A stretch of DNA of 64,000 bases from Myxococcota bacterium (GTDB taxonomy: Bacteria > Myxococcota_A > Polyangia > Nannocystales > Nannocystaceae): contig JBCCHT010000024.1 in assembly GCA_039028615.1 (NCBI GenBank), positions 128,001-192,000 of the forward strand, written 5' to 3'. The translations under genes were made by a program, and so were the position numbers. This document shows positions 1-64,000 of this stretch, in pieces; the stretch's first letter is position 1; each line of letters starts with the position of its first letter. The notes under the pieces are model-generated. The model did no database searches, had not been told where the DNA came from, and saw only the letters and a list, made by a program, of their open reading frames with translations.

Positions 1-707
1 TAGGCGGGCGTGCCCACGACCACGCCGCTGCTGGTATCGAGCTCCGTGCGCCGAATGGTCTGCTCCTCCGACTGCAGGCTGGAGTGCTCCTCGCGGATTT
101 CACCTTGGACCTGCGCCAGGCCGAAGTCGGTGACTCGAGCGCGTCGGTCGGCGCCCAGCAACACGTTGCCGGGCTTGAAGTCGCGGTGCACGAGTCCAGC
201 CGCATGCGCGGCGGCGAGGCCTCGCCCCGCTTGGACGCAGATCTCGAGGACCTCCCGCCAGGGTCGTCGTTCGCGGAACCATTCTCGCAGGGTCTCGCCC
301 GCGACGTACTCCATGACGATCAGGACGCGATGGCGATCGACCTCGACGTCGTAGACCCCCACGACGTTGGGGTGGCTCAGGCGCGCCATGGCGCGGGCTT
401 CCTGGGCGAGGCGTGCCTCGGTCGCGGCGTCGAGGGCCATCGCCTTGATCTGCTTGATCGCGACCTCACGGCCCAGGCGAGGGTCGTAGGCGCGAAGGAC
501 CCGGCCCATGGCGCCCTCGCCCAGCGAGTCGAGGGCGACGTAGCGACCGATGTTCGAGCCCATGGCGATGGGCGCGGTTTCGGACTCGAGGACGGCCGAG
601 GTCGCGTCCCCCGTCAGCAGCTCCGAGGACCACCGCGGCTGCGCGTGGGGTGGGTCCGGGCGGTGGATGGAGCGGGTCTCCGTTTCCAACGACCCGGGTT
701 CATCCAT
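1..707 (-). CDS. Ser/Thr protein kinase, N-terminal part (gene runs off the left edge)
   Basis: Not in the ORF track because it is truncated. Manual translation from ATG 707 gives MDEPGS...[16 protein letters not shown]...VAIK...[11 protein letters not shown]...VTDFGLA...GTPA. TACCCT lies 7 nt before the ATG. Confidence 0.9.
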
Positions 708-858
708 CGGGTCCAGGGTACGTCGACGGCGGATTCGACAGGGGGCCCAATGCGGGCGGGTGCGGCGTCCAGCGTGACGCGCGAAGACGGTGTTTTGCGT
801 CCGCACGAGGAGCGTGGTTTTCGGTACGATCAGAAGCCCCGTTGCCGGGGACGACACC

Positions 859-3684
859 GTGGGCCGATCCGACGAGCAATCCACCCCGGCCGCGGCCTTG
901 GGCAAAGCAGCCACGGTTGCAGTCGAGTCGGGGAGTAGGGGAGTCCCCTCGCCACCGAGCGGGGACGACATAACGTTGCTCGATGGCGAGGCGCCTCGCT
1001 TCGAGCCGATGCTGGATCTGCAGCAGCTCGGTCGTTACACGATCATGAGCGAGCTGGGCCGGGGGGGTATGGGTTCGGTCTACGAAGCCTTCGATCGCAA
1101 CCTCGATCGGCGGATCGCGGTGAAGGTCCTGCACCGCGACGTGGGCTGGACCCACGCCGAGCGGCTGCGCCGAGAGGCCCAGGCGTTGGCGCGGCTGTCT
1201 CACCCCAACGTGGTCCAGGTCTACGAGGTCGGCGAGGCCAAGGGGCAGACCTACATCGCCATGGAGCTGGTGGAGGGGCAGACCCTGCGGCAGTGGGCCG
1301 AACGGCAGCCGCGACCCGGGTGGCGAGAGTGCGTGGCCGTCTACCTGCAGGCGGGCCAGGGGCTCTCGGCCGCGCACGACGAAGGCCTGGTGCATCGCGA
1401 CTTCAAGCCGAGCAACGCGGTGATGGACGGCGAGGGGCGGGTTCGCGTGCTCGACTTCGGCCTGGCGCGCGAGGTGGGAGACGACAGCGAGACCTCGCCG
1501 CACGAAGGGGTGGACCCCGCCACGCCGCCGCCCTCCGAGGCCTTGTCCGCGCTGGATACCCCCCTGACCCAGACCGGCGTGGTCATGGGGACGCCCGCCT
1601 ATATGCCGGTCGAGCAGCTGCGCGGGCAGGATGCCGACGCCCGCAGCGATCAGTTCGCGTTTTGTGTCGCGCTATACGAGGCGCTGTACGGCGAGCGGCC
1701 CTTCGCCGGGCACTCCACGGCCGCGCTGATGCTGGCGGTCGGAGGTGGTGACATTCGGCCTGCGCCGCGGGGGCACGGGGTACCGACCAAGCTGCGGCAG
1801 CTGATCGTTCGAGGCCTGGCGGCGGCGCCCGAAGATCGCTGGCCCACCACCGACGCGCTCTTGGTGCAGCTGCGGCGACTCGTCGCCCCTCGGACGCGGC
1901 GGTGGCTGATGCTGGGGCTGGCGGGTGGCCTCGGCCTGGCCGGGGTGGGTCTGTCGCAGTACGCGGCGGTCGGTTTTCGTTGCGATGGCGCGCGTCGCTT
2001 GCTCGACGGGGCCTGGGACGCGGAGCGCCACGAAGCGGTCGGTGCCGCGATCACGGCGACGGGGATCGAGCACGCGGCCGAGACCTGGCCACGCGTGGAG
2101 CAGCGGCTCGATGCCTATGCCGATGCGTGGGTGGCCAAGCAAACCGAGGTCTGCGAGTCGACCCGCGTGACCGAGCAGCAGAGCGAGTCGCTGATGGAGC
2201 TTCGCATGGCCTGCTTGTCCACGCGGCGGGTGGCCTTGCGCGAGACCACCGAGGTGCTGGCCAAGGCGAACGCGGCGCGGGTCAACCAGGCGCTGAACCT
2301 GGTCGACAGCCTCCCGAGCCTCGGTCGGTGTGACGACGTGGAAGCGCTCGCGGCCGAGGTTCCGCTCCCCGAGGACCCCGCCGTCGCGCGCGAGGTGGAG
2401 ATGCTGCGCGAGCAGCTCGATCGCGCCCGGCTGCTCGCGGTGGTGGGCGAGTTCACCGAAGGGCTGCAGGTCACCGAGCGCGTCGTCGCGCGGGCGGACG
2501 CGCTCGACTATGCGCCCCTACGCTCGGAGGCGCTGCTGCGGCGGGCTCAGCTCTACGATGCGGCGGGGCGCTACACCGAGGCCTACGACGACACCGAGCG
2601 CGCCTACCTGCTGGCGGTCGAGCATCGACACGAGACGGTCGAGCTGGCGGCGGTCACCGAGCTCATCCATGCGGTGGGCGAGCGGCAGTCGAAGCCCGAG
2701 GCGGCGCTGCAGTGGAGCAAGACCGCGCTGGCCTTGGCGCGCGAGCCCCTCGATAGAGCTTCGGTCCTCGCGCGGGTGGGGTCGATCTACAAGGACCAGG
2801 GGAAGCTGGACGAAGCGCTCGACCATCAGCTGCGGGCGCTGGCGATCCGCGAGGAGGCGCTGGGCCCGGAGCACCCCGCGGTGGCCAGCTCTCTCAACGG
2901 AGTGGCGGCGATCCTGCGACGCCAGGGCAAGCTGGACGAGGCCCTCGAGCATCACCGTCGGGCGCTAGCGATCCGCGAGGCGGCCCTGGGCCCCCGGCAC
3001 CCGATGATCGCCAGCTCGCTCAACAACATGTCCAACGTGCTCGTGCAGAAGGGGCAGACGACGGATGGGCGGCTCGCCCTCGAGAAGGCGCTGGCGATCC
3101 GCGAAGAGACGCTCGGGCCCACGCACCCCAAGCTCGGTACGATCTTGAGCAACCTTGGAGAGCTGTTCGCCAAGGAGGGAGACTACGCGGGCGCGCACGT
3201 CATGTACGCGCGCGCTCGGGCGGTGATGCGCGAGGGCTTGGGGCCGACCCACCCCCGGTTGTTGTGGGTGATCTTCGGGACCGCCGAAGCCTACGAGCTC
3301 GAAGGGCGGCTCGGCGAAGCGGCGGAGCACTACGCGCTCGCGCTCGACGGGTGGGAGCAGGTCCGCGGGCACCAGCATCCCGACGTGGTGCCACCGCTGC
3401 TGCGCCTGGCGGTGGTCGAGCTGGCGCGGGGAGACGAAGAGGCGGCACGAGAGCATGCCCAGCGGGCGCTGACGATCCGGGAGTCGGGCGAGACCGACGC
3501 GGGGTCGATGGCCGAGGCTCGTTTCGTCGCCGCCCGGGCGCTATGGGGCCTGTCCGAGCAACGCGGCCGGGCGCGGGCGCTGGCGGAGCTGGCTCGCGGT
3601 ACCTACGGTGGGCTCGAGCGGGCGACCGAGCTCGCGGAGGTCGAGACATGGCTGGCCGAGCACATGCTCGAGCCGAGCCCGTGA
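859..3684 (+). CDS. Membrane Ser/Thr protein kinase with C-terminal TPR repeats
   Basis: [21 protein letters not shown] and GTPAY motifs, a TM segment, a Cys-containing domain, and 42-aa LGxxHPxxAxSLNN TPR units. Start uncertain (ORF open from 790; GTG 859 chosen). Confidence 0.92.
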
Positions 3685-3775
3685 TGCGCTGCTGGTCGTC
3701 GTAAGGGGAACGCTTGGGCGCGGGACCGAAGGGCAATCCACTGGGCGGGGGGTGCCCCAGTTCAGGTCGAGCGCT

Positions 3776-3791
3776 TGTGAAATATTTCATA
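3776..3791 (+). promoter_or_regulatory. CRP-type binding site TGTGA-AATATT-TCATA upstream of the Crp/Fnr gene
   Basis: 9/10 match to TGTGA-N6-TCACA, inside a longer imperfect palindrome (3770-3797). TACGTT -10 candidate at 3814-3819 and GTG start at 3826. Confidence 0.75.
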
Positions 3792-3825
3792 GGCGCTTCA
3801 CTGCGCCCTCGTTTACGTTGAGTGG

Positions 3826-4503
3826 GTGAGCGATTCGCTCCACGCCGTGCTCTCGGCACTGTGGCTGTTCGAGGACCTCACCGAGGCCGAGTTCGCGACG
3901 CTGCTGCAGTCGATGCAGATTCGGACCTATCGCTCCAAGGAAGTCATCGTCAAGAAGGGCGGCCCCGCCGACGGGCTCTACGTGATCCTCGATGGGCACG
4001 CCAAGGTCTCGTCGCAGAACAAGGAGGGCTGGGACACCGCCTTCTCCGTGATGGGGCCCAACGAGGCCTTCGGCGAGATCGCCCTGCTCGACGGTCAGCC
4101 GCGCTCGGCCACGGTCACCACGATGAAGGCGTGCCAGGTCGCGTTCATGCCCGTGTCGACCTTTCGCCACCTGCTGATCGAGTCGCCGACCATCGCGGTG
4201 AAGCTGCTGGGGGTCTTGGCCAAGCGGGTACGAAGGCTCAGCCAGAACCTCGAGGATCGCGATGCGCTCGGGGTCCGCGAGCGGCTCGCCAAGCAGCTGT
4301 TGTCCTTGGCCGAGTCGAGCCCCGAGGGGCTGATGGTCGATCTGTCGCTGTCGCAGCAAGAGCTCGGCGACCTGGTGGGCGCGACGCGGGAGAGCGTGAA
4401 CAAGCACCTGCGCGAGTGGCAGAAGCAAGGCTTCATCGAGCAGCGCCGACGCGCGCTGCTGCTGCAGGACGTCCAGGCGCTGCGGTCGCTGGCCGGAGGC
4501 TGA
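3826..4503 (+). CDS. Crp/Fnr family transcriptional regulator (cNMP-binding domain + HTH)
   Basis: Phosphate-binding cassette FGEIALLDGQPRSATV and HTH SQQELGDLVGATRESVNKHL. Confidence 0.95.
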   Translation: MSDSLHAVLSALWLFEDLTEAEFATLLQSMQIRTYRSKEVIVKKGGPADGLYVILDGHAKVSSQNKEGWDTAFSVMGPNEAFGEIALLDGQPRSATVTTMKACQVAFMPVSTFRHLLIESPTIAVKLLGVLAKRVRRLSQNLEDRDALGVRERLAKQLLSLAESSPEGLMVDLSLSQQELGDLVGATRESVNKHLREWQKQGFIEQRRRALLLQDVQALRSLAGG

Positions 4504-4518
4504 GCTCGGGCACGTCGC

Positions 4519-5283
4519 TCAGCTCAGGTCGAAGACCTGGCCGCACTGCACGAAGCCGAGGAAGCCATCGGCGCGGGCGTCGGGTAGCTCGCCCGTCTGG
4601 TAGTGGTACAGCCACATCTTGGCGCGGGTCTCCTCGGGCAGCTCGCGCAGCTCTTCGTAGTGCGCATGCACGCCGGTCTTGTAGGGCGTGGTCTCGCAAT
4701 CGTGGAAGATGAGATCGCTCGATTGCAGCGACGGCCACAGGTGATCCGGCTCGAAGCGGGTATCGGTGGTGATGAGGGTGGAGCGCTCGTCGATGATCTG
4801 CAGCCCGTAGCTGTGGACGATGCGATCGGCACCGCGCACGTGGATCGTGGGGACGAGGCGGACGTGGTGGCCGCACCATTCGAAGCCGCCGCCGTCGGCG
4901 ATGGGGTGGACGTCGAAGAAGGTCTCGAGCGTCGTCTCTTTGTCGCTGACGTGCCCCATACCGCCGCGCAGCGTGTTCTCCCACAGCGGCTGCACGAGCG
5001 ACTCACTGATGAACAGCCGCGGCCGCTCGCAAACGGGATCGAAGTACGTGGAGAAGCCCAGGTACTCGAGGCCTCCCGTGTGGTCGGCGTGCAGGTGGCT
5101 GATGTACAGATCGTTGACGTCGCGGTGGCTACGGCCCGCGGCGGCGAGCGAGCGCGGCAGGTCGGTCCCCGCGTCGATCAGCATGGATCGGTCGCAGCCG
5201 CTGCCGTGCAGCAGCATGTTCGACTGAAAGTTGTCTGCGCTCGAGGAAAACGCGGAGCCCGAGCCCAGGAACATCAGCTTCAT
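4519..5283 (-). CDS. MBL-fold metallo-hydrolase, Apyc1-like cyclic nucleotide phosphodiesterase
   Basis: GSGSAFS, LIDAG, SHLHADHTGGLE, LWENTLRGG, IFHDC, GVHA and LYHY, in the same order and at a similar length as anti-Pycsar Apyc1-family enzymes as I recall them. Confidence 0.85.
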   Translation of the reverse strand: MKLMFLGSGSAFSSSADNFQSNMLLHGSGCDRSMLIDAGTDLPRSLAAAGRSHRDVNDLYISHLHADHTGGLEYLGFSTYFDPVCERPRLFISESLVQPLWENTLRGGMGHVSDKETTLETFFDVHPIADGGGFEWCGHHVRLVPTIHVRGADRIVHSYGLQIIDERSTLITTDTRFEPDHLWPSLQSSDLIFHDCETTPYKTGVHAHYEELRELPEETRAKMWLYHYQTGELPDARADGFLGFVQCGQVFDLS

Positions 5284-5317
5284 GAAGACAGCCTAGGAGA
5301 GGCGCCCTCAACACCGT

Positions 5318-5333
5318 TATGAACCCGTTCACA
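5318..5333 (-). promoter_or_regulatory. CRP-type binding site TGTGA-ACGGGT-TCATA upstream of the MBL hydrolase
   Basis: Plus strand reads TATGAACCCGTTCACA. Half-sites are identical to the box at 3776-3791, with the same 34-nt gap to the start codon. TAGGCT -10 candidate lies 6 nt before ATG 5283. Confidence 0.75.
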
Positions 5334-5425
5334 GTGGGGGTGTTTTTGTGGGTTCTTTCGGGGCCGGCTTCCACATTTCGGCGCCGGTCTCGCCCGTTCT
5401 GGAGCAAGACCGGCGGCGGGAGGAC

Positions 5426-6694
5426 TCAGTCCTGCCCGCAGACGAAGGCGAGCTCGTTGCGGAGCAGCTCTTCGCCGTCGGGGATCGAGTCACCGTCGGC
5501 ATCGGTCGCGCTGCCGTCGCTGACCGCGACCTCGGTGAGCACGAAACCGTTGGTGATCACCCGCTCGGACTGGGTCACCAGGATGGCGCCCGGCCCCGCG
5601 ATCGCGTCGTTGAACCGGCCGGCGACGAAGCCCCCTCCCGCGAGATCCAGCTCGTCTCCGTTGTCGGCCCAGATGTCGTTGTACATCAGCGGGTCGGGGA
5701 AGGTCTCGAGGTTCGAGAACAAGTCGACGGGGCTCGCCGTGTCCGGGTGGATGAGCTGGGGCGCGTCGAACGAGGCCGAGACCAACACGCCCAGGGTGTC
5801 CTGCATCTCCGCGTCGGAGTCGAGGTTCCAGAACCCGAAGATCAGGCGGCCCCCCGCGTTCACCCAGTTCTGCAGCCGGGAGCGGGTGCTGTCGGGGACC
5901 ACGGTGAAGTTCGAGGGATCGTCGATGATGACGACTTGGAACCCGCCGGCATCGAAGGCGTTGTTGAAGTCGACGTCGCTGTTGGTGGAGATCGCCGTGA
6001 AGCCGAGGGCCGCGGCGGCGTCTTCGGGAGCGGTGGAGCCGAACCCGCTGCCCGTGCTGCCGTTGAAGATGAGGGCCGAGGCCACCACCTGGCAATCGAG
6101 CGTGGCATCGCAGACGTCGGCGGTGCATCCGAGCCCGTCGTTGCAGGCGGTGTCGTCGGGGACCGACTGGCAGCTCGTGCTGGTGTCGCAGGTGTCGACG
6201 GTGCAGGCGACCCCGTCGTCGCACAGCGAGTCGTCGGGAATCCCGATGCATCCGCGGGTGGGGTCGCACATATCGGTGGTGCAGGGGATGCTGTCGTTGC
6301 AGCGGTCGTCCGAGGCGGTGCTCGAGCAACCCATCACCGCGTCGCAGCTGTCGATCGTGCAGCTGACCCCGTCGTCGCAGGCGTCGTCCGAGGGGCTGTT
6401 GACGCAGGCCCCGTCGACACACTCGTCGGTGGTGCAGGCGACCCCGTCGTCGCAGTCCTTCGCCGTGCTGCACTCGCCACCGGTCGGGCTCGCCGTCGTA
6501 TCGCCCGTGGCCGGGTCTCCGGTCTCCTCCTCGGCCGCCGTCGAGTCGCCGGGTGTGCCGGTCGTGCCCGTCGCGTCGGTCGTGCCCGTACTCGCGTCGG
6601 ACTCCGAGATGGGCGGCGGGTTGAACGTGCAGGCCAGACCCGCGGAGATCAGCAGCAGCGCGCCGTGGTGGCGAAAGGCAGGGTTAGTCTTCAC
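5426..6694 (-). CDS. Lipoprotein with Cys-rich CDDGxxCTxDxC repeats and a C-terminal globular domain
   Basis: Lipobox-like AGLAC, Thr/Gly/Asp linker, five C[DN]DxxxCTxDxC repeats, C-terminal DADGDSIPDGEE (Ca-binding-like). Start taken as GTG 6694. Confidence 0.8.
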   Translation of the reverse strand: MKTNPAFRHHGALLLISAGLACTFNPPPISESDASTGTTDATGTTGTPGDSTAAEEETGDPATGDTTASPTGGECSTAKDCDDGVACTTDECVDGACVNSPSDDACDDGVSCTIDSCDAVMGCSSTASDDRCNDSIPCTTDMCDPTRGCIGIPDDSLCDDGVACTVDTCDTSTSCQSVPDDTACNDGLGCTADVCDATLDCQVVASALIFNGSTGSGFGSTAPEDAAAALGFTAISTNSDVDFNNAFDAGGFQVVIIDDPSNFTVVPDSTRSRLQNWVNAGGRLIFGFWNLDSDAEMQDTLGVLVSASFDAPQLIHPDTASPVDLFSNLETFPDPLMYNDIWADNGDELDLAGGGFVAGRFNDAIAGPGAILVTQSERVITNGFVLTEVAVSDGSATDADGDSIPDGEELLRNELAFVCGQD

Positions 6695-6867
6695 TGCCAA
6701 ACGATGCCACCGCCCGCGGCGATGGGATGTCAGCGGCCTTACCCCTGCTCCAGCACCGAGCCCGGTGGCGCATCGGCGCATTCGCGCATGGGTCCATTTG
6801 GATCCTGAGATTCGTATTGCGCTGCTACGAGTGGGAGTTTGACGTGTGGTCGAGGGTGGGTCCGAAC

Positions 6868-6913
6868 AAAAATGGCCGCCAGCGATCCGGGGTTTCCCGC
6901 ACCACTGGCGACC
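6868..6913 (-). terminator. Putative intrinsic terminator
   Basis: Minus-strand stem GGTCGCCAG...CTGGCGGCC followed by a T5 tract (AAAAA at 6868-6872), about 60 nt downstream of the 6975 stop. Confidence 0.5.
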
Positions 6914-6974
6914 GCGCCTCGTCACTCGGTCGACGGTCTCCCCACCGCGACGAGAGGACGGACTCGCGCCCTAC

Positions 6975-7685
6975 CTACCAGGGGTCTCCCACGCTCACCG
7001 AGGTGCCGGCCCACTTGTAACAGCCCCCTCCGCTCTTGCCTCCGCCACCCGAGCAGCTGTCCAGGGCTTCACAGGTCGTGATGTCGACCTCGCCCTCGGG
7101 GGCGGGCACCCAGCAGAACAAGCCGGTCTCGTTCTCCTCCCAGTAGCACTGCTCGCCCTCGTAGAACTCGCAGGCCCACGGGTAGAAGTAGCCCTCGGAG
7201 CCTTCGGACCACTTGTAGCAGCCGCCTCCACTCTCGTCGCCGCCGCCTTCGGTGCACGAGTCCAGAGCGCGGCATTCTTCGTAGCTGAGCTTGCCTTCGG
7301 GGGCGGGCACCCAGCAGAACAGGCCGGTCTCGTTCTCCTGCCAGTAGCAGCCGACCTCCGCGTACTCTTCGCAGACGACCTCTCCGGTGCTGGCTTCTTC
7401 TCCGGTGGAGTCGTCGGCACTCGTGTCGTCGGTGGCTGTGTCGTCGGTGGCTGCGTCGTCGGTCGCCCCATCGTCGGTGGCGGCGTCGTCCGTTGCCGCG
7501 TCCGTCGCTGCATCATCGTTGCCGGTCGTCGTGGCCGGGGTGTCGGTGTCGTTCGGGGTTGAGCCCGTGGTCGCGGCACCGCCGTCGTCGTCGTCGTCGA
7601 TGGGCTCCTCCTCCAGGATGCAGCCGAACGCGAGCATGGAGCTGAGCGCAGCGGTGGAGAAGACGGATCGCTTGAAAATTCTCAT
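6975..7685 (-). CDS. Acidic lipoprotein with two copies of a 6-Cys domain
   Basis: MRIFKRS...LAFGC lipobox, TDDAA-type linker repeats, and duplicated CYWxENETGLFCWVPAPEG...CxALDSC...SGGGCYKW. GAGAGGA RBS-like sequence upstream. Confidence 0.85.
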   Translation of the reverse strand: MRIFKRSVFSTAALSSMLAFGCILEEEPIDDDDDGGAATTGSTPNDTDTPATTTGNDDAATDAATDDAATDDGATDDAATDDTATDDTSADDSTGEEASTGEVVCEEYAEVGCYWQENETGLFCWVPAPEGKLSYEECRALDSCTEGGGDESGGGCYKWSEGSEGYFYPWACEFYEGEQCYWEENETGLFCWVPAPEGEVDITTCEALDSCSGGGGKSGGGCYKWAGTSVSVGDPW

Positions 7686-7961
7686 GGTGGTTCCTCTCGT
7701 GTCGTCAATGAAGACAGCACTGACGTGGAGCGCTCGGCTCTGTCGGTGGAGCGATGGATCCGTGGCTTCACGGCGCTCCCCGGTGGGAGCAAGGGCGGCA
7801 CCACGGGCGCTGACACCCAAGCAGTCCGGGGGCGCACAGGTTCGTTCCCGATTAATTCGCGCTCGATCGAAGATCGACGCGAAACGCCGATTACCAGCGT
7901 TGCGCGATTGAAGGCGTGGGGTCTTTCCCGACGGTTTCGGTTGTTGCTGCGGGCGGCTCGA

Positions 7962-8582
7962 TCAAATCCGGCGACCGAGTGCACGGGCGATGGCTTCGAG
8001 ATCGCCTTTGACCGCGGAGGCATCGGCCGGGGCTACGAGCGTGGGCAACACACCCTCGAGCGCCCGGCGGGCCCGGTGGAGCCGAGTACGGGCGGTGGTG
8101 GGCTCGACCTCGAAGACCTCGGCCAGCTCGTTGGCGCGCATACCTTCCCAGTAGTGCAGTTCCAGCAGGGCTTGCTGCTCGACCGGCACCCGCTGGAGCG
8201 CGCTCAGTAGCAGCCCGTGCTGTTCCTCGGCGGCCAGGGCCGAGCTGGGCGAGCGCCCGAGCGCATGGATCGAGGACACCCCGGCATCGAAGTCCCGCTT
8301 GGCGTCCTTGCGGGTGCGGTCGCGCAGGTGCTTGAACAGCTGGCGACGGGCGATCGCAAACAAGAAGGTGCGGAAGCTGGCGTCCCCGCGGAATCGCTCG
8401 GCCGACTCGATGCAGCCCATGAAGGTGGCCTGCACCAGGTCCTCGAACTCTTCGCTGCTGACCTTGTTGACGAAGAACCGACGGACGGCGGGGAAGTGGC
8501 GGCGGAACAGGGTGTTGCCCGCGTCCTTGTTTCCCTCACGCCAGGCTTCGAGCAGCCCCGCGTCGGTCTCGGCTTCGGTCAT
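7962..8582 (-). CDS. ECF RNA polymerase sigma factor
   Basis: Region 2 EDLVQATF...FRGDASFRTFLFAIARRQL and region 4 LLELHYWEG...ELAEVFEV...TRLHRARRAL. Confidence 0.92.
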   Translation of the reverse strand: MTEAETDAGLLEAWREGNKDAGNTLFRRHFPAVRRFFVNKVSSEEFEDLVQATFMGCIESAERFRGDASFRTFLFAIARRQLFKHLRDRTRKDAKRDFDAGVSSIHALGRSPSSALAAEEQHGLLLSALQRVPVEQQALLELHYWEGMRANELAEVFEVEPTTARTRLHRARRALEGVLPTLVAPADASAVKGDLEAIARALGRRI

Positions 8583-8608
8583 CCCCACAACGTAGCAGGC
8601 ATCGAGCG

Positions 8609-11600
8609 CTACCGCCGTTGGCACTCGCCGTCTCCCCGCCAGGACTCGATTTCGCCGAGGACTCCGGGGTCTCCTTCACCGTGCTCGGCAAAGAAGGCGC
8701 TGGCCTGCTCGAGGAGTCGACACGCCCATGCTCGATCGCCGCCGAGCTCGGTGGGTGCCTGCAGCAGGGCTTTGGCGAGGGCAACGCGGGTCTTGGCGAG
8801 GTCCGCCGTGGGTGCTTGCTGGGCTCGCGCGGCCTCGGACAGCGCGAGGGGCTCGAGCGCGTCGGCCGGCCGCCCTGCGTCCACCAGCGTCTCCCCGAGG
8901 GTCGAGTACGCGGTCGCAACGAGCGGGTGATTCGGGTAGAGCTTGGCCCTGAACACGCTCACCGAGCGCCGCAATAGGCTCGCGGCTCGTTCGTAGTCCT
9001 CGGTCGTCTGGTGGAGCTGGCCGAGGTTGTGAAGCACCAGGCCCAGGTGTTGGTGGGTGGGCCCAAGGGTCGATTCCAGGATGGGGATCGCTCGGAGGTA
9101 CGTCGCCTTGGCTTGCTCCGGTTGGTCCTTCGCGGCGTAGGAGTTGCCGAGGTTGACCAGGGTGCCCGCGAACTTCGACGTGTCCTGCTGGCCTGCCGCT
9201 TCCATCGTGGCCAGGGCACGCTCGTTGAGCTCCAGGGCCTCGTCGATGTTGCCGAGCAGCTGATGGGCCGAGGCGAGGTTGTCCAGCCCGGATACGGTGG
9301 AGGAGTGCCCCGCCCCGTAGGCGGCCTCGAGGATCTGCAGCTCTCGCTCGGCGAGCGGGAGGGCCTCGGCTGGCTGCTGAAGGGTCAGGTAGTAGGTCGC
9401 CAGGTTGCCCACGGCGATGGCGATGTCGGGATGGTCGGGCGGCAGCGCTCGCGTGCGAATCTCGAGCGCTTGCTGTCCAGCCTCGAGCGCAGCGTCGTAG
9501 CGGCCTTCCTGTGCGTTCGCGGCCAGGAGGCGGTCGAGGGCCGCAGCGACGGTGGGGTGAGTGGGGCCGAGCAGCTGCGTATCGAGCTCCAGCCCTCGTT
9601 CCATGAGCTCCCGCGCTCGGGTCGGGTCGCCCTTGCTGCGGTACGCGTTGCTGAGGTCGCCGAGCATGCGAGAGATGAGCCAATGGTTCGGGCCCACCAC
9701 GCGCTCGTATAGGGCCTTGGCCTCGGTGGCGTGGGCGATCGCGCCCTCGGGGTCACCGAGGGCGAGCGTCACCAGTCCCTGGTTTCGGAGGTATCGCGCC
9801 TTGCGGAGCTGCAGGGGGTCGCCTGCCTGCACGCGCACCGCTGCGCTCAGCTCGGCCCAGTGCAGGGCTCGCTCCGGGCGCTGCTCCTTGTGCAGCATCA
9901 AGGTGGTCAGCTCGCTGGCTGCGTCTTCGGCTGCCCCCCAGGCGCTCGCCCGCAGGGCCAGCATGAACGCCTCTTCGCCCAGCATCGCCGCTTGCTCGTA
10001 GTCCCCGATCTTGGTGGCGAGCTCCGCCCGAGTCGCCATCACCTCGGCCGTCAGCGGCGGCCAGCCCAGGTCTCGGGCCCGTTGCAGCGCCTGCCGAGCC
10101 GTCGCTTGCCCCCGTTCGTAGCGCCCGCCGGCCGATTGTGACTCGGCCTTCGACAAGAGCTTGCGGACGGCGACCGCCTCCTCGCGGAGCTGTGACGCGG
10201 GGATGGGCATGGTGGACAGGAACTCCTCGAGGGTGCACAGCTCGACGGGAGTCAGCTTCGTCGCCATGAGCACGGCCCCGTTGGCGACGCTCCGGTCGGC
10301 CGTCGACAGGGTCCCCACCAGCGCATCGAACTCGAGGCGTCGTTGCTCGAGACACCACTTGGCCTTGTCGAGATCGTCGCGGTCGAGGCTCCCGTCCACG
10401 ATGGTCGCCTGGCATGCGGCTTCGTTGTGCTCGTTCCACGCGCGGGCATAGTCGTCGAGCGCGGGGACGGTCTGGTCTGCCACCGTCTGCGCATCGTGGA
10501 GGCCGGTCTCCATGAACACGTCCCGCAGGCCCTGCCCGATGTCTTTGTCCCAGATCTCGTCGATGGCGTCGCCGTGTTCGATGCAGGCTTCGGTGTCGAG
10601 CCGTTGTTGGCGCTGCCGCTGCACCTCGACGCCCCACCGCGCCAACGCGACCGCCGAGGCGGCCAAGACCGTGACGCCGGCCCACAGTCTTCGACGGCGT
10701 CGTCGTGCACCTCGGCGCAGCGCCTCGGCCAGCGCCCGCATGCTCGGGTAGCGATCGTCGGGGCGCAGGGCCATGCCTCGGGCCAGCACCCGGCGCACGT
10801 AGGGCGGGATCGACGAGGGCCCCGAGGGCAGGCGCCCCGCTTCGATTGCGGCGATCCGCTCGGCATTGGTCGAGCCCTCGAAGGGGCGGACGCCGAACAG
10901 CGCCTCGAAGAAGGTGACGCAGAACCCGAACTGATCGCTGCGAGCGTTGGCCTCCCCGTCGAGCTGCTCCGGGGCCATATAGGCCGGAGTGCCCACGATG
11001 GCGCCCGTGCGGGTCAGCGAGGTGGGCTCGGGGTCGGGCGCGCTTCCCTTTGGGTGCTCGGTCGTTCGCTCCGAGGGGGGACGGGCCAGGCCGAAGTCGG
11101 CGAGGCGGAGGCGACCGTCGGCCCCCAGAAGCATATTGGCTGGCTTCACGTCGCGATGGATGACCCCGACCGCATGCGCGGCGGCCAGGCCATCGGCGGC
11201 CTGCAGCGCCATCACCAGCAGCTCGCGGGTGCGGGCCGAGGTCAGCTCGGGGCGATCGAGACACCACTGCCGGAGCGTGCCGCCGTCCACGTGCTCCATG
11301 GCGACGAACCACTCGGAGCCGTCCATGCCCGCGTCGTGGATCGTGACGACGTGGGGATGGTTGAGGCGGGCGAGCATCACCGCCTCGCGCTGGAGTCGGG
11401 CGTGGGTCTCGGCGTGGACCCCCGACAAGACCTTGACCGCGACCTTGCGGTCCAGCAGCGCATCGTGGGCGAGGTACACCATGCCCATGCCGCCGTGGTC
11501 CAGGGGCTCGACCACCACGAAGCGGCCGATGCGAACCTCCGGGGCGCGGCCGAAGAGGCGATCTTCGATCCGGGACTGCTGACGCCGCCCTTCGACCCGC

Positions 11601-11635
11601 AGCTTGGGCGTCTCCCCTGGATCGGTGGTGTCCAT
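8609..11635 (-). CDS. Membrane Ser/Thr protein kinase with TPR repeats
   Basis: GGMG, VAVK, HRDVKPAN, DFG and GTPAYMAPE motifs, a TM segment and a TPR array. Confidence 0.93.
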   Translation of the reverse strand: MDTTDPGETPKLRVEGRRQQSRIEDRLFGRAPEVRIGRFVVVEPLDHGGMGMVYLAHDALLDRKVAVKVLSGVHAETHARLQREAVMLARLNHPHVVTIHDAGMDGSEWFVAMEHVDGGTLRQWCLDRPELTSARTRELLVMALQAADGLAAAHAVGVIHRDVKPANMLLGADGRLRLADFGLARPPSERTTEHPKGSAPDPEPTSLTRTGAIVGTPAYMAPEQLDGEANARSDQFGFCVTFFEALFGVRPFEGSTNAERIAAIEAGRLPSGPSSIPPYVRRVLARGMALRPDDRYPSMRALAEALRRGARRRRRRLWAGVTVLAASAVALARWGVEVQRQRQQRLDTEACIEHGDAIDEIWDKDIGQGLRDVFMETGLHDAQTVADQTVPALDDYARAWNEHNEAACQATIVDGSLDRDDLDKAKWCLEQRRLEFDALVGTLSTADRSVANGAVLMATKLTPVELCTLEEFLSTMPIPASQLREEAVAVRKLLSKAESQSAGGRYERGQATARQALQRARDLGWPPLTAEVMATRAELATKIGDYEQAAMLGEEAFMLALRASAWGAAEDAASELTTLMLHKEQRPERALHWAELSAAVRVQAGDPLQLRKARYLRNQGLVTLALGDPEGAIAHATEAKALYERVVGPNHWLISRMLGDLSNAYRSKGDPTRARELMERGLELDTQLLGPTHPTVAAALDRLLAANAQEGRYDAALEAGQQALEIRTRALPPDHPDIAIAVGNLATYYLTLQQPAEALPLAERELQILEAAYGAGHSSTVSGLDNLASAHQLLGNIDEALELNERALATMEAAGQQDTSKFAGTLVNLGNSYAAKDQPEQAKATYLRAIPILESTLGPTHQHLGLVLHNLGQLHQTTEDYERAASLLRRSVSVFRAKLYPNHPLVATAYSTLGETLVDAGRPADALEPLALSEAARAQQAPTADLAKTRVALAKALLQAPTELGGDRAWACRLLEQASAFFAEHGEGDPGVLGEIESWRGDGECQRR

Positions 11636-11712
11636 GACGGGTCAGTACCCCCGCGTGACGTAGCGTTCCGCCGCGAGCGGGCGCGGTCGAGAGTACGCGC
11701 GCTGCGAGGGCG

Positions 11713-12963
11713 CTACCAGCCGGGATAGCTGCACACGGCGGGGGTGCGGGTGGGCGACAGCTCGCAGGTCAGGCCGTTGCAGACCAGGCCCTCGGTGCAC
11801 AGCCCACCGTTTTCACAGTCGTCGCCCTCGCCTCCAAGAGGCCAGCAGAAGCCGTTGGGGCAGTAGCCGCTGTCGCATTGGTTGTGCCCCGAGCACATCT
11901 CCCCGGTGAGGATCGGCTCGTTGCAGGTGCCCTCCGGATCGTCGGCGCTCGCCAGGCACCACGAGCCCGGCGCACAGGTGCCGAACAAACAGGTCTCGCC
12001 CACGACGGGCAGCGCGACGCAACGGTCGGTCTGGAAGTCGCACGTCGCACCCGCGGCACAGTTGCCGCCGATGCACTGCTCGCCCGCGAGCGGGACCGAG
12101 CGGCACACGTCGTTGGAGCACAGCAGGCCATCTTCGCACGGGTTGTTCGCGCAGGACTGACCGATCGCTACTTGGCTCACGCAGCTGCGGTTGTCCCCGG
12201 TCTCGCTCCAGCGGCACAGCATGTCGTTGCCGCACTCTTCGTGGTTGATGCACGACTCGCCTTCGGCGCGAACGGGGACGCACAGGTCCTGGCTGCGGTC
12301 GCACCACAGGCCGGGGACACAGTCACTGATGCCGCAGAACTGACCCTCGGTGGACGCGGTCTGGCAACGGCCGGTGTCGAAGCTGCAGTACAGGCCGTCG
12401 GCGCAGTCGTCGAAGAAGCCGATGCCGAGCTCGGTGTTGGAGCAGGTCTCCCCTTGGGCCCGCCCGCCGAGGCTGGAGCAGGGCGTCACGCAGTTGCCCG
12501 CGGAACAGAGCAGGCCTTGCTCGCAGTCGGAGACGAGCGCGTCGAAGCTCTCGCAGCTGTCTCCGAGGGCGCGCTCGCCGTGATAGATGGCGCAGAAGCG
12601 GTCGCAGACTCGGGCCGACCCGTCGACGATCCATCCGCAGCCTTGCTGCTGGATGTCGGCGGCGATCGAGTCGAAGCACTCCGCGTCGTAGGTCAGCTCT
12701 TGTTCGTCACCGAGCCGGAGCCGGTGCTCCCACAGATCGCTCAGCTCGGTGTCGCAGGAGCTCGGGGTCGTGCCGAACTCGCAACTGCACGCCGCGACCT
12801 GCTCGCAGTGGTCGGCGATCAGGTCCTCGACGGCGGATGCCGACGGGGCCTCGACGCCTTCGATGGGGCCGGGATCGCTGACACCGACGGGCGCTTCGCA
12901 GCCCGCCGCGACCACCACCATGGAGGCCAACGACCAGCGCGCATACCTCTGCAACCTAAGCAT
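11713..12963 (-). CDS. Cys-rich repeat lipoprotein
   Basis: VAAGC lipobox and many GExC...CxxGLxC repeats typical of myxobacterial surface proteins. Start 12963-12978. Confidence 0.82.
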   Translation of the reverse strand: MLRLQRYARWSLASMVVVAAGCEAPVGVSDPGPIEGVEAPSASAVEDLIADHCEQVAACSCEFGTTPSSCDTELSDLWEHRLRLGDEQELTYDAECFDSIAADIQQQGCGWIVDGSARVCDRFCAIYHGERALGDSCESFDALVSDCEQGLLCSAGNCVTPCSSLGGRAQGETCSNTELGIGFFDDCADGLYCSFDTGRCQTASTEGQFCGISDCVPGLWCDRSQDLCVPVRAEGESCINHEECGNDMLCRWSETGDNRSCVSQVAIGQSCANNPCEDGLLCSNDVCRSVPLAGEQCIGGNCAAGATCDFQTDRCVALPVVGETCLFGTCAPGSWCLASADDPEGTCNEPILTGEMCSGHNQCDSGYCPNGFCWPLGGEGDDCENGGLCTEGLVCNGLTCELSPTRTPAVCSYPGW

Positions 12964-13184
12964 CAAGTCAAGCATCATGGGGCAAAGATGAGGCATGGCC
13001 GGGGAGGGAGCAAGCGTGGCCGTGGCGGCTCGGGCTTCCCGCTGACCGAGGACGGCCGGCGTTGGCCGTTCGACTCGCTGAAGCACGGTTCGTCTCGACC
13101 GTCCCGAGCCGGTACGCCATGGGGCGCCCCCGGCTGCCGATCGCCTGCGTAAACTCCGCGCTTGCGTCGGGCTTCAAGTAGTTT

Positions 13185-13206
13185 ATTGTTTGGTTGACCA
13201 AACAAT
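13185..13206. promoter_or_regulatory. Perfect inverted repeat, likely TetR operator
   Basis: ATTGTTTGGT-TG-ACCAAACAAT: 10-bp perfect AT-rich arms ending 2 nt before the TetR ATG. Confidence 0.8.
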
Positions 13207-13208
13207 TT

Positions 13209-13811
13209 ATGGGGCGACCATCCAATGCACCGCTGCGACGGCAGCAGATCATCGAGGCCACCGTGCGGGTCATGGCCCGGACCGGCTTCGACGGCGCGTC
13301 CACGTCGGCCATCGCCAAGGAAGCGGGGCTGAGCGCCGGGTTGGTGCACCATCACTTCGGCAGCAAGGCGGAGGTGCTTCAGGCCCTGCCCGGACACCTC
13401 GAAGCCCTGGTCGACGCTCGCTATCAGGCGCTCGCGGCTCGTCGCCGAGGCGCATTGGGTCGGCTCGAGGCCTGGGTCGACGCTCACCTGGCGCACGGCG
13501 ACGACGCCCAGCCCGAAGCGGCCGCCGCCTGGGTTTGGCTCGGAGCCCAGGCGCTCAAGGACGAAGGTCTGCGCACGCGCTACCAGGCGGTGGTGCGGCG
13601 CCGCCTCGAGGCCCTGGCCGGGCTCATCGAGGACGCGAGCGCGGACGCTCCGACGCGCATCGATGCCCGAGCGTTGGCCGTGTCGACATTGGCCACCATC
13701 GAGGGCTATTTCCAGCTGGCGAGCAGCACCGACGTCGTGCCGCAGGGCAGTGCCGCCGCCGCGGTGGGTCGTTCCCTGCGACAGCTGCTCGGAGGGCGGG
13801 CGCGCCGATGA
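13209..13811 (+). CDS. TetR family transcriptional regulator (BetI-like)
   Basis: RRQQIIEAT...GFDGASTSAIAKEAGLSAGLVHHHFGSKAEV HTH. Confidence 0.93.
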   Translation: MGRPSNAPLRRQQIIEATVRVMARTGFDGASTSAIAKEAGLSAGLVHHHFGSKAEVLQALPGHLEALVDARYQALAARRRGALGRLEAWVDAHLAHGDDAQPEAAAAWVWLGAQALKDEGLRTRYQAVVRRRLEALAGLIEDASADAPTRIDARALAVSTLATIEGYFQLASSTDVVPQGSAAAAVGRSLRQLLGGRARR

Positions 13812-14170
13812 GCCTCGACGCGAGCTTCGTCGTACGCCGGCCGCGGGTACCCTTCGTCCCCGGCTATTGCGTGCTCACTCCGGTCGTCGAGTCGCCCTAC
13901 GGCTCCGAGTCGGGGCTGGCCGAGCTTTTACGGGTGGCCGAGGTCGTGGCGCGTCGTGAAGCAGTGCAGCGCTTCGGCGATCCCGAGTGCTTCAGCCTGC
14001 TGTGCAATGCCGGCCGGACCCGACGACGGCGCTGGCCGCATGTGCACATCATCTTGGCGCCCAGCGTCCGGGCCAAGCGATGGGCGCTGTTGTGGTTGTC
14101 GCTCAAGCACCTGTCTCGGCCGTGGCGCTGGCCCCTGGTGCGGCGTCTGTGGTCGGGAGGGCGCCGCTGA
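13808..14170 (+). CDS. Hypothetical protein, degenerate HIT-like motif
   Basis: ATGA overlap with the TetR stop and TGATG overlap with the MFS start. FSLLCNAG...WPHVHII resembles the HIT-family C-terminal motif but lacks one His. Confidence 0.65.
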   Translation: MSLDASFVVRRPRVPFVPGYCVLTPVVESPYGSESGLAELLRVAEVVARREAVQRFGDPECFSLLCNAGRTRRRRWPHVHIILAPSVRAKRWALLWLSLKHLSRPWRWPLVRRLWSGGRR

Positions 14171-15381
14171 TGCGCGCGTCCACGGCCAAGAAGCTGGGCC
14201 TGGTGGCCTCGCTGTACTTTTCCCAGGGCTTGCCCTTCGGGTTCTTCACACAGGCGTTGCCCGCCCTGATGCGCCAGCAAGGGGTGTCGCTGGCGGCGAT
14301 CGGGTTGAGCACCCTGCTGGCGCTGCCGTGGGGCCTGAAGTTCTTGTGGGCGCCGTGGGTCGATCGTCGGGGCAATACCCGCTTCGGCCGTCGGCGCGGA
14401 TGGCTGATCCCGCTGCAGCTGTCGAGCACCACCGTGCTGCTCCTGCTCGCGCTGGCCGACCCCGCACACTCGCTCGTGTGGCTCATCGTGGGGGTGCTGC
14501 TCACCAATTTGTTGTCCGCGACGCAGGACATCGCCACCGACGGTCTGGCCGTCGACCTGCTGGAGCACGACGAGCGAGGCTGGGGCAACGGCATTCAGCT
14601 CGCGGGGTACCGCGTGGGCATGATCGTCGGCGGCGGAGCGCTGTTGGTCGCCTTCGATGCGCTCGGCTGGGCCTTCACGTTCGTGAGCGCGGCCATCTTG
14701 ATGCTGCTGGCCACCATCCCCGTGTGGCGGTTTTCCGAGCCGCCCGCGACGGCGGTGACCGAGTCGGCCACCACCAGCGTGCGCGATGCCTGGCGCTACT
14801 TCAGCCGCAGCCCACAGCGTCGGTCGTGGCTCGTGGTCTTGGCGATCTACAAGGCGGGCGACTACCTGGGCACCAGCATGATCCGCCCCTTCTTCATCGA
14901 CCAGGGCCTGAGCCTGGCCGAGCTCGGCGTGCTGTTGGGAGCGGCGGGGTTCAGCGCGGGGCTGGTGGGGGCACTGGTCGGCGGCGCGGCGGTCGGGACC
15001 TTGGGGCGTCGACGCGCCTTGCTGGCGTTCGGAGTACTCCAGGCCCTGTCGGTGGCCAGCTATGCCCTCGCGACCGGCTCCGACCCCAGCCCCGTGCTGC
15101 TCTACGGCCCGGTGATCTTCGAGCACTTCGCGACCGGCATGGCCACCGCGGTGCTGTTCACGGTGATGATGGATCTGTGTCGCCCCGAGCATGCCGCGAC
15201 CGACTACACGCTGCAGGCGTCGCTGGTCGTCCTGGCCACGGGACTGGCCGCCGCGCTCGGCGGAACGACGGCGCAGGTGCTCGGCTACGGTCCCAACTTC
15301 GTGCTCGGGGCCGCGGTCTGTCTGGGGGCGGTGGCACTGGCCGGGCGCACCCCGGTGGGCACGCCCGTCGAGCCCGCTTGA
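14170..15381 (+). CDS. MFS transporter, AmpG/RhtX/FptX family
   Basis: SLYFSQGLPFGF, LPWGLKFLWAPWVD, GRRRGW, SATQDIATDGLAV and HAATDYTLQAS motifs. Confidence 0.92.
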   Translation: MRASTAKKLGLVASLYFSQGLPFGFFTQALPALMRQQGVSLAAIGLSTLLALPWGLKFLWAPWVDRRGNTRFGRRRGWLIPLQLSSTTVLLLLALADPAHSLVWLIVGVLLTNLLSATQDIATDGLAVDLLEHDERGWGNGIQLAGYRVGMIVGGGALLVAFDALGWAFTFVSAAILMLLATIPVWRFSEPPATAVTESATTSVRDAWRYFSRSPQRRSWLVVLAIYKAGDYLGTSMIRPFFIDQGLSLAELGVLLGAAGFSAGLVGALVGGAAVGTLGRRRALLAFGVLQALSVASYALATGSDPSPVLLYGPVIFEHFATGMATAVLFTVMMDLCRPEHAATDYTLQASLVVLATGLAAALGGTTAQVLGYGPNFVLGAAVCLGAVALAGRTPVGTPVEPA

Positions 15382-15520
15382 ATGCCGCGCAGGCTCGGCG
15401 AGGCGGCGGAAGCTCGATGTCCGACGTGCCGCCGTGGAGTCGCCGTTAATCTCGCGGGCAGAAACAGCGGGAAGATCCAGTGCCGATCGAAGGGACGAAC
15501 GCTAGACTCGTCCCGCCGTC

Positions 15521-16426
15521 ATGGACTGGAACGACGTCCGCTACTTTCTCGCACTGGCTCGCCTCAAGTCGATTCGCGCCGCGGGTCACTCTTTGGGGGT
15601 CAGTCACTCCACGGTGGCGCGAAGAGTGGAGGCGCTCGAGGAGCAACTGTCGGCTCGTCTCTTCGATCGTAGCCGCGATGGCTACACGCTGACGGCGGCG
15701 GGACGCGAGATGCTCCCGGGAGCGGAACGGATCGAGCAGGAGATGTCGGCGCTCGAGCGCGGCGTCATGGGCCAGGACGAGCGACTGAGCGGCTCGGTGG
15801 CGTTGACCTGCTGCGATCACTACGTCTCCGCGCTGCTGATGCCCGCGCTGAAGCAGTTCTGCCAGGAGTACCCCGCCATCGAGCTGCGCTTTTCCGTCGA
15901 TAGTCGTTCCTTCGACCTCGCCAAGCGGGAAGCCGACGTCGCCATCCGAACCCTGCCGCGTCAGGCGAGCCCGCCCGAGTTCCTCATCGGGCAATCGCTC
16001 GCTCCAGTCACGGTGGCCAACTACGTGGCGCGAGAGCACGCCGCTCGTCTCGATCCAGAGCAACCGGGGGCCGACCCACGCTGGATCTCGTACGCAGACC
16101 GGTCGGCGCACGAACTCATCGTGTCCGGCTCGAGCTACCCCGATCTACCCTCGTGGGGCGGTTTTTCGTCGCTCGAGCTCATGGTCCAAGCGGCGCGCGA
16201 AGGGCTGGGCATGGCCATCTTGCCCACGTACGTCGGCGACCGGGACCTTGCGCTGTGTCGGGCCACTCGCGCCGACCCGCGGCATGCCGCGGACCTGTGG
16301 CTGTTGTGTCACCCCGACTTGCGGGACAACGCTCGGCTCCGGGCCACGCGGGCGCGCGTAGCCGAGGCCCTCGGGGAGCACATGGCGTTGTTTCAGGGCC
16401 AGTGGTGCGCGGTCGCACCGGGCTGA
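15521..16426 (+). CDS. LysR family transcriptional regulator
   Basis: MDWNDVRYFLA...LGVSHSTVARRVEALEEQL..RLFDR HTH and DLAKREADVAIR. Confidence 0.95.
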   Translation: MDWNDVRYFLALARLKSIRAAGHSLGVSHSTVARRVEALEEQLSARLFDRSRDGYTLTAAGREMLPGAERIEQEMSALERGVMGQDERLSGSVALTCCDHYVSALLMPALKQFCQEYPAIELRFSVDSRSFDLAKREADVAIRTLPRQASPPEFLIGQSLAPVTVANYVAREHAARLDPEQPGADPRWISYADRSAHELIVSGSSYPDLPSWGGFSSLELMVQAAREGLGMAILPTYVGDRDLALCRATRADPRHAADLWLLCHPDLRDNARLRATRARVAEALGEHMALFQGQWCAVAPG

Positions 16427-16483
16427 CCCGAAAACGCACCGGGTCGCCGCGAATAAGCGGCGCTACGCTCGGTTGGAGCCCCC

Positions 16484-17116
16484 ATGACCACGGAAGCCGC
16501 CTTCTGGAACGACCAGGCCGAACGATACTCCCGCAAGCCGGTCGCCAATCCCGACGCCTTCGAGCGCAAGATCGAGATCACCACGTCCCGCATGCGCCCC
16601 GACCACGTGGTGCTCGACGTGGGCTGCGGCACCGGTTCGCTGGCCCTGCGCCTGGCGCCCTCCGCTCGCGAGGTCCACGGCCTCGATGTCTCGAGCGAGA
16701 TGCTGCGCATCGCCACCGACAAGGCCCAGGCCGACGGTGTCGACAACGTCCACTTTCATTGCGGCCTGCTCGACGAGAGCTTCAGCGCCTTCGAAGACGA
16801 GAGCCTCGACGGCATCTGTGCCTACAGCATCTTGCACCTCGTGCCCGATCGCACGGCCGCGCTCGCCCAGATCCACCGCCTGCTGAAACCGGGCGGATTC
16901 TTTGTCTCATCCACCGTGTGCCTGCGGGAGATGTGGGTCCCGATCGCGCTCATCCTCCCGGTCATGCGTTGGATGGGCAAGGCGCCGCGGGTCTCGAACA
17001 TCTCGCGGAAGACCCTCCGTGAGGACATCGAACGCGCGGGCTTCGTCGACATCGCTCAGCCCGAGGTCGGGGCCGAGCGCCACGTCGCGTTCATGGTCGC
17101 GAGCAAGCCTGCGTGA
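16484..17116 (+). CDS. Class I SAM-dependent methyltransferase
   Basis: VLDVGCGTG, GLDVSSEML and LLKPGG motifs, with a GGAG RBS. Confidence 0.93.
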   Translation: MTTEAAFWNDQAERYSRKPVANPDAFERKIEITTSRMRPDHVVLDVGCGTGSLALRLAPSAREVHGLDVSSEMLRIATDKAQADGVDNVHFHCGLLDESFSAFEDESLDGICAYSILHLVPDRTAALAQIHRLLKPGGFFVSSTVCLREMWVPIALILPVMRWMGKAPRVSNISRKTLREDIERAGFVDIAQPEVGAERHVAFMVASKPA

Positions 17117-17128
17117 CCGCATCGGGCC

Positions 17129-17647
17129 TCAGGTCTCCAAGGCGCGGTCGAGCTCCGACCACCACTCAGAGACCACGCCGTCGCGGTGCGCCGCCGCCCG
17201 GAACGTGGCGTGCTCCTTGCGGTACATGGCCAGGAGCCCGCGATTGCCGTCGCGTCGACATCGACGCACGTTGGCTAGCCGATCGGCGACCTTGACCACC
17301 AGCGCTCGAGCGAGGGGCCCCGCCTCGACTCGCGCGAGTCGAGCATAGGTCGCGGCTTTCCGCTCCTTGCGGTTTCGCCCCGGCGAGTCGGTGAGCAGAT
17401 CGACGCAGCCCATCACCCCCTCGCCGAAGTGCTGGCCGACGTCGGCCAGCGTGACCTCGGTGTCTTCGACGACATCGTGCAAGTAGGCCATGATCACCAG
17501 CTCCGGGTCGTGCTCAGCCACCGTGCGTACGATCCCGGCGACCTCGTCGAGGTGAGCGACATAGGGCTCGTCGCCATAGCGCTGGTCGCCGTGCGCCTGG
17601 TCGGCGAAGGCTCGGGCCCGCTCGATCCCACCGGAGGTCTCGCTCAT
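17129..17647 (-). CDS. HD-domain hydrolase, Mesh1/small alarmone hydrolase-like
   Basis: AHxxQR, PYVAH, LHDVVEDT, LTD and VKVADRLAN are the RelA/SpoT hydrolase-domain motifs. No synthetase domain. Confidence 0.88.
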   Translation of the reverse strand: MSETSGGIERARAFADQAHGDQRYGDEPYVAHLDEVAGIVRTVAEHDPELVIMAYLHDVVEDTEVTLADVGQHFGEGVMGCVDLLTDSPGRNRKERKAATYARLARVEAGPLARALVVKVADRLANVRRCRRDGNRGLLAMYRKEHATFRAAAHRDGVVSEWWSELDRALET

Positions 17648-17674
17648 GGACACAGGCTACCGCCTGGCGCGGGA

Positions 17675-20566
17675 CTACGGGAGCGGGTGTTGCTCGAGCC
17701 AGGTCTCGACCTCGTGGAGCTCGGCTTCGTCGGCGGAGCCGGAGGCCAGTGCTTCGCGAGCAGCGGTGGCGAGTTCATGGGCGCGGGGACGGTCGTCCGG
17801 CGTACTCCACAGCGCTCGGGCCAACAGGAGGCGACTCGCGGCCAGGCGAGCCGGAGGTTCCTCGGCGGCGGTTCCGAGAGCGAGAGCCCGCTCGGCGTAG
17901 GCTCGAGCATCGCTCGGCGCGTCGGTCTCGAGGGCGAGCTGAGCGAGGTTTTGCAGCATCCCCACGAGGCGGGGATGCTCGGGGCCCAGCGCGCTCTCGC
18001 GGAGGCGCAGCGCTTCGAGGTACCGCGCCCGGGCCTCGTCGACTCGACCCTGTGCCCGCAGGGCGTCGCCGAGGCCGGCCACCGAGGACGAGGTGTCGGG
18101 GCGGTCTTCCTCGCGGACGTTGGCGAAGATCTCCAGCGCCCTTCGGTAGCGAGCCTCCGCCTGCTCGTGCTTGTTCTGGGCCTTCAGGGCGCTGGCCAGG
18201 TTGCTCACGCTCATCGCCAGGCCGGGGTGATTTGGTCCCAGGGTTTGCTCGTCGATTTTCACCGCGCGTCGAAACAGATCCTCCGCGCCTTCGAAGTCGC
18301 CCTGGTGCCCGAGCACCGAGCCGAGGTTCGAGGCGTCGATGGCCACGTGGGGATGATCGGGGCCGAGCGTGCGCTCGAGGATCCCCAACGCGCGACGCAG
18401 CCAATCGGAGGCTTCGTCGAATTTCTGCTGGGCGAGCAGGGCGATGCCCACGTCGTTCATCGCCCGGCCGACCTCGGGGTGCTCGGAGCCCAGCTCCCGC
18501 TCGAGGAGCCCGTGGGCCTCGCGGAAGCGAGCCTCCGCGGTCTCGGCTTCCCCTTTGCGGTAGTAGATGTCGCCCTGGTACCCCACGGTGGAGGCCACGT
18601 CGGTGGTCTCGCCGACGCGTCGGGCCAGGGGCATGGCGGTGCGGCTCCACTGCAGGCCTTCGGCCGGGCGTCGCAAGTGCACCCCCACCACCAGGGCCAG
18701 GGCGGTCGCGGCGGTCAGCTCGACCCGCTCGTGGTCGTGGCTCGCCGCGAGGTCGTAGGCGCGGGCTAGATCTTCTTCGGCTTCGGTGTACCGCCCCGCG
18801 TCGCGCCGCAGCGTGCCGCGGATGCGCAGGGTCTCGGCGAGCAACGGGCCGTAGTCCAGGCCCTCGACCTCGGCGACGAGAGGGTCCATCGAGTCGAGGG
18901 CGCGGGTGAAGCTCCCCGCCCGCTGCATCGCTTCCAGCTCGGCGAACCGACCGCGAATCTCGTCGGCCATCCCGGCTACGGCAGGGTCTTCGGGCGGCGC
19001 GATTGCATCGCGCTGCGCGGCGAGCATGGTGAGGTCGTCGCAACGACCGAGCCGGGGCAGCCCGGTCACGAGGTTGACCGCGTTACGCACCACCGTACCG
19101 TCGGCGGTGGCGAGCACGTCCACGACCGCGCCCAGGGCCGTCAAGCGCTCCTGGAGGCAGGCGACGCGCAAGCTCCGGTCCGCTTCGCTCTGCTCCTGCT
19201 GGACGACGGTCGCCTCGCAGACCTCGGTGTACTTGTCCGCCCAGTCCCGGGCGTAGAGGTCGAGTCGCTCCCGCACGCGGGCGTTGGTGGTCGAGGCGAA
19301 GTGCTGCTCGGTGGAGGCGATGGCCGCGTCGATTCGCTGTCGCTGCTCGTCGTCCCAGATCCCGGAGAGCATCGCGCCCGCGCCCGTGCATCGCTCGCTT
19401 CGCTCCACGTAGGTCGTCGCTGCCTGCACCCCGGCGATGGTCAGCAGCCCCAGCACGACACCACCGACCAGGACTCGAGACCGTACCCGGGGGGCGATGG
19501 CGCGCCGCAGCTCGGTGAGCAGCGCGTCCATGCTCGGCCAGCGATCCTGCGGCGCCCGGGACAGCCCCCGCAGCAGGGCCTTGCGGATCGCGGGCGGGAC
19601 CTTGGTGCCCTTGGGAGCCACCGGCGTCTCGCCTTGCATCAGCGGTACGACCATGGCCATCACCGAGTTGCCGGGGTAGGGACGTTCCCCGTACACGGCC
19701 TCCCACAGCGCGACGCAGAAGCTGAACTGATCGCTGCGGGCGTCTGCCTCCTTGCCCTTGTATTGCTCGAGCGGCATGTAGCCCGGGGTGCCGAGCGTGG
19801 CTCCGGTACGGGTGAGATCGGACTGGAGCAGCGAGCTCGTCAGCTCGCCGAGCGACTTCAGCTCTTCGTCTTCGAGATCGATGCTCGGGCTCGAGGTGGG
19901 GTCTGCAACCTCCGACTGTCGGGCGAGCCCGAAGTCGAGCACGCGCACCCGGTCCCGGTCATCGATCATCGCGTTGTTGGGCTTGAAGTCCCGGTGGATC
20001 AGGCCCGCTTCATGAGCGGCGGCCAAGCCCTCACCCGCCTGGATATAGACCTCGACGCACTGCCGCCACGAAGGGCGAGGTCGCTGGCCGATCCATGCCT
20101 TCAGCGTGCGGCCCTCGATGAGCTCCATCGCCACGAAGGTCTGGCCCTCGCGGGAGCCCACCTCGTAGACCTGCACCACGTTGGGGTGGGAGAGCTTGGC
20201 CATGGCCTGGGCCTCCCGCACCAAGCGGGCGGTCTGCTGCTCTCCGATCCCGCGGTGCAACACCTTGATCGCGACCCGTCGGTCGAGGTGCGGGTCGAAC
20301 CCCTCGAACACGGTGCCCATCCCGCCGCGGCCCAAGGCGCCGCCGATGACGTAGTGCCCCAAGACCTTGGGCATGGGCGCGGCATACCCCTCGATGACGG
20401 AGGGGTCGTCGCGGGTCTGCGACGGAAGCTCGCCGTCCTCGGGCGCGCCGGTCTGGTCGCCCGCGAGGGTATCGACGTTCCCCGGGAGGAGGGATTGCGT
20501 CTGTTGCAAGTGCCCCGGCTCGGTATCGGCTTCGGGTGCGAGGCTATGCTCGTCGGCGTCACTCAT
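17675..20566 (-). CDS. Membrane Ser/Thr protein kinase with TPR repeats
   Basis: GRGGMG, VAIK, HRDFKPNN, DFG and GTPGY motifs, a TM segment and a TPR array. Confidence 0.93.
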   Translation of the reverse strand: MSDADEHSLAPEADTEPGHLQQTQSLLPGNVDTLAGDQTGAPEDGELPSQTRDDPSVIEGYAAPMPKVLGHYVIGGALGRGGMGTVFEGFDPHLDRRVAIKVLHRGIGEQQTARLVREAQAMAKLSHPNVVQVYEVGSREGQTFVAMELIEGRTLKAWIGQRPRPSWRQCVEVYIQAGEGLAAAHEAGLIHRDFKPNNAMIDDRDRVRVLDFGLARQSEVADPTSSPSIDLEDEELKSLGELTSSLLQSDLTRTGATLGTPGYMPLEQYKGKEADARSDQFSFCVALWEAVYGERPYPGNSVMAMVVPLMQGETPVAPKGTKVPPAIRKALLRGLSRAPQDRWPSMDALLTELRRAIAPRVRSRVLVGGVVLGLLTIAGVQAATTYVERSERCTGAGAMLSGIWDDEQRQRIDAAIASTEQHFASTTNARVRERLDLYARDWADKYTEVCEATVVQQEQSEADRSLRVACLQERLTALGAVVDVLATADGTVVRNAVNLVTGLPRLGRCDDLTMLAAQRDAIAPPEDPAVAGMADEIRGRFAELEAMQRAGSFTRALDSMDPLVAEVEGLDYGPLLAETLRIRGTLRRDAGRYTEAEEDLARAYDLAASHDHERVELTAATALALVVGVHLRRPAEGLQWSRTAMPLARRVGETTDVASTVGYQGDIYYRKGEAETAEARFREAHGLLERELGSEHPEVGRAMNDVGIALLAQQKFDEASDWLRRALGILERTLGPDHPHVAIDASNLGSVLGHQGDFEGAEDLFRRAVKIDEQTLGPNHPGLAMSVSNLASALKAQNKHEQAEARYRRALEIFANVREEDRPDTSSSVAGLGDALRAQGRVDEARARYLEALRLRESALGPEHPRLVGMLQNLAQLALETDAPSDARAYAERALALGTAAEEPPARLAASRLLLARALWSTPDDRPRAHELATAAREALASGSADEAELHEVETWLEQHPLP

Positions 20567-20784
20567 GGCGATGACCGGGTGGGGAGGGGAGCCACCTCGC
20601 CAGTAAAGCAAGGCTCGTGACACCTGGATACACTCGTGATCTCAGGCGGCGCGATTCGGCTCTGAAGGGGTCCGAGTGGCTACTGTAGCCACTCGTGGAG
20701 CGGCGTGCGGGGTGAGCACGGCTGCATTTTTTTCCGGGCGAGCTCGTAACGATGTCGTGCGTGCGGGCAACAGGGGAGCGGAGC

Positions 20785-22536
20785 ATGAAAAACCGCCAAC
20801 CGTGGAACCCGGACATCGCCGTCCTCGCGTTGGGCCTCGCCTTATCCGGCGGGGCCGCGGGATGCAACGAAACTTCGGAGCCGGGGCCGACCGGTCCCGA
20901 GCCCGAGATGTTGGTCGCCGACCCCGCCCCGCTGACGCGGCTGACGGCGGAGCAATACAACAACACGGTCCGGGATCTCTTCGATCCGGTGCCGATCGGA
21001 CACATCATCTTTCCCGTCGAGCTGGAAGGGCGTGGCGGATTCGAAAACAACGTCACGCTGAACACGGCGACGCCCGCGTTGGTGGAGACCTACCAGCGAG
21101 CGGCGCGGCAAGTCGCCGACGCCGTCCTGGAGGACCTGCCTGGCGCCTTGGGCTGTGATCCGAATGCGGGCACGTGTGCCCGTGACTGGCTCGTCGGTTT
21201 CGCCGAGCGAGCCTGGCGAAGGCCCCTGACCACGGCCGAGCAAGAGGTCCTGCTGCAGAACTTCGACACCTGGGCGACCGACCACGACGTCACGAGCGCG
21301 GTGACCCTGTCGATCACCTTCCTGCTCCAGAGCCCCGACTTCATCTATGTGCCTCGCCTCGGCGCCGATGCTCCCGCGCCGGGCGAGGCCGCCATCCCGC
21401 TGACCGACTGGGAGCTGGCCGCCCGCCTGTCGTACTTCCTGTGGAACTCCACCCCCGACGCCGAGCTGATGGACCTGGCTCGCGAGGGCCGCCTGCGAGA
21501 CCGGCAGGTCTTGGCCGACCAAGCGTTTCGCATGTTGGCCGACTGGCGGGCGGTCGACATGGTCGTCAGCTTTCACCGCCAGAACTGGGACTTCGACGAT
21601 GTCGGTGCCAATCCCATCGACCTCGATTTCTACGGCCCGGTATTCGAAGAGCGCGGGATGACGGAAGAGGACGACAAGTCCGACTTCTACTACCTCGAGT
21701 ACAGCCCGCAGGCGCGCTTCGAGTCGGACGTCTTCATCGCCCAGCACGTCTTTTACGGCGATTCCCGGCTCGAGACGCTGCTGACCACCAATCGGACCTG
21801 GGTCACGCAAAACGTGGCCGAGATCGCCTACCAGCAACCTCTCGACACGGAGTCCGAGCCCGTCTCCTGGTCGGCCTTGATCCCGCAGGAAGGCAACGAC
21901 CAGCTGCGGGCCTACCAGCAGGAGTACTTCCCGATCGAGCTCGATCCCACGCAGCGCGCGGGCTTGTTCACGATGGTCGGCTTCCTCATCGCCAAGGCGG
22001 GGCCCAGCCAGCCCGCTCCCGTGCGCCGCGGCGTCACCATCATCGATCGGCTCCTGTGCACCGAGCTCCATCCGCCTGGTGACGTGCCGCCGCTGGAGGA
22101 GGCCGAGACCGAAGCGCCCCGCACCAACCGCGAGAAGTACGAGATTCACAAGCGCAGCGAGGCCTGTGCCGGCTGCCATGCGTCGATCGACGGTATCGGA
22201 CTGACCTTCGAGAACTACGACTCGATGGGGCGCTGGCGAGACACCGACAACGGCTTCCCCGTCGATGCGTCGGGCGAGCTGCTGTCGACCGACCAGGACG
22301 GTCCGGTGAGCAACGCGGTCGAGCTGATGCGCAAGCTGGGCTCGAGCCGAACGGTGCACGACTGCTACACGCGGCAGTGGTTCCGCTACGCCTTCGGTCG
22401 CAACGAGACCATCGACGACGCTCCGACCGTCCTGGCCCTGCAAGAGGGGTTCTGGAACTCGGACGGCAACATCATCGAGCTGGTGGTCAACCTCGCCGGT
22501 TCCTACTCCTTCCGCCATCGCCGAGGTCAGCCATGA
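20785..22536 (+). CDS. DUF1587/1595/1592/1588/1585-type lipoprotein with one c-type heme motif
   Basis: AAGC lipobox, RLTxEQYNNTVRDL, AWRRPL, LQSPDF, ELAARLSYFLWNSTPD, PVRRG, CAGCH and GLTFENYDxMGRWR. Confidence 0.9.
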   Translation: MKNRQPWNPDIAVLALGLALSGGAAGCNETSEPGPTGPEPEMLVADPAPLTRLTAEQYNNTVRDLFDPVPIGHIIFPVELEGRGGFENNVTLNTATPALVETYQRAARQVADAVLEDLPGALGCDPNAGTCARDWLVGFAERAWRRPLTTAEQEVLLQNFDTWATDHDVTSAVTLSITFLLQSPDFIYVPRLGADAPAPGEAAIPLTDWELAARLSYFLWNSTPDAELMDLAREGRLRDRQVLADQAFRMLADWRAVDMVVSFHRQNWDFDDVGANPIDLDFYGPVFEERGMTEEDDKSDFYYLEYSPQARFESDVFIAQHVFYGDSRLETLLTTNRTWVTQNVAEIAYQQPLDTESEPVSWSALIPQEGNDQLRAYQQEYFPIELDPTQRAGLFTMVGFLIAKAGPSQPAPVRRGVTIIDRLLCTELHPPGDVPPLEEAETEAPRTNREKYEIHKRSEACAGCHASIDGIGLTFENYDSMGRWRDTDNGFPVDASGELLSTDQDGPVSNAVELMRKLGSSRTVHDCYTRQWFRYAFGRNETIDDAPTVLALQEGFWNSDGNIIELVVNLAGSYSFRHRRGQP

Positions 22537-23936
22537 GCCGCTTCAATCGACGTCAGTTCCTCACCGGGTTGGGCCTGGCCACGGGTAGCCTGTTCTTGCC
22601 TTCGCTGCTGCCTCGGGCGCGCGGGGCCACTGGGGCCCCGCCCAAGCGGCTCATCGTGCTGGTGACGCAGCATGGGGCGTGGATGCCGACCTGGGCCATG
22701 AACCCGGCGGGCAACCCCACGGACGCGGTCTGGGAGCAGGACCTCACCACGCTCTCGGAGTCCGACTTCAGCCGCTCCTTGGCTCCGCTGCACCCCTGGC
22801 GGGCACGGACCATCGCCATCGAAGGCCTCTCGATGGTCTCGGGGGACATCGACCCGGCCGGCGTCCTGCGCCACGAGATCGGGCAGATCCACGTGCTGAC
22901 CGGCAACGAGGTCGAGATGGTCTCGGGCCTCCCCGTCGGCCGGAGCCCCTCCATCGATCAGCTCATCGCCAATCACATCGCGTTGCCGGATCGGCTGCGC
23001 TCGGTCGAGCTTTCGGTAGGCGGCGTGGCCCCGGTGGTCAACTATCGCGACCGGCTCCAGCCCTTGCTCGGCGAGTCCCGGATGTCGGTGGCGCACGAGC
23101 GACTCTTCGGTCTGGTCAACGGTGCGTCCGGGGCCAATGCGGCCACGCTCGAGCAGGGCCGGGTGCTGTCGTTGGTCGAGGAGCGCTACCAGCTGCTCGC
23201 CAACCAGCTGTCGGCCGAGGACCAGCAGAAGGTCGGCGTCCATCGCGACTTGATCTCCGACCTGCAGAGCCAGATCGAAGGGCTGAAGAGTGCCTCGTGC
23301 GAGGTGCCCGAGCTCGGGTCCGTCGACAACTACGCAGGTGAGTGGACCGCCGCGGTCTCCATGCTCACCGCGGCCATGTCCTGCGATCTCGTGCGAGTGG
23401 CCACGGTCAACCTCAGCACGCTGCCCGGCGAGGCCATCGGCATCAACGGTGAGGACGTACACGATGCCTACGCTCACCAGCTCGCGTCGAGCCAGGAGGC
23501 GGTGGACGCGATGACGAACTACACCGCCTACCACGCGGCGGAGGTGGCCGAGCTGCTCACCGCGCTGGATGCCATTCCCGAGGGCAACGGGACCATGCTG
23601 GACAACACGCTGGTGTTGTGGACCAGCGAGCTGGCCGACGGCATCCACAGCCTCGATCGCATGCCCAACATGCTCTTCGGCGGCCAGACCTGGAACATGG
23701 GTCGCTACCTTCACTATCCGTCGGACACCCCCTACGAGGCCTGGGTGTGGGACGGCAACCGTCGCTCCTCCGCGGGCCGGCCGCACCAGAAGCTGCTGTC
23801 GAGCGTCATGCGGGCCTTCGACGTGCCCGATCCCGACACTGGAGAACAGTGGAGCGCCATGCCGATCCGCGAGCTGCGAGGAATGGGCGGGGCCACCATC
23901 GACTGCACTGGCGTCCTGGACGAGCTTTGGACCTGA
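22533..23936 (+). CDS. DUF1552 domain Tat-exported protein
   Basis: NRRQFL Tat motif, PKRL, SIDQLIA, CDLVRVAT and IPEGNGTMLDNTLV. ATGA-coupled to the DUF1592-type gene. Confidence 0.9.
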   Translation: MSRFNRRQFLTGLGLATGSLFLPSLLPRARGATGAPPKRLIVLVTQHGAWMPTWAMNPAGNPTDAVWEQDLTTLSESDFSRSLAPLHPWRARTIAIEGLSMVSGDIDPAGVLRHEIGQIHVLTGNEVEMVSGLPVGRSPSIDQLIANHIALPDRLRSVELSVGGVAPVVNYRDRLQPLLGESRMSVAHERLFGLVNGASGANAATLEQGRVLSLVEERYQLLANQLSAEDQQKVGVHRDLISDLQSQIEGLKSASCEVPELGSVDNYAGEWTAAVSMLTAAMSCDLVRVATVNLSTLPGEAIGINGEDVHDAYAHQLASSQEAVDAMTNYTAYHAAEVAELLTALDAIPEGNGTMLDNTLVLWTSELADGIHSLDRMPNMLFGGQTWNMGRYLHYPSDTPYEAWVWDGNRRSSAGRPHQKLLSSVMRAFDVPDPDTGEQWSAMPIRELRGMGGATIDCTGVLDELWT

Positions 23937-23950
23937 GGGAGCACCTGCGC

Positions 23951-24550
23951 ATGAAGATCTCGATGATGTTCCCGACCCTCTTGGCCTGTACCGCGCTCGT
24001 GGGCTGTACGGAGCCCGGCTCCACCCCGGCCGCCAGCTTCGAGGGCGAGGGGTGGATCGACACCAGCCCGCCCGGCCCCCCGAGCCCCAAGCCGCCGATC
24101 GCTGGCGGTGAAGACGAGGACGACGACGAAGGAGAAGGCGGCGTCGAAGCGTTCTGGACGATCTACGGGACCTACGCCAACGGCACCTACAGCGAAGTCG
24201 GGGGCGAGTTCTTCGCCGAAGACGCGCTGCAGGAGCTGTGTGGCCTGTCCTTTCCCGTCACCGTGGTCGAGACCCTGGACAGCTGCAGCGAGTGCACCGC
24301 GGCGTGGACCTTCGAGTTCGGGGAGGCTGAGCGCGAGATCGACAACGCGGGCGGCTGCAACACTTATGGCCCCTCCCAGGTCGCTGGCCTTCGCTTTTCA
24401 TTGGGGATCACCTCCGACAACCTGCTCCTGCGCGATCGAGGCGATGGCTGGGAGGAGTTCGGCGAGTCCTTCGTCGAGGAGGGCGAGCTCATCCTGGAGT
24501 GGTTCGAGGGCGAAGAGGGCGAAGGGGGCGAAGACGAAGACGGGGAGTGA
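23951..24550 (+). CDS. Acidic lipoprotein of unknown function
   Basis: MKISMMFPTLLACTALVGC lipobox, CSEC motif, very Glu/Asp-rich. Starts 14 nt after the DUF1552 stop. Confidence 0.8.
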   Translation: MKISMMFPTLLACTALVGCTEPGSTPAASFEGEGWIDTSPPGPPSPKPPIAGGEDEDDDEGEGGVEAFWTIYGTYANGTYSEVGGEFFAEDALQELCGLSFPVTVVETLDSCSECTAAWTFEFGEAEREIDNAGGCNTYGPSQVAGLRFSLGITSDNLLLRDRGDGWEEFGESFVEEGELILEWFEGEEGEGGEDEDGE

Positions 24551-24559
24551 GCCGCGCGC

Positions 24560-25879
24560 TCATGCATGGTAGGCGTCGAAGGGCACGATGCCCGGCATCC
24601 AGTCCTCGGAGTCGACGCCGACCAGCTGGAGGATGCCTGCCCCGAGGTGCTCGAAGCTCAGCACATCCCCGTGGTCGTCGACCTTCCCGGTGGCGAAGTC
24701 GACGGGCCGCGCGTCGAAGGTATCGTCGGTGGTGCCTCCGTAGGTTCCTCCGCCCGTCTTCACGCCGGCCCCCATCACGATGGCGCTGTTGATCGGCCAG
24801 TGGCTCTTGCCCGCCAGCTCGTTGCGCTTGGGAGTGCGGGTGAAATCGGAGGTGACCATCAAGACCGTTTGTTCCCATAGGCCTGCGGCATCGAGCTGCT
24901 CGGCCAGGTGCCCGAGCGTGTCGAACAGGCCCTCGAACGCCGCGTGCTGCTCGATGTTGTCCTGATGGGTATCGAAGGTCTCGCCGCCGCTGAGTAGGAC
25001 CGACTGGCAGGCATCGGCCGCGAGTAGCTCGGCGGTGAGGAGCGCGAGGTCGGCCGCGTCGGGGTGCTGCCCCAGCCGCAGGCTCTGCTGGAACTGCGGA
25101 GAAAACTCGATGAGTCGGGAGGCACGGTCTCGGGCTTCGTCCCAGTCGTCCATCATGGCGACATCGTGCTCGGTCGTGCCGCCCCGCGCGTTGCGGAGCG
25201 CAGCCCCGCGGGCGGCGAGATACTCCTCGTTGGCGTCGATGTCGTGGTCCGAGAGCAGGTACTGCGGGTAGGTGAAGCCGGCGTCGTCGGGCGCGGGATA
25301 GGCCCGCGTGCGGTCGACCAGCATGCGTAGCTGAGACTGGTAGCCGATGCGACCCGAGCTCGCGGCGAGGGGCCCGAAGATGCCCGAGCCGCCCGCGTCG
25401 ACGTAGCCGAGGGGGAGCTGGGAGCCCAGGACCGAGCCCGTGATCGCGCCGACGTCGGGCCGAGCGTTGACCCGGCTCCCCGAGAGCATGCGCGCCCGAG
25501 CGACGCCGTGGGCGATCGCGTCGACTCGGATGCCGTTGATGATCGCCAGCCGGTCGTGCCAGCGCTCGAAGAACGCATCGACCGAAGGACGAACGACCGG
25601 GTTGCTGGCGATGGTGATGCCGCCGTAGGTCGCGAGCCCTTCGTCGTCGGGATAGTCGACCTCGGGCCCCTCGATCTGCGGCGCGCCGAGCTTCGGGTCC
25701 ATGCAGAAGGTCACGTCCCAGCCGCCCTGGGCCATGACGATGACGAGTTTCTTCGCGGGTTGGCCCCCGGAGACCCCCGGTCGGATTCGCGACGCGTGGG
25801 AGGAGGGGATGAGTCGTCCGCCCGCGGCGGCCAGGGTTGCCGCTACGCCACCGAGCAGAATGGAGCGTCGTTGGAGCAT
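24560..25879 (-). CDS. DUF1501 domain Tat-exported protein
   Basis: QRRSILL Tat-like signal, GGWDVTFCMDPK, FDTH, SDFTRTP and SHW motifs. Confidence 0.87.
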   Translation of the reverse strand: MLQRRSILLGGVAATLAAAGGRLIPSSHASRIRPGVSGGQPAKKLVIVMAQGGWDVTFCMDPKLGAPQIEGPEVDYPDDEGLATYGGITIASNPVVRPSVDAFFERWHDRLAIINGIRVDAIAHGVARARMLSGSRVNARPDVGAITGSVLGSQLPLGYVDAGGSGIFGPLAASSGRIGYQSQLRMLVDRTRAYPAPDDAGFTYPQYLLSDHDIDANEEYLAARGAALRNARGGTTEHDVAMMDDWDEARDRASRLIEFSPQFQQSLRLGQHPDAADLALLTAELLAADACQSVLLSGGETFDTHQDNIEQHAAFEGLFDTLGHLAEQLDAAGLWEQTVLMVTSDFTRTPKRNELAGKSHWPINSAIVMGAGVKTGGGTYGGTTDDTFDARPVDFATGKVDDHGDVLSFEHLGAGILQLVGVDSEDWMPGIVPFDAYHA

Positions 25880-25898
25880 GAGTCGTGTCCTGGTGGGC

Positions 25899-27677
25899 CT
25901 AGTAGAAGGTGAGGTGAGGGTCCTGGAGCATGGCGGAGAGGGTGACGATCCACGCCTCTTGCACGGCGCCCGACTTTTCTCGGAGGGCGGCCTCGAACAG
26001 AGCCCAGCTGAGATCCACCGCTTCGGAGCCGGGGCCGACCGTCTCCCCGTACAGGCGGAGGTGTAGCGGGACCAGCTGGGCTCGGATCGCCGCTTCGCTC
26101 GACTCGGAGGCATCGACGAGGTCGAGCAACGGCTGACCTTCGCCGGGCCCCTGGCCCAGGTCGCGGCTCACCACGAAGGCCGCGGCCTCGTTGGCCAGCG
26201 CATTCACGACGAGGGAGCGCACTGGCATCGGTGAATAGACCGGCTCGGTGACGAGCGCGGAATCGATGCCTCCCGCCATGGCTCGAAAGCCGGCTCGATC
26301 GACGAGCGAAAGGTCGGCGATCGCCTTGCAGCCGCTCACCCCGGCCGAGCACGACACACCTTCGTGGCGGATGAGCCAGCGGAAGCCGGTCAGGTCGGCG
26401 ATGGTGCGGGCGTATTGTTCGGGGCGGGCGGCGAGCAAGCCGATTCGGGCGCTCGTGCCCTCGTCGTTCTCGGCTTGGTATTCGTCCGAGAGCGCGAACC
26501 GACGGACCAACGCTCGGGGGCGGTATTCGGCCTCGATCAGCACGTCGCGATACTCGGCCACCAGCTCCGACGGCACCGCGTCTCGCTCCATCTGGGCCAA
26601 GTAGGCGTACACGGTGCGGGCGACACAATCGGCGAAGCGAGGATCCGCGGCGATGTGTTGGCCCAGGTCTTCGAGTGACTCGGATGGCTTGCCGAAGTAG
26701 CCGGGCCCTCGTAGGCCGGTGTCCTGCCATTCGTCGGCGCGCTCGGGCAGGAACATGGGCGGATGCTCTCCGTCGCCGCTGGGCCCGAACGCGGCGGTGT
26801 ATTCGCGACGGTACAGAGCCTTGAAGATCGACAGGTGAGCGGCGAGCGGGTCCAGGGGCTCATGGCAGGACACGCACGCGGGGTCGTTGTTCACCGCATC
26901 AGCGATCGCCTCGTGATCGGACAGGTCGACGTTCCCGTCGATGGGCACGTTGGCCGAGCTGAAGTCGACGCACAGGAAGGTGCTCGAGATCAGGTTGGCG
27001 CGGGTGCGGTTGGCGTTGGTGTCCATGGTGACCCAGCGATGCCAGAGCGAGGAGTGGCTGAGCAGACCCGCGGTGGGGCGACCGTCGCCCCATGTGGTCT
27101 CGATCCACTCGTCGTCCGAAGCGCCGCCCTCCCAGGGGATGTCGAACGCTGCGGCCAGGACCCGGTTGGCGAGAATCGTCTCGGAGGTGACCATCTCGGT
27201 CACGGGGCGATCCTCGAGGAAGATGCGCTCGATCATGCGGAGGGGGGCATCCGCGACCGCTTCGTTGATTCGGTCGAAACGCTCGGTCCACGGGGCCAAG
27301 GGCCCGGCCGGGGCGAGGGCGGTGGCCTTGGTGATGTCCTGGCGGGTCCGAAGCTGCTCGGACCACATGTCCTTGACGGTCTCGCCGAACTCCGGCGACT
27401 GGAGGTACTCATCGACGAGCGCTTCGAGTGCGTCGGGATCCGCCGCCACGCGTTCGAACTCGGCGAGGGTGGGGTGCGTGCCCCGGATCGCCATGGACGC
27501 GCGAAGGAGCTGCACGGCGGGGTCGAGGCGGGCGACGGGCTCCCCGCCCGCGTCGTCGGAGCCTCCATCGGCATCGCCGTCGGCGGCCGCGTCCTGAGGC
27601 GAAGGGTCTCCGCATCCCGGGAGGGCAGCGGCCAGGGCCAGCAGCGTCGCAAAGCCGATCGAAAGGGGGCGTCTCAT
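25899..27677 (-). CDS. Lipoprotein with one c-type heme motif (DUF1549/DUF1588/DUF1592-like)
   Basis: LPGC lipobox, LLRASMAIRGTHP, AGLLS, NRTRAN, CVSCHEPLDPLA and DPRFADC. Confidence 0.82.
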   Translation of the reverse strand: MRRPLSIGFATLLALAAALPGCGDPSPQDAAADGDADGGSDDAGGEPVARLDPAVQLLRASMAIRGTHPTLAEFERVAADPDALEALVDEYLQSPEFGETVKDMWSEQLRTRQDITKATALAPAGPLAPWTERFDRINEAVADAPLRMIERIFLEDRPVTEMVTSETILANRVLAAAFDIPWEGGASDDEWIETTWGDGRPTAGLLSHSSLWHRWVTMDTNANRTRANLISSTFLCVDFSSANVPIDGNVDLSDHEAIADAVNNDPACVSCHEPLDPLAAHLSIFKALYRREYTAAFGPSGDGEHPPMFLPERADEWQDTGLRGPGYFGKPSESLEDLGQHIAADPRFADCVARTVYAYLAQMERDAVPSELVAEYRDVLIEAEYRPRALVRRFALSDEYQAENDEGTSARIGLLAARPEQYARTIADLTGFRWLIRHEGVSCSAGVSGCKAIADLSLVDRAGFRAMAGGIDSALVTEPVYSPMPVRSLVVNALANEAAAFVVSRDLGQGPGEGQPLLDLVDASESSEAAIRAQLVPLHLRLYGETVGPGSEAVDLSWALFEAALREKSGAVQEAWIVTLSAMLQDPHLTFY

Positions 27678-27835
27678 ACGGGAGGTCCTCTCGACTACTC
27701 GAGGGGGAGTCGCCCGGCACCGATCGATCACTGTGGCGCACAAAAATCTCGATTCGATGAGCGAGCGGGGGCGTGGAGCCACAGCTCCGAGGGCGCTGGA
27801 CCCGAGCGCGGAGTCCATCGGCTACACTGGGATCG

Positions 27836-28495
27836 ATGCGTCGATGGTGGGCGTGCCGAGTGCTCTTCGGAGGGGTCATCGCGGGGGCCTGTGCTCCTCG
27901 ATCCGCGACTGAACCCGAGCCCGTCTCACCCTCGGCCCCACGCGTGCCCGATATCTCGCAGGGCGAAGCGGCGCCGGAGCTGAGCGTGTCGCCGATCGAG
28001 AGCGAGGAGGTCACCTTGGCCGACCTTCCTGCGCCCCCGCGGGCCGAGGCCGAGCCTCACCTCTCCAACTTGCCGCGCCCGCCGACCTCGAAGAGGGCTT
28101 CGTCGAACGCGGACCTGCCTCCTCCCTCCGAGGCGTCGCGCCGCCCCGAGCCCGCGGCGCCCACCGAGCTCTATGGTGATCCCAAGGGGTGGTCGGACCG
28201 GCCCGCGCGGCCGTCTTGGGCGACCGAGTTCATGGCCGCGCTCAATGCCATGGACTTTCCGGAGACGGCGGGTGAACCGGTCGACGTGCAGTTCACGCTG
28301 CGGGTCTGCAAGGACGGGTCGCTCGTGCCTCGTCTCATCGGTGGAGAGGGGCTCGCCTCCGTCCATGCCGAGCTCATGAAACAGCTCGCCGCGACGACCG
28401 TGCCGGCTCCATCACCTTCGGTTCAGGCGAAGATGAAGAGCGACTGTGCCAAGCTCGACCACGTCTTTCGGTGGACGGGCGCCGAGATTCGCTGA
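27836..28495 (+). CDS. Putative lipoprotein with Pro-rich linker and TonB/TolA C-terminal-like domain
   Basis: IAGAC lipobox, Pro-rich segment and VQFTLRVCKDGS...VPAP pattern. TACACT lies 7 nt before the ATG. Confidence 0.6.
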   Translation: MRRWWACRVLFGGVIAGACAPRSATEPEPVSPSAPRVPDISQGEAAPELSVSPIESEEVTLADLPAPPRAEAEPHLSNLPRPPTSKRASSNADLPPPSEASRRPEPAAPTELYGDPKGWSDRPARPSWATEFMAALNAMDFPETAGEPVDVQFTLRVCKDGSLVPRLIGGEGLASVHAELMKQLAATTVPAPSPSVQAKMKSDCAKLDHVFRWTGAEIR

Positions 28496-28513
28496 GATGG
28501 CGGCCCACGTCGC

Positions 28514-29917
28514 GTGACTCGGAGCATCGACCGGCGCCGCCGATCTCGTTCAAGAGCGACGGCAGCTTCTCTTCGTATCGAGCTGGCCGGGCGCTATCAT
28601 GGAGTCCGTTTGGTTGCTCCGCGCACAACGAAGACCGGGGCGATCGCCACGATGCTGGCGGCCGGCTGTGCCCATGGGGTCGTGGCGAAGGAGTACGACG
28701 CTTGCGCGGAGCTTCCCGCCGAGACCGCCGCCGCGCAGCTGGGGGTGACGCTGCATCCGCCCGCACCTTCGGCCTTTGATCCGAAGGCGGCGGCGAGCTT
28801 CTCCGCGGCGCCTCCGTGGGAGTGGGGGCAGCCCCGGGTCTACCCGCGGGACTACGGCTTCGACTACGGCACGCTGGGAGCCGCGGACGGCGTGCGGGCG
28901 GATACGCCGCTATGGTGCGAGATCGAGTTCCATCGTCGCGCGCGGAAGGGCTTGTTCTCCGCCGATCCACTGACGCGGGTCGACCTCTCGGTGGTCTATG
29001 CGGTCGGCGATGACATTCCCGTGCTGCGTCAGCGGGCGGCAAAGCGCACGGAGTGGGTCCGTATTCTCGACTCGACCCACCGCTTCGAGTCTACCGACAC
29101 CCTGCGTTTCGCGATCACCGACATCGACGTGCTCGAACGCTGGGGGTTCCCCGCGACCGACGACATCGCATCGTTCAGCCTCGAGCACGGGCAGTCGTTG
29201 TCGGCGAGCACGGGGGTGCAATGGCGAGGCACGACCACGCTTCGTTGCCGCCATCTCGATCCTGCGCAGGCCGAAGCCGCCTACGACGACACCCTGGCCC
29301 TGTTCGATCGGGAGCTGCAGGCGTTTCGCCCCCGCTACGATTTCGAAGGCTACGGCGTGGGGCTGCAGGACAGCGGCATGGGGCACCTGCGCGTCCTGTT
29401 GCGGCGCGCCGCATCGCTCGGCCACGGCTGGGACGACCCGGAGCTCCTGGCGCGGTCGGAGAGATTGCTCGACCGTCAGCAATGCTTCGAACAGGCGGTG
29501 GTGGAGCCTCTGCGTCGAAAGACGCGGCGAATCTCTCGCGATCGACCGCTTCGTGGGTTGCGCCTCGGCCACGCGAGCGCGCTGCAGTGTGCGGACCCCG
29601 AACAGGCCCCGGGTGATCGCTGGCCGTCGGGGCGCTGCGAGTTCGACCTGTCGGTCCGTGTTCCCGCCGACGGGGCCCCGACGCGAGCCGGGGTCATCGC
29701 AGGGGCGGTCGTGGTGCTGGCCGGGGGGCGAGAAGTGAACGCGTGGCCCATCGATCCGCCCGAGGTGCAGCCCGGGACCGAAGCCGTCGTCCGCATGCGG
29801 CTCGAGCCCAGCGTGACCGAGGCGGTACCCCTGACCACGCCGGTCATGCTGCGCTGGCGACGGGATCGGCTCTTCGGGGATACGCTGGTGCGCTCGTGGC
29901 CGATCCAACCCCGGTGA
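28514..29917 (+). CDS. Hypothetical protein (possible lipoprotein)
   Basis: Long ORF with natural composition. LAAGC suggests the true start is near 28610-28652. Confidence 0.65.
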   Translation: MTRSIDRRRRSRSRATAASLRIELAGRYHGVRLVAPRTTKTGAIATMLAAGCAHGVVAKEYDACAELPAETAAAQLGVTLHPPAPSAFDPKAAASFSAAPPWEWGQPRVYPRDYGFDYGTLGAADGVRADTPLWCEIEFHRRARKGLFSADPLTRVDLSVVYAVGDDIPVLRQRAAKRTEWVRILDSTHRFESTDTLRFAITDIDVLERWGFPATDDIASFSLEHGQSLSASTGVQWRGTTTLRCRHLDPAQAEAAYDDTLALFDRELQAFRPRYDFEGYGVGLQDSGMGHLRVLLRRAASLGHGWDDPELLARSERLLDRQQCFEQAVVEPLRRKTRRISRDRPLRGLRLGHASALQCADPEQAPGDRWPSGRCEFDLSVRVPADGAPTRAGVIAGAVVVLAGGREVNAWPIDPPEVQPGTEAVVRMRLEPSVTEAVPLTTPVMLRWRRDRLFGDTLVRSWPIQPR

Positions 29918-29932
29918 CGGCACGACCCTCCG

Positions 29933-30376
29933 TCAATACGGGCAGTGGGCGGTGCGCGGCTGGACCCCGGGCTCGAGGCAGTAGGTCTCCGCTTCCCGTC
30001 GGTCGGTGGCGACGCCCACCCAGCCGTTCTCACCCGCCCGCAGCTCGAGGGTCCGAACTTCGTCGATCGGACCATGCAGCGCTTCGACCGTGTAGGAGCC
30101 TGCAGGTAGGCCTTCGAAAGCGAAGCGACCCTCGTCGTCGGTCATGATCTCGTGCTGCTCTTCGAAGCAGGAGCAGGTCAGGAGCACGAGTCCCGAACCG
30201 AGCGGCGTGCCCTGGCGCGAGTCGATGAGCTGGCCCGAGATTCGCCCCGGGTCGCGACCGACATGCAGGACACTGTCGGGGTCGGGCGTACCGGGGGTCC
30301 GCACGGGGTCCGGCAACAGTGGCGTGGCGCATGCGAGCCCGAGGCAGCCTACGAGCACGGTCCATCGGGGGAGCAC
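29933..30376 (-). CDS. Lipoprotein with carboxypeptidase regulatory-like (prealbumin-fold) domain
   Basis: LGLAC lipobox and GRISGQLID...TDDEGRFAFEGLPAGSYTVEA. TACCAT lies 7 nt before GTG 30376. Confidence 0.8.
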   Translation of the reverse strand: MLPRWTVLVGCLGLACATPLLPDPVRTPGTPDPDSVLHVGRDPGRISGQLIDSRQGTPLGSGLVLLTCSCFEEQHEIMTDDEGRFAFEGLPAGSYTVEALHGPIDEVRTLELRAGENGWVGVATDRREAETYCLEPGVQPRTAHCPY

Positions 30377-30700
30377 GGGATCAATGGTAGTCGGTCGACG
30401 CTCCGCTGCCGCGGGGTCGCGCGGTCCTTGGGATGAATTGCCTGCCAACGCAGGCCGGGCGCGGTGGCGTGGGGTTTCGCGGTGATCTTCGGGGCGTTTG
30501 CGCCTGCGCCGAGTTCGGAGGCCAGCGTCGACTGAGTGATCGGTCACGCCGGCGCAGACGTTTGCCCGCGGGACGTTGTTGGGGGACCGCGCGAACGCGC
30601 AGCTCGACTGTGCGGCGGCGGACCGAACCTTCGGTGCGCTTGCTCTGCCACACATCGGAGGCCCTCAATCACCGCCTGCATTTTGGCTATGCTCCGGCCG

Positions 30701-31306
30701 ATGCGTTCGATCGTCGCGTTCTACGGGGACCTCAACTGCCCGTTTTGCTTCGCCACGAACGAGCGTCTTCATGCCCTCGGGGTGGCCGACAAGGTGGAGT
30801 GGCGCGGGCTTCAGCACGAGCCCTACCTGCCCATCCCCGCGCGACCCACCGAGCGTTCGACCCGAGAGCTCGCCGAAGAGATCGAGCGACTTCGAGTCCG
30901 CGCCCCGGACATCGAGATCCGCGTGCCGTCGTTTCGACCCAATAGCGGCCCGGCCACGGCCTTGGTCGCGGCGCTCGCCCGCGACAAACCCCGCCTGGCT
31001 CGAGCGCTGCGCCGAGTGACCTTCCGGGCGCTGTGGCTCGAGTCGAAGGACATCTCCCAGCGCGAGGTGCTCGAGGCTGCGCTCGCGGAGGTCGGGGGCC
31101 GATGGCCGGTGTGGAACTCCCCCGCGTCGTTGATGGCGCAGTGGCAGGAAGAGTGGGAGCAGGGGCCCTTCGATCGTCGCATCCCCGCGCTTCGCACGGG
31201 CAGCGGCGGCCTGCATCTCGGCTTGCAGGACCCCGAGGCCCTGTTCGCGCTCATCGAGAGCGACCGCAACTCGGCTGCGACTGACGACGTCTGCGAGCCT
31301 CGCTGA
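30701..31306 (+). CDS. DsbA/FrnE-like thioredoxin-fold protein
   Basis: FYGDLNCPFC active-site motif, FRALW...DIS...VL and IP motif. Confidence 0.85.
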   Translation: MRSIVAFYGDLNCPFCFATNERLHALGVADKVEWRGLQHEPYLPIPARPTERSTRELAEEIERLRVRAPDIEIRVPSFRPNSGPATALVAALARDKPRLARALRRVTFRALWLESKDISQREVLEAALAEVGGRWPVWNSPASLMAQWQEEWEQGPFDRRIPALRTGSGGLHLGLQDPEALFALIESDRNSAATDDVCEPR

Positions 31307-31316
31307 ACGGAGGTGC

Positions 31317-34300
31317 TCAGCCCTGAGCGGGAGGCTCGGCTGCGGCCGCGCCGTTGGATTGAGCCGCGGCGAGCTTGGGCACCTTGCGGACGTAGGCGAG
31401 CGCCCGAAGGACCCGCACGGCCCATAGCGCGGCCGGCATCAGCAGCAGCGCCACCAAGGGCACCAGCACTAGATCGGAAGGGCTCGGCACCGCCGTGTGA
31501 TCGCCCGTGTTGCCCATCACCAGAATGATGAGCGTGCCGTACAGCCAGGGCACCACGAGGATCCAGATGACCGCGACACCTCCGCGCAGCCACAGGCTTC
31601 CGACGTCGCGGAAGCTCTGGCCCTCGTGGAAGCGCGCCCGCAGGATCTTGTGCGTGGTGCCCAGAAACGAGATGGCGGCGGCGAGGTAGACGGCCAGGCA
31701 CATCACCACCAACAGCAGCGCGCCGCCCAAGGTGCCGTACAGGACCCACGGCGAGGCATCCGCGAGCAGGATGTAGAACACCCTGAGCAGGGTGTAGTTC
31801 ATCAGCACTTCGATGAACGGTTCGATGGCGAGGGCCAAGAAGAACCCGGTCACGAAGATCACCCCGAAGGCGATGCCCAGGTAGGGCAGCAGCACCTTGA
31901 GCTCGGCGGTGATGGTCTTGGTGGCGCGCGCGACGATGCCCTCACCGCCGCCCTGAGCCGCATGCACGGGGGCCATGGCGATGGTGACGAGGGTCTCCCG
32001 AAGCGGCAGGAGGTAGAGGATCACCGCGATGATCGACATCACGATCGGCACGTAGCCCATGACCCAGTCCACCCGCCGATAGGCGTCGAAGATCGACTGG
32101 TAGACGCCGACCTGCTCCTGGACCAGGCGCGCGTTGTAGACGATCTTCGAGCTCTCGACTGCGCTCTTGGTCTCCGCGAGGCGGTCGAGGTAGAGCTGGA
32201 TCTCGGGCTCGCGAAGCTGCTTGGCCCAGTGCGAGGAGATGTAGGCGGCGAACGCTTCGTAGCGGCGCAGGTCACCCTTGGCGAGTTCTTTGCCCGCCTC
32301 GACCGCTTCCTTTCCCGCGGCCGCGGCCTCGGTTCCGACCTCTTTGGCTTTGGCCGCCACCGCATCGCGATTGGACTCGACCTCGTCGATCACCTCTTGC
32401 AGCGGGGTGCGGATGAAGTCGAGGTGAGCCGCGGACATCTCGGAGAAGCGCTTGCGGCTCTCCTCGCGCTCGAGCACGTCGAAGAGGCCGTTGACCACCA
32501 CCAGCTTGGGGCTGGTGTTCTCGATCATGAAGCCGCCCTGCACCGACTTGGTGACCAGCAGGGTCACGCCGAGCAGGCCGATGGTGATGACGAAGGTGAA
32601 CGCCGCAATGACGCTCGACTTCCACATCTGTGCCGCGGGGACGTTGGGGTACTTGCTGCGCAGGCCCAGCGGCATCAGCAGGATGCCGATGAAGCCCAGC
32701 GCGGCGAGCCCAGCCAAGAACTTCCAGATGTAGCCGAACGCGCGCGACAGCGAGGCTTCTTCCTTGGCGCGGAGCCGATCGATGATCGCCGTGCGTACCT
32801 TCGGGTACCACTCCGCCAGTCGATCGGTACTGATGAACGCGGGGTTGGCCAGCGGGTTTTGGCGAGCCGAGTCTTCGATGCAGGTCAGGACCTTCTCGGC
32901 CGCTTCGATGGACGCGGGCAGCTCTTGCGCTCCGCACCCGGCACCGAGGATCTCGATCGACAGCTCGGGCAATGTCAAGAAGAGCTTGGAGAACCGAGCC
33001 TTGAATCGCGCGGTGGCTTTTTCGTCCTCACCGCTGGAGAGGGCATCGGTCACCATGTCGGCCAGGGCGGCCACCTCGTTGAGCTCGGCCGCGACCTCGG
33101 GGTAGCGCTGGAAGCACTTGCGAAGCTCGTCGAGGGAGGTCTTGCCCTCCCCACACTTGGCGCGCATGGCCTTGAGCTTCTTGACGGTGAAGCTTCCCAT
33201 GAGGCCGCGGTAGTGCAGGTACAGCTTGGGGTGGAACGCCTTCTTCTTCTTGCGCTGAATCGACAGGTACACCGTGGTGACCACGGGGTCTTCGACCATG
33301 CACTGGGCGAAGCGCTCTTGCCGGCTCTCGGGGTCGATGTCGGACAGCGATTGCTCGATCACGCAGTCGTCCCAGTCGACGTCGGTGTTCTTGGAGCACT
33401 CTTGCACGTGGCCGCCGAGGCGCGAGGCGACCCAGCCGCTCCAGGCGTCGCCCTCGGCCGAGCACCGACCGGCGATGTCTTCGATGCGCTGCTTGCCGAG
33501 CCCGACGGGCAGGTCGATGTCCATGCCGCCGAGGAGCCACTGGGCCACCGCGCCCTTGGACATGCCCGACACCGCGCTCTTGACCGCGTCGCTTTGGAGG
33601 CACGCCTCGAGGGCGGCGAGTTCGGTCTGGGGGCAGGCGTCGCGCAGAGCCTTGCGGAACAGGTTGATCGCCGCGTTGGGCTCGATGCGGTCCTCTTCGG
33701 GCAGGCCTTCGCCGACGTCTTGGTCGAGCTCGATGAGGTCGGCGAGGGCTTCGAGTTCCTCGTCGCTGAGGTCGTCGAGCTGCTCCTCCGAGGCGCCATC
33801 GAGGAGCTCCATCAGGTCGGTGTCGTCGCCCTCGGCCTCGTAGTCGTAGGGGTCGAAGTATTCCTCGTCCAGCTCGGCCTCGAGGTCCTCGTCTTCGTCC
33901 CACCAGGCTTCGAGGTCTTCACCACCGTCCTCGCCTTCGAGAAGGTCTTCGGCGAACGGATCGTAGTAGGCGTCATCGTCGACGAATTCGAAATCCTCGT
34001 CGAGGACGTCCTCGTCCGCGGCGAAGTCGAAATCTCCCTCGTCGAGGTCACCGTCGTTGATGTCGCGCTCGCTCCCGTCTTCTTCGGGGTCGAGGTCGCC
34101 GTCGTCGTCTCCGCCGTCTTCGACGGGGTCGAGGTCGCCGTCGCCATCGTCGTCTCCGCCGTCTTCGACGATGTCGAGGTCGCCCTCGTCTCCGTCGTCT
34201 CCGTCGTCTCCGTCGTCTTCTTCGGCACCTGCGGGGTCCAGGTCGGCGTCACCGTCGTCCTCTTCGCCTCCACCGGGGTCGAAGCCGTTGCCCCCGTCAT

Positions 34301-34667
34301 CTTCTTCGCCGTCGCCAGGGTCGAAGCCGCCGTCTCCGTCATCACCTCCGCCGCCTCCAGGGTCGAAGCCGTCACCGCCGTCGTCGTCTTCGCCATCGCC
34401 GGGATCGAAGTCGCCGTCGTCGTCGCCTCCGCCACCGCCGGGGTCGAAGCCGTCACCGCCGTCGTCGTCCTCGCCACCGGGATCGAAGCCGCCGTCGTCT
34501 TCCTCCCCGAAGTCATCCTCTCCGGGCTGGGTCGCGAGGGAGGTCGCCGCCATGCCCAGTCGTGGGCTCAGCAGGAACAACAGCGTAATGGCGAGGGCAG
34601 GCAAGCCCAGCCGTTGCTGCAGTCGTCGTCGGAAGAGTGTCTCGTTGTATGGGGAGGTGCGCATCAC
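31317..34667 (-). CDS. Large membrane protein with Asp/Gly-rich repeat N-terminus and Cys-paired helical domain
   Basis: 1116-aa ORF: signal-like segment, FDPG/LDP acidic repeats, paired-Cys region and several C-terminal TM helices. Confidence 0.85.
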   Translation of the reverse strand: MMRTSPYNETLFRRRLQQRLGLPALAITLLFLLSPRLGMAATSLATQPGEDDFGEEDDGGFDPGGEDDDGGDGFDPGGGGGDDDGDFDPGDGEDDDGGDGFDPGGGGGDDGDGGFDPGDGEEDDGGNGFDPGGGEEDDGDADLDPAGAEEDDGDDGDDGDEGDLDIVEDGGDDDGDGDLDPVEDGGDDDGDLDPEEDGSERDINDGDLDEGDFDFAADEDVLDEDFEFVDDDAYYDPFAEDLLEGEDGGEDLEAWWDEDEDLEAELDEEYFDPYDYEAEGDDTDLMELLDGASEEQLDDLSDEELEALADLIELDQDVGEGLPEEDRIEPNAAINLFRKALRDACPQTELAALEACLQSDAVKSAVSGMSKGAVAQWLLGGMDIDLPVGLGKQRIEDIAGRCSAEGDAWSGWVASRLGGHVQECSKNTDVDWDDCVIEQSLSDIDPESRQERFAQCMVEDPVVTTVYLSIQRKKKKAFHPKLYLHYRGLMGSFTVKKLKAMRAKCGEGKTSLDELRKCFQRYPEVAAELNEVAALADMVTDALSSGEDEKATARFKARFSKLFLTLPELSIEILGAGCGAQELPASIEAAEKVLTCIEDSARQNPLANPAFISTDRLAEWYPKVRTAIIDRLRAKEEASLSRAFGYIWKFLAGLAALGFIGILLMPLGLRSKYPNVPAAQMWKSSVIAAFTFVITIGLLGVTLLVTKSVQGGFMIENTSPKLVVVNGLFDVLEREESRKRFSEMSAAHLDFIRTPLQEVIDEVESNRDAVAAKAKEVGTEAAAAGKEAVEAGKELAKGDLRRYEAFAAYISSHWAKQLREPEIQLYLDRLAETKSAVESSKIVYNARLVQEQVGVYQSIFDAYRRVDWVMGYVPIVMSIIAVILYLLPLRETLVTIAMAPVHAAQGGGEGIVARATKTITAELKVLLPYLGIAFGVIFVTGFFLALAIEPFIEVLMNYTLLRVFYILLADASPWVLYGTLGGALLLVVMCLAVYLAAAISFLGTTHKILRARFHEGQSFRDVGSLWLRGGVAVIWILVVPWLYGTLIILVMGNTGDHTAVPSPSDLVLVPLVALLLMPAALWAVRVLRALAYVRKVPKLAAAQSNGAAAAEPPAQG
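34075..34520 (-). repeat. Intragenic degenerate tandem repeats encoding (F/L)DPGxxEDDDG
   Basis: Recurring GGGTCGAAGCCG and GTCGAGGTCGCCGTCG units. GGGTCGAAGCCGTCACCGCCGTCGTCGTC occurs twice (about 34360 and 34441). Confidence 0.8.
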
Positions 34668-34815
34668 TGGTCAGCGATCGTGGTGGGAACCGAGGGGCGG
34701 GGCTCGGCGACCGCGACAGTGTGGAGAAAGTGGCACTAGGACCAAGAGCAAAAACAGAACCGTCGTTTTGACTCGTTTCGACCCGAAGAAGCCTTCGAGC
34801 CATCGCACTCGTTCC

Positions 34816-35736
34816 TCAGCGAGCTAGCGTTTTGCGCAACCCCAGCCGGTCGAAGTCGCCCGGATACCAATCTTCGAATGTGCAGAAGATCTCGTAGTCG
34901 TGCGCGAGGAAGAAGGTCGGACTTTGATATCCGGCCATCCACAACGACACGGACTCGATGCCCAAAGTGGCAATGTGGCGTTCCATGCCATCGAGCAGGG
35001 CGGTGCCCAGGCCTCGCCCGCGGTGGCTGGACTCGACGAAGAGGTCGGTCAGTACGAACCAACGGTTGTAGCCCTCGCCCTCACGCAGCGCGAGCCCGCT
35101 GACGCAGCCCACGAAGTCTCCTCCCGCCAGGGCGACGAGACCGTAGCGTTCGTGGGATTGAGGGGGGTTACCGAACGCTCGCGCATGTTCGACGAATCCC
35201 TCTGCGATGCGATGGCTCTCGGTTTCGGTCATCGCTCGTTCGACCAAGCGAAGTGATCCGGGGAAGGCCGAGGCCGGGACGTCGGTCGTCGTCGGTGGGG
35301 TCAGGGCCTTTCGGAAACCGACCTTCGAGTCGCCCGAGCAGAACTGATTCTCCAGCTCATAGCACCGGGTGTAGCCCTGGCGAGCGTAGAAATCCGGCGC
35401 TTCGTAGCCGGCAGTCCGCGTCCAGATCCGTCGGGCACCCCGCGACCATGCGCGGGCTTCGATGGCGCGCAGCATCAGCGCTCCGAGCCCACGCTTGCGG
35501 TAAGGGACCTCGAGGAACAGCTCTTCGAGGTAGGCCCAGCCATTGGGTTGGGCATGGTGGTACAGCTCCGCGACCGCACAGCCGACGAAGGCCTCGCCGT
35601 CGAGCAGCACGACGGTGATTCGGTTCGAGTCGACCAGGACGCTGCCGGAGGCGATTGCGTGCCGTCGTCCGCCTTCGATGCGGCGGGCGAGCTCCGCATC
35701 CGTCAGGTCGCGCAGGACCACGCGCGCGTCGGTCAT
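34816..35736 (-). CDS. Tandem two-domain GNAT acetyltransferase
   Basis: Two acetyl-CoA motifs (YRKRGLGALML, HRGRGLGTALL), each followed by a [TM]AGY[EQ]xPxF segment. Confidence 0.88.
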   Translation of the reverse strand: MTDARVVLRDLTDAELARRIEGGRRHAIASGSVLVDSNRITVVLLDGEAFVGCAVAELYHHAQPNGWAYLEELFLEVPYRKRGLGALMLRAIEARAWSRGARRIWTRTAGYEAPDFYARQGYTRCYELENQFCSGDSKVGFRKALTPPTTTDVPASAFPGSLRLVERAMTETESHRIAEGFVEHARAFGNPPQSHERYGLVALAGGDFVGCVSGLALREGEGYNRWFVLTDLFVESSHRGRGLGTALLDGMERHIATLGIESVSLWMAGYQSPTFFLAHDYEIFCTFEDWYPGDFDRLGLRKTLAR

Positions 35737-36014
35737 CGGCGTCGTTTCGCGTTGGCTTCGAGCAGGGCGATGCCGGCCAAGGCCGAGGAGCAGCCCACGA
35801 GCACCGCGAGGGCGTTCAGCCACAGAGGGTTCGACAGGCCGATCGCGCGTCCGAGGATGCACATCGTGGTCAACGCGATGCCTCCGCCGAGCAGCAGGAC
35901 CGCGAGCCAGGGGGCGTTGTCGCGTTGGCGACGAACGAGTCGCCGAATGCCGGCGACCAGGCCGATGCCCAAGCCGATCATCGCGACGAGGAAGAGCAGG
36001 CCTTGCATGGACAT
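35733..36014 (-). CDS. Small integral membrane protein
   Basis: Three hydrophobic segments and an ATGA overlap with the GNAT start. Confidence 0.7.
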   Translation of the reverse strand: MSMQGLLFLVAMIGLGIGLVAGIRRLVRRQRDNAPWLAVLLLGGGIALTTMCILGRAIGLSNPLWLNALAVLVGCSSALAGIALLEANAKRRR

Positions 36015-36082
36015 CGAACGGTAGCAGAGCGGCAGTCCGGGTGCATTGACGGGGTCGTCGGCGGCTTGCGAGCATCCTTGCC

Positions 36083-37210
36083 GTGGCTCGCCGTCGTTCG
36101 CTTTTTATGCTCTCGGTCGCCGTGTTGTTCGGGTGCAGGGCCGAGTCCGAGTCCGTCGAGCCGGAGGTCACGCCCGAGGTCGAGGCCCCGCCTCCCGTCG
36201 AGGCACCGCCGGTCGTCCGGGTCGAGCCACCGCCCCGGCTGGAGTACGAGTTCACCGCGGTCGACCCGGTCGACGAGCCTGCGGAGGTCATCGAGTTTCG
36301 CGACGTCGTGGTGACTCCAGACGGGGAGCGTGGCTTTGCAGTGGGGCGGGCCACGTTCGGGGGCAGGGCCGTCTTGCTCGAGCTGAACGAGGGCCGATGG
36401 GCGGCGGGGACGTTGCCGACGCTGCCATCGGGCGCTCAGCTCACCGACGTGGTCACCGATGAGACGGGGCGTCATGCCTGGGCCATCGGCGTGGCGTTGG
36501 CGAGCGACGTGACGCCGCTCGTGCTGCGTCGCGACGACGCCGTTTGGTCGATGGACGAGGCTGCGCTCGCCGTGCTCGCGGCGATGAGTCCCACCGCCAC
36601 GCCGTCAGCCATCGCGTTGACGCCCGATGCCCGCGATGGCTGGCTGTTCGGCGGAGACTTCTCGGAGGAGCAGATGCGCTACGTCGGCGCCTGTGCACGC
36701 TTCGACGGCCAGACCTGGACCCTCCATCCCGCGCCCGACCATCAAGAGGTCTTTGCGGTGTGGATCAGCCGAGACGGCACGCAGGGCTGGGCCGCGGGGC
36801 GGCGAGCAGGGGCCATGACCTTGAGCGACGGACGCTGGACGCAGACCGAGGTGCTCGCCGACCGGTCGACGGTCGGGGTGTGGTTCGACGACTCCGGGCG
36901 CGAGGGCTGGGCCGTGGGCAACCACATCAGCCGCTTCGAAGAGGGATCATGGGCCACGGTGCTGCCCGAGCAGCAGGAGTACTACCCCGGGCTGTGGTTC
37001 CATCCCACGGGGGCGACCGGCTTCATCGTGGGCGAGCCGGGGCGCGGGGCGGGTCTCGGCTCGCGGTGGATCGACGGACAGTGGGCGCCGCTGACCCACG
37101 AGCTGCTCGCGGCGCAGCAGAACTACGCGGTCGCGCTCTCGGAGGATGCAACGCAAGGGTGGATCGTGGGCAACGGAAACCTGATCCACATGGTCGGCAC
37201 GCCGCCGTGA
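36083..37210 (+). CDS. Lipoprotein, predicted beta-propeller
   Basis: LFGC lipobox and seven xxDGxxG[WF]xxG-type repeats (e.g. SRDGTQGWAAG, DDSGREGWAVG). Confidence 0.8.
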   Translation: MARRRSLFMLSVAVLFGCRAESESVEPEVTPEVEAPPPVEAPPVVRVEPPPRLEYEFTAVDPVDEPAEVIEFRDVVVTPDGERGFAVGRATFGGRAVLLELNEGRWAAGTLPTLPSGAQLTDVVTDETGRHAWAIGVALASDVTPLVLRRDDAVWSMDEAALAVLAAMSPTATPSAIALTPDARDGWLFGGDFSEEQMRYVGACARFDGQTWTLHPAPDHQEVFAVWISRDGTQGWAAGRRAGAMTLSDGRWTQTEVLADRSTVGVWFDDSGREGWAVGNHISRFEEGSWATVLPEQQEYYPGLWFHPTGATGFIVGEPGRGAGLGSRWIDGQWAPLTHELLAAQQNYAVALSEDATQGWIVGNGNLIHMVGTPP

Positions 37211-37213
37211 TGC

Positions 37214-38299
37214 TCAGGGAGCGGGCGGCGGTGCGAGCTGGCAGGCGGCCCCTCCCGCGGGGGTCCAGTCGGCGCAGGTCGCCCCGCAGGTACCGCAATC
37301 GGTCTCCACGGTTGCTCCGTCCCGGCAGCGGACGAGCAGCTCGCCGTCGCACCATGCGAGGTCGCCCGCACCTTCGCAGAGGTCTTCGGGCGCCTCGACG
37401 CAGGTGAAGCCGGATTCGCCCTGGCGCTGACCACAGCGCTCATCCGCGGCGCAGGGCTCCACCTCGAGGTGCCCGTCGACGCAACGGATGGCCGAGCCTC
37501 GTCCGCAGACTCCCTCGGCGTCGATGCCCTCGCAGCCGCGCGTCTGGTCGGCGCGCTCGCGCCATTCGAAGGGCCACCAGTCCGCGAGCACGTCGACGCG
37601 GGTGTAGTGGTCGTCCTGCAGGCAGGAGGCGTGCCCGGAGTCGAGCAGCCCGACGACCCGGACCCGTCCGGCGTCATCGCGAGCGAGCAAGGGTCCGCCC
37701 GAGTCTCCCCCGCAGGCCCCGCTGAAGCCTCGTCCGTGGACGACGACGGTGGTGGGCTCGAGGACGACGATGGGCTCGACGGCAAAGTACAGCCGACCGA
37801 CTTCGAACGATTCGGTCGACCCGTACCCAGCGAGCTCGACCGTGGTATCGAGCCAGCCGTCGTGCAGCGCGTCACCGAGCAGCGGGATCGGGTCGAGGTC
37901 CGCCCCCAACGCATCCGGGTCGATGGAGAGCACGGCCACGTCGAGCTGCGGGTGGACGATGGCGGAGACGACCCCCGTGTCCGGGCGCTCGGGAGTCCAG
38001 TAGCCGACGCGGAGCCGATCGGCGGTTGCCGGGTCGATGCAGTGCCCGGCGGTGAGCACGATGCCGGGCCTCACCACGACGCCGCTGCAGATCGTCTCAC
38101 GGTCGGGTGGATACACGGCGACTAGGGCCGCGAGCTGCTGCGGCCCGAGACCGAGGCTCGGCGACTGCTCGACCCCGTGGTAGATGCGCGGCGCTTGGCA
38201 TTGGTCTTCGACGACGGTCGATCGGTCGTCGCAGCCGAGGGTCGTGGCGGCTATCGTCGTGACGAGCAACGCCGTCGCCCATGCCTGGTGTCGACGCAT
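37214..38299 (-). CDS. S1 (chymotrypsin-fold) serine protease lipoprotein with Cys-rich tail
   Basis: TLGC lipobox, RIYHG, CSG, LTAGHC, DVAVL and CGGDSGGPL motifs. Confidence 0.92.
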   Translation of the reverse strand: MRRHQAWATALLVTTIAATTLGCDDRSTVVEDQCQAPRIYHGVEQSPSLGLGPQQLAALVAVYPPDRETICSGVVVRPGIVLTAGHCIDPATADRLRVGYWTPERPDTGVVSAIVHPQLDVAVLSIDPDALGADLDPIPLLGDALHDGWLDTTVELAGYGSTESFEVGRLYFAVEPIVVLEPTTVVVHGRGFSGACGGDSGGPLLARDDAGRVRVVGLLDSGHASCLQDDHYTRVDVLADWWPFEWRERADQTRGCEGIDAEGVCGRGSAIRCVDGHLEVEPCAADERCGQRQGESGFTCVEAPEDLCEGAGDLAWCDGELLVRCRDGATVETDCGTCGATCADWTPAGGAACQLAPPPAP

Positions 38300-38551
38300 A
38301 CCCATCTCAACCGCGCAGGGGATCACCTGCATGGGCGCCCAGGACTGCGGTGAAAGGGCCTGAAATGTCGCGCCGGGAGGGCCGTGTTGGGCGGGCAATC
38401 ATGCGTATGGGTCATGTTCCCGATGGGCGCCGAGCGGATCACTCGGAATGCACGGGCACCGATTCGCGCCGCCAAGACCCGCGAGCGTCCGCATGTAGCA
38501 CCGTTTTCGGCCCATTTGCGGAGGCGGCTCGGCAGTACGATGGGCGCACTC

Positions 38552-40642
38552 ATGCCGGCCAAGTCACGCTCCAAGAAGAAATCGTCTCGCCGAGGTTCCG
38601 CCAAGTCGTCAGGCGTCGAACGAGAGATCACGAGCTTCGCGATCCATCCCGCGATCGGCGTGGCCCGGGTGGGGAATGCCCCCAAGCAGTACTTCTTGGC
38701 GCCGGAGGCTCCGGGCATGCTGCCCGACCCCGACGGCCCCGTGCCGGGTCGCGAAGACGACTGGCGCCCCGGCTACAAGGACGACGAAGGACGCATCAAG
38801 CGGCAGGCCTGTCGCTTTCGCATCTATGGTCTCGATGCTCGCGGGCGCGTGGTCAAGGAGATCACCGCGGACGATGCCCATATCGAGTGGCGGGTCCATC
38901 TCGCCGCTCGCAAGGCGGCTTGGTACCAGTTCAACAATGCGATGGACCTTGGCGAGCACGCCAAGGAAGCGTTGATGCGCAACGCCGGCACCGACCGGAA
39001 GAAGCTCGCCATCACGCCTCCGCCCGCGTCGATCTCGGGCCGCAACACGAACGCCAGCGGCGGCGACCGGAGCTGCCGCATCGCCGGTCGTATCATGGGC
39101 AAGTACCCGGCGGTCCTCGGCGAGCTCCGTAGCGATGACAAGGGGCGACTCGTGGTCTTGGGTGGGCCCGGGGACGCCAACAGCTTCACCGGGTTCATCA
39201 ACCCCATCACCACCTTCGCCAACAACGAGGGCTGGTACGACGACATCGCCGACGGGCCCGTGCGGGCGACCGTGCGTCTCAAGGGCAGCCGGCAGAAGCA
39301 CGAGGCCGAGCCCGCCTTCGTGGCCACCACGCCGCCCAACTACGGGCCCGGCCTGCTCGGAGTGGTGACCATGTACGACGTGGCCCTCGACCTGTTCCAC
39401 CGCGAGTCGGTCGGCGGCGAGCCCCCCATCCCGCTGCCGGAGCGGCCGTCCTTTGCCCGGCACATCTACCCGATCTTGGAGCGGCTGGTGAACACCCAGT
39501 GGGTCAACGACGGGTTCTTCGTGCTGTTCGGAGACGGGTCCGCGGCCGACTTCACCACGCCCGAGCGATTGCGGCGGTTGTCGACGTTGGGCAACACTCC
39601 GGCGCAGCGACGGCAGCACGAGCGAGCGCGGCAGGCCGTGTTCGCGTGGTTCCGCGATCCGGCGTCGACCAAGCCCGAGCCGGCCGAGGTCCCACCCTTC
39701 TACGGCGATGCGTTCGGGGATTTCTCGGGCCTGCCCAACGACGAGCTCGCCGTGACCCACACGCAGTACGGCTGGCTGCAGCAGTGGGCCAAAGGCGACT
39801 TCGACGAGGACTTCAGGCGACCGCGCAAGCCGGTGCCGCTCGAGTCGCTGGCGATCGCCAAGCAGCCGCACGCGCTCGACCGAGCCCACCTCGAGGACAT
39901 CCTCGGTGGCCCCTTCCACCCGGGGATCGAGATCACGTGGACCATGCGTCGCGCCAGCATGTGGAAGGCGCCCTTCCGCCTCAACGTGCTGCCCGAGGGC
40001 CAGCAGCCCCGCGACGACTTCGGGCCGATCTTGCGACCCGATGTCTGCCTCGGCCCCGATGGCCCGCTCAACGCGAGCGGCCCGGGCAGCCTGACGCGCT
40101 GGATGGGGACGCCGTGGCAGACCGACTCGGCGAGCTGCCTGTCGGGCTACGACGCCTCGTACTACCTGCCCTTGCCCAGCTTCTGGGCGGCGCGCATTCC
40201 CAACCAAGTCCTCAGTCGTTTTTCGTACGAAAAGAGCATCGACCCCGCGGGGACACCGGTGCAGCGCCAGCGCTTCTTCAGCCAGCGCTCCGATTGGCTG
40301 CGCGATCTGGCGCCCAGCGGTAACGCCCGGCGGCAGGACATGGTCGAAAACTGGTGGAAGCTCGGCATCGTGGTGCCGATGCCGGCTCCCCGTGGGCGGC
40401 AGCGGATCGTCGACGGCACCAAGGTGTGGATCGAGTCTGGGCGCAACGCCCAGTTCACGGTGAACGACCCCACCCGCAAGATGGTCGAGCGAGCGCAGGA
40501 GCAGGTCGGGCCCGCGCTGGACGGCAAGGGGACCGAGCAATCCCACGTCGCGCTCGCCCAGCGCGAGCCTCCCGAGGGCGAGGACGCCCGCACCGTGCAC
40601 ATCGCCAATCGTCGCCGGGTCTACGGGCGTAGCGACCGTTGA
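38552..40642 (+). CDS. lodA: LodA/GoxA family CTQ-dependent amino acid oxidase
   Basis: IHPAIGVARVGN, GRIKRQACRFRIYG, GRLVVLGG, NNEGWYDDIADGPV, GGPFHPGIE, PGSLTRWMGTPWQTDSASC and FWAARIP motifs. Start 38540 or 38552. Confidence 0.93.
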   Translation: MPAKSRSKKKSSRRGSAKSSGVEREITSFAIHPAIGVARVGNAPKQYFLAPEAPGMLPDPDGPVPGREDDWRPGYKDDEGRIKRQACRFRIYGLDARGRVVKEITADDAHIEWRVHLAARKAAWYQFNNAMDLGEHAKEALMRNAGTDRKKLAITPPPASISGRNTNASGGDRSCRIAGRIMGKYPAVLGELRSDDKGRLVVLGGPGDANSFTGFINPITTFANNEGWYDDIADGPVRATVRLKGSRQKHEAEPAFVATTPPNYGPGLLGVVTMYDVALDLFHRESVGGEPPIPLPERPSFARHIYPILERLVNTQWVNDGFFVLFGDGSAADFTTPERLRRLSTLGNTPAQRRQHERARQAVFAWFRDPASTKPEPAEVPPFYGDAFGDFSGLPNDELAVTHTQYGWLQQWAKGDFDEDFRRPRKPVPLESLAIAKQPHALDRAHLEDILGGPFHPGIEITWTMRRASMWKAPFRLNVLPEGQQPRDDFGPILRPDVCLGPDGPLNASGPGSLTRWMGTPWQTDSASCLSGYDASYYLPLPSFWAARIPNQVLSRFSYEKSIDPAGTPVQRQRFFSQRSDWLRDLAPSGNARRQDMVENWWKLGIVVPMPAPRGRQRIVDGTKVWIESGRNAQFTVNDPTRKMVERAQEQVGPALDGKGTEQSHVALAQREPPEGEDARTVHIANRRRVYGRSDR

Positions 40643-41766
40643 GCCGCAGCGTTCCCAAGGTCATCGTCCTCGGCGGGGGTCCGGCGGGGGCGGTGGCGGC
40701 CATGGTGCTGGCCCGGGGCGGTGTCGAGGTCGCCGTGTTCGAGGCCAGCGCGGGCCCAGAGCCCAAGATCGGCGAGAACCTGCCGCCCGCGCTGCGACCC
40801 TTGCTCGAGCGACTGGGCCTCTCGTCGCTGCTCGAGGCGGCGGGGCATGTGCGATGCCACGGGCACCGCTCGGTGTGGGGCGGCGACGAGCCGGTGGAGG
40901 AGGACTTCTTGTTCGGGACCTTCGGCTCGGGGTGGCACCTCGATCGGGCGCGGTTCGAAGGCATGCTGGCCGAGGCCGCGGTCGAAGCGGGCGCGCGCTG
41001 GGGCTGGGACCATCACGCGGTGGATGCTCGCTGGAGCGCGGGGCGGTGGACCCTGGAGGTCGAAGCTCCGTCGGCGCTCATCGAGGTCCAGGCCGACTTC
41101 GTGATCGATGCGACGGGGCGTCCCGCTCGGTTCGCCCGCGGCGCGGGAGCGCGACGTCGGCAGCTCGACAAGCTGGTCGGGGTGGCGGTGACCCTGGAGT
41201 CGCCCGCGGGAGCCTCGGCGTTGGCTCTCGACGGGTTCACGCTGGTGGAGGCTCGGCCCGATGGGTGGTGGTACACGGCACCGCTCGCGGGGGAACGAGC
41301 GGTGGCGATGTTCATGACCGATGGCGACCGCTTGAGCGCCAGCGGGCTGCGTAGCGCCGAGGGCTGGTCGGCGGCGCTGCGAGAGACGACCCAGACCCGT
41401 GGGCGGCTCGACGGGGCCTTCGACCTCGTCTCCGTCGAGCCCCGGGTCATGCCGGCCGGCAGCGCCTGGCTCGAGCACGCGACGGGGCCGGGATGGCTCG
41501 CGGTGGGCGACGCGGCGATGGCCTTCGACCCGCTGTCCTCGCACGGCATGGGCTCGGGCATGACCACGGGCTACTACGGAGCGTGTGCGGTGGCCGAGCA
41601 CCTCGCCGGCAATCCCGATGCCCTGGAGACCTACGAGGTGCTGGTGCACGGGATGTTCGACGACTACCTCGAGCGGCTGCACCAGCACTACCGACTCGAG
41701 CAGCGGTGGCCGAGCGCGCCCTTCTGGTCGCGTCGCCACCACCCCATGGCCCGGGCCACGGCCTAG
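40639..41766 (+). CDS. lodB: LodB/GoxB-like FAD-dependent maturation flavoprotein
   Basis: GGGPAG, KIGENLPP, GWHLDRARFE, DATGR, GWWYTAPL and GDAAMAFDPLSSHG motifs. 4-nt overlap with lodA. Confidence 0.9.
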   Translation: MSRSVPKVIVLGGGPAGAVAAMVLARGGVEVAVFEASAGPEPKIGENLPPALRPLLERLGLSSLLEAAGHVRCHGHRSVWGGDEPVEEDFLFGTFGSGWHLDRARFEGMLAEAAVEAGARWGWDHHAVDARWSAGRWTLEVEAPSALIEVQADFVIDATGRPARFARGAGARRRQLDKLVGVAVTLESPAGASALALDGFTLVEARPDGWWYTAPLAGERAVAMFMTDGDRLSASGLRSAEGWSAALRETTQTRGRLDGAFDLVSVEPRVMPAGSAWLEHATGPGWLAVGDAAMAFDPLSSHGMGSGMTTGYYGACAVAEHLAGNPDALETYEVLVHGMFDDYLERLHQHYRLEQRWPSAPFWSRRHHPMARATA

Positions 41767-42317
41767 CTCGTGGAGTCGAAGGCGGCGCGGACGTGCTCTT
41801 CCGCCTTGAGAGCGCGGTACGAGACCGTCTTGATCGACACGTCCAGGAGCGCCGCAGCCTCTTCGAGCGACAGCCCTTCGACCTGGCGGAGCACGAAGGC
41901 GTCGCGTTTGTCGGCATCCAGGCCCCGCAGCGCTCCTTCGAGGGTCCGCAGCAGCTGGGGCTCGCCCGCATCCCCTTCGGCGAGCTCGGCTGACTCGTTG
42001 CGGCTGCGCCAGCGTCTCCATAGGCCCCGTCGTCGCTGCTGGGAGCGACGGTGGTCGCGAAGCAGGTTGTAGGCGATCCCGTGGAGCCACGAGCCCATCG
42101 CGTCCGGGTCCTTCACCGTATCGAGTCGACGCAAGGCGACGAGGAAGGTGTCCTGAGTGAGGTCGCGCGACAGGTCGGCGTTGCCCGTGAGCCAGTACAG
42201 CCGTTGGTTCACCGCCGACGCGTGCGTCTCGTACAGCTCCCGGAGCGCATCGTCACCTTCGGTGGTGGCTTCGGGGGCAGGGGCCGGCACGGCCACGAGC
42301 TTGGGGGCGGCGCTCAT
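41763..42317 (-). CDS. ECF RNA polymerase sigma factor
   Basis: DLTQDTFLVA...SWLHGIAYNLLRDHRR and AFVLRQVEGLSLEEAAALLDVSIKTVSYR. Confidence 0.92.
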   Translation of the reverse strand: MSAAPKLVAVPAPAPEATTEGDDALRELYETHASAVNQRLYWLTGNADLSRDLTQDTFLVALRRLDTVKDPDAMGSWLHGIAYNLLRDHRRSQQRRRGLWRRWRSRNESAELAEGDAGEPQLLRTLEGALRGLDADKRDAFVLRQVEGLSLEEAAALLDVSIKTVSYRALKAEEHVRAAFDSTS

Positions 42318-43453
42318 CGTGGACCCCCGACGTTCGTGGTGGGTCGTGGTTCATCGAGCGGCCGCGCTCGTTTGTCTCCCATGCGGAAGCCTCGGGCGCG
42401 ATACAGCGAGGGCTCGGGCCTCGAGCCCTGGCGGACGTCGTGCGCCGCTCCAGTGCCGACCCAGCCGACGCGCCACAGGCCCGAGACATGGTTGGGGAGG
42501 GCCAAGCCGACCACGCTCAGCCCCATGAGGGCGACGAGCAGGAGGCGGGCCAAGCGGGCGCCGCGGCGACCCAGAGGCGGTCGATCGGGGGTCTTGTCAC
42601 CGAACGCGGAGGCCAGGATCGGTACCGACAACAACACCTGCACCGCCGCCGTCGTGGCGAGCATGGCCGCCACGGGGAGCGACAAGGACAGCGACTCGCC
42701 CAGGGCCAAGGCCGCGATGGCGACATTGGCGAGGATGTTGAGCAGCAACGCCCAGGTTCGCAGGCGCACGATGCCCCAGGCGGCGATTGCCATGATCAGG
42801 CCACACCACAGCGGAGGGGTGAGGACCATGCGCATCGCGGCGAGGGGAACGATGAACTCGAGCCCTACGCCGGGGGGAGGCCCGGCGACGAAGATCTGCG
42901 CGTTGTCGACGATCCCGGAGAAGAGCAGGGTCTGCGCGTCGGCCATGGCCATGACCGCGGCGAGCAGCAGGTGCCCGCGAAACGCCAGCGGCCGGAAGGA
43001 CCCGCTCGACAGCCCGAGCCCGCGGCCTCGCAGCGCGAGCAGGGTGATGCCCGCCCCGATGGCGATGGCCGGGCCCGTCCAGCTGAAGACGCGCAGGCCC
43101 CAGGTCGAGACGACGACCCCGATGAGCAGGCTCGACCACGCCACGGCGCGCACGAACATCTGGCGGCCGAGATCGCGGGTGGAGAGGTTGCCGATCGCCC
43201 AGAACAACATGAGCATCGGCAGCAACACGGCGAAGGCTCGCCCGTGGATGGGGCTGAGGATCACCAGATCGAGCACGGCCATGACGACGAAGCCGAGCGC
43301 CGACAGGCTCAGCCCGGCCCGGGCCCAGGCCGCCTGTCGGGCGTCGGGCATCTGCGGATCGAGCCCCTGGTCACGCCCGCGGAGCACCTGCTCCACGGGT
43401 GCGGGCTCGATGGATCGGGTTTTCAGCAGCTGCAGTGCGCGGTCGTAGCTCAC
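42314..43453 (-). CDS. Multi-pass membrane protein of unknown function
   Basis: About 8-9 hydrophobic segments, GAGGAGG RBS before the GTG, and ATGA overlap with the ECF start. Confidence 0.8.
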   Translation of the reverse strand: MSYDRALQLLKTRSIEPAPVEQVLRGRDQGLDPQMPDARQAAWARAGLSLSALGFVVMAVLDLVILSPIHGRAFAVLLPMLMLFWAIGNLSTRDLGRQMFVRAVAWSSLLIGVVVSTWGLRVFSWTGPAIAIGAGITLLALRGRGLGLSSGSFRPLAFRGHLLLAAVMAMADAQTLLFSGIVDNAQIFVAGPPPGVGLEFIVPLAAMRMVLTPPLWCGLIMAIAAWGIVRLRTWALLLNILANVAIAALALGESLSLSLPVAAMLATTAAVQVLLSVPILASAFGDKTPDRPPLGRRGARLARLLLVALMGLSVVGLALPNHVSGLWRVGWVGTGAAHDVRQGSRPEPSLYRARGFRMGDKRARPLDEPRPTTNVGGPR

Positions 43454-43555
43454 GGGTTCCTCCTCATTTCGACGACCTGGTGGTGCGAGGAGGGGCTGAT
43501 TCTCAACCGCGACGAAGAAAAAATCACATCGCGACGCGTGAGATGCGCTGGGCGG

Positions 43556-45175
<1,620 letters not shown>

Positions 45176-45220
45176 CGGTCGCGCGCATCCTACACCGTCT
45201 ACGAGGACGGACGAGGAGCG

Positions 45221-46366
45221 CTATGACCGGGTGTCGACACGGGGGTGAGTGAGGCGGCGCAGCAGTCGTTCGCCCGGTCCGGCGCCGAAGCGAGCGAGCC
45301 ACGGCCCGCTCATCGCGATCTGGAAGAGCACGAGCATCACGGCGACCGTCATCGCTTCGGTCGCGCCGCGTCGTCCCCACTGGCCCAGGCCGATGCCGTA
45401 GAAGAGCACGGCCATCGCGAGCGACTGGGTCAGGTAGTGGGTCAGCGACAGCCGCCCGGCGGCCCGCAGCGCCTTCGTGACGACGCCCCCCCGACTCAGC
45501 ATCGGCCACAGCAGGGTGGCCCAGGCGAGGCTGCCGAGGGGAATGGCGACTGCGTAGACGAGGTCGCGGAGCACACCGAGACCCGAGGGCGGATGCGCGG
45601 GCACGCTGGCCATGGCACCGAGGACCAGGTTGGCGAAGACGGCGAAGAGCACGAGCGCGAGCCGAGGGCGACCCCGAAGCGTGGGCCGTAGCCGCACCCC
45701 GAGCATGCCGAGGATGAACAGCCCCAGCAGCCGAGGGAAGCGGCCAGAATCGACAGCGAGGACCCAGCGTTGCTCGACGAAGGCCCAGTTGGCGGTGAGC
45801 AGCTCGGCGTAGTTGCCCGTGCCGAAGACCGGGAGCAGCTCGGCCGGCCCGTGTCCGAGCCCGGGTGGGGAGGGGGCGTCGGCGAGCCGTTCGAGTACGA
45901 ATCGCGCGAGGCTGAGGACCACGGGCAGGGCCAGGCACACGAGCGCGGCGATGGCCAGGCGTCGGGTCGGCCAGCGACGGAGCCAGTACAGCGGGAGGGC
46001 TGCGACGGCGTAGAGGCTGATGATGTCGCCGAACCACAGCAGGCTGGCGTGGGCGCAGCCGATCAGCAGCAGGGCCAGCAAGCGACGTCGCACCACCGCG
46101 GCCACGTCGAGCCCGCGCGCCTGGGCCGAGTCGGTCATGAGGGCGAAGCCCGCCCCGAAGATGAGCGAGAACAGCCCGTAGAACTTGCCGTCGACCAGCA
46201 CGTGCAGCGAATGCTCCACCACGCCGTCGATGGCGGGCGCGGCGAAGAGGGCCCGTTGCTCTGGTCCGGTGACGGCATAGCCGGAAAACCACATCACGTT
46301 GCCCAGCACGATGCCGGCCAGGGCGAAGCCGCGAAGGGCATCGAGCGCGTCGATACGCTCGCTCAT
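45221..46366 (-). CDS. DUF418 (YeiB-like) membrane protein
   Basis: RIDALDALRGFALAGI, GKFYGLFSLIFGAGF, WFGDI, GRLSLTHYLTQS and GPGERLLRRLT motifs. Confidence 0.92.
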   Translation of the reverse strand: MSERIDALDALRGFALAGIVLGNVMWFSGYAVTGPEQRALFAAPAIDGVVEHSLHVLVDGKFYGLFSLIFGAGFALMTDSAQARGLDVAAVVRRRLLALLLIGCAHASLLWFGDIISLYAVAALPLYWLRRWPTRRLAIAALVCLALPVVLSLARFVLERLADAPSPPGLGHGPAELLPVFGTGNYAELLTANWAFVEQRWVLAVDSGRFPRLLGLFILGMLGVRLRPTLRGRPRLALVLFAVFANLVLGAMASVPAHPPSGLGVLRDLVYAVAIPLGSLAWATLLWPMLSRGGVVTKALRAAGRLSLTHYLTQSLAMAVLFYGIGLGQWGRRGATEAMTVAVMLVLFQIAMSGPWLARFGAGPGERLLRRLTHPRVDTRS

Positions 46367-47547
46367 CCCGGCCCCCGGGGCGTACGCCACCACCACAGTC
46401 CATAGATGGTTGCGCCGAACAAGGGCAGTGCGACCAGGATGGCCAAGACCGCGTCCACGCCGACCTCGTCCCAGACGACGCCCAGTACCAGCGGGCAGGC
46501 GATGGCCGAGGCACTCCTCACCGCGTCTTGGAGGGCCAGCATCCGCCCCTTGGCCGCGGCCGAGACCCGCGTGGAGACGAAGGTCGGGATCACGATCGAT
46601 GCGACGATCTCACCCAGGGTCCAGACTACGGTGCACAGCAGCAGCGCGGCGATGGATTGACCGACCGCGAGGATCGTCAGGCCGCTGCCCCACAGCAGGG
46701 CGGCCATCACCATCATCGCCGCCTCGTTTCGACCTCGGATCAAGCGCTCGATGGGGAAGCTCAGGGCCAGGATGCACGCGGCGTTGATCGAGTACACCAC
46801 GCCGACGAACACCAGGGCCCGGTCGAAGGTCGTACCCACCAGGATCGGCACTGCGTACTCGAGGCCCATGAGCGGCGCGACGACGAACAGGCTCGCGAGG
46901 CAGAACCCGGTGGTGAGCGGGTGGCTCGCCCACACGCGCACCACCGAGGTCGTGTCCTCGGCGGAAGCAGCACGCAGCGAGCCGAGCGCGGGCACGCCGA
47001 GCGCGATGAACCCCGCGCAGGCCGCCGACAGCGCGATGTCACCGATGAAGATCCATAGATAGGACGCCGTGGCGATGAGCCCCCCGAGCAGCGGGCCGAG
47101 CCCCATGCCCACGTTGATGCAGACATAGTTGACGGTATAGGCAAAGGGCCTCGTCGCCAGCGGGGTGAGGTCGGCGATGAGCGCATTGGCAGCCGGGGTG
47201 TACATGCCCGAGCCCGCCAGCGCGATGGCCAGCGCGAGCGCATACGCGGCGTCGGAGGGCAGCTCCATCGCGAGCAGGGCGAGGCCGACGATGTTGATGG
47301 CGATGGCTGCCAGCAGCGTGGGCCGACGACCGACGCGATCGGCGAGGTGCCCCCCGACAACGTTGCCCAGCAGCAGGCCGATGCCACCGGCCGCAATCAC
47401 GCGACCGGTGGCGGCGAAGCTCATACCGCGCCCCTGAGATAGATAGATCGTCAGGTAGGGGACGACGAAGGTGCCGAGTCGCGTGGCGACCGTGCCCGCG
47501 AATAGATAGTGCAGCGGGCGCGGTAGCTGGCGCAGGCGCTCAAGCAA
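46363..47547 (-). CDS. MFS transporter (drug:H+ antiporter-like)
   Basis: GGHLADRVGRR motif A, NVGMGLGPLLGG motif C and about 12 TM segments. Confidence 0.92.
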   Translation of the reverse strand: MLERLRQLPRPLHYLFAGTVATRLGTFVVPYLTIYLSQGRGMSFAATGRVIAAGGIGLLLGNVVGGHLADRVGRRPTLLAAIAINIVGLALLAMELPSDAAYALALAIALAGSGMYTPAANALIADLTPLATRPFAYTVNYVCINVGMGLGPLLGGLIATASYLWIFIGDIALSAACAGFIALGVPALGSLRAASAEDTTSVVRVWASHPLTTGFCLASLFVVAPLMGLEYAVPILVGTTFDRALVFVGVVYSINAACILALSFPIERLIRGRNEAAMMVMAALLWGSGLTILAVGQSIAALLLCTVVWTLGEIVASIVIPTFVSTRVSAAAKGRMLALQDAVRSASAIACPLVLGVVWDEVGVDAVLAILVALPLFGATIYGLWWWRTPRGPG

Positions 47548-49000
47548 GGCTCGAATCCAGTCGGAGGGTGGCGAGCTGCCGGTTGTTCAGGGCGTTGTCG
47601 TCGGGGACGTGCCCCCCCGCCGCGATCCGCCCCAGGGCTTCACCTTCGCCGATATAGGCATCGATGGCTTCCCGCGAGGAGCTGCCCTTGAGGTCGCGGA
47701 CGAGCTGGCCCATGAACACCTCGCCGAGCAGCGAGAGGCTGTAGCCGCTCGGCCCCACGACGACCAGGCCCTCGTGCACCAGCGCATCGAGCATGGACTC
47801 CTGCGCGGCCGACAACGCCCCACGTTCGCGCATGGCTTCCACCCGAGCAGTGGGAAGGCCTTCCCACCGCAGCGGAAAGGTCCATAGCGCCATGTCTCGC
47901 TGGTGGGCGGTCGAGCATTTGGGCAGGTATAGCGGAGGCTCACCCCGCTCGACCGCGGCACACCAGGCCGCGATGTCGACTTGGTTTTCCACCCGCACGC
48001 CGGGCAGGCTCGAGATGGCCTGGGGCCCCACGCCGAGCAGGAAGGTCTCGTACTGGCTGGCGCCGATGCACTCGTCTCCCGCCAGCCGAGCCAGGGTCGG
48101 TGCATCCATGCGCTGGGGGTCGACGTAGGTGTTGGTGCCGCGGCGGATCCACCCGCCGCGACGGAACGCGCCGTAGGTGGACAGCCGCATGAGCGCCTGG
48201 TCGAGCGGTGCGGGCGCGGGGGGAATGGCGCCCGAGCCGATGGCCGCGAGCAAAGCCGGCGCGGCCCCGGGCGTGAGCAGATAGGAGCTGATGGCGTTGA
48301 TGCGGCCGTCGGTCATCAGCTCGTCGAGATCGTGGGCCACGCTCTCGCGAGTCTGTCCGGGCATCCCGGTGATGAGGTCGGCGTTGACCACCGGGATACG
48401 CCCGTCGATCCAGTCGAGCACGCGATCGAGGTGCTTGAGCGTCTTGGGCTGGCGCATCGCGGTGCGTACTGCGGGGTCGAGCGACTGCACGCCGAACGAG
48501 ACCTTGGTGACGCCCAGGGCGACCAGAGCCTCGATGAACTGGAGCTTGGCGGTGCTCAGGGTCATCTCGACCGAGACCTCCGTGTGCTCGCCGAACCCGG
48601 GCAGCTCGCGAGCAGCCTGCACCACCGTCTCGATATGCGGCCCGAGTAGATCGGGGCTGCCTCCGCCGATGTTCACCGAGCGAATGGGGGCGCCCCGCAT
48701 GGCGGTACGACCCCACAGGTCGCGCAGCTGCTGGACGAGCAGGCCGGCATAGCGCTCGGCCTGCGCCCAGTCGAGGCTGTTGCCCCCCGAGAATGCGCAG
48801 AAGCGACATCGCTGGGCGCAAAAGGGCACGTGGAGGTACAGGCGTAGCGACGACTCCGGCAAAGCGGGAGCGTTCTCGATGGCGTCGAGGACTCGCCTCG
48901 CCGTCATCGACGGATCGTCGGGTAACATCCAATAGTCGATCGTGTTGCGGGCGAGCGCGCCGTAGCGTGTCCCCAGCAACCGGTTGGCGGTTGGGCTCAC
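47540..49000 (-). CDS. HemN-like radical SAM protein
   Basis: LYLHVPFCAQRCRFC, IGGGSP, KVSFGVQSLD and NADLITGMPGQT motifs. Start taken as GTG 49000. Confidence 0.88.
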   Translation of the reverse strand: MSPTANRLLGTRYGALARNTIDYWMLPDDPSMTARRVLDAIENAPALPESSLRLYLHVPFCAQRCRFCAFSGGNSLDWAQAERYAGLLVQQLRDLWGRTAMRGAPIRSVNIGGGSPDLLGPHIETVVQAARELPGFGEHTEVSVEMTLSTAKLQFIEALVALGVTKVSFGVQSLDPAVRTAMRQPKTLKHLDRVLDWIDGRIPVVNADLITGMPGQTRESVAHDLDELMTDGRINAISSYLLTPGAAPALLAAIGSGAIPPAPAPLDQALMRLSTYGAFRRGGWIRRGTNTYVDPQRMDAPTLARLAGDECIGASQYETFLLGVGPQAISSLPGVRVENQVDIAAWCAAVERGEPPLYLPKCSTAHQRDMALWTFPLRWEGLPTARVEAMRERGALSAAQESMLDALVHEGLVVVGPSGYSLSLLGEVFMGQLVRDLKGSSSREAIDAYIGEGEALGRIAAGGHVPDDNALNNRQLATLRLDSSLA

Positions 49001-49038
49001 GACCCGCTCATGTCGCGACCCGCCCGGTTCCTTGCACC

Positions 49039-49818
49039 CTAGATCGACAGAGAGTCGAAGGCGCGAGGCTCCGACAGCGGCGTGACTTCGTAGAGCACGT
49101 ACTCGCCGAGCGTGCGGCGGAAGATCTGGTAGCCGCTGTCGAGCGGGAGCTCGGGCTTGGGGTCCGCCCACGGCGGCTCGATGCACACGATGACGTCGGG
49201 TCCGCTTGGAGCCAGGCGCACGACCATGAGCCGCTGGGCGGGCAGGTCGTGGTCTGAACAGTTCAGCGAGGTCGACCCGCCACACTCCCAGACCACCTGG
49301 GCCTCGGGCTGGGGCGACCACACGGGGGCGCCTTCGTGGGTGGAGCAGTTCGGGGGCGGAGGCACCACGCTCTGGCAGTCCCCGAGATCGTAGTCGGGGC
49401 CGGGGTAGTGGGCCGTGCTCAAGAAGCGAGTGAGCTGGGCGCCCGCGACTTGGTGCGAGGTGGGTGGCGGGTCCGGGGCGCGGGCGATCACCTCGGCTCC
49501 CGAGTCCGGCGTGGGGGAGGCCGTGCCCGGGTCGACGCCATCGGGGCGAGCCCAGAGCAAGACCAGCGCGGCTGCAGCCGCGACCACGCCGACCCAAACG
49601 AGCGAGCCGAGGGCGCCCGATCGCGGCTCGGCACTCGGGTCGGTGGTGGGCGGCAGCCGAATGACATCGTCGACGTCTTCGGTCTCGACGTCTTCGGTGG
49701 CGTCCGTCGGTCGTGCCGCTGCGGCGGCCTCGATGCGCTCGTGCAGAGCATCGAGGTTAGGGACCTCGAACTGTCGGCGCAGCGAGGCGTCGATGGCATC
49801 CCGGTCGTGCTCGGTCAT
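49039..49818 (-). CDS. Single-pass membrane protein, putative anti-sigma factor
   Basis: ATGA-coupled to the upstream ECF. IDASLR N-terminus, TM segment VWVGVVAAAAALVLLW and Cys-containing C-terminal domain. Confidence 0.75.
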   Translation of the reverse strand: MTEHDRDAIDASLRRQFEVPNLDALHERIEAAAAARPTDATEDVETEDVDDVIRLPPTTDPSAEPRSGALGSLVWVGVVAAAAALVLLWARPDGVDPGTASPTPDSGAEVIARAPDPPPTSHQVAGAQLTRFLSTAHYPGPDYDLGDCQSVVPPPPNCSTHEGAPVWSPQPEAQVVWECGGSTSLNCSDHDLPAQRLMVVRLAPSGPDVIVCIEPPWADPKPELPLDSGYQIFRRTLGEYVLYEVTPLSEPRAFDSLSI

Positions 49819-50375
49819 GGGGCCCTCCTGGCTCGTAGCACGGGCGGAGCGTCGGGCTCGGGCAGCAGCTCGCGCATCTTGGCCCGGGCGCGCGAGACGT
49901 GGCTCATCGCGGTCCCGGGGGGAATCTCGAGCAGCGTCGAGATCTCGGCGTAGTCGAACTCGACGACCGTCTTGAGCAGCAGGCAGGTGCGCGCCGTCTC
50001 TCCCAGGGTGTCGAGGGCCCGCTGGACCCCGGCATCGAAGACGGCGGTGCTCGAGGGCGGCGTGCTCCCGCCGTCGGCCATGCCTCGGGCTTGCTCGTGC
50101 AGGGCCCGCGCCCGTCGGGCGTGCTTGCGGCGGTGGTTGAGCGCCACGAATCGCACGAACTGACTCATCCACGCCTCGAAGTTGGTGCCGGGCTCGAAGG
50201 TGCTCAGCTTGTCGAGGGCGGTCAACGCTGCTTCCTGGAGGACATCTTCGGCGTGGGTCCGATCGCCCAGCACGCCCGCGGCAATGCACCACAAGACCCG
50301 CGAAGATTCGCGAAATCTCGCGGCGAACGCCGCTGGCGTCAACGCCCGGGGCGATCTCGGGTCGGGGTGGGGCAT
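49815..50375 (-). CDS. ECF RNA polymerase sigma factor
   Basis: HAEDVLQEA...FEPGTNFEAWM and DYAEISTLLEIPPGTAMSHVSRARAKMR. Confidence 0.92.
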   Translation of the reverse strand: MPHPDPRSPRALTPAAFAARFRESSRVLWCIAAGVLGDRTHAEDVLQEAALTALDKLSTFEPGTNFEAWMSQFVRFVALNHRRKHARRARALHEQARGMADGGSTPPSSTAVFDAGVQRALDTLGETARTCLLLKTVVEFDYAEISTLLEIPPGTAMSHVSRARAKMRELLPEPDAPPVLRARRAP

Positions 50376-50460
50376 CGGTGGAGCTTCGGCCTCAGTCCCA
50401 TGTCGCGAGGCCCCCAGAGCCTTGCACACAAAATCGAAAAAAGTGCTCGGGCGGACCGCG

Positions 50461-53400
50461 TCATCGCGCGCGGCGCTCGGCCAGCCAGCGCTGCACCGCC
50501 ACCAGGTCGCGCTGATTGTCCGCTCCGTGCTCGGCAAACGCCTCCCGGGCCCTTCGCGCGAGCTCGACAGCGGCCGCCCGATCGCCACCGTCGGACCACT
50601 GCGCTCGAGCCAGCACGAAGCGGGCCTCCGCGAGCTGCCGCGGGGTCATCGAGTTCTCTTGGGCGATCGCGACCGCGCGTTGTGCGTGCTCCCGGGCGGC
50701 GTGCGGGGTGTTGCCGGCGAGCGAGGCGTTGGCCAGGGCGACCAGGGTGATGACCAAACGCGGGCTCTGCTCGCCGAGGGCTCGCTCCTTGATCGCCAGC
50801 GCCTCGCGCAGCACCGGTTCGGCCTCGTCGTGGCGCGCCTGGTCGATGAGGGACTGGCCGACATTGGTCAAGCTGGAGCCGACGTCGGCATGGTCGTCGC
50901 CCAGGGCCCGTCGTCGGACGTCCACCGCCTGCCGATGGAGTCGCTCCGCTTCGGCGTGGTCACCCGAGTTTCCGTGCACGAAGGCCAACCCGGTGAGGCT
51001 CTCGGCGAAGCGGGGGTGCTCCTCGCCGAGTGCAGCGCGGCGGATCTCGAGCGCGCGTCGGTAGTGGGTCGCCGCTTCTTCGAGCTGTCCTCGAGCGGTG
51101 AGGGCATTGCCGAGGTTGTTCGCGCTCGTGGCGACGTCGGGGTGCTCAGGTCCCAGCTTGGCCTCGCGCACCCGCAGCGCATGTCGCATGTGGCGCTCGG
51201 CTGCCTCGTAGCGTCCTTGGTCGAACAACGCCACGCCGAGGTTGTTCGCACTCATCGCCGCGTTGACGTGGTCGGGCCCCATCTCGGCCTCGAACGCCTC
51301 GAGCGCGCGACGGTGTTGGGCCTCCGCCCCGGCATAGTCCCCCCGCTGGTACAGCACGTTGCCCAGGTTATTGAGGGTCAAGGCGACATGAAGGTGGTCG
51401 GGGCCGAGCTTGCGTTCGAAGGTCTCGAGCGCGCGCCGATATTGCTCCTCGGACTCGTCGTACTGCCCCTGTCGCTCCAGCGCCGCGCCCAAGCTCATCT
51501 GGCTGACGGCCACCGCGGGGTGGTCCGCTCCCAGGGCGCCTTCGAGGATCTGCTGGGCCTCTCTATAAAAGGACTCGGCCTTGGCGAACTCGCCCTGGCG
51601 ATTGAGGTCGTGCCCCAGGTTGTGCAGGGTCCGTCCCGTGCTCGGGTGCCCGACCGCCTGGGTGCGTCGCCGGATCTCCAGCACTCGTCGATGGATGCGC
51701 TCGGCCTCCTCGTGCTGCCCCTGGTTGGACAGCACGACGCCGAGTGAATCGAGGGTCTGGGGCAGCAGGGTCTCCGCCTCGGGATCGCTCTCCTCGATGG
51801 CGAGTGCCTGGCGGAGTGCCTCGGCGGCCTCGTCGAAGCGACGCTCCTTGCTCAGCACGGTGCCCCGGCGGTCCAAGCAGGCGGCGACCTGTCTGGGGTC
51901 ACCGCTGCGTCGCGCCAGGGGCAGGGCGGTCTCCAGCCACTGCAGACCTTCGGCGTAGCGGGCCTGACGTTCGCCGACCACGAACGCCAACGAGCGGCTC
52001 GCCTCGAGCACGATCTCGTCGTGGCCCAGGCTCAGGGCCAGGGCATGCGCTCGCTGAAGCTCCTGCTCCGCCTCGGCGAATTGCCCTTCGTTTTCGTGCA
52101 AGCGCCCGAGCCTCAGCCTCGCTTCGGCCTCGAGAGGCGCGTAGCCCAGTGTCTGAGCCTGCGCGATCACCTGCTCGGCCTCGGTCTTGGCGACGGCGAA
52201 GAGCGCTGCGTTGCGCTTGGCGTCGACCGCTCGCAGGGCCTGGCGCAACGATTCGACCTCGAGGGCGATGGTCGGGTCTTCGGGCGGAGGCACTCGTTGG
52301 CGTCGCTCGGCCAGGCGCTCCACGTCGTCGCAGATGGCCAAGCGAGGCAAGTCGGCGGTGAGGTCCACCGCCTTGTCCATCATCGAATCATCCGCTTGCG
52401 CGAGCACGTCCACCACCGCGCCGAGGGACGACCTGCGCTCGTCCAGGCAGTGCATGCGCAGGTCGAGGGCCTCGTCGCCCTGCGTGTGCTCGACGGCCGT
52501 CGCTTCGCAGACCTCCGTGTGTTTGCGGGCCCAGTCGTCGGCATAGCGATCGAGGTTGGATTCGACGCGCTCCCAGGTGCTGACGGCATAGGGGACGGCC
52601 GCGCCCGTGAGGGTGGACGCGAGCTGCTGGCGGCGCCCGTCGTCCCAGACGTCTGCGAGGCGGCCGCGAGCGTTCGCGCATGGATTGCGCGGGGGCTCGG
52701 TGCCGCGGACCCAAAGCCCCACGCCGAGCGCCATGGCCCCGATGCCGACCACGACGGCAGGCCAACGTCTCGAGCGGGGAGCGACGAGGGACTCCAACGG
52801 CTCGAGCACGGCGTGCATCGAGGACCAGCGCGCCGAGGGGTCCCGGGCCAGTCCGCGCGAGAGGATGGGCAGCAGGGCGGACGGAGCGGTGGTCGACGGA
52901 GGGGACAGACGCTCGCCGGCCCCGAGCCGGGGCTGCTGGCCGTACACCGCCTCATACAGGCAGGCGCAGAAACTGTATTGATCGCTGGCCTCGTCTGCGG
53001 CTCGACCCTCGAGCTGCTCGGGGGAGGCGTAGGGCCCCGCCGCGGCGAGCCCGGAGCTCGTAGTCTCGAGGGGATCGTCGCCGTCTTCTTCGGTCGGAGC
53101 CCCCGGGATCGAGTCGACGGTCCGTGCCTCTCCGAAGCCGAGCACGACCACCCGACCGTCATCGTCGCGGACGGCGTGGGCGGGCTGGAAGTCTCCGTGC
53201 ACCAGCCCAACCTCGTGGGCCGCGGCGAGCCCTCGTCCCGCCTGGAGGTAGGCCTCGATGCGGGCTCGCCAATCGGGCGTGCCCGTGGTCACCCACTCGG
53301 CCAGCGGTCGTCCACGGACGCGCGGCATGGCGACATAGGTTCGGCCCTCCGCCTGGCCTACCTCCAGCACTGGCACGACGTTCGGGTGGTCGATCTTGGC

Positions 53401-53610
53401 GAGGGCCTGGGCATTCTGTCGCAGCCGTCGTGCCTGCTCCGGTGGGAGGTCGGCATGCAGCCACTCGAGCATCACCGGCCGATCGAGCGTCTCGTCGCGC
53501 CCCTCCAGCAGCGTGCCGGTCGGGCCGCGGCCTCGCTCGCCCTCGACGAGATGGGAGCCGAGGTATTGCGAGCGGGATTCGTCGTTCGCTGCGGGGTTGC
53601 CCGAGGCCAT
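50461..53610 (-). CDS. Pseudokinase-TM-TPR protein (catalytically degenerate Ser/Thr kinase paralog)
   Basis: Kinase fold recognisable ([26 protein letters not shown]) but VAIK is replaced by VMLE, HRDxKPxN by HGDFQPAH and DFG by GFG. Long TPR array intact. Confidence 0.9.
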   Translation of the reverse strand: MASGNPAANDESRSQYLGSHLVEGERGRGPTGTLLEGRDETLDRPVMLEWLHADLPPEQARRLRQNAQALAKIDHPNVVPVLEVGQAEGRTYVAMPRVRGRPLAEWVTTGTPDWRARIEAYLQAGRGLAAAHEVGLVHGDFQPAHAVRDDDGRVVVLGFGEARTVDSIPGAPTEEDGDDPLETTSSGLAAAGPYASPEQLEGRAADEASDQYSFCACLYEAVYGQQPRLGAGERLSPPSTTAPSALLPILSRGLARDPSARWSSMHAVLEPLESLVAPRSRRWPAVVVGIGAMALGVGLWVRGTEPPRNPCANARGRLADVWDDGRRQQLASTLTGAAVPYAVSTWERVESNLDRYADDWARKHTEVCEATAVEHTQGDEALDLRMHCLDERRSSLGAVVDVLAQADDSMMDKAVDLTADLPRLAICDDVERLAERRQRVPPPEDPTIALEVESLRQALRAVDAKRNAALFAVAKTEAEQVIAQAQTLGYAPLEAEARLRLGRLHENEGQFAEAEQELQRAHALALSLGHDEIVLEASRSLAFVVGERQARYAEGLQWLETALPLARRSGDPRQVAACLDRRGTVLSKERRFDEAAEALRQALAIEESDPEAETLLPQTLDSLGVVLSNQGQHEEAERIHRRVLEIRRRTQAVGHPSTGRTLHNLGHDLNRQGEFAKAESFYREAQQILEGALGADHPAVAVSQMSLGAALERQGQYDESEEQYRRALETFERKLGPDHLHVALTLNNLGNVLYQRGDYAGAEAQHRRALEAFEAEMGPDHVNAAMSANNLGVALFDQGRYEAAERHMRHALRVREAKLGPEHPDVATSANNLGNALTARGQLEEAATHYRRALEIRRAALGEEHPRFAESLTGLAFVHGNSGDHAEAERLHRQAVDVRRRALGDDHADVGSSLTNVGQSLIDQARHDEAEPVLREALAIKERALGEQSPRLVITLVALANASLAGNTPHAAREHAQRAVAIAQENSMTPRQLAEARFVLARAQWSDGGDRAAAVELARRAREAFAEHGADNQRDLVAVQRWLAERRAR

Positions 53611-53766
53611 GGTGGCTGCGTCGGCGCCCGTCCCGGACGCGTGCCCCAGACTACGCTGTTTTGCCCGAGCCGGTTGCGCCGAGCATCGTGAGTCACCGGT
53701 CGGAAAAAATCGCTCGCGGAATTTCCGGCCGTCATCGCGCGGGAGGCCATCGTCAATGGGCTGCCG

Positions 53767-56694
53767 ATGAGACACCTGTGGCTGTCGTTCGTTTTCGTGA
53801 TCCCGGCGCTCGCTGCGATCACGCCTCGTGTCGCCCATGCGTCGCCAGCCGTGAACTGCACGGCCACGGGGACCTGGAGCAGCGCCTTCGGTTCGCTTCC
53901 CGTGGGCGTGCCCGCCCCCGACTTCTTCGGAGGGGCCGACGCGTGCGTGCAGATCGAGTCTGACGTTTGTGTTGGCTTCGATGCGACCACCGACATCCAC
54001 CTCGACAGCGTGCGGGTCGAGGGCGCGCTCGTATTCGTCGACGGAGCGGAGCGCACGCTCGATGCCCACAAGGTCGTGGTCCCGCCCAGCGGCGCCTTCG
54101 TGGTGGGGACGCCGACCGACCGGTTCATGAGCGAAGCCAACATCGACCTGACCACGGGGACGGCGTGCAACGACTCCGGCGCGGGGGTGTACACGATCGC
54201 CGACGATGGCTCCGGGGGCCTGACGGTCAGCTGGAGCGACCCGGCCGACGTCTCCACGTTTCACCCCGATGACCACATGACGGGGGATGCGGAGCCCAAC
54301 GCGTCGCTGCTGGTCATGGGGGGCGAACTACAGCTGCACGGGCGCCCCCGCACGACGACCTGGACGACGCTGTCGTCCACCGTCTCCGCGGGCGTGAACG
54401 TCTTCGACGCCGTCGAGGCCGATGATTGGGATTTCATGGATGAGATCGTGCTGGCTTCGACCGACTTCGACCCGAGGGAGGTGGATCGCGTTCGGATCCA
54501 GACGGTCTCGGCCACCCCCGGGGACGACACCGTCACCGTGTTTGGCGGCGGGCTGAAGGAGCACTTCGTGGGGCAGGTCGGCTCGTCGGTGGGCGGGCTT
54601 CCCGATGTCTACGAAACCGGCGAGGTCGCGCTGCTCTCTCACAACATCAAGGTCTCCAACCCGGACTGGGCGACGTCGCCCGCCGTGTGGGCGGCCTGCA
54701 GTGACGACTTTCCCGCGTTCGGAGCGGAGATCAAGGCCACCCGTCACATGGGCCATGCTCCGACGGTCCAGCTCGAGAACATCGAGGTCTTCAACGCGGG
54801 AAAATTCGGGCAGATGGGGCACTACCCCATTCACTTCCATCACGCGGGGGAGGTGGCGAACTCCTATGTGCGGGGGGTGAGTGTGCACGACTCGTCGAAC
54901 CGGGCCATCGTGCTGCACGGGGCCCAGCGGGCGACGCTCGAGGACAACGTGGTCAGCGACATCGCCGGGCATGCCTACTACCTCGAGGCCAGCGATACCT
55001 CGGACACCAAGCACAACACGCTGACCGAGAACATCGGGATGAGCGTCCGTGACTGCAATCCCTTGGACCACCTCGCGCTCGACTCGAGCGGGGCGGCGGT
55101 GTTCTATTTCGAGGACCATCGCAACAGCTTCGTCGGCAACGTCGCGGCGGGCTCCGAGTTCGCCGGCTTCTATGACGCACAAGCGGGCAACATGGAATCG
55201 GTCGAGGATGGCACCCCGCTGGACCGCTTCTTCATGTGCGCCGACGATGCCGTCGACTACTCGGCCGCGACCCCCGGCCTGGAACTCGACACTGGGGCCT
55301 TTTCCTACGCCAATACTTGGTACGGCGACACCCAGTACGAGACCTGGGGTTATGCCGCGCCGGGGGAGTCCGTGAACTGTGAAGGCGCGTTCGTCGACAA
55401 CGTGGTCCACTCCACCCAAAACGGCTACTACGCCGACGTCCACCGTCGGACCTTCCTGCGCATCTTGGGGCTCACCGCGTGGAAGAACTCGCGGCGTGCG
55501 ACGATGATCAAGAACAAGGGCGCCACCGAGATGGTCGAGCTGATGGCCGCGGACAACGGCTCCGCGGTGTGGCCGGCCTCCCATGCGTACCACCAGTGGT
55601 ATGCGCCCTCCTATCTGCTGGTGGCGTCCCACATCATCGGGCGCTCGCTCAACACGGGGGCGACGGTGTTTCCCAACGGCGACCCTACCTACGACCTGTA
55701 TGGGGTCGAGGTCTACGAAGGGCGGGTCCACGTGGCGGACACGCACTTCGAGTCGTTCGAGCCCGAGGTGGGCCTCCGCAACATCGCCGCGTTCGGGCGT
55801 CATCGGTCGTTTCCGTTCTATACGAACAACGTCGACAACTCGGTCCGCAACGTCAGCTTCGACGGCGACAGCCAGCGACTATTCTTCGAGGACCCCGACC
55901 TCCGCGAGAACGGGGAGGGGGTCAGCCATGCCGCTGGCTATGCCTCGGTGATGCTCGTGGATACGGACGGGAGCCTCTCGCCCTTGGAGGTGCCGTCCAT
56001 CATCACGGCCGCCCATGACTTCATCGTTCCGGGGACCACCGCCGCCCCGGTCGGGTCGCCCACGGAGCCCGCGGGGTGGAACGCCTTCGTCTGGAGTGCG
56101 TTGGACCTTCGCTATGGCCAGGTCATCTTGCGCTGGTGCGATACCTTGTTGCCCATCGGCTGCAACGCGTACATCGACGGCTCCCTGGAGCCTTCCGACG
56201 ACTGGACGCAGGTCGATCAGGGCTCTGGCGTGTTCGGGTTCGTGGCCGGGATGCAGATCGAGGACCTCTCGGAGGGGCACATGGTCACGTCGGATCACGC
56301 CCCGCAGGGCCTGCACACGCGGCTGGGCGCAAACCTGCTCGTCGGGCGGGACTACGAGCTTTCGCTGTGGGCCGACGATACCCCCACGCTGCTCGACGAA
56401 ACGACGGGAGCGCTCCGCGACATCGAAGCCATGGAGGTTCACTATCGTTTTGCTCCCTCGAGTGATGCGATCACGCTGAGCATCCCCGTCCATCGGCCGC
56501 CCACGCAGATCGGCGTGATCTACGGTGACGACGCCTCCGTCCTGCCCACGCCTTCGTCCCCGAGCTGGCCGCCCTCGACCACCGAGGAGTGGGCCTTCGA
56601 GAACACGGCCGACGATCGTCGAGTTCACCTGTACCTCCAGCCCGCGGTCGATCAGGAGACGGTGGTGGTGCTCATGGGCTTCGGCGACCAGTAG
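53767..56694 (+). CDS. Secreted G8-domain / beta-helix protein (TMEM2/CEMIP/PKHD1-like)
   Basis: Signal peptide (AHA-S), GELQLHG...TWTTL, IVLASTDF, EVALLSHNIKV, GQMGHYPIHFH, SVHDSSNRAIVLHG, GHAYYLE and NSFVGNVAAGS motifs. Confidence 0.85.
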   Translation: MRHLWLSFVFVIPALAAITPRVAHASPAVNCTATGTWSSAFGSLPVGVPAPDFFGGADACVQIESDVCVGFDATTDIHLDSVRVEGALVFVDGAERTLDAHKVVVPPSGAFVVGTPTDRFMSEANIDLTTGTACNDSGAGVYTIADDGSGGLTVSWSDPADVSTFHPDDHMTGDAEPNASLLVMGGELQLHGRPRTTTWTTLSSTVSAGVNVFDAVEADDWDFMDEIVLASTDFDPREVDRVRIQTVSATPGDDTVTVFGGGLKEHFVGQVGSSVGGLPDVYETGEVALLSHNIKVSNPDWATSPAVWAACSDDFPAFGAEIKATRHMGHAPTVQLENIEVFNAGKFGQMGHYPIHFHHAGEVANSYVRGVSVHDSSNRAIVLHGAQRATLEDNVVSDIAGHAYYLEASDTSDTKHNTLTENIGMSVRDCNPLDHLALDSSGAAVFYFEDHRNSFVGNVAAGSEFAGFYDAQAGNMESVEDGTPLDRFFMCADDAVDYSAATPGLELDTGAFSYANTWYGDTQYETWGYAAPGESVNCEGAFVDNVVHSTQNGYYADVHRRTFLRILGLTAWKNSRRATMIKNKGATEMVELMAADNGSAVWPASHAYHQWYAPSYLLVASHIIGRSLNTGATVFPNGDPTYDLYGVEVYEGRVHVADTHFESFEPEVGLRNIAAFGRHRSFPFYTNNVDNSVRNVSFDGDSQRLFFEDPDLRENGEGVSHAAGYASVMLVDTDGSLSPLEVPSIITAAHDFIVPGTTAAPVGSPTEPAGWNAFVWSALDLRYGQVILRWCDTLLPIGCNAYIDGSLEPSDDWTQVDQGSGVFGFVAGMQIEDLSEGHMVTSDHAPQGLHTRLGANLLVGRDYELSLWADDTPTLLDETTGALRDIEAMEVHYRFAPSSDAITLSIPVHRPPTQIGVIYGDDASVLPTPSSPSWPPSTTEEWAFENTADDRRVHLYLQPAVDQETVVVLMGFGDQ

Positions 56695-56709
56695 GCCGAC
56701 CCACGGGAT

Positions 56710-59607
56710 TCAGGGGGCCGCGGGATCCGGCTCGCTCGGAGGGGGCGCGGTCGCGGCGGACAAGAACGCTTCGACCTGCGCCCTCGCGCCGTCTCGCCCC
56801 TTCGCTCCCTTCAGCTCCTCCCGAGCCTGCTCGGCCAACGCTCGGGCTCGCTCCCGATCGCGCCCGTGGTCGACGGGGGCCTCCCACAGCGCTCGAGCGA
56901 GCAACAAGTGGGTCGTGGCGCGGGCTGGTGCAGCTCCGTCGTTGTTGTCGTGCAGGCTGGAGGCACGCTCGGCCGGGGCGATGGCATCGGCGGCTCGACC
57001 CTGCGCGAGGGCGACCTCGGCGAGGCCGTTCAGCGATCCGACCAGCCGCGGATCATCGGCCCCATGGGCCGTCTCATGAATCTTCAGCGCCCGCTCGAAT
57101 CGAGTCCGCGCGCCGTCGTAGTCCTGGGTGGCGACCAGGACCGCGGCGAGATTCTCGAGCGACGTTGCCAGTAGCGGGTGGTCGGCGCGGAGCTTGCGTT
57201 CCTGGATGCCGAGCGCCTGCTCGGCCAGCTCTCTCGCCCGCTCGTACTCCCCGAGGTTGCGGTGAACGACGGCCAGGTTGGCGAGAGACCGCGCCATGCG
57301 AGGGTGTCCGGGGGGCAGGGTCTTGCGGCGAATCTCGAGCGCGCGCTGATACAGCGCCTTGGCGCGCTCGTAGTCCCCGGTGGAGTTGTTGGCGATCGCG
57401 AGGTTGTTGAGCGTACCCGCGACCCGGGGGTGCTCGAGGCCGACCGTCTTCTCGTGCACGGACAACGCGCGGCGCAGCAAGGCCTTGGCCTCATCGAACT
57501 CGCCCAAGCGCCCGTGGAGGGTGGCGAGGTTGCTCAGCGCGATGGCGACGTTCGGGTGCTCGGGCCCCAGGATCTTCTCCTGAATCGACAGCGCGCGGAC
57601 GTAGTGCTGCTTCGCCTGCTCGAGCTCACCCATGAGGCTTCGAGCCGAGGCGATGGACGTGGACACGGCGGCGCGCCGAAGTCCTCGCTCTTCTTCGCCG
57701 AGGACCTCGAGCAGAGCCTCCGCATGGAGCGACCAGCGGAGCCCATCGTCGTAGTGTTCCCGCTCGAGGGTGACGGTGCCCGACAGGGTGACCGCGGTAT
57801 CGAGCGCCTCTTCGAATGCGCTGGCCTTCATCGCCTGGAAGTACGCCGCCTCCAGGACCTGCTCGGCCTCGGGATACTTGCCGATGCGCTTGAGCAAGGT
57901 GCCCACGTGGTGCTCGGCCCGGGCTCGCAGCGGAGCCCAGTCGAGCTTCTCCGCCGCCGCGGACGCTTTGCGGGCGACCTCGAGCCCGCCGTTGTAGTCC
58001 CCCGCGGCATCGAGCGCGGTCGCGCGGGACAACAGCGAGCCGAGTTCACGGACCGCCTCGCGGTCGTCGGGGATCGGCGGCATGCTGCGCAATCGAAGCG
58101 GATCGCGGCAGGGCTCGATCTGCGAGAGCCGGGCCGCGGCGCCCACCGCCTTGCGTACGGCGGCCTTCTTGCCCTCGGACAGCTCGGACACCAGGGCCTC
58201 GAGCTCCATGCGGCGGTCGTCGAGGCACCACACGGCGCGGTCGAGCGTGTCCTCGTCCCAGGTGTCGTGCACCCGCGTATCGAGGCACGAGTCGGTGCGA
58301 GCCTCTCGCCAGGCCTCGGCCTGGGCGTCGAAGTAGGGCAGCACGTTGTCGGCGCTGGTCTGCGCGTAGGGCTCGGAGGAGGACCGCAAACCCTCCTTCA
58401 GGGCGTTGCGCGACGTGTCGCTCCAGACCTCGGCGATGCTCGCTCCCGCCGCTTCGCAGTCGGCCACGGCTTGCTCGCGCTGCACATGCGTGACTCCGAG
58501 CCAGGCCACGGCTCCCAGCGCAGCGGCGACGCCCAGGCCCCAGGTACGACGGCGCCGGGTCGGGTCGGCCTCGAGCGCGGCGATGAGATCGTCGATGCTG
58601 GCGTAGCGATCCTCGCGTTCCTTGGCCATGCCCCGCTCCATCACGCGTCGCAGCCAGCGGGGGACGGAGGCGCTCGAAGGCGGAGGCGCCAGGTTGCCAT
58701 CGCAGACGTTGAAGCACAGCTCGGCCATCGTCTCGCCGCGAAAGGCACGCTGGCCGTACAGCGCCTCCCACAGCGTGGCGCACAGCGAGAACTGATCGGT
58801 GCGCTCGTCCGCGACGAGACCATGGAACTGCTCGGGCGCCATGTAGGCGGGCGTTCCCATCACCGCGCCTGCTGCGGTGAGATCGATCGAGAGGGCAGAC
58901 ACCCGCGCCTCGAAGGGCCGCGGCTGCCCCGGCTCGAGCGAGCGCTTCGGCTCCTTGGGCACGATACGCTGCGGCCCGCTCTCGTCCCCGCCCGCCCGCG
59001 CGAGGCCGAAGTCCATGACGCGAACGCGACCGTCGTCGCCCACCATGATGTTGTCGGGCTTGATGTCCCGGTGCAGCAGGCCGGCATCATGCGCCGCCAC
59101 CAAGCCGCGCGCGGCCTGGAGCATGACGGCCAGCACCTGCCGCCAGCCGGGATTGGCCAGCGTGCGCCAGTCGCCGAGGGTCTTGCCGTCGACGAACTCC
59201 ATCGACAGCCAGACTTGACCCTCGTGAGTGCCCACATCGTGGATCGCAACGACATTGGGGTGTCCGAGTTTGGCGAGTGCTTGGGCTTCACGGAGTAACC
59301 GCGTGCGTGCGGTCTCGGTGCCCTTGCCACGAATGAGGAGTTTGAGCGCGACCTTGCGATCGAGCTCAGCATCATAGGCGCCATAGACCACCCCCATGCC
59401 GCCGACGCCGAGCCGTCGCAAGATCATGAGGCGGCCCACCGCCGCGCCGCGCGTTAGCTCGGTCGCCTTTGGGTGCCCGCCCTCGCGCGGCGTACTGTCG
59501 GGATCCGCTTTGGTGGGATCCAGGGGGCGGCTCACACGGGGCTTGTCGGGTACGCTCGATGACGGGTCGATCTTCGTGGCATCGAGGTCGATTGGTCCGC
59601 CGCCCAT
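56710..59607 (-). CDS. Membrane Ser/Thr protein kinase with TPR repeats
   Basis: GVGGMG, VALK, HRDIKPDN, DFG and GTPAYMAPE motifs, a TM segment and a TPR array. Start uncertain (59607-59643). Confidence 0.93.
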   Translation of the reverse strand: MGGGPIDLDATKIDPSSSVPDKPRVSRPLDPTKADPDSTPREGGHPKATELTRGAAVGRLMILRRLGVGGMGVVYGAYDAELDRKVALKLLIRGKGTETARTRLLREAQALAKLGHPNVVAIHDVGTHEGQVWLSMEFVDGKTLGDWRTLANPGWRQVLAVMLQAARGLVAAHDAGLLHRDIKPDNIMVGDDGRVRVMDFGLARAGGDESGPQRIVPKEPKRSLEPGQPRPFEARVSALSIDLTAAGAVMGTPAYMAPEQFHGLVADERTDQFSLCATLWEALYGQRAFRGETMAELCFNVCDGNLAPPPSSASVPRWLRRVMERGMAKEREDRYASIDDLIAALEADPTRRRRTWGLGVAAALGAVAWLGVTHVQREQAVADCEAAGASIAEVWSDTSRNALKEGLRSSSEPYAQTSADNVLPYFDAQAEAWREARTDSCLDTRVHDTWDEDTLDRAVWCLDDRRMELEALVSELSEGKKAAVRKAVGAAARLSQIEPCRDPLRLRSMPPIPDDREAVRELGSLLSRATALDAAGDYNGGLEVARKASAAAEKLDWAPLRARAEHHVGTLLKRIGKYPEAEQVLEAAYFQAMKASAFEEALDTAVTLSGTVTLEREHYDDGLRWSLHAEALLEVLGEEERGLRRAAVSTSIASARSLMGELEQAKQHYVRALSIQEKILGPEHPNVAIALSNLATLHGRLGEFDEAKALLRRALSVHEKTVGLEHPRVAGTLNNLAIANNSTGDYERAKALYQRALEIRRKTLPPGHPRMARSLANLAVVHRNLGEYERARELAEQALGIQERKLRADHPLLATSLENLAAVLVATQDYDGARTRFERALKIHETAHGADDPRLVGSLNGLAEVALAQGRAADAIAPAERASSLHDNNDGAAPARATTHLLLARALWEAPVDHGRDRERARALAEQAREELKGAKGRDGARAQVEAFLSAATAPPPSEPDPAAP

Positions 59608-59650
59608 CCATCCCGAGTTTCCCACGGCTTGCGCGGGCACCATGGTAAAT

Positions 59651-62911
<3,261 letters not shown>

Positions 62912-62988
62912 GGGTCCGCCGTAGCGGGTCGAACGCCGTTGGCCCCACCTCTTGTCCGTCGCGCTCGCCTTGCTACCGTGGTTGACGC

Positions 62989-63621
62989 ATGGACGACTGG
63001 GAGCTTCTCGCTGCGTGGCGTGACGGCGACGAAGCCTCGGGAGAGGCGCTGGTCCGACGCTACCTCGGCCTGCTCACCCGGTTCTTTCGCAACAAGGTGA
63101 GCAGCCTCGAAGACGCGGCGGACCTGGTCTCGGAGACGATGCTCGCGTGCACCAAGAGCAAGGAGCGCGTGCGCGAGGGCGAGGCCTTTCGCTCGTTCCT
63201 CTTCGCGTCGGCCATGAACATGCTGCGCCGCTACTATCGCAAGAAGGCCAAGCGTCAGCGCGAGCTGGACGACTTCGCCGACGTCTGCGTGGGGGACACG
63301 GGCGGGCCGCGCTCGATGAGTTCGATGATCGCCACCGTGGAGGAGGGCCAGCTGCTCGTGCGGGCGCTTCGCCGGATTTCGCTCGACTACCAGATCGTGC
63401 TCGAGCTCAACCACATCGAAAACCTCACTGGCCTCGAGATCGCGGAGCTGCTCGGCGTGGCGAAGCCCACCGTGTACTCGCGGCTCCGTCGCGGCAAGGA
63501 GAAGCTGCGAGAGATCATGGTCGAGCTCGAGGCGTCACCCGAGCTGGTCGACTCGACGATGATCGGTCTCGACACTTGGGCCGCCCGGATTCGCGAAGGC
63601 ATGTCGCCCTCATCATCGTGA
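62989..63621 (+). CDS. ECF RNA polymerase sigma factor with short C-terminal extension
   Basis: LLAAWRDGD, DLVSETM, FRSFLFA and EIAELLGV...TVYSRLRRGKEKL. Paralog of the ECF at 7962-8582. Confidence 0.93.
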   Translation: MDDWELLAAWRDGDEASGEALVRRYLGLLTRFFRNKVSSLEDAADLVSETMLACTKSKERVREGEAFRSFLFASAMNMLRRYYRKKAKRQRELDDFADVCVGDTGGPRSMSSMIATVEEGQLLVRALRRISLDYQIVLELNHIENLTGLEIAELLGVAKPTVYSRLRRGKEKLREIMVELEASPELVDSTMIGLDTWAARIREGMSPSSS

Positions 63622-64000
63622 CAGTGACGGACTCTGGCTCGAGTTCGTCTCCGTCCGATCCGCGTGGGCAGTGGCTCGATGCGCCCGTCGATGGTGGTGT
63701 GCGAAGAGGGAGTCACAACCGACGCCCGGGAGTATGCAAAGAAATTTCGATTTCTCTCAAAACGGCCACGGCGTGGGGAATTTGGACGAATTTTGGGCGT
63801 TTTGATCGGGCCCCGAGCGCTGAACCATCGCAAGCGAGTGAGGCCAATGACCCTCGTTGCAACGCGGGGCGAGGGCGAACTTTTTTGCGATTTTCTTTTT
63901 TCGAACGTCGATCTTGAAAGGTGCTCAGTTGCCGCTAGCTTGACGCACATGTGTGTGGGAATGCGTGGGGGATTGTCGATCCTTGGTGCCGTGATGCTGA

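Follow-up and report, generated by a model that had tools for sequence, protein, structure and literature searches.

Among described systems, the closest in logic to the locus analysed here is that of Pseudomonas aeruginosa, in which Vfr loaded with cAMP activates cpdA (PMC6363681, citing Fuchs 2010). As described there, a CRP-family sensor of a cyclic nucleotide (cNMP) directly induces the phosphodiesterase of its own ligand and thereby gives homeostatic negative feedback, the same arrangement that we propose for the present module. The logic of a sensor that induces its eraser is therefore already known from Vfr-CpdA and is not new. The parts and their arrangement differ, however: Vfr is a global regulator that is not encoded beside cpdA, whereas in the module the regulator and enzyme genes are adjacent, co-inherited and apparently without any other target. 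CpdA belongs to another phosphodiesterase family, class III, whereas the module's enzyme is of the metallo-beta-lactamase (MBL)-fold Apyc1 family of class II cNMP phosphodiesterases.

Phage Apyc1 (anti-Pycsar protein 1; SBSphiJ; PDB 7T28, 7U2R, 7U2S) shares its fold and catalytic residues with the enzyme; the enzyme, unlike phage Apyc1, is not phage-borne. Chromosomal Apyc1 homologues belong to the same family as the enzyme, with an HxHxDH di-metal site and a catalytic Glu (PMC9117128, PMC11724313). Such bacterial copies have been proposed to regulate housekeeping cNMP signalling, some of them are reported beside cyclases, and the role of many was left open in these accounts (Hobbs 2022, PMC9117128; Tesson 2024, PMC11724313). 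The Apyc1 genes beside cyclases in Supplementary Figure S8 of PMC11724313 may include some cyanobacterial cassettes. The terms 'CRP' and 'transcription factor' have 0 occurrences in the main text of PMC11724313 and none in the main text of PMC9117128. Measured against the homologues in those main texts, the enzyme gene described here differs in having a dedicated cNMP-sensing regulator and operator, both predicted.

On the regulator side, the type represented by Mycobacterium tuberculosis CRP (Rv3676) and Corynebacterium GlxR shares the RE-(S/T)-V-N-K helix and the canonical phosphate-binding cassette with the module's regulator, at only ~35% identity. These proteins are global regulators, and the present regulator carries Leu where E. 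coli CRP has T127. CRP proteins that, like the module's regulator, are wired locally to cNMP metabolism include Rhodospirillum centenum CgrA, a cGMP-activated CRP, and Sinorhizobium meliloti Clr, a cAMP/cGMP one (PMC10187061). According to the same source, cgrA shares an operon with two genes for guanylate cyclases, and this operon stands behind a CAP-type box, TGTGAactgctTCACA. The spacer of that box is the same as in the boxes of the Burkholderiales when these are read on the opposite strand. CgrA is thus tied to cyclases, a feed-forward design, whereas the module's regulator is tied to a phosphodiesterase; by its description there, CgrA has RT where the regulator has RS.

A convergent regulator and phosphodiesterase gene pair

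The features of the locus are collected in Table 1, with positions counted in the window, that is, the whole 64-kb stretch of DNA that was analysed. The initial annotation had described a convergent pair with 15 nt from stop to stop, and direct reading of the sequence together with a script bears this out: the regulator gene (+) and the enzyme gene (-) stand tail to tail, with stop codons at 4501-4503 and 4519-4521, respectively. Judging from its letters, the inverted repeat that spans the two stops could possibly form a weak bidirectional hairpin. As a functional element this hairpin was rejected, its folding being no better than that of shuffled sequences (z -1.3 and -1.5).

Table 1. Positions of the promoter elements, genes and spacer of the module in the window.
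Feature	Position	Strand	Remarks
Extended imperfect palindrome AGCGCT-TGTGAAATATTTCATA-GGCGCT around regulator box	3770..3797	+	15-nt arms, 87% complementary (repeat search)
CRP-type box TGTGAAATATTTCATA of regulator gene	3776-3791	+	ends 34 nt before GTG 3826
-10-like hexamer TACGTT, regulator promoter	3814..3819	+	22 nt after box, 6 nt before start
CRP-family regulator gene, 225 aa, GTG start	3826..4503	+	cNMP-binding domain and Crp-type HTH, helix GATRESVNK
Inter-stop spacer	4499..4523	.	7-bp inverted repeat GCTGAGC/GCTCAGC, 11-nt loop, both stops in its arms
Predicted Apyc1-family metallo-beta-lactamase-fold cyclic-mononucleotide phosphodiesterase gene, 254 aa, ATG 5283	4519..5283	-	Pfam PF23023
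-10-like hexamer TAGGCT, enzyme promoter	5290..5295	-	22 nt after box, 6 nt before ATG
CRP-type box TGTGAACGGGTTCATA of enzyme gene	5333-5318	-	ends 34 nt before ATG 5283

The genes flanking the pair encode a Ser/Thr kinase-TPR protein, a repeat-protein and an ECF sigma factor, and the repeat search found no repeats, inverted or direct, on either side of the pair. Neither a Pycsar cyclase nor a Pycsar effector was found near it. A strict anti-Pycsar counter-defence role was rejected on the basis of the non-phage flanks, of PADLOC matches that reach only the level of cNMP domains, and of the distance to the phage copies of Apyc1, the closest of which, from Bacillus phages, are 30-36% identical to the enzyme. 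No cyclase is visible in the window, as the initial annotation had remarked, and none with a class III domain lies anywhere on the window's whole contig; the six class III cyclase domains of the genome are all on other contigs.

The same unit in proteobacteria

An orthologue of the regulator (49-51% identity) adjoins an orthologue of the enzyme (54-58%) in 17 beta/gamma-proteobacterial loci. Sixteen of these are among the best 80 enzyme-relative loci, where the regulator orthologue (E 2e-56 or lower) lies directly upstream of the enzyme gene in divergent orientation; the 17th came from a separate search, outside the 80. All 17 loci are metagenome-assembled and form about five sequence groups, ten of them being nearly identical in the intergenic region, so they amount to far fewer than 17 independent witnesses. 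The layout differs from that of the window: the proteobacterial genes are divergent and have one common box, whereas the genes in the window are convergent and have one box each.

The promoter of the enzyme gene is nevertheless built in the same way. Each of the 17 loci has a box with invariant TGTGA, followed by 21-22 nt, TAnnnT, 6 nt (7 in L050) and the ATG of the enzyme, and the full TGTGA-N6-TCATA is present in 15. With the two promoters of the window included, the TAnnnT hexamer stands at this distance from the start codon in 19 of 19 cases. Relative to the ATG, 13 of these loci have the box centre at -41.5, and the remaining four (L054, L108, L050 and L138) have it at -42.5. Across nine aligned promoters, invariance is confined to TGTGA, TT.AT, TA...T and the start codon, while the spacer varies; the promoter-proximal half-site deviates from consensus in every case (TCATA, TGATT or TTATT). 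Among enzyme loci that lack the regulator, by comparison, a box at this spacing is present in 0 of 64, and any box of at least 9/10 within 200 nt in only two, neither of them at this spacing.

The enzyme tree places the window's enzyme together with the 16 enzymes linked to the regulator in a single clade (SH-aLRT 98), and this link requires only one origin. Judged from these alignments, the regulator, the box, the promoter geometry and the enzyme gene are co-inherited across two phyla. What the initial annotation had put forward, that regulator, box and phosphodiesterase gene are functionally linked, thus gains strong comparative support, since the parts travel together in 17 loci of another phylum.

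Promoter geometry and the proposed circuit

Direct reading and a script recovered both TGTGA-N6-TCATA boxes of the window, their 34-nt spacing and the TAnnnT hexamers 6 nt before the starts, all as originally claimed. Beyond the box, the repeat search found no similarity between the regulator and enzyme promoters. An in-frame TAG inside the promoter elements closes both open reading frames upstream, and therefore neither can start further upstream. No purine-rich Shine-Dalgarno sequence is seen before either start codon, and no sigma-70 consensus promoter was found in 3600-5500, as is expected of activator-dependent promoters. Counted from the start codon's first base, the box centre in the window is at -42.5.

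The conserved TAnnnT 6 nt upstream, together with the lack of a Shine-Dalgarno sequence and of a -35 element, suggests that transcription starts at the start codon; the box would then be at a class II activator position (-41.5 or -42.5), and the geometry would fit a class II activator site combined with a leaderless mRNA. Our preferred reading, which we hold with moderate confidence, is that of a self-contained two-gene module in which the cNMP-loaded regulator would bind TGTGA-N6-TCATA before each gene and activate both promoters. Because the regulator-box-enzyme unit recurs in distant bacteria, the regulator probably switches on the enzyme that would remove its signal. It would do so by recruiting RNA polymerase to the leaderless promoters, and the induced Apyc1-family phosphodiesterase would hydrolyse the cyclic nucleotide until the regulator falls silent once more, a negative feedback. 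The second box, before the regulator gene itself, would in this genome add a positive autoregulatory loop and thereby sharpen the response into a pulse or reset. The initial claim of positive autoregulation would hold for the arrangement of this genome, in which the regulator gene has its own box. It does not extend to the proteobacterial loci: there, the common box lies 8-17 nt from the start codon of the regulator, where it would be expected to hinder rather than activate the regulator gene, and autoactivation is therefore not conserved in the module.

The class II and leaderless reading is built on geometry, and a transcription start upstream of the box would mean repression. The alternative that survives best takes this opposite sign: the regulator would repress both genes, which would be transcribed from upstream of or within the box as mRNAs with leaders. 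CRP-family proteins can indeed repress when they are bound over or downstream of a promoter (PMC10187061), and the closeness of the common box to the regulator's start in the 17 proteobacterial loci is a repressing position there. Against it, conservation in the nine aligned promoters is limited to the fixed TAnnnT and the box that precedes it by 21-22 nt, no promoter-like site is present upstream in the window, and in the divergent loci an upstream promoter of the enzyme would need to sit within the regulator coding sequence. We consider repression of both genes unlikely.

The enzyme

Under the activating reading, feedback depends on the substrate of the hydrolase. Its Apyc1-like identity, proposed from the sequence at the outset, is confirmed by a match to Pfam Apyc1 (PF23023) of 82.9 bits, against a cut-off of 50. 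The three best PDB matches, 7u2r, 7u2s and 7t28, are all of the Apyc1 family (E 9e-31 to 1.9e-23); the first two are named Apyc1 and the third was deposited as a putative metal-dependent hydrolase. The alignment with 7u2r (E 9e-31) spans residues 2-251 with small gaps only. The residues H63, H65, D67, H68, E73, H148, D174 and H206 are identical in 81 of 81 clade members, and the catalytic Glu of SBSphiJ Apyc1 is E74 (PMC9117128). By these comparisons, the enzyme is a chromosomal Apyc1-family protein and a predicted phosphodiesterase. Purified bacterial Apyc1 homologues that have been assayed include proteins of Thalassospira, Legionella and Synechocystis, and those with an intact loop hydrolyse cAMP, cGMP, cCMP and cUMP (PMC11724313). 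The same three genera are also found among the 45-48% identical relatives of the enzyme, a match at genus level.

If the hydrolase acted on another substrate (RNA, 2',3'-cNMPs or a lactone), the two genes would be co-regulated without a feedback loop. MBL-fold enzymes are functionally diverse, and the enzyme has weak NCBIfam matches to RNase Z and lactonases. Moreover, some Apyc1 homologues with altered loops are nearly inactive on cNMPs, and cleavage by an Archangium (myxobacterial) homologue is weak or absent (PMC11724313). Against this, the Pfam match exceeds a curated cut-off, the E-values of the three best solved relatives stand far apart from those of RNase Z structures (0.017 or worse), and the metal ligands and E73 are all invariant. 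A class III cyclase and/or cNMP-binding-domain gene also lies within 4 kb in 52 of the 80 best enzyme-relative loci. Another substrate thus seems improbable, somewhat more so than repression.

The regulator and its sites

The CRP-family identity given to the regulator in the initial annotation agrees with its Pfam domains, a cNMP-binding domain (PF00027, 74.5 bits, residues 33-117) and a Crp HTH (PF13545, 67 bits, 152-221; PF00325, 27.8 bits). Among solved structures, M. tuberculosis CRP is its best match (E 2.7e-33). The claimed RE-xx-NK/GR recognition helix is present as RESVNK, which corresponds in the alignments to RETVGR of E. coli and RETVNK of M. tuberculosis; the last residue of the TGTGA-reading R-E-x-x-x-(R/K) helix may be Lys (PMC10187061). 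By sequence, the recognition helix is of the Mycobacterium-CRP type. G83, E84, R93 and S94 of the regulator align with G71/E72 and R82/S83 of E. coli CRP and are invariant in that alignment, which also takes in orthologues; the roles of the phosphate-binding and helix residues of E. coli CRP are those described in PMC10187061. The helix GATRESVNK and the phosphate-binding residues (FGE...PRSA) are invariant in 10 of 10 orthologues, and the N-terminus aligns from residue 1 with nine orthologues. The nucleobase-contacting pair T127/S128 of E. coli CRP is not matched, its positions being occupied by Leu138/Ser139 in the regulator and by Leu/Thr in the orthologues. Leu also occupies the T127 position in SYCRP1, which binds cAMP (PMC10187061), so Leu here does not exclude cAMP, and this residue was ruled out as a marker of cGMP.

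The boxes could, in principle, be targets of another, global CRP-family protein, with the adjacent regulator gene as merely one more target. The genome's CRP-like proteins give 15 matches to the regulator, several full length and some in the cNMP domain only, and many CRP proteins recognise sites that resemble TGTGA-N6-TCACA (PMC10187061). Yet the box at this spacing tracks the adjacent regulator across phyla (17/17 loci with it, 0/64 without), and the 12.27-Mb genome (68.3% GC) has four TGTGA-N6-TCATA sites and one palindromic TCACA site, five in total and too few for a global regulon. The third TGTGA-N6-TCATA site, in a LysR/zinc-dehydrogenase divergent region (contig C18), and the fourth, which adjoins open reading frames without Pfam hits (contig C27), lack the promoter geometry and were rejected as targets. 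The initial annotation had suggested a genome-wide scan for box and spacing. This was run on the full geometry (box of at least 8/10, 20-23 nt, TAnnnT, 5-8 nt, start codon, and an open reading frame of at least 100 aa) and gave six matches, with a 10/10 box only at these two promoters, none with 9 and four with 8, so that no other promoter of the genome with the full geometry exceeds 8/10; the reversed-genome control gave 0 matches. Control by a different CRP protein is accordingly very unlikely.

That boxes and spacing are a coincidence is effectively refuted: although shuffles of the window, in which TGTGA-N6-TCAYA occurs only as the two promoter boxes, give two matches to the bare pattern in 2 of 100 cases (mean 0.04), the box is rare genome-wide, the geometry is identical at both genes and unique in a scan with an empty control, and it is conserved in 17 loci of another phylum.

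Distribution and origin

Conservation in related myxobacterial genomes, to which the initial annotation had looked for a check, was not found. There is no orthologue of the enzyme in 60 relatives (best match 37-39% identical and of another clade) and none of the regulator in 40 relatives (best match 37% identical), and 400 further genomes of the phylum gave 0 enzyme matches at E 1e-40 or lower. Because neither gene has an orthologue in the same-phylum genomes searched, the module was likely acquired horizontally. The GC content of the pair is ~65-67% compared with ~70% in the flanks, a gap too small to serve as evidence of transfer by itself. Synteny gave no clean insertion: the repeat-protein gene downstream is the only one that is matched, in a single genome of the same genus (G002), and the neighbourhood there differs. 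A metagenome scan with the regulator returned two distant matches only (20-22% identity), and no close copy of the enzyme was present among 50,697 phage or 72,556 plasmid records.

The signal and its implications

In the proposed module, the signal is most likely cAMP or cGMP, from one of the six unlinked class III cyclases. A bolder and distinctly tentative reading is that the module is a portable self-resetting switch for cGMP, not cAMP, in which a divergent one-box homeostat was rewired to a convergent twin-box pulse generator. In the ancestral divergent design, the sensor would repress its own gene and induce the eraser; in the convergent design, it would induce both its own gene and the eraser. 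If this reading is true, the regulator would be the first transcription factor dedicated to a cellular enzyme of the Apyc1 family, and rewiring would turn a homeostat into a pulse generator.

Whichever nucleotide is the signal, the module makes the question of the chromosomal Apyc1 homologues testable, as it combines an enzyme gene with a predicted cNMP sensor of its own and with a putative operator whose position is precise and phylogenetically footprinted. For the test, a single protein, a 16-bp site and four candidate nucleotides suffice. The two layouts also form a natural rewiring experiment, with the same three parts in a divergent one-box and a convergent two-box arrangement, in which the switch in autoregulation can be compared. 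Reduced to box, 21-22 nt, TAnnnT, 6 nt and start, the promoter could be put to use as a compact part for cNMP-responsive, leaderless expression. Finally, the phosphodiesterase clade of the module is the sister of a clade that lies directly behind Cya2-type guanylyl cyclase genes in cyanobacteria, which suggests a candidate cGMP phosphodiesterase, a possible missing partner of Cya2, in bacterial cGMP signalling.

The gene pair and its promoters

In the window, the genes for a CRP-family regulator (225 aa) and an Apyc1-family MBL-fold phosphodiesterase (254 aa; hereafter the enzyme) converge, and each is preceded by a CRP-type box. Both promoters share one spacing: 22 nt separate the box from a TAnnnT hexamer (TACGTT before the regulator gene, TAGGCT before the enzyme gene), which stands 6 nt ahead of the start codon. 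When the sequence was re-read with the aid of a script, all coordinates in the initial annotation for genes, boxes and hexamers proved correct, as did the 15 nt that it placed between the two stop codons. An in-frame TAG inside the promoter elements closes both reading frames just upstream, so neither start codon can lie further upstream. No phage-like or Pycsar-like genes were found near the pair.

Features of the gene pair and its surroundings (window coordinates)
Feature	Position	Strand	Remark
Ser/Thr protein kinase, large, C-terminal TPR array	790-3684	+	flanks region
Regulator-gene box, TGTGA-N6-TCATA	3776-3791	+	same orientation as gene
Regulator gene	3826-4503	+	stop codon 4501-4503
Enzyme gene	5283-4519	-	stop codon 4519-4521
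Enzyme-gene box, TGTGA-N6-TCATA	5333-5318	-	same orientation as gene
Cysteine-rich repeat proteins	5426-6925 and 11713-13086		given, with the ECF sigma factor gene, as between the kinases
ECF sigma factor gene	7962-8624	-	given as between the two kinase genes
Ser/Thr protein kinase, large, C-terminal TPR array	8609-11635	-	flanks region

The regulator consists of a cNMP-binding domain and a Crp-type HTH domain (Pfam), and its best solved relatives are structures of Mycobacterium tuberculosis CRP (E 2.7e-33). Its recognition helix was confirmed as RESVNK, against RETVNK in the M. tuberculosis protein. In alignment with Escherichia coli CRP, the phosphate-binding G-E and R-S residues are kept, as are the helix's R and E and its terminal basic residue, and Leu-Ser stands at the T127-S128 position; the roles of these residues are described in the part of PMC10187061 consulted. 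The enzyme's assignment also held, at 82.9 bits against the curated Pfam Apyc1 threshold of 50, and crystal structures of Apyc1 are matched at E 9e-31. Residues H63, H65, D67, H68, E73, H148, D174 and H206 are identical in 81/81 clade members.

On the + strand at 5324-5347, a terminator-like hairpin with a T-run overlaps the enzyme-gene box. If transcription of the regulator gene ran on antisense through the enzyme gene, the hairpin would stand at the far end of that transcript; it is weak (6 pairs; 0.9 such sites expected by chance in the region).

Rarity of the box

The window has two matches to the TGTGA-N6-TCAYA pattern, where shuffling predicts 0.04, and the whole genome (12.27 Mb, 68% GC) holds four TCATA-type sites and one palindromic TCACA site. 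The genome-wide scan for the complete geometry that the initial annotation had proposed found a perfect box only at these two promoters; four other promoters carried an 8/10 box each, and the reversed-genome control gave no match.

A third TCATA-type site, TGTGAATCATTTCATA, lies on contig C18 of the same genome (101035-101050; locus L129 3036-3051). Its neighbours are a LysR-type regulator gene, whose start it abuts, and a zinc-dehydrogenase/quinone-oxidoreductase gene that begins 58 nt away and has TACGTT 7 nt before its ATG. The site was rejected as a promoter of the same type, as its spacing does not match. The sole perfect TGTGA-N6-TCACA palindrome, TGTGAGATAAATCACA, sits at 92121-92136 of contig C49 in surroundings that are strikingly AT-rich, 1.4 kb from one end of the contig.

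Regulator-linked loci in other bacteria

The enzyme's nearest relatives (54-58% identity) are found in metagenome-assembled beta- and gammaproteobacteria. Of the 80 best enzyme-relative loci, 16 have a regulator orthologue (49-51% identity) immediately upstream in the opposite orientation, and a search of 301 genomes of the same proteobacterial order added a seventeenth; all of these regulator-linked loci come from metagenome bins and form about five sequence groups, ten being nearly identical in the intergenic region. The orthologues keep the N-terminus, the phosphate-binding cassette and the recognition helix. Fifteen loci have a short intergenic region (58-66 nt) with a single TGTGA-N6-TCATA box oriented towards the enzyme gene; 21-22 nt separate it from a hexamer (TAGACT, TATATT or TAAACT), which stands 6 nt ahead of the ATG. 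In the other two, L050 (3142-3180) and L138 (2203-2240), the box at this position keeps TGTGA but is degenerate in its promoter-proximal half (TGATT or TTATT); it is preceded, at a distance of 7 nt, by a perfect TGTGA-N6-TCACA palindrome, and the downstream geometry is unchanged.

Among the 64 loci without the regulator, no box was found at this spacing. Across nine aligned promoters, the window's two among them, only TGTGA, TT.AT, TA...T and the start codon are invariant. Maximum-likelihood analysis places the window's enzyme as the sister lineage of the 16 enzymes with a linked regulator (SH-aLRT 98), and a single origin suffices for the regulator link. Regulator, operator, promoter geometry and enzyme gene are co-inherited.

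Origin of the pair

The conservation in relatives that the initial annotation had put forward as a check was not found, with no enzyme orthologue in 60 and no regulator orthologue in 40; 400 further genomes of the phylum likewise yielded no orthologues of the pair. The relatives' enzyme matches (30-39%) form a separate clade (support 96) together with a second Apyc1-like gene of the window's own genome (contig C56 69977-70801; L131), which is 36% identical to the enzyme, and matches occur in 35 of the 36 other genomes of the same family that were searched. In the tree, the window's enzyme falls next to the proteobacterial clade but outside it, and the regulator orthologue is sparse in the best-represented proteobacterial order (5/301 genomes). 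Horizontal acquisition of the pair is likely; the pair was not found on known plasmids or phages. Genome size, GC content and flanks rich in kinase and repeat-protein genes make a myxobacterial identity of the genome plausible. A myxobacterial (Archangium) Apyc1 homologue was nearly inactive when assayed, according to the portion of PMC11724313 consulted.

Proposed mechanism

The TAnnnT hexamer fixed at 6 nt, with neither a Shine-Dalgarno sequence nor a -35 element, suggests that transcription starts at the start codon. The box centre, at -41.5 relative to the start codon in 13 of the 17 proteobacterial loci and at -42.5 in the other four and in the window, would then match the position of a class II activator. 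Once loaded with ligand, the regulator would turn on the phosphodiesterase gene, whose product would remove the ligand and so close a negative feedback. Control of the enzyme gene by the regulator through the box is highly probable; that this control is activation appears fairly likely, and the mechanism taken as one statement is somewhat favoured.

Because the window's regulator gene stands behind a box of its own with identical spacing, autoactivation is predicted there, for which we put the chances at even. In the proteobacterial loci, by comparison, the lone box lies 8-17 nt from the regulator start codon, where a bound dimer should hinder transcription of that gene. On this arrangement of sites, the sign of autoregulation probably differs between the two, which we regard as the point of greatest interest.

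The circuit logic is that of cpdA induction by Vfr-cAMP in Pseudomonas aeruginosa (Fuchs 2010, as cited in the part of PMC6363681 consulted). The Apyc1 family, a proposed housekeeping role and occasional cyclase adjacency are already published (PMC9117128 and PMC11724313, in the parts consulted). The literature searched, supplementary figures aside, contained no report of a CRP-family regulator and operator dedicated to a gene of the Apyc1 family, and 'CRP' and 'transcription factor' have no occurrences in PMC11724313, with the same exception.

The nucleotide ligand

A class III cyclase lies within 4 kb of the enzyme relative in 29/80 loci, a cNMP-binding-domain gene in 33/80, and one or both in 52/80; the clade is broadly linked to cNMP signalling. 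In 26/80 loci, mostly cyanobacterial (L058-L062, L065-L072, L074, L075, L082, L087, L090, L092, L094, L095, L098, L106, L109, L113 and L116), the cyclase gene is directly upstream on the same strand (about 2850-3600 per locus). All 26 adjoining cyclases have the motif GTIDEFMGDG. The two inspected by Pfam (L059, L094) are CHASE2-cyclases, and that of L059 matches Synechocystis Cya2 (PDB 2W01, E 4.8e-90), in which E488K, at the Glu of this motif, turns a guanylate into an adenylate cyclase (PMC5995499, part consulted). Nine of the 26 have a cNMP-binding-domain gene downstream, stand-alone or, in L094, fused to an MscS channel, making the three genes a candidate cGMP writer-eraser-reader cassette.

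All 26 cyclase-linked enzymes fall in one clade (37 rows, of which 11 lack the cyclase), the sister group of the regulator-linked clade (support 91). These observations offer a lead, and no more, towards cGMP as the module's ligand. Assayed Apyc1 homologues are broad-specificity enzymes (PMC11724313 and PMC9117128, parts consulted), and cAMP-binding SYCRP1 likewise has Leu at the T127 position (PMC10187061, part consulted).

The initial annotation had seen no cyclase in the window, and no class III cyclase domain lies on its contig; elsewhere in the genome there are six, with Lys (three), Glu, Gln and Arg (one each) at the substrate-specifying position. The only Glu-type cyclase, with Glu where Cya2 specifies GTP (motif GTIDELIGDA), is a 673-aa receiver-class III cyclase-histidine kinase hybrid (contig C38 22294-24315; L132 3794-5815) and a candidate supplier of the module's putative cGMP signal.

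Further features of the related loci

In the Burkholderiales-type loci L046-L049, L053, L055-L057 and L063, the regulator gene is followed by a convergent gene (937-3234 in L047) for a 765-aa protein that combines a patatin phospholipase domain with two cNMP-binding domains and an NTE P-loop-like domain. Five of these nine (L047 at 6347-6997, L049, L055, L057, L063) have a second CRP-like regulator, about 31% identical, 1.5 kb past the enzyme gene. A further conserved box of CRP type, [A/T/G]GTGAnnTnnnTCACA, mostly AGTGAACTGnTTCACA, stands some 550 nt past the end of the enzyme gene in L046-L049, L052, L053 and L055-L057 (e.g., L049 5372-5387), before a small ORF without Pfam matches. In L049 and L052 this box forms a perfect palindrome, and its presence suggests a larger regulon in those genomes.
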